DNA of 64,000 bases from the human T2T-CHM13v2.0 reference genome, Homo sapiens (GCF_009914755.1 NC_060939.1); one strand, 5' to 3'. Positions 1 through 64,000 are shown, counted from the first letter of the stretch. The notes: a model not told the origin generated them from the letters alone. Program-made: numbers and translations.

Positions 1-124
1 AAGGCAAAATATGAAAAGACAAAGAGGATGATGAGCCCAGTCTAGGTCTAACACCCTAATAACAGGCATTCCAGTGAGTAAACAAACCTGGAAAGCTGTT
101 CCTGATGGTGATAAAAGAAGTGGC

Positions 125-905
<781 letters not shown>

Positions 906-929
906 AATGGTCGTTAAATAAGAGATAGC

Positions 930-1215
930 ATTGATCATTCTCAGCAAACTAACACAGGAACAGAAAACCAAACACCGCATGTTCTCACTAATAAGTGGGA
1001 GTTAACAATGAAAACACATGGACACAGAGAGGGGAACATCACACACCGGGGCCTGTCGGGGGTTGGGGGCAAGGTGAGGGAGAGCACCTAATGTATGTGG
1101 GGCTTAAAACCTAGATGATGGGTTGATGGGTGCAGCAAACCACCATGGCACATGTATACCTATGTAACAAATCTGCATGTTCTGCACATGTATCCCAGAA
1201 CTTAAAGGAAAATTT
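930..1215 (+). mobile_element. L1PA-type LINE-1 3' end fragment
   Basis: CATTCTCAGCAAACTAACACAGGAACAGAAAACCAAACACCGCATGTTCTCAC ... GCACATGTATCCCAGAACTTAAA is characteristic of the L1 3' UTR. Confidence 0.85.
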
Positions 1216-1402
1216 TTAAAAATGAGATGGCATTATATATCTCATTAATCAGCTAAAACATTGTTTAAGCAATATCCAGCAGTTTGTTATTGATGGTGTA
1301 AACTGGTACAGTCTTTTGGGGGAGCGATAGTGTCATCAGTCATCTCTGTCCTTATCTTTTGCCCGGGTAACTTCACTGTTGCAAATTCATCATAAAATAA
1401 CG

Positions 1403-1750
1403 TCTTAATCTGTTCGGGCTGTTAGGACAAAATACCATAAAGTAGGTAGTTTATCAACAACAGAAATGTATTTTCTCACAGTTCTGGAGGCTGGAAAGTC
1501 CATGATAAGGCATAAGCGGATTCAGTGTCGGGTGAGGGCCTGCCTGTGGTGCACAGATAGTGCCTTCTAGCTGTGTTCTCACGTGGTTGAAGGGGCCGAC
1601 TCTCGGGGTCATTTGATACCGGCACTAATCCCATTCATGAGAGCTCTCCCTTCAAACTCTGTTCACCCCCAAAGGCCCATCTCCTAATACCATCATCACC
1701 TTGAGGGATTAGGATTTGAACATGAATTTGGGGGGTCACATTCAGATAAT
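1403..1750 (+). mobile_element. MaLR LTR (MLT1-like)
   Basis: TTCTCACAGTTCTGGAGGCTGGAAAGTCC ... CTAATCCCATTCATGAG ... CATGAATTTGGGGG motifs. Confidence 0.7.
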
Positions 1751-1949
1751 GTTATATATAACTTAAAAAGAACAAAAATGTGGAATTCATGGAGATGTTC
1801 ATTGCAGTATGGATTACACTGAAAAACTGTAAACAACCTAGATGCCCAGTAAAAGGGAAACAGCCAAGAAAAGTCTGTGTCTTGTTCACTCGCTGGCAGG
1901 AAACATAGAGCAGGCACGGAAAGGAAAGGGACTCGAGGAATGCGCTGTA

Positions 1950-3170
1950 CCGACAGGAGGCAGCACCCCTTTGCCCGAGGGGCGCAACGACAGAGACCTA
2001 AGGCTACCTGGGCCGGAGCCGGGTGAGGCCGCGGAGAACGCACCCCGCTACGCGTCTGCCGAGACGGAGGCGGGCGTTTCGACCACTGCCCGATCATGCG
2101 CTTACTCAAGTAGGATTCCGAAAAAATTCAGTCGCGCGTCCCTCCTGAGGTTCCGCAGCTGGCCAGGCCCGGCCCGGGCTGGTGCGGCTGCGCACTGCAG
2201 CCCAGCGGAGCGGGCCCGGGAGGAGCCGGGCGGGGACCGCGGCGGCCAGAGCTCCTGTCAGCTCCGCCGGGCACACGCAGGCCGGGGCGGGCGGCGCGGC
2301 TGTCCCCGCCCCGCACGCTGCTGGGCCCGGCAGCTTCAGAGGCTGGCGGACCCGCGCGGGGCCGGCGCAGCGGAGCGCGCCGGCGGCCCGGGGCCCAGCG
2401 GGAGCGCGGCAGCGGCGCGCGGAGCAGGGGGCTACGGGTGGGCGGGCGCCCGCCTTCGCCTGCGTCGCTGCCTGCACGCGGGCCGCCGTCCCCGGGCGTG
2501 TGAGAGCCGGCAGCTCGGCCGACTGGGCCCGGAGCGGCGCGGAGGCCGGGCGCTGACGGTAACGGGCCGGGTGCGCGCGCGGGAGGGCTCCGGCTGCCCC
2601 GACAGAGGCCGGGCTCGGGCGGCGGGAGTGCGAGCGCCACTGCGGCGTCAGAGGGGCCAGGAAGGGACAGGAGGCTGCCTGAGGCCCGTACCTGGCGCCT
2701 GTCTCTGCGGTCCCCGGGGCCGACGAAGTCGGAGCGGGTGGGGAGGGAGCCGGGCGGGCGGCCAGAGACCTGGCGGCAGGTGCCTGCCCTCTGTGATCCA
2801 ACTCTCTCCCCAGCTCCACCCACATTGGCCTAGACCCAGTCTCTAAGGGCTGAAAATATTGCCCGGAAGCTCCCGAGCAGAATCAGATCGCGCTAAGTAG
2901 GGCACAACGCAGAGGCGACAAAGCTCCTCGGCCCCAGGGCCCGCGGAGCAGACTCCGGAGCGCGGTCCCGCCCACGCTCGGCTCCGCAGTTAGCGTCCTC
3001 CTTCCTCCTGAGCAGGCAAGCGGAGCCCGAGGGCGGTGGCGGCGGGGGGCACGGGTCCCCTGAAGTTGCCTCGCAGCTGAGCACTGGGCCCCGTCTCTCC
3101 CTTCCCAGGGGGCCTTCGGCGTCACTGCAGGCTTCCTAGGGGTCCCCTAAGTGCTCTGCAAACCGCGGCT
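1950..3170 (+). promoter_or_regulatory. MAN2A2: CpG island: MAN2A2 promoter and non-coding first exon (candidate donor ACG|GTAACG after 2558)
   Basis: Very GC- and CpG-rich, multiple GGGCGG boxes; the next acceptor (AG 3771-3772) opens the exon carrying the ATG at 3791. Confidence 0.8.
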
Positions 3171-3790
3171 GGAAGTTTCCCACTGCAGTGAACAGTAGAG
3201 AAACAGGGAGAACACACAGGGCTTGCTTTATGCTAGAAACACAAGCATCTTTCTTCTTTATTAGAAAGAAACTCATTCTGTGTTTCTGAGAAAGGATCGT
3301 GCCAGGCACTGTTTCTGGTGAGTGCCAGTTTGACCCGAAAGGGCACTGAGAAAGGCTTTCCTATCAGTCTCTTTGGGTTCTGGCTAAACTTTTAAATCAA
3401 ACAAAATAGAGACTAGCTTATTCACCTGAAACTAGAAGCACATGGCCGAGGAGCCTGAACAGGCACCTCCTATCTAGGCAGGGAAGCTGTGTAATCAGGA
3501 GCTTGTGTGGTGCGCTCCAGTCGGAGCTGGGACTCTTATCCTGGGCCCGTTTTTCATAGCACCAGCCAAAGGAGAGCGTCCTCTCCACCCTAGCGGCAGA
3601 GCTGCTACCAGGACCAGGTGGGCCAGCCTCAGATGTGCTGCTTGTGCTACTTGGAGCCAGGCAAATGGGTGTTCCTTTGGAACAGCCCTCAGGAACTCAC
3701 TGGGGTATTTGGTGGAAAGACTGCCACGGGCATTTTGCATGTTGGAGCTACAGATGGTGTCCTTCCTGCCAGGTGTGTGTGGAGGCCAGT

Positions 3791-19370
<15,580 letters not shown>

Positions 19371-20499
19371 GGCTTCTTGTGGCCTGAAGAGAAAGTTCAT
19401 TCACAGAGACTGCCTCTTAACATGAAGATCATTGGACAAGCCACACGGGTATCCCATCCCGATCTGCCTCCCAGAACTGTGACACACTGGGCTCTGCCCT
19501 CATTTTCTGTTTATTGCTGCTGCTGTGTTTTCGGCGCAACCCACAAACCCAGTGATGGGTAAATAGGGCAGACGCCAGTGAGATCAGGGAGAGAAGGCCC
19601 TTGGTCAGAGTGGGCAGTGCCAGGCTCTGCTTTGGGTTGTGAGTGGACACCCAACTGGGCACAGGCTCAGGCACCCATCCTTTTTCCAAACAGGGATATA
19701 GAAGTGGTGGAAGCAGACAGAAGAGGTAAGGGAGGCTAAGTGGGTAACAGCCCAGCATCAGGGTCACTGTGGCAACAGCAGGCTCTAGGGGAATCCTGTG
19801 GTTATGTAGAGACTCCATGTCCTGGTGTGATGAGCAGGATCAGAGTGACTCTGGGAGGACAGGGGTGGGGACCCAGAGTTAGCAGTGGGGATGGAGCAGT
19901 AGAAGGAATCACTGTTTCTCCTAGGAGTCTGAAGGCCTCGCTGCTTTCTGTGATGGCTTTGCAGTAAGTGCCGCCTGGCCTGCATGCATTGGCTAACAGG
20001 CTGCAGAATGGCAGGAAGGACTCGCTAGAGATTGTCATGGCCAGAGATCATAGGTCACTTCAGGTAGCAAGACCCCTGGCAAACTGGGCACTTGGCCTAT
20101 GTACTGATTTGTGGGATGGTGGCAGGGGTGTGGGGTCCTTCACCCTGCCTGAATTCTCTTTGGCTTCTGTGCTCTGTATGCTGCTGTCCCCAAGGGCTCT
20201 TTCTTATTATGGCAGGGAGTGGGGATTGGTCCTACTTTCTTTCTCTGGAAAGGAAAGCCTCCAAGACTCCATGTGCTTGGGCAGCTTGAGAAGGCGTTCA
20301 GCACCACGCCTAGCAGGCAGACCTTGAAGCCTCACCTTTAGTCTATCTGCAGAGGTATTCAGTTCCTGGCACAGGGGACTAGGGGCATGTAGAGTATATG
20401 AGGAGGCAGTATGGCTGTGCAGGAGCCTTCATTTCAGCTTCAATTAATAGGGAAGAATTTATGATAGCTCTATAGATGCTGAAAAGGTATTTCGTAAGA

Positions 20500-21780
<1,281 letters not shown>

Positions 21781-22246
21781 GTACAATTACTTTAGGAGAA
21801 AAGCTTGCTTCAGGGTCCTTAGAGAAAGTCACTGGGGCCTGCCAAGCTGCCACCTAAAGACAAGAGTGAGAGGGCTGAGTTCTTCCAGGTCATCAGAGTT
21901 GTTGCTGCCCGTATTAGGCCACACAGTGGAACCCCATTTATATCATAGCAGAAGAAATAGGATTATCAATGTGAACTGCTTAGCATGGTGCCTGGTATAT
22001 ACGAGAGCTCCACAAATGTGAGCTATAATCCTACTAGTAAAGGATGCTAAGCAGTTCCACTGTGGCAGGTGTCATTTGCTAGTAGAATTTGTAATCAAAC
22101 AATAGGAGGGGAATCTGTGAACGCCTAGAAAATGAGCAGAATAAAGGATATTATCTTTGGAAGTCTTAGATGTGCAATGAAATTATTTGTCTGACAGAAA
22201 CGAATGCTGAATTCTATTTACTTAAGCCTTTAAAATGACTTAAGGC

Positions 22247-23263
<1,017 letters not shown>

Positions 23264-24114
23264 TGAGGGTTACCATCAAAATGAACCAGGACATGACAGA
23301 AGCCATTTCAACCACTGGAGACGGATCGGATTCTATTCCTACATTTACTTGGAACCATCCAGCTTTCATGAAGAAGGAAGGGCTGTATGGCCAGTTGGAA
23401 CCACAGAGAGAAAGGCTCCAGTTGAACCACTTAAGAGCTGGTCCTCCCATGCAGGGCGAGCCAGCCCAGACAGTGTCCTCATATGGCTTGCCTCAGGGTA
23501 GGTAAAACATAAAACCTCGACCACTTGTGCAGAGAGAGCAGCATCTTTAATTTGACCTGAACCTGACTTGCTTACCTTGCTCTGTCACTGGGGCATCTGT
23601 GCACTCACGGAGGGGGAAAATCAGTCTAGGATGGTGGGAATGAGGCTTACCATCCACAATAGAGATCTCTGAACAAAATCTTTGTTCTTCCCTAACAAAA
23701 AAGTGTGTGAAGGACAAACACTTCAAGGGCTCATTCTCATTCTCATTCTCATAGTGAGAAGAGATAAGACAGAGACCAGATCCTTCGCAACAACCCTCAA
23801 TTTTACTTAGGGTCAGTGAGAAATCAATTCAGATGGTAACAGTACCCAGGACCAGCTGGGTCTGCAGTTGGCTCCTGACTCCTGACATTCTGGCTCCTGA
23901 CTTTGGACCTCCCTAGTTGAGAATAAACCTGAACTAAAAATCCATGTAGTTAGGTAGTCTGGGCACAGGAAACCAAAGTGGGGTTGGAGATGCGGACTCT
24001 GTCATTCTGAATGTGACAGAGTTGAAGATTTGAGACACAGCATTGAGTGTGGAGACCTAGAGAAGGCCCCTCAGTGGAGTAGGAAGGACTGGGGTTTCCC
24101 AGTCAGCATGCCTC

Positions 24115-24460
24115 CCGCAAGTTTGAATATTTGTGTCCCTCTCAAATTCATACTGAAACTTAACCTCCAATGCAGCATATTAAGAGGTGGGGCCTTTAGA
24201 AGGTGATTAGGTCATGAGAGCTTCTCCCTCGTGAATAGGATTAAGGCCCTAATGAAAGAGGCTTCACACAGCCTGCCTTTTTTACTGTGTGAGGATGCAG
24301 TGACCACCTTGGAAGCAAAAAGCAGCCCTCGCTAGACACCGAACCTGCCAGCACCTTCATCTTGGACTTCCTGCTTCTAGAACTGTGAGAAAACGAATTT
24401 CTGTTCTTTATAAATTACCCAGTCTCAGGTATTTTTGTCATAACAGCACAGACTAACATA
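24115..24460 (-). mobile_element. MaLR LTR (MLT1/MST-like)
   Basis: GGTGGGGCCTTTAGAAGGTGATTAGGTCATGAG ... TCTTGGACTTCC ... AGAACTGTGAGA ... ATAAATTACCCAGTCTCAGGTATT. Confidence 0.75.
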
Positions 24461-24564
24461 CCTAGAGACTTGCATTCCAACTAGAGGCGCAAGCACACCT
24501 ATAATTCTGCCCTCTCAACTCCTAATGCCAGAGATTGCTAAATAAATACTAAAAATGTAAAAAC

Positions 24565-30252
<5,688 letters not shown>

Positions 30253-30523
30253 CCTTCCAACTTTCTTAACGGGAAAGGCTGCTACCATTTCTTGAGCACC
30301 TATGTGTCAGGCTCCATCAGGCACGTCACAGTCTAACCTGATAATTACACAACCCATGTCACTGACAAGGAAGCCAGGTTCGGAGGGGTTGAGGCCCGCA
30401 ACCTGAGGGAGGTGACTCCGGGACACACAATTAGTCCTGCTTTGCTGAAGGAAAGATATGCAGCCCACCAGTCGGAGGCTGGAGAAGGAGCAGCAGCAGC
30501 TTAAACCTTAACCCAGAGTTATT

Positions 30524-30529
30524 TTTATT
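30524..30529 (-). terminator. HDDC3: AATAAA polyadenylation signal of HDDC3
   Basis: TTTATT on the plus strand, about 330 nt past the HDDC3 stop. Confidence 0.7.
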
Positions 30530-30857
30530 TTCCAGAACGTGTTAGGAACTAGTACTTAAATAATCTCAAGTCCCTGAGGGGCCAGAGATCCCACCATGCA
30601 AAATAGCAAACAGACCCAAGACTTGGGGAGAGGCGGTGAGTGCATCAGAAATGGATGGGTACATCTGATTCCCACCACGCGGGGCTCAGCTTAGTTAGCA
30701 GGAGACCTTCAGACTGAGAAAAAATGCAAGTCTTTTTTTGGCCTCTAATATCTGGGAAGGATGGAGGGAGCTCAGGAGACACAGAAAAGATGGCGTATGA
30801 ATCCTGTCCGGCCTGAACGAGGCTGGAGTTGTGCCTCTGGATAGCTTCAAGCACTGA

Positions 30858-32123
30858 TCAGATTGTCAGCCCCCGCTGCTTGAACAGATGCTTTAGAGCC
30901 TCTTCCAGTTGCCGGTTTGTTCCCTGAAGCCCCTTCACCACCTGCGCTGCCCACTCGAAGTATTCCTGGACTCGATGTTCTGACCATCCTGCATAAGAGT
31001 CGACAGAAACTTGCTAGCGTGATGTCAAGGAAAGCACTGCCTTTTCCCCACTTCCTGGCAAGCTTGGTTCAAGGCCATGAGTTCCTGATGGAATGAGCTG
31101 TCCTGAAAACTTCCCCTTGGCCCAGCTATTGTATTTTTACTGTATGAAAGAAGATCAAAGAGTGGTCCAGTAGGATTAATTTGGGAATTAAGAATGCCCA
31201 GGGTTTTTCAGGGGAACTGACCAACATGTGTCTTCAGAAGGCGGCATCCCCCTCCCTTTTCCCTTACAGCCCATACGAAAGCGTACCCTCTGGGGTGCAG
31301 CGATTCAGGTCCCTCAGATTGTACAGCTTGTCTGCCAGCTTCACCAGTTTGGCCCCGGGGCTACTGTGGGGCGCTTGCTCCACCTGCAGCCTCTTTCTCT
31401 CCAGCTTGGGCAGAGTCTTGTCATCTGTTACCTCCTCCACCAGGCGCCGCACTTGTGCCCCAAAGTGTAGCTCCACCTCATCCAGGGTGGTGTCTGTGTC
31501 CTCCACCGTGTCATGGAGCAGGGCCGCCTGGGGACAAGTTCCCACTCAGCCCTGAGATGTCAGCCAAGGGTTGCCCATTGCTGAATGGGGCCCCTAATCC
31601 CCATCCCAGGCTCCTGGCAGAGAAGGGGGAAAGTTACCTGTAACACCACAATGTCAGTGATTCCCGCCTCGTGGGTCAGGATCCGTGCCACACCTGACGG
31701 GGAGGGGCAAAGCAGGAAGTCAGGTCGGAGGTAGTCCCAAGGCGGTGTGTTGTGGGTTTTGGAGAGCCAGATGTGGCCCCTTGTGGACTCTGACTAGCTG
31801 GGTGACCTTGGTCAAGTACCTTACCCTCTGGGAGCCAACCGACAAAGGGAACGATCATGCCTACCGTTCCAATTGTTATGAGGCTTAAACGGTATATCGC
31901 ACTAAGCTTGGGACAAAACAGGTGCTCAATGAGGTGCACGCCCCCCACGTTTCCTTCCCAGTCCCCACCACCCAGGTGCCGCAGCCGGCGCTCCGCGGCC
32001 GACGCGCCCACCGATGGGGTGGTTGATGTAGGGGGTCCCCTCGGGGTCCTTCCGCCGCTGCTGCCGGTGCTTGCGAGCCGCGAAGTCGGCAGCCTCCAGC
32101 AGCTGCGCCGCCTCAGAGCCCAT
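30858..32123 (-). CDS. HDDC3: HD-domain protein 3 / MESH1 (ppGpp hydrolase and NADPH phosphatase), 4 exons, 179 aa
   Basis: Exons (minus strand): 32123-32012, 31693-31638, 31527-31287, 30988-30858; 540 nt. SpoT-type HD motifs [37 protein letters not shown]. Confidence 0.96.
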
Positions 32124-32175
32124 CGCGCGGATGGGGCCGACGACTGCGGCCGCAGGGGCAGGGACGGAACGTTTA

Positions 32176-32190
32176 CAGCGCCCCCTGGCG
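32176..32190. promoter_or_regulatory. CTCF-like motif CAGCGCCCCCTGGCG in the HDDC3 promoter CpG patch
   Basis: Close match to the CTCF core consensus, about 50 bp upstream of the HDDC3 ATG. Confidence 0.55.
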
Positions 32191-33623
32191 CCGGGGAGGC
32201 CCGGGGATCGTGGAGGCTAATTCAGCGGGCCGAGTTGGGCCTGCCCCAGATGAATTCCTCTGGAGCTGACCGGCCCGCGCAGAGAGCAAGTGATGTGGAC
32301 AGCTGCCTTCAGCATCGCAGCCCCCAGCTCAGTGTGCTCTGTTGGGGGTGCAAGAAGAACATAAGCCTGGCTCTTTGGGAGCCCACAGTCTGTGGAAAAG
32401 AGGAAGACAGACAAGAAATAAGGCAGTGGCCTCACAGTGCTCTGAATCCAGGGTGGCCAAGGCTCAGGGGACTATGGGAGCGGGAAGAAAGAACAATCCC
32501 CACACCCTCAGAGTCAGAGACAGCTTCTCCCAGAAGCTCCCCCCAAGAACCATCTTCAACCTGTAAAAGCTCTGAAAATTCTCCAAGTGTTCTAAAAATA
32601 GTTCTCCCTGTAGGGATGGGCCAGGTTCTGTGGGCAGGGGAGTCTACCTTTGGACCCTCCAGGAGACCCTAGGGCCTGACCTGAAAAATCAGAGCCTTCC
32701 CTGGGAGCCCTGCCTAATTGCTTCAGACTTAGGCTCCCAGGTAGCTGTGACGTTTCTGCAGGAACTGCCTTTGTTTGTCCTCAGTGTTGCAGATGAAATT
32801 TGCCTTGTCTTCTTATGCTATGAGAGCTCCTATTTCAGTCTCTAGGCATCTTCTGTGGGCCCCTGGGGTGATGAGTGTTGTCACTGCTGTCCTGGGAGCA
32901 TGATGTTGTCAGGCCTGGGTAGGCACTGGAATAACACTTAATTCTGCTGGCTGGTGGCCTTCTGGAGAAATTCCCTGCCTTAGGGGCAGCTGAGGGGTAA
33001 GAGAGACCTGGTGATCCCCATAGAACTTCTCTGTGAGAGGGGGTTCCCTATTAGCTAAGTATACTCTAATCAGACATGTAGCTTTTGTGTTCTGGCTGGT
33101 AGCTGGGGCAGATAAGGCTCAGGGGAAAGGCTAATGAAAGGAGTCACCCTTGGTTTTCAGCTAGTCTTGGTGGTTGCCACGTAGCAGAGGTTAGGGAGGG
33201 AAGCCCCACATGCTGGAACTGAGGTCTCTGGGACCTGAAATAGGAGGGTCAGAATTCCCAGAGCTTCCATGGCAGCCTGGAAGTTGGAGAATGGGTAGAA
33301 ACATATTTGGCTGTAAATGCTTGTTTGTTCTTCATACTAATGGCTCAGCTGCTCTCTCATCCCTCATTCTGTCCTCTAGTCCTTTGAGCCTTCTCTCCTT
33401 CAGCAGTTTGGCAATGCAGGCCCCACGTTTTCCAACAGGAGACAGAAACCCAGTCCCTGTCATCTCTCTCTAAAAGCCTGTGATAGAGAAGCTTCAGGCT
33501 CGTATTAATGGTGCCCAAGGGCCTTGGGGCTTTGACTTTTATTTCCTTATTGTCTGCAGTCACGGCCTAGAAAGAGAGATGTTGGGGTTCCCAGGACCAG
33601 GACAGAGGTGGTAGTGAACTCTC

Positions 33624-34704
33624 ATGGGCATCCAGAGAAGGTCAGGCCCCTTGCTGACAGGCCTATCTGTGGGGCTACTGCTGCTCTTCAGCTGGGTGAC
33701 CCTTGTCCAGCCAACCTCTCTCTCAGGTACAGCACTTACCCCTGTGGCCCACCTGCCTCTGGTGCTATGGGCTATTCCTGGGAACTGGAACTGATGGGGA
33801 TGGGTGGAAGGGCATCTTTTCTTCTGGTAGGGGCTGATCTCTTTTACTCTCCAGTAGGGGTGGAGTGAGCTGTGGAAAGGCCCCTCCTGCTTGTCTCTAG
33901 CACCCCCACCTCTCTCTTCAGCTCTGGTCCACCACCCTCACTTGTGCCAGACCACCCGGGATGTCCATGGCCGTCACTACCCTGGTTTCTTTTGCCCTCG
34001 TCTGTCTGATTCTCCAGAGGAAGCCTACTGCTGCCACCTGCAGGCTGCAGGGGGCTCCTGCTGCACCCGGGCTGAATTTGAGGCCCTGTACCAAGTCAAT
34101 CTGTCCGCTCTTCCGCCCCCGCCCATCCTCAGGTGAGATCTCCAACCCCAGAGCCACTGGAACATCGACAGGGTGTTCCAGTATCTGGGGCTCTGTTCCT
34201 AAATTATGGGGTGGTAGGCTTGTAACTTACAGACTAGTGAAGGGACAGACCGCAACAGAAAATCATGTAGATCATGATTACAATTACAAAGGAGAAGTTC
34301 AGGGGGCTGTGCAAGCTGGTAATGGGGAGCCATCCTGAATCTGCCCATGGGTGGCTCTAGGATGAGCTCCTAAATTCGTATGCAAATGTGTGTATGTAAG
34401 ACGACACTTATTTGGGGAGGGAGTCCTGAGCTTTCTCCGGACTCCCAGGGATTCTGTACCCCCCACAGAGCGCAGCAGCGAGAGCGCGGTCGGGGCCGGG
34501 ATCCAGATACTTTTTCTCTCCCGCAGGGGCCCAGGCCCGCTCCTAGTGCTGGGCCTCTACAACCTACTGGTTGTGACCCTGATGACCGTAGACCTCGTGC
34601 ACTTCTGCTGCGGTCGGGGCCGGAGTCTGGGCTGGAGCCACCGCAGGCCTCCCTCTGGGTCCTCCGCCGCGAGCTCCCTGCAGGTCTCTGCGGGGACAGC
34701 TTAG
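33624..34704 (+). CDS. Shisa-like (SHISAL1/KIAA1644-related) type I membrane protein, 3 exons, 163 aa, upstream of UNC45A
   Basis: Exons 33624-33726 (phase 1), 33922-34132 (phase 2), 34527-34704, all GT-AG and in frame. Signal peptide, C..C..CC..CC domain containing GFFCPRLSD, NLS sequon, TM segment LLVLGLYNLLVVTLMTVDLVHF, then CC. Confidence 0.75.
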
Positions 34705-34907
34705 GTGCGCCCGGAGCTTGCCTGCACCTGCGATCCAGAGCCAAGCGCCCCGCCCCTGCCCGGGCGCGCTCCCTCCTTAGCCCTGCCCCTCTCTGACCCC
34801 ACCTCCGACGCAAGAGTGGGGCGGGGCAGCTGCCGGTGGCGTCCCGAACCCAGACTCGCCCCGCCCCAGAGACTGCGCCTGCGCGGGCACGAGACAACCT
34901 CTCCGCG

Positions 34908-53299
<18,392 letters not shown>

Positions 53300-53654
53300 G
53301 GGGGTTGTCCCTGGGCCCAAGGCTCATGCACACGCTACCTATTGTGGCACGGAGAGTAAGGACGGAAGCAGCTTTGGCTGGTGGTGGCTGGCATGCCCAA
53401 TACTCTTGCCCATCCTCGCTTGCTGCCCTAGGATGTCCTCTGTTCTGAGTCAGCGGCCACGTTCAGTCACACAGCCCTGCTTGGCCAGCACTGCCTGCAG
53501 CCTCACTCAGAGGGGCCCTTTTTCTGTACTACTGTAGTCAGCTGGGAATGGGGAAGGTGCATCCCAACACAGCCTGTGGATCCTGGGGCATCTGGAAGGG
53601 CGCACACATCAGCAGCCTCACCAGCTGTGAGCCTGCTATCAGGCCTGCCCCTCC

Positions 53655-53660
53655 AATAAA
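53655..53660 (+). terminator. UNC45A: AATAAA polyadenylation signal of UNC45A
   Basis: Canonical hexamer about 355 nt after the stop, followed by GT-rich sequence. Confidence 0.8.
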
Positions 53661-53914
53661 AGTGTGTAGAACTCCACTGTGTGCCCTGTCCTTGGGCAGG
53701 GAGGGCTGCTGTGAGTGGGAGTCTCTGAGTGGGTGAGTGTGGGTGAGTATGGGTGTGAGCTGGGCGTGGGTGAGTGTGCAACGGAGCTTCACAGTGGCAG
53801 ACCCACCTCCATGGAAGGAATCCAATGGATTCCCCAACCAGGGCCCACTGAGTTGCTTCTTAATCCTACTGGAGGGACAAAGGGTAAGCCTAGGAAGCTA
53901 ATCAATAAGAAACT

Positions 53915-55300
<1,386 letters not shown>

Positions 55301-56317
55301 AAACCCGCTCCAGCCGAATCTGCTTGAAGTTGGCGTTGCTGTTGTAACCACCAGACTGTTTGTCTCCCCATTTAACGGTTAGCTCCTTGGGAGCAGACAG
55401 CTGTCCTCACTGGCAGAGGAGGAGCGCTCAGTAAATGCTCGCTGGACGAATAAATGGCTAGATAAGGTACAGTTGAAATTCTGTCTGTATAAGTTTCTCA
55501 AAACCAGTAAGATGTCCAGGGATAATTTTTTTGTCAACACTAAATACTGGATTCAGTAAGCTAATACTGTGTGTTTATCATGGCATGTACTCGCACCAAA
55601 CCCTTTATTTGCATTTATTACAATTCTGTGAGGAAGGTTCAAACAGCACCGCCCCCACCTCCCTTTGTAAACTGAAGAAACGCAGTTGGACTCAGGTGGA
55701 TTGGCTGCGGTCCCAAGGCCCCGCTGAGTTGCAGAGGCACTGCCTCCCAAACGCTCTTCTGCGTTCCGCTGTGGGGAGAGGGGCAGAGCACTGTGTGTGG
55801 AGTTGGTGGGACCTGATTTCAGCGCTCTGCCCCTCTCTGTCTGGCTGTATGAGTGTGTAAGGGTTACTTTGTCTCAGAATCTCCTCTGTAAAACGACCAT
55901 TTTGGTTCCCAAGATTACATGGGATAAAGTGCCAGATGCTGGGAAGCTGCGGGACGGGGTGGGGGTGTCGGGGGCGCTCGGATCCTAGTCCAATGCCTAA
56001 AGGACAGGCCACTTCGTACCCACTTTGTGGCACGCTGAGCTTGAGCCAAAAGGGAGGACAGGGAAAGTGCCTCTAAATATTTGAGCATCTTTGTAAATCC
56101 GGTAGGGCATTAGTCAGGGCGCCTGCTCAGCGAACCTTCGTGGCACGGACTCTGCCTTTGTGGTCGGGAGAATGATAGTTTCTCCATTTTACAGATAAGG
56201 CAGCTCCAGCCCCTGGAAGGCCAGAGACTTGCCAGTGTCCCACTAGCGGGCTCTTCGCAAGAATCCCCCCGGGCCCGCCGCAGCCAGGCGGCGGCCGGCA
56301 GAGGGCGCTGCTCGGGC

Positions 56318-61352
<5,035 letters not shown>

Positions 61353-61699
61353 CATGTGTACGTATATGTATATGCAACACCTGTGAGACCCCCATTCAGG
61401 TCAAGGAAAACCATTGCCTGCACCCCAAGGGCCCCATATTTGCCCCTCCCCATCACAGTCCTGCCCTTCACCCTCAAGCACGGTCCTAAACTTGTCTGCA
61501 CTTTAGAAACACCTGGAGAGCATTGAAAACTCTGCTGCCTAAGGTCAGCATCAATCAAAACAATGAAATCAATGAAACAATGAAACCAGAGCTTCTAGGT
61601 GTGTGGCCTGGATAGTGGTAGATTCAAAGCTCCACCCACCTCATCCCAGGTACATTTGATGTGCAGCTGAGATTGGGGCACATTCCAGGTCATCGTCTT

Positions 61700-64000
61700 C
61701 TGTCAGTCATTTCCCTGCTTTCGTTTGAATTTTACCATTCTTGTATGCAGCCTTATACGACATAGTTGTGTTTGCTTTTGAGTGTTAGATAAATGGAATC
61801 CTGTGTATGTGCTTTTGTGTCGTTTTTGTCACTCAGCATTGTATAATCCATCCTTGTTGGGTCCTGGAGTTCATTTTTAATGCTATATGGTGTTCTGTTG
61901 TATGAATAATACCTCAAGTGATACAGCCTTGTTGATGGTCATTTTTATTGTTTCTGATTTTGGTCATTCCACATAATTCTTTGTGCAGTCTTCTGCACAT
62001 GTGCACAAGTTCCTTTGCAGAACATTGAGTTGAATTGCTAAGTCAGGAGATACCTTTAATTTTACTAGATAACTGTTGCCCCCAGCAGGGTGGGGTCTAC
62101 TGTGGCTAAAATGTCAGGTAGATGCACACTGGTTTTAATTGGCATTTCCCTGGATACTGATGAGGTTGAGTAGCTTTTCATTTGTTTTGGATGGCTGGGC
62201 ATGGTGGCTCACACCTGTAGTCCCAGCACTTTGGGAGGCTAAGCAGGGAGATTGCTTGAGGCGAAGAGTTCATATGTTTATTGGCCACTTGGAGTTTTTC
62301 TGTTGTCAAGTGCCTGTTCAAGTTTTCTGGCCTTTTAAAATGTTCTGTATTTTCCTTAGTGATTTTTCTTTTGGATATTTCAGATACAAGTCTTTTGAGA
62401 GTTAGTATTCAGAGTATCTTCTGCTACAATGTAGTTTGTTTCAGTCTCTCTTGGTATTACCAATTTTAATACTTAGGTGATGCTTACTCCATGCCAGGTA
62501 AGGCTCAAAGTGCTTTACAAGTATCAACTTATTTTGATAAAATAAGCTTATCAGTAGTTTTCTTTATAGTTAAATTCTATTTGTGCATGTGTGTGTCTGT
62601 GGTTTAGCAAATGTTTCCCACCCATGGGGTCTTTTTTATTGTGGTAAAATATACTGAACATAAAATTTATGTTCAATAAAAAACAAAAATTGTTTTTAAC
62701 CATTTTAAGTACATAGTTCAGTGACATTATATGCATTCACTGTTGTGCAACCGTCACCCCTATGCATTTCCAGAACTTTTTCATCATTCTATGCTGAAAC
62801 TCTGTGCATTAAACACTTAACTCGTCAGTCTCCCCTTCCCCAGCCCCAGGCAACCACAGTCCTAACCTTCTGTTCCTATGATACTGTAAGTGCCTCATGT
62901 AAGTGAAATCCCATAGTATTTGTCTTTTTATGACTGGCTTATCTCACTTAGCAGCATGTCCTCCAAGTTCATCCATGATGTAGCTTATGTATCTAGACTT
63001 CCTGCCTTTTAAAGGCTAAGATTCTGTTGTATGTATACACTGCGTTTTATTCATCCGTGCATTGGTGGATATCTGAGTTGTTCACTACAGTCAATAATGT
63101 TGCTGGGAACATGGGTGTACAACTCTCTTGAGTCTCTGCTTTCAGTTCTTTTGGATATATACCCAGAGTGGAATTGCTGGATTGTGTGGTAATTCTAAAT
63201 TTTTTTGAGGAACTGCCCTGTTTCCCACAGAGGCTGCATCATTTTACATCCCCACTGGAAGTGCACACAAATCCTAATTTCTCCACATCCGCGTCCACAC
63301 TTGTTTTCTATTTCTGGTTAACAGCCATCCTAATGGGTGTGAAGTGGTATTTCATTGTGGGTTTTTTTTTTTTTTTTTGGACAGGGTCTCTCTGTTGTCC
63401 AGGCTGGAGTACAGCCTCCACCTTCTGGGCTTAAGCCATCCTCCCGGGTAGCTGGGGCTACAGGCACGTGCCACCACATCTGGCTAGTTTTTTGTATTTT
63501 TAGTAGAGATGGGGTTGTTGCATATTGCCCAGGCTGGTCTCAAACTGCTGGGCTGAAGCGATCCACTTGCCTTAGCCTCCCAAAGTACTAGGATTATAGG
63601 CATGAGCCATCATGCCTGGCCAAGCCATTTTTTAAAATGGACAAAAGTCAACAAAGACGACAGAAGGATAGCAAGTGAGCATATGAGAAGATGCTCTACA
63701 TCATTAGTCATTAGGGAGTTGTAAATGAAAACCATAGTGAGACACCACTCCATACACAGAATAACTAGAATTACATAAAGGCTGAACATACCAACTGTTG
63801 GTGAAGATGTGGAGAAACTGGAACCTTCATACATTACTGGTAGGAATGTAAAATGGTACAACTGCTTTGGAAAACAGTTTGGCATTTCTTCTTTTTTAAG
63901 ATGGAGTCTTGCTCTGTTGCCCAGGCTAGAGTGCAGTGGTGCAATCTCAGCTCACTGCCACTTCCGCCTCCTGAGTTCAAGGAATTCTCCTTCCTCAGCC
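61700..64000. mobile_element. Old L1 3' fragments (both orientations) with Alus (~62190-62260, ~63360-63620-, ~63890-64000-)
   Basis: L1M-like TGGCTTATCTCACTTAGCA..., GAGTGGAATTGCTGGAT and TGTAAAATGGTACAACTGCTTTGGAAAACAG; Alu consensus. Confidence 0.7.
62675..62680 (+). terminator. RCCD1: AATAAA, candidate distal RCCD1 polyadenylation signal
   Basis: First canonical hexamer I found after the RCCD1 stop; it lies within old L1-like sequence. Confidence 0.5.

What the first reader, a model, noticed from the sequence alone, without database searches (positions are those of the whole stretch)
33624..34704. Hidden Shisa-like membrane-protein gene in the UNC45A 5' leader
Seen: three GT-AG exons (33624-33726, 33922-34132, 34527-34704) join in frame (phases 1 and 2), behind an in-frame upstream stop (TAG 33612-33614). 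They give 163 aa: MGIQRRSGPLLTGLSVGLLLLFSWVTLVQPTSLSA-LVHHPHLCQTTRDVHGRHYPGFFCPRLSDSPEEAYCCHLQAAGGSCCTRAEFEALYQVNLSALPPPPILR-GPGPLLVLGLYNLLVVTLMTVDLVHFCCGRGRSLGWSHRRPPSGSSAASSLQVSAGTA. The unspliced ORF track shows only two of these pieces, in separate entries. Knowledge: signal peptide + C-C-CC-CC domain + TM + juxtamembrane CC is the Shisa-family layout. From memory, SHISAL1/KIAA1644 has a closely similar G-F-x-CPRLSD block, a CC-x3-EF-x-A-x2-Q-x-NL(T/S) segment and a TM ending D-L. Inference: an unnamed SHISAL1 paralog embedded in what is usually treated as UNC45A 5' UTR, with each domain on its own exon.
Basis: partly seen in the sequence, partly recalled or inferred. Interest (0 to 1): 0.95.

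Follow-up and report, generated by a model that had tools for sequence, protein, structure and literature searches.

The report
Conserved Shisa-like gene upstream of UNC45A
Three exons usually drawn as the untranslated leader of the human UNC45A gene encode a small, evolutionarily conserved membrane protein related to SHISAL1, which human RefSeq does not list as a gene although others have already flagged the exons as coding.

Summary
Exons 33624-33726, 33922-34132 and 34527-34704 have GT/AG borders and join in frame to an intact 163-codon ORF behind in-frame TAG and TGA stops. The exon borders equal RefSeq alternative UNC45A exons.

The interpretation also holds. The middle exon matches one other human locus, a chr22 exon (by recall SHISAL1), at E 1.5e-7 with the same intron phases. 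Intact orthologs of about 160-180 aa are predicted as "protein shisa-like-1/1a" in 23 named placental species, and in birds, turtles, amphibians and fishes. They form a clade separate from SHISAL1. Human keeps 38 of 38 columns invariant in 23 mammalian orthologs. The human sequence alone is below Pfam's Shisa_N cut-off. A family profile and a fold model both put Shisa-3 first.

It is not wholly new. Mudge et al. 2019 list this exon as PhyloCSF candidate rank 390, "UNC45A 5' exons, coding exon(s), novel". A rat gene "Shisal3" may be the ortholog (unverified).

I found no translation evidence, and the ORF has no poly(A) signal of its own.

The parts
33560..33623 (+). 5' leader part of the first ORF-bearing exon. 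It holds an 11-codon mini-uORF (ATG 33579, stop TAG 33612-33614) in the same frame as the main ORF, followed by TGA 33615-33617.
   Evidence: The hub table gives the exon start at 33560, and an AG acceptor lies before 33560.
33624..33726 (+). Coding exon 1: start codon and hydrophobic N-terminal segment, taken as a signal peptide. Intron phase 1.
   Evidence: mean hydropathy 1.86 over residues 9-27. Met1 is invariant in 23 mammalian orthologs. AF2 predicts a helix at residues 11-33 in the primate ortholog. No signal-peptide predictor was available.
33727..33921 (+). Intron 1 (GT..AG, 195 nt).
   Evidence: Spliced orthologous proteins P0106 and P0001 skip it.
33922..34132 (+). Coding exon 2: the six-cysteine Shisa-like ectodomain (C-x15-C-x11-CC-x8-CC), the GFFCPRLSD motif and an N-L-S glycosylation sequon. 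Intron phases 1 and 2.
   Evidence: It is PhyloCSF candidate region rank 390, 69 codons, with the same peptide printed in Mudge 2019 Suppl. Data S6.
34133..34526 (+). Intron 2 (GT..AG, 394 nt).
34527..34704 (+). Coding part of exon 3: transmembrane helix with a conserved Asp and His, an Arg/Gly-rich juxtamembrane stretch, a conserved C-terminal tail, and stop TAG 34702-34704.
   Evidence: AF2 predicts a helix at residues 108-137 with block pLDDT 87-91. A second PhyloCSF candidate region of 33 codons, rank 3142, maps to the start of this exon.
34705..34907 (+). Intercistronic stretch within the same annotated exon (34527-34913 / 34527-34958). It has no ATG and no poly(A) signal. The UNC45A start codon follows at 34908.
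   Evidence: hub table.

Best explanation
The three exons are a real, conserved protein-coding gene, or an upstream cistron of alternative UNC45A transcripts. It encodes a 163-aa type I single-pass membrane protein of the Shisa-like kind. The order of parts is an N-terminal signal sequence (exon 1), a six-cysteine Shisa-type ectodomain with one N-glycosylation sequon (exon 2), then a transmembrane helix carrying a conserved Asp and a short basic cytoplasmic tail with a conserved C-terminus (exon 3). It is an ancient paralog of SHISAL1 and the human ortholog of the genes that NCBI's pipeline calls 'protein shisa-like-1/1a' next to or within UNC45A in other vertebrates. Shown here: the intact ORF, the paralogy, the shared gene structure, the conservation pattern and the clade structure. 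A published PhyloCSF coding signature adds to this. Inferred: that the protein is made in human cells; the topology; and a role like other Shisa proteins, as a small transmembrane adaptor whose cysteine-rich domain and charged transmembrane helix engage another membrane protein. In the annotated human transcripts the ORF is the first long ORF. UNC45A's ATG is the seventh ATG, so these transcripts would mainly serve the Shisa-like protein, or be degraded, rather than make UNC45A.
For: The ORF and its splice sites are intact.

Paralogy and gene structure:
- Exon 2 finds the chr22 exon at E 1.5e-7, with identical intron phases and a length differing by one codon.
- In 1.84 billion representatives there are 93 hits at E<=0.001.

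Orthologs:
- With a full-length ortholog as query, 36 proteins score E<=0.001 among 647 candidates. Of these, 23 are named predictions from 23 placental species covering all four superorders, mostly 154-180 aa.
- 77 bird and turtle proteins and 12 fish and amphibian proteins follow. Precomputed Pfam Shisa_N is present in 25 of 77 and 9 of 12.
- One owl entry of this protein is filed under 'Unc-45 myosin chaperone A', which hints at the same linkage in birds.
- The tree gives 43 chr15-type rows against 7 SHISAL1-type rows at SH-aLRT 100. The human end branch is 0.033.

Conservation pattern:
- 23 mammalian orthologs share 38 invariant columns: Met1, all six ectodomain Cys, GFFCPRL, N-x-S, and the TM Asp and His. 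Indels in the tail are in frame.
- Human keeps 38 of 38 invariant columns and 29 of 33 columns that are >=90% conserved.
- Unnamed spliced transcripts P0106 and P0001 follow the same three exons in frame.

Family assignment:
- Profiles find Shisa-3 CRD 5m0w at E 0.0013 (mammals only) and 1.2e-5 (93 rows).
- The AF2 model of human exon 2 has pLDDT 78.2. Its best match is 5m0w in Foldseek (prob 0.96, TM 0.51/0.55, E 0.23). 5m0w is also the best of 48,161 chains by VIA-align (Z 3.6, rmsd 3.4, 51 aligned; next Z 2.0).

Published coding signature: Mudge et al. 2019 rank the exon-2 frame as PCCR 390 and annotated 'coding exon(s)'.
Against: No evidence of translation was found.
- The supplement of PMC10032668 that lists 7,264 catalogued Ribo-seq ORFs has none under UNC45A (0 occurrences in file 1).
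- The peptide motif search found 0 papers.

Context features that argue against efficient expression:
- The start context is weak (C at -3, G at +4).
- Two short uORFs precede the ORF.
- No AATAAA, ATTAAA, AGTAAA or TATAAA lies on the + strand in 33001-36200.
- The stop lies 209 or 254 nt before the next annotated junction, so translated transcripts would be expected NMD targets.

Weak family scores:
- Pfam Shisa_N is below its cut-off for the human exon (13.7 against 22 bits).
- 13 of the 23 mammalian orthologs match it at E<=1, the best at only 0.01.
- The fold scores are weak in absolute terms, and four of the five AF2 models had pLDDT 55-61.

Possible loss in some lineages: five unnamed protein clusters (P0006, P0007, P0008, P0021, P0022) read exon 2 or exon 3 in shifted frames. 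These may be lineage-specific loss or assembly errors.

No human, ape, Old World monkey, mouse or rat entry from a named source appeared.

I could not compute dN/dS, because no DNA of other vertebrates is reachable with these tools.
Confidence: 0.8

Rival explanations
1. In human the exons act only as an RNA leader. The long ORF is a translational or NMD-based brake on alternative UNC45A transcripts, and its peptide has no function of its own in our lineage.
For: The stop lies 209/254 nt upstream of further junctions and there is no poly(A) signal. UNC45A's ATG lies downstream in the same exon. There is no catalogued Ribo-seq ORF under UNC45A. RefSeq treats the exons as UTR (hub table).
Against: The conservation is at the amino-acid level: six invariant Cys, in-frame indels, 38 of 38 invariant columns kept in human. 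A PhyloCSF coding signature is published. A brake would not need a Shisa fold kept from fishes to mammals.
Confidence: 0.1
2. The gene is functional in many vertebrates but is a recently relaxed relic, a pseudogene in waiting, in primates including human.
For: P0006, an unnamed primate-like cluster, is frame-shifted in exons 1-3 and has lost one Cys. Human and its nearest unnamed primate relative are only 91% identical over 163 columns. No anthropoid prediction from a named source appeared.
Against: The human ORF is intact and keeps every invariant column. Its 4 departures from near-invariant columns are conservative, and the 3 that lie in the transmembrane stretch are shared with P0106. The human end branch is short (0.033). 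The tarsier prediction and P0106 are intact.
Confidence: 0.08
3. The exons are alternative N-terminal coding exons of the UNC45A chaperone itself, a literal reading of the label 'UNC45A 5' exons'.
For: Mudge et al. filed them under UNC45A as 'coding exon(s)'. They share transcripts with UNC45A (hub table).
Against: The ORF ends at TAG 34702-34704, 203 nt before UNC45A's ATG, which is in another frame (frame 2 relative to the ORF). Orthologs end at the same place with a conserved C-terminus.
Confidence: 0.01

Closest known systems
SHISAL1 (KIAA1644), human chr22. The identity of the chr22 hit as SHISAL1 is by recall, and is consistent, which places SHISAL1 beside RTL6 and PRR5.
   Same: Same domain order. 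The six-Cys exon shares the GFxCPRLSD and CC..EF..NL(S/T) blocks at 42% identity. The intron phases are identical and exon length differs by one codon. An Asp sits in the TM helix.
   Different: It is a separate clade. The chr15 protein is shorter and has a different tail. Exon 3 finds no paralog in the genome. It sits inside the UNC45A transcription unit.
Gnomon/UniProt predictions 'protein shisa-like-1' and 'shisa-like-1a' in other vertebrates (for example hamster, cat, elephant, tarsier, zebra finch, tortoise, caecilians, sturgeon).
   Same: These are the orthologs: 62-81% identity to human in the 20 named mammalian orthologs of A1, with the same length class and motifs.
   Different: They are annotated as genes of their own, or in one owl under UNC45A. 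Human RefSeq has no such gene (hub table). Their names come from similarity and do not separate them from true SHISAL1.
Shisa-3 N-terminal cysteine-rich domain (PDB 5m0w) / Pfam Shisa_N PF13908.
   Same: It is the first Shisa-domain hit by sequence profile and the best hit by fold. The Cys residues align.
   Different: It is distant: 28-31% identity, with Pfam below cut-off for mammals. The tail has no PPxY motif (read). That PY motifs typify Shisa tails is recalled from Pei & Grishin 2012, which I did not see.
Conserved CDSs inside 5' UTRs of known genes (MIEF1, MKKS, RAB34, ALDOA cases in Mudge et al. 2019).
   Same: An upstream conserved CDS shares its RNA with a downstream, unrelated CDS (passage).
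   Different: In those 13 cases GENCODE made separate genes. This one was filed as UNC45A coding exons.
Rat 'Shisal3, shisa like 3' (chr1:143705991-143707951 in a table of PMC12418956).
   Same: It is a roughly 2-kb Shisa-like gene on rat chr1. By recalled mouse/rat synteny, that chromosome carries the Furin-Unc45a region.
   Different: Orthology is not verified. I saw no sequence and no neighbouring genes.

Membership tests
Shisa / Shisa-like single-pass proteins (Pfam Shisa_N, PF13908) | Pfam Shisa_N match at or above the gathering score | tested here: not met
   Human exon 2 scores 13.7 bits, E 0.069, against a cut-off of 22; it is still the top Pfam family. Among 23 mammalian orthologs, 13 match at E<=1 and the best is 0.01. 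Non-mammalian orthologs carry precomputed PF13908: 25 of 77 and 9 of 12. Membership therefore rests on transitive homology.
Shisa / Shisa-like single-pass proteins (Pfam Shisa_N, PF13908) | Conserved six-cysteine ectodomain pattern C..C..CC..CC | tested here: met
   Cys at 43, 59, 71, 72, 81, 82. All six are invariant in 23 mammalian orthologs and in 93 family rows. They align to the Cys of Shisa-3.
Shisa / Shisa-like single-pass proteins (Pfam Shisa_N, PF13908) | Fold of the cysteine-rich domain like the solved Shisa-3 domain | tested here: inconclusive
   The model has pLDDT 78.2. 5m0w ranks first by Foldseek (E 0.23, prob 0.96, TM 0.51/0.55) and by VIA-align (Z 3.6, next 2.0). It is first in both, but the absolute scores are low.
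Shisa / Shisa-like single-pass proteins (Pfam Shisa_N, PF13908) | Signal peptide, then ectodomain, then one transmembrane helix (type I) | tested here: met
   Hydropathy peaks at residues 9-27 and 109-127. AF2 predicts helices at 11-33 and 108-137 in the primate ortholog. Basic residues follow the TM helix. Signal-peptide cleavage was not tested because no predictor was on hand.
Shisa / Shisa-like single-pass proteins (Pfam Shisa_N, PF13908) | Proline-rich cytoplasmic tail with PY (PPxY) motifs (feature recalled from Pei & Grishin 2012, not seen here) | tested here: not met
   The 32-residue tail after the TM helix has no PPxY (read). The conserved element is instead an S-S-A-A-R-P-L-Q-V..G-T-D-like C-terminus.
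SHISAL1 subfamily | Significant direct similarity to the SHISAL1 cysteine-rich exon, with shared motifs | tested here: met
   E 1.5e-7, 42% identity over 59 residues. It is the only other human hit below E 0.1 among 16 matches. Motifs were read. G, F, C, P, R and L of the GFxCPRL block are invariant in 93 rows.
SHISAL1 subfamily | Same exon-intron design | tested here: met
   The cysteine-rich exon is flanked by phase-1 and phase-2 introns in both genes, at 211 against 214 nt.
SHISAL1 subfamily | Orthology to SHISAL1 itself | tested here: not met
   The tree of 50 rows puts it in a clade of 43 chr15-type rows, apart from 7 SHISAL1-type rows that include the human chr22 exon, with SH-aLRT 100 on the split. 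It is a paralog.

The most novel reading that the evidence does not exclude
Humans carry a fourth, unnamed Shisa-like gene with no 3' end of its own. It has been transcribed together with the myosin chaperone UNC45A since before the bird-mammal split. The two cistrons would then be functionally coupled: choice of promoter or leader decides whether the locus makes the membrane adaptor or the chaperone, with NMD or reinitiation setting the balance.
Probability: 0.15. Interest if true: 0.6.

Novelty: new member of a known kind. Interest (0 to 1): 0.4.

Why it matters
If the protein is made, the human Shisa-like family has one more member than RefSeq lists. Variants in what is read as UNC45A 5' UTR would then be missense or nonsense changes in a conserved membrane protein. 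The locus would also be a vertebrate-wide example of two unrelated proteins sharing one transcription unit.

The practical value is annotation. GENCODE filed the exons under UNC45A, RefSeq calls them UTR, other species have separate LOC genes under a misleading 'shisa-like-1' name, and rat may already have 'Shisal3'. These should be reconciled.

Tried and rejected
- Pfam on exons 1 and 3 gave nothing useful (a DUF378 hit at E 0.024 is a TM-like chance match).
- Exon 3 finds no paralog in the human genome (3 matches, the best non-self at E 1.68).
- AF2 on the full-length primate ortholog with only 23 mammalian rows gave a poor ectodomain (pLDDT 59.9). I replaced it with the 93-row run.
- The 93-row profile also hit FAM155A (E 5.1e-6) over the TM helix and a low-complexity tail. 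I take this as compositional.
- AC068831.7, which I recalled as a possible name, is a VPS33B-like 'novel protein' and not this locus.
- Literature searches that found nothing on this gene: UNC45A+Shisa (6 papers, none about it by title or abstract), UNC45A+uORF (2 papers, 1 listed, on Ebola polymerase), the peptide motif (0), shisal1a (1 paper; the passages shown were uninformative), and SHISAL1/KIAA1644 (113 papers; the 12 listed are omics lists).
- The main text of Mudge 2019 has no mention of UNC45A or Shisa; only the supplements do.
- The search of earlier findings was not open.
- File 1 of the Mudge supplements was not searchable.
- dN/dS could not be done, because no vertebrate DNA collection is reachable.
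- Complex prediction and the ESM Atlas were not used.

Full report
**1. The observation**

- ATG lies at 33624, preceded by in-frame TAG 33612-33614 and TGA 33615-33617.
- The splice borders are GT after 33726, AG before 33922, GT after 34132 and AG before 34527.
- TAG lies at 34702-34704.

A script that joined the three stretches from the window file gave 492 nt, or 163 codons, with no internal stop. Cys residues fall at 43, 59, 71, 72, 81, 82, 132 and 133, and hydrophobic peaks at residues 9-27 and 109-127. Exon lengths of 103 and 211 nt give intron phases 1 and 2. The four internal borders equal those of RefSeq 'other transcripts' of UNC45A in the hub's table, so both junctions are already annotated.

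**2. What it is related to**

Scores for the human sequence alone are weak.
- The translation of exon 2 (window 33924-34130) has Pfam Shisa_N as its best family, but below cut-off: 13.7 bits, E 0.069, cut-off 22.
- Its only PDB sequence match is Shisa-3 5m0w at E 0.32.

The human genome gives a clearer answer. A six-frame search found 16 matches at E<=10: the locus itself, then chr22:44780551-44780730 (E 1.5e-7, 42% identity, no stops), and nothing else below E 0.14.
- That chr22 open frame carries GFHCPRLSD and CC-NET-EF-Q-A-VM-Q-A-NLT.
- That the chr22 locus is SHISAL1 is my recall. (passages of a bioRxiv paper) only confirms that SHISAL1 lies beside RTL6 and PRR5.
- The chr22 exon has an AG acceptor giving phase 1 and a GT donor giving phase 2, and is 214 nt long against 211 nt here. 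The gene structure is therefore shared.
- Exon 3 has no paralog: 3 matches, the best non-self at E 1.68.

**3. Orthologs**

Exon 2 against 1.84 billion cluster representatives gave 93 proteins at E<=0.001, 10 at <=1e-10 and 5 at <=1e-30. A few of these are repeat-rich chance hits (P0009, P0010, P0013, P0017).

P0001 (165 aa) matches at residues 36-104, the layout of the human model. With P0001 as query, 36 proteins scored E<=0.001 among 647 candidates.
- 23 are named NCBI, UniRef or nr entries from 23 placental species: hamster, colugo, panda, elephant, reindeer, ground squirrel, alpaca, cat, dolphin, warthog, shrew, mole, chinchilla, tarsier, raccoon dog, pangolin, gray whale, pocket gopher, rabbit, goat, humpback whale, sloth and hedgehog. 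Most are called 'protein shisa-like-1' or '-1a'.
- 12 come from unnamed assemblies and 1 from metaclust.
- None is from human, an ape, an Old World monkey, mouse or rat.
- None has a precomputed Pfam domain.

Deeper groups were found with other queries.
- A second group at 43-48% identity to human exon 2 (A2), queried with P0025, gave 77 bird and turtle proteins among 314 candidates. 25 of them carry precomputed PF13908. One owl UniProt entry of 200 aa is named 'Unc-45 myosin chaperone A' yet is wholly Shisa-like. This hints at the same linkage to UNC45A in birds.
- A third query (P0036, sturgeon) gave 12 proteins from ray-finned fishes, caecilians and frogs. 9 of them carry PF13908.

**4. Tree**

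I built a quick IQ-TREE tree (SH-aLRT only) of 50 rows that I chose:
- human;
- 20 mammalian rows;
- 11 of the 77 sauropsid rows;
- 5 amphibian rows;
- 6 fish rows;
- 6 SHISAL1-type rows;
- the human chr22 exon.

169 of 427 columns were kept. The remaining rows were left out to keep the tree small, and partial or frame-shifted rows were excluded.

The split of 43 chr15-type rows from 7 SHISAL1-type rows has support 100. The mammals form one clade (support 100) on a long stem (1.32). The human end branch is 0.033, and its nearest row is the unnamed P0106. The root was placed on the SHISAL1-type rows by assumption. The human ORF is thus a paralog of SHISAL1 and the ortholog of the vertebrate 'shisa-like-1/1a' predictions.

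**5. Is it under protein-level constraint?**

In 23 full-length mammalian orthologs (A1; partial and intron-reading rows left out), 38 columns are invariant. They include Met1, all six ectodomain Cys, GFFCPRL, the N-x-S sequon, and an Asp and a His in the TM helix. The Arg/Gly-rich linker varies by in-frame indels, and the C-terminus is conserved. Only the first of the two juxtamembrane Cys is nearly invariant.

Human keeps 38 of 38 invariant columns and 29 of 33 columns that are >=90% conserved. The four departures are A>V, A>V, L>V and A>T; the three in the transmembrane stretch are shared with P0106. Unnamed proteins P0106 and P0001 follow human exons 1, 2 and 3 in the ORF frame with the introns removed. 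Spliced transcripts with the intact ORF therefore exist elsewhere.

Independent published evidence comes from Mudge et al. 2019 (PMC6886504).
- Supplemental Data S1 has a row for chr15:90934338-90943589+ with 4 regions, top rank 390, 'UNC45A 5' exons', category 'coding exon(s)', Novel? 'yes' (for the header).
- Supplemental Data S6 prints for rank 390 a peptide context that contains the whole of the human exon-2 translation. It gives 69 codons and notes overlap with ENST00000394275 as UTR5.
- A 33-codon region of rank 3142 maps to the start of exon 3.
- A check with an HDDC3 uORF from another supplement put the hg38-to-window offset at 90900417. That differs by one codon from the offset implied by the peptide, so the frame is not affected.
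- I read passages of the main text only. It does not mention this locus. It says GENCODE made separate genes of 13 UTR-embedded CDSs. This one was instead filed under UNC45A.

Evidence on the other side:
- Five unnamed clusters (P0006, P0007, P0008, P0021, P0022) follow shifted frames in exon 2 or 3 relative to human. P0006 is primate-like and has also lost a Cys. They may be lineage-specific pseudogenes or assembly errors.
- Human and P0106 are only 90.8% identical.
- I could not compute dN/dS.

**6. Family membership by profile and fold**

| Test | Result |
|---|---|
| Mammalian profile against PDB | Only Shisa-3 5m0w, E 0.0013, Cys aligned |
| 93-row profile against PDB | 5m0w at E 1.2e-5; FAM155A at 5.1e-6 over the TM helix and tail, which I take as compositional |
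| AF2, primate ortholog, 23 rows | Poor outside the TM helix: mean pLDDT 59.9; helix 108-137 |
| AF2, human exon 2, 93 rows | pLDDT 78.2, pTM 0.63; the other four models 55-61 |
| Foldseek against PDB | 9 matches at E<=10, none <=0.001; first is 5m0w (E 0.23, prob 0.96, TM 0.51/0.55, rmsd 2.4, 45 columns); the rest at E>6 |
| VIA-align against 48,161 chains | 2 with Z>=2: 5m0w Z 3.6 (rmsd 3.4, 51 aligned) and Prod1 Z 2.0 |

The rank is consistent across methods, but the absolute scores are low.

**7. Transcript context and likely working**

The annotated leader exons are 29763-29838, 33560-33726, 33922-34132 and 34527-34958. In these, two small uORFs of 16 and 11 codons end before the main ATG. 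The 163-codon ORF is the first long one, and UNC45A's ATG at 34908 is the seventh ATG, in another frame.

There is no AATAAA, ATTAAA, AGTAAA or TATAAA on the + strand in 33001-36200. The stop lies 209 or 254 nt before the next junction. No ATG lies between the stop and UNC45A's start. Exon 3 lies in the CpG-rich UNC45A promoter. These transcripts would therefore serve the Shisa-like ORF, not UNC45A, and would be expected NMD targets unless an unannotated 3' end exists.

No translation evidence was found. The Ribo-seq ORF table in PMC10032668 has no UNC45A entry (supplement search only). The function of SHISAL1 itself is not described in the 12 listed papers (titles and abstract starts only).

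The adaptor role is inferred from the family; that Shisa proteins act as transmembrane adaptors is recalled from Pei & Grishin 2012, which I did not see. The conserved TM Asp suggests an intramembrane contact with a partner.

**8. Novelty**

- Human RefSeq (hub table) has no such gene.
- No paper in the library links UNC45A's leader to a Shisa-like protein.
- The coding status is nevertheless in print in a supplement.
- Orthologs are machine-annotated widely.
- A 2025 rat paper lists 'Shisal3, shisa like 3' as a 2-kb gene on chr1:143.706 Mb (one passage). This may be the ortholog, but I could not verify it.

I rate it a new (unnamed) human member of a known kind, of moderate interest, with the main value in annotation.

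Noticed in passing
window 33579-33614 (+): An 11-codon mini-uORF lies in the same frame as the main ORF. It ends at TAG 33612, 9 nt before the main ATG. A 16-codon uORF lies in the far upstream exon (ATG 29787).
   Followed up: partly
window about 43086-43175 (+), UNC45A intron between exons 42495-42665 and 44475-44646: The fourth PhyloCSF candidate region of the same Mudge et al. cluster (hg38 chr15:90943503-90943589) maps here. An open frame across it reads like a possible alternative coding exon. RefSeq lists no exon there.
   Followed up: partly
window 34707-34736 (+): The third PhyloCSF candidate region (27 nt) lies just after the ORF's stop, in another frame that is the UNC45A start frame but upstream of a stop. 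It is probably noise in the CpG island.
   Followed up: partly
proteins P0006, P0007, P0008, P0021, P0022 (unnamed sources): These are relatives whose exon 2 or exon 3 is read in shifted frames, and one has lost a cysteine. They may mark lineage-specific loss of the gene in some primate, camelid, ruminant or carnivore-like lineages, or assembly errors.
   Followed up: partly
tree: The stem leading to placental mammals is very long (1.32 changes per column) compared with branches inside mammals (0.03-0.36). The protein changed fast once and was then held.
   Followed up: no
window 34527-34704 (+), residues about 106-131: An Asp inside the transmembrane helix is invariant in 23 mammalian orthologs. 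It is also present in the bird, turtle, fish and SHISAL1-type sequences that I read.
   Followed up: no
window 32217-32315 (-): A catalogued Ribo-seq uORF of HDDC3 (c15norep117) maps here. The hg38-to-window offset at this place differs by 3 nt from the offset implied by the exon-2 peptide. That suggests a 3-bp difference between the assemblies somewhere in 32.3-33.9 kb.
   Followed up: no
window 33954-34053 and 34684-35083: RefSeq functional-element rows (hub table) call part of coding exon 2 an enhancer, and call the end of exon 3 plus the UNC45A promoter a silencer. HDDC3 alternative exons (34568-34657/34729) lie antisense to exon 3.
   Followed up: no
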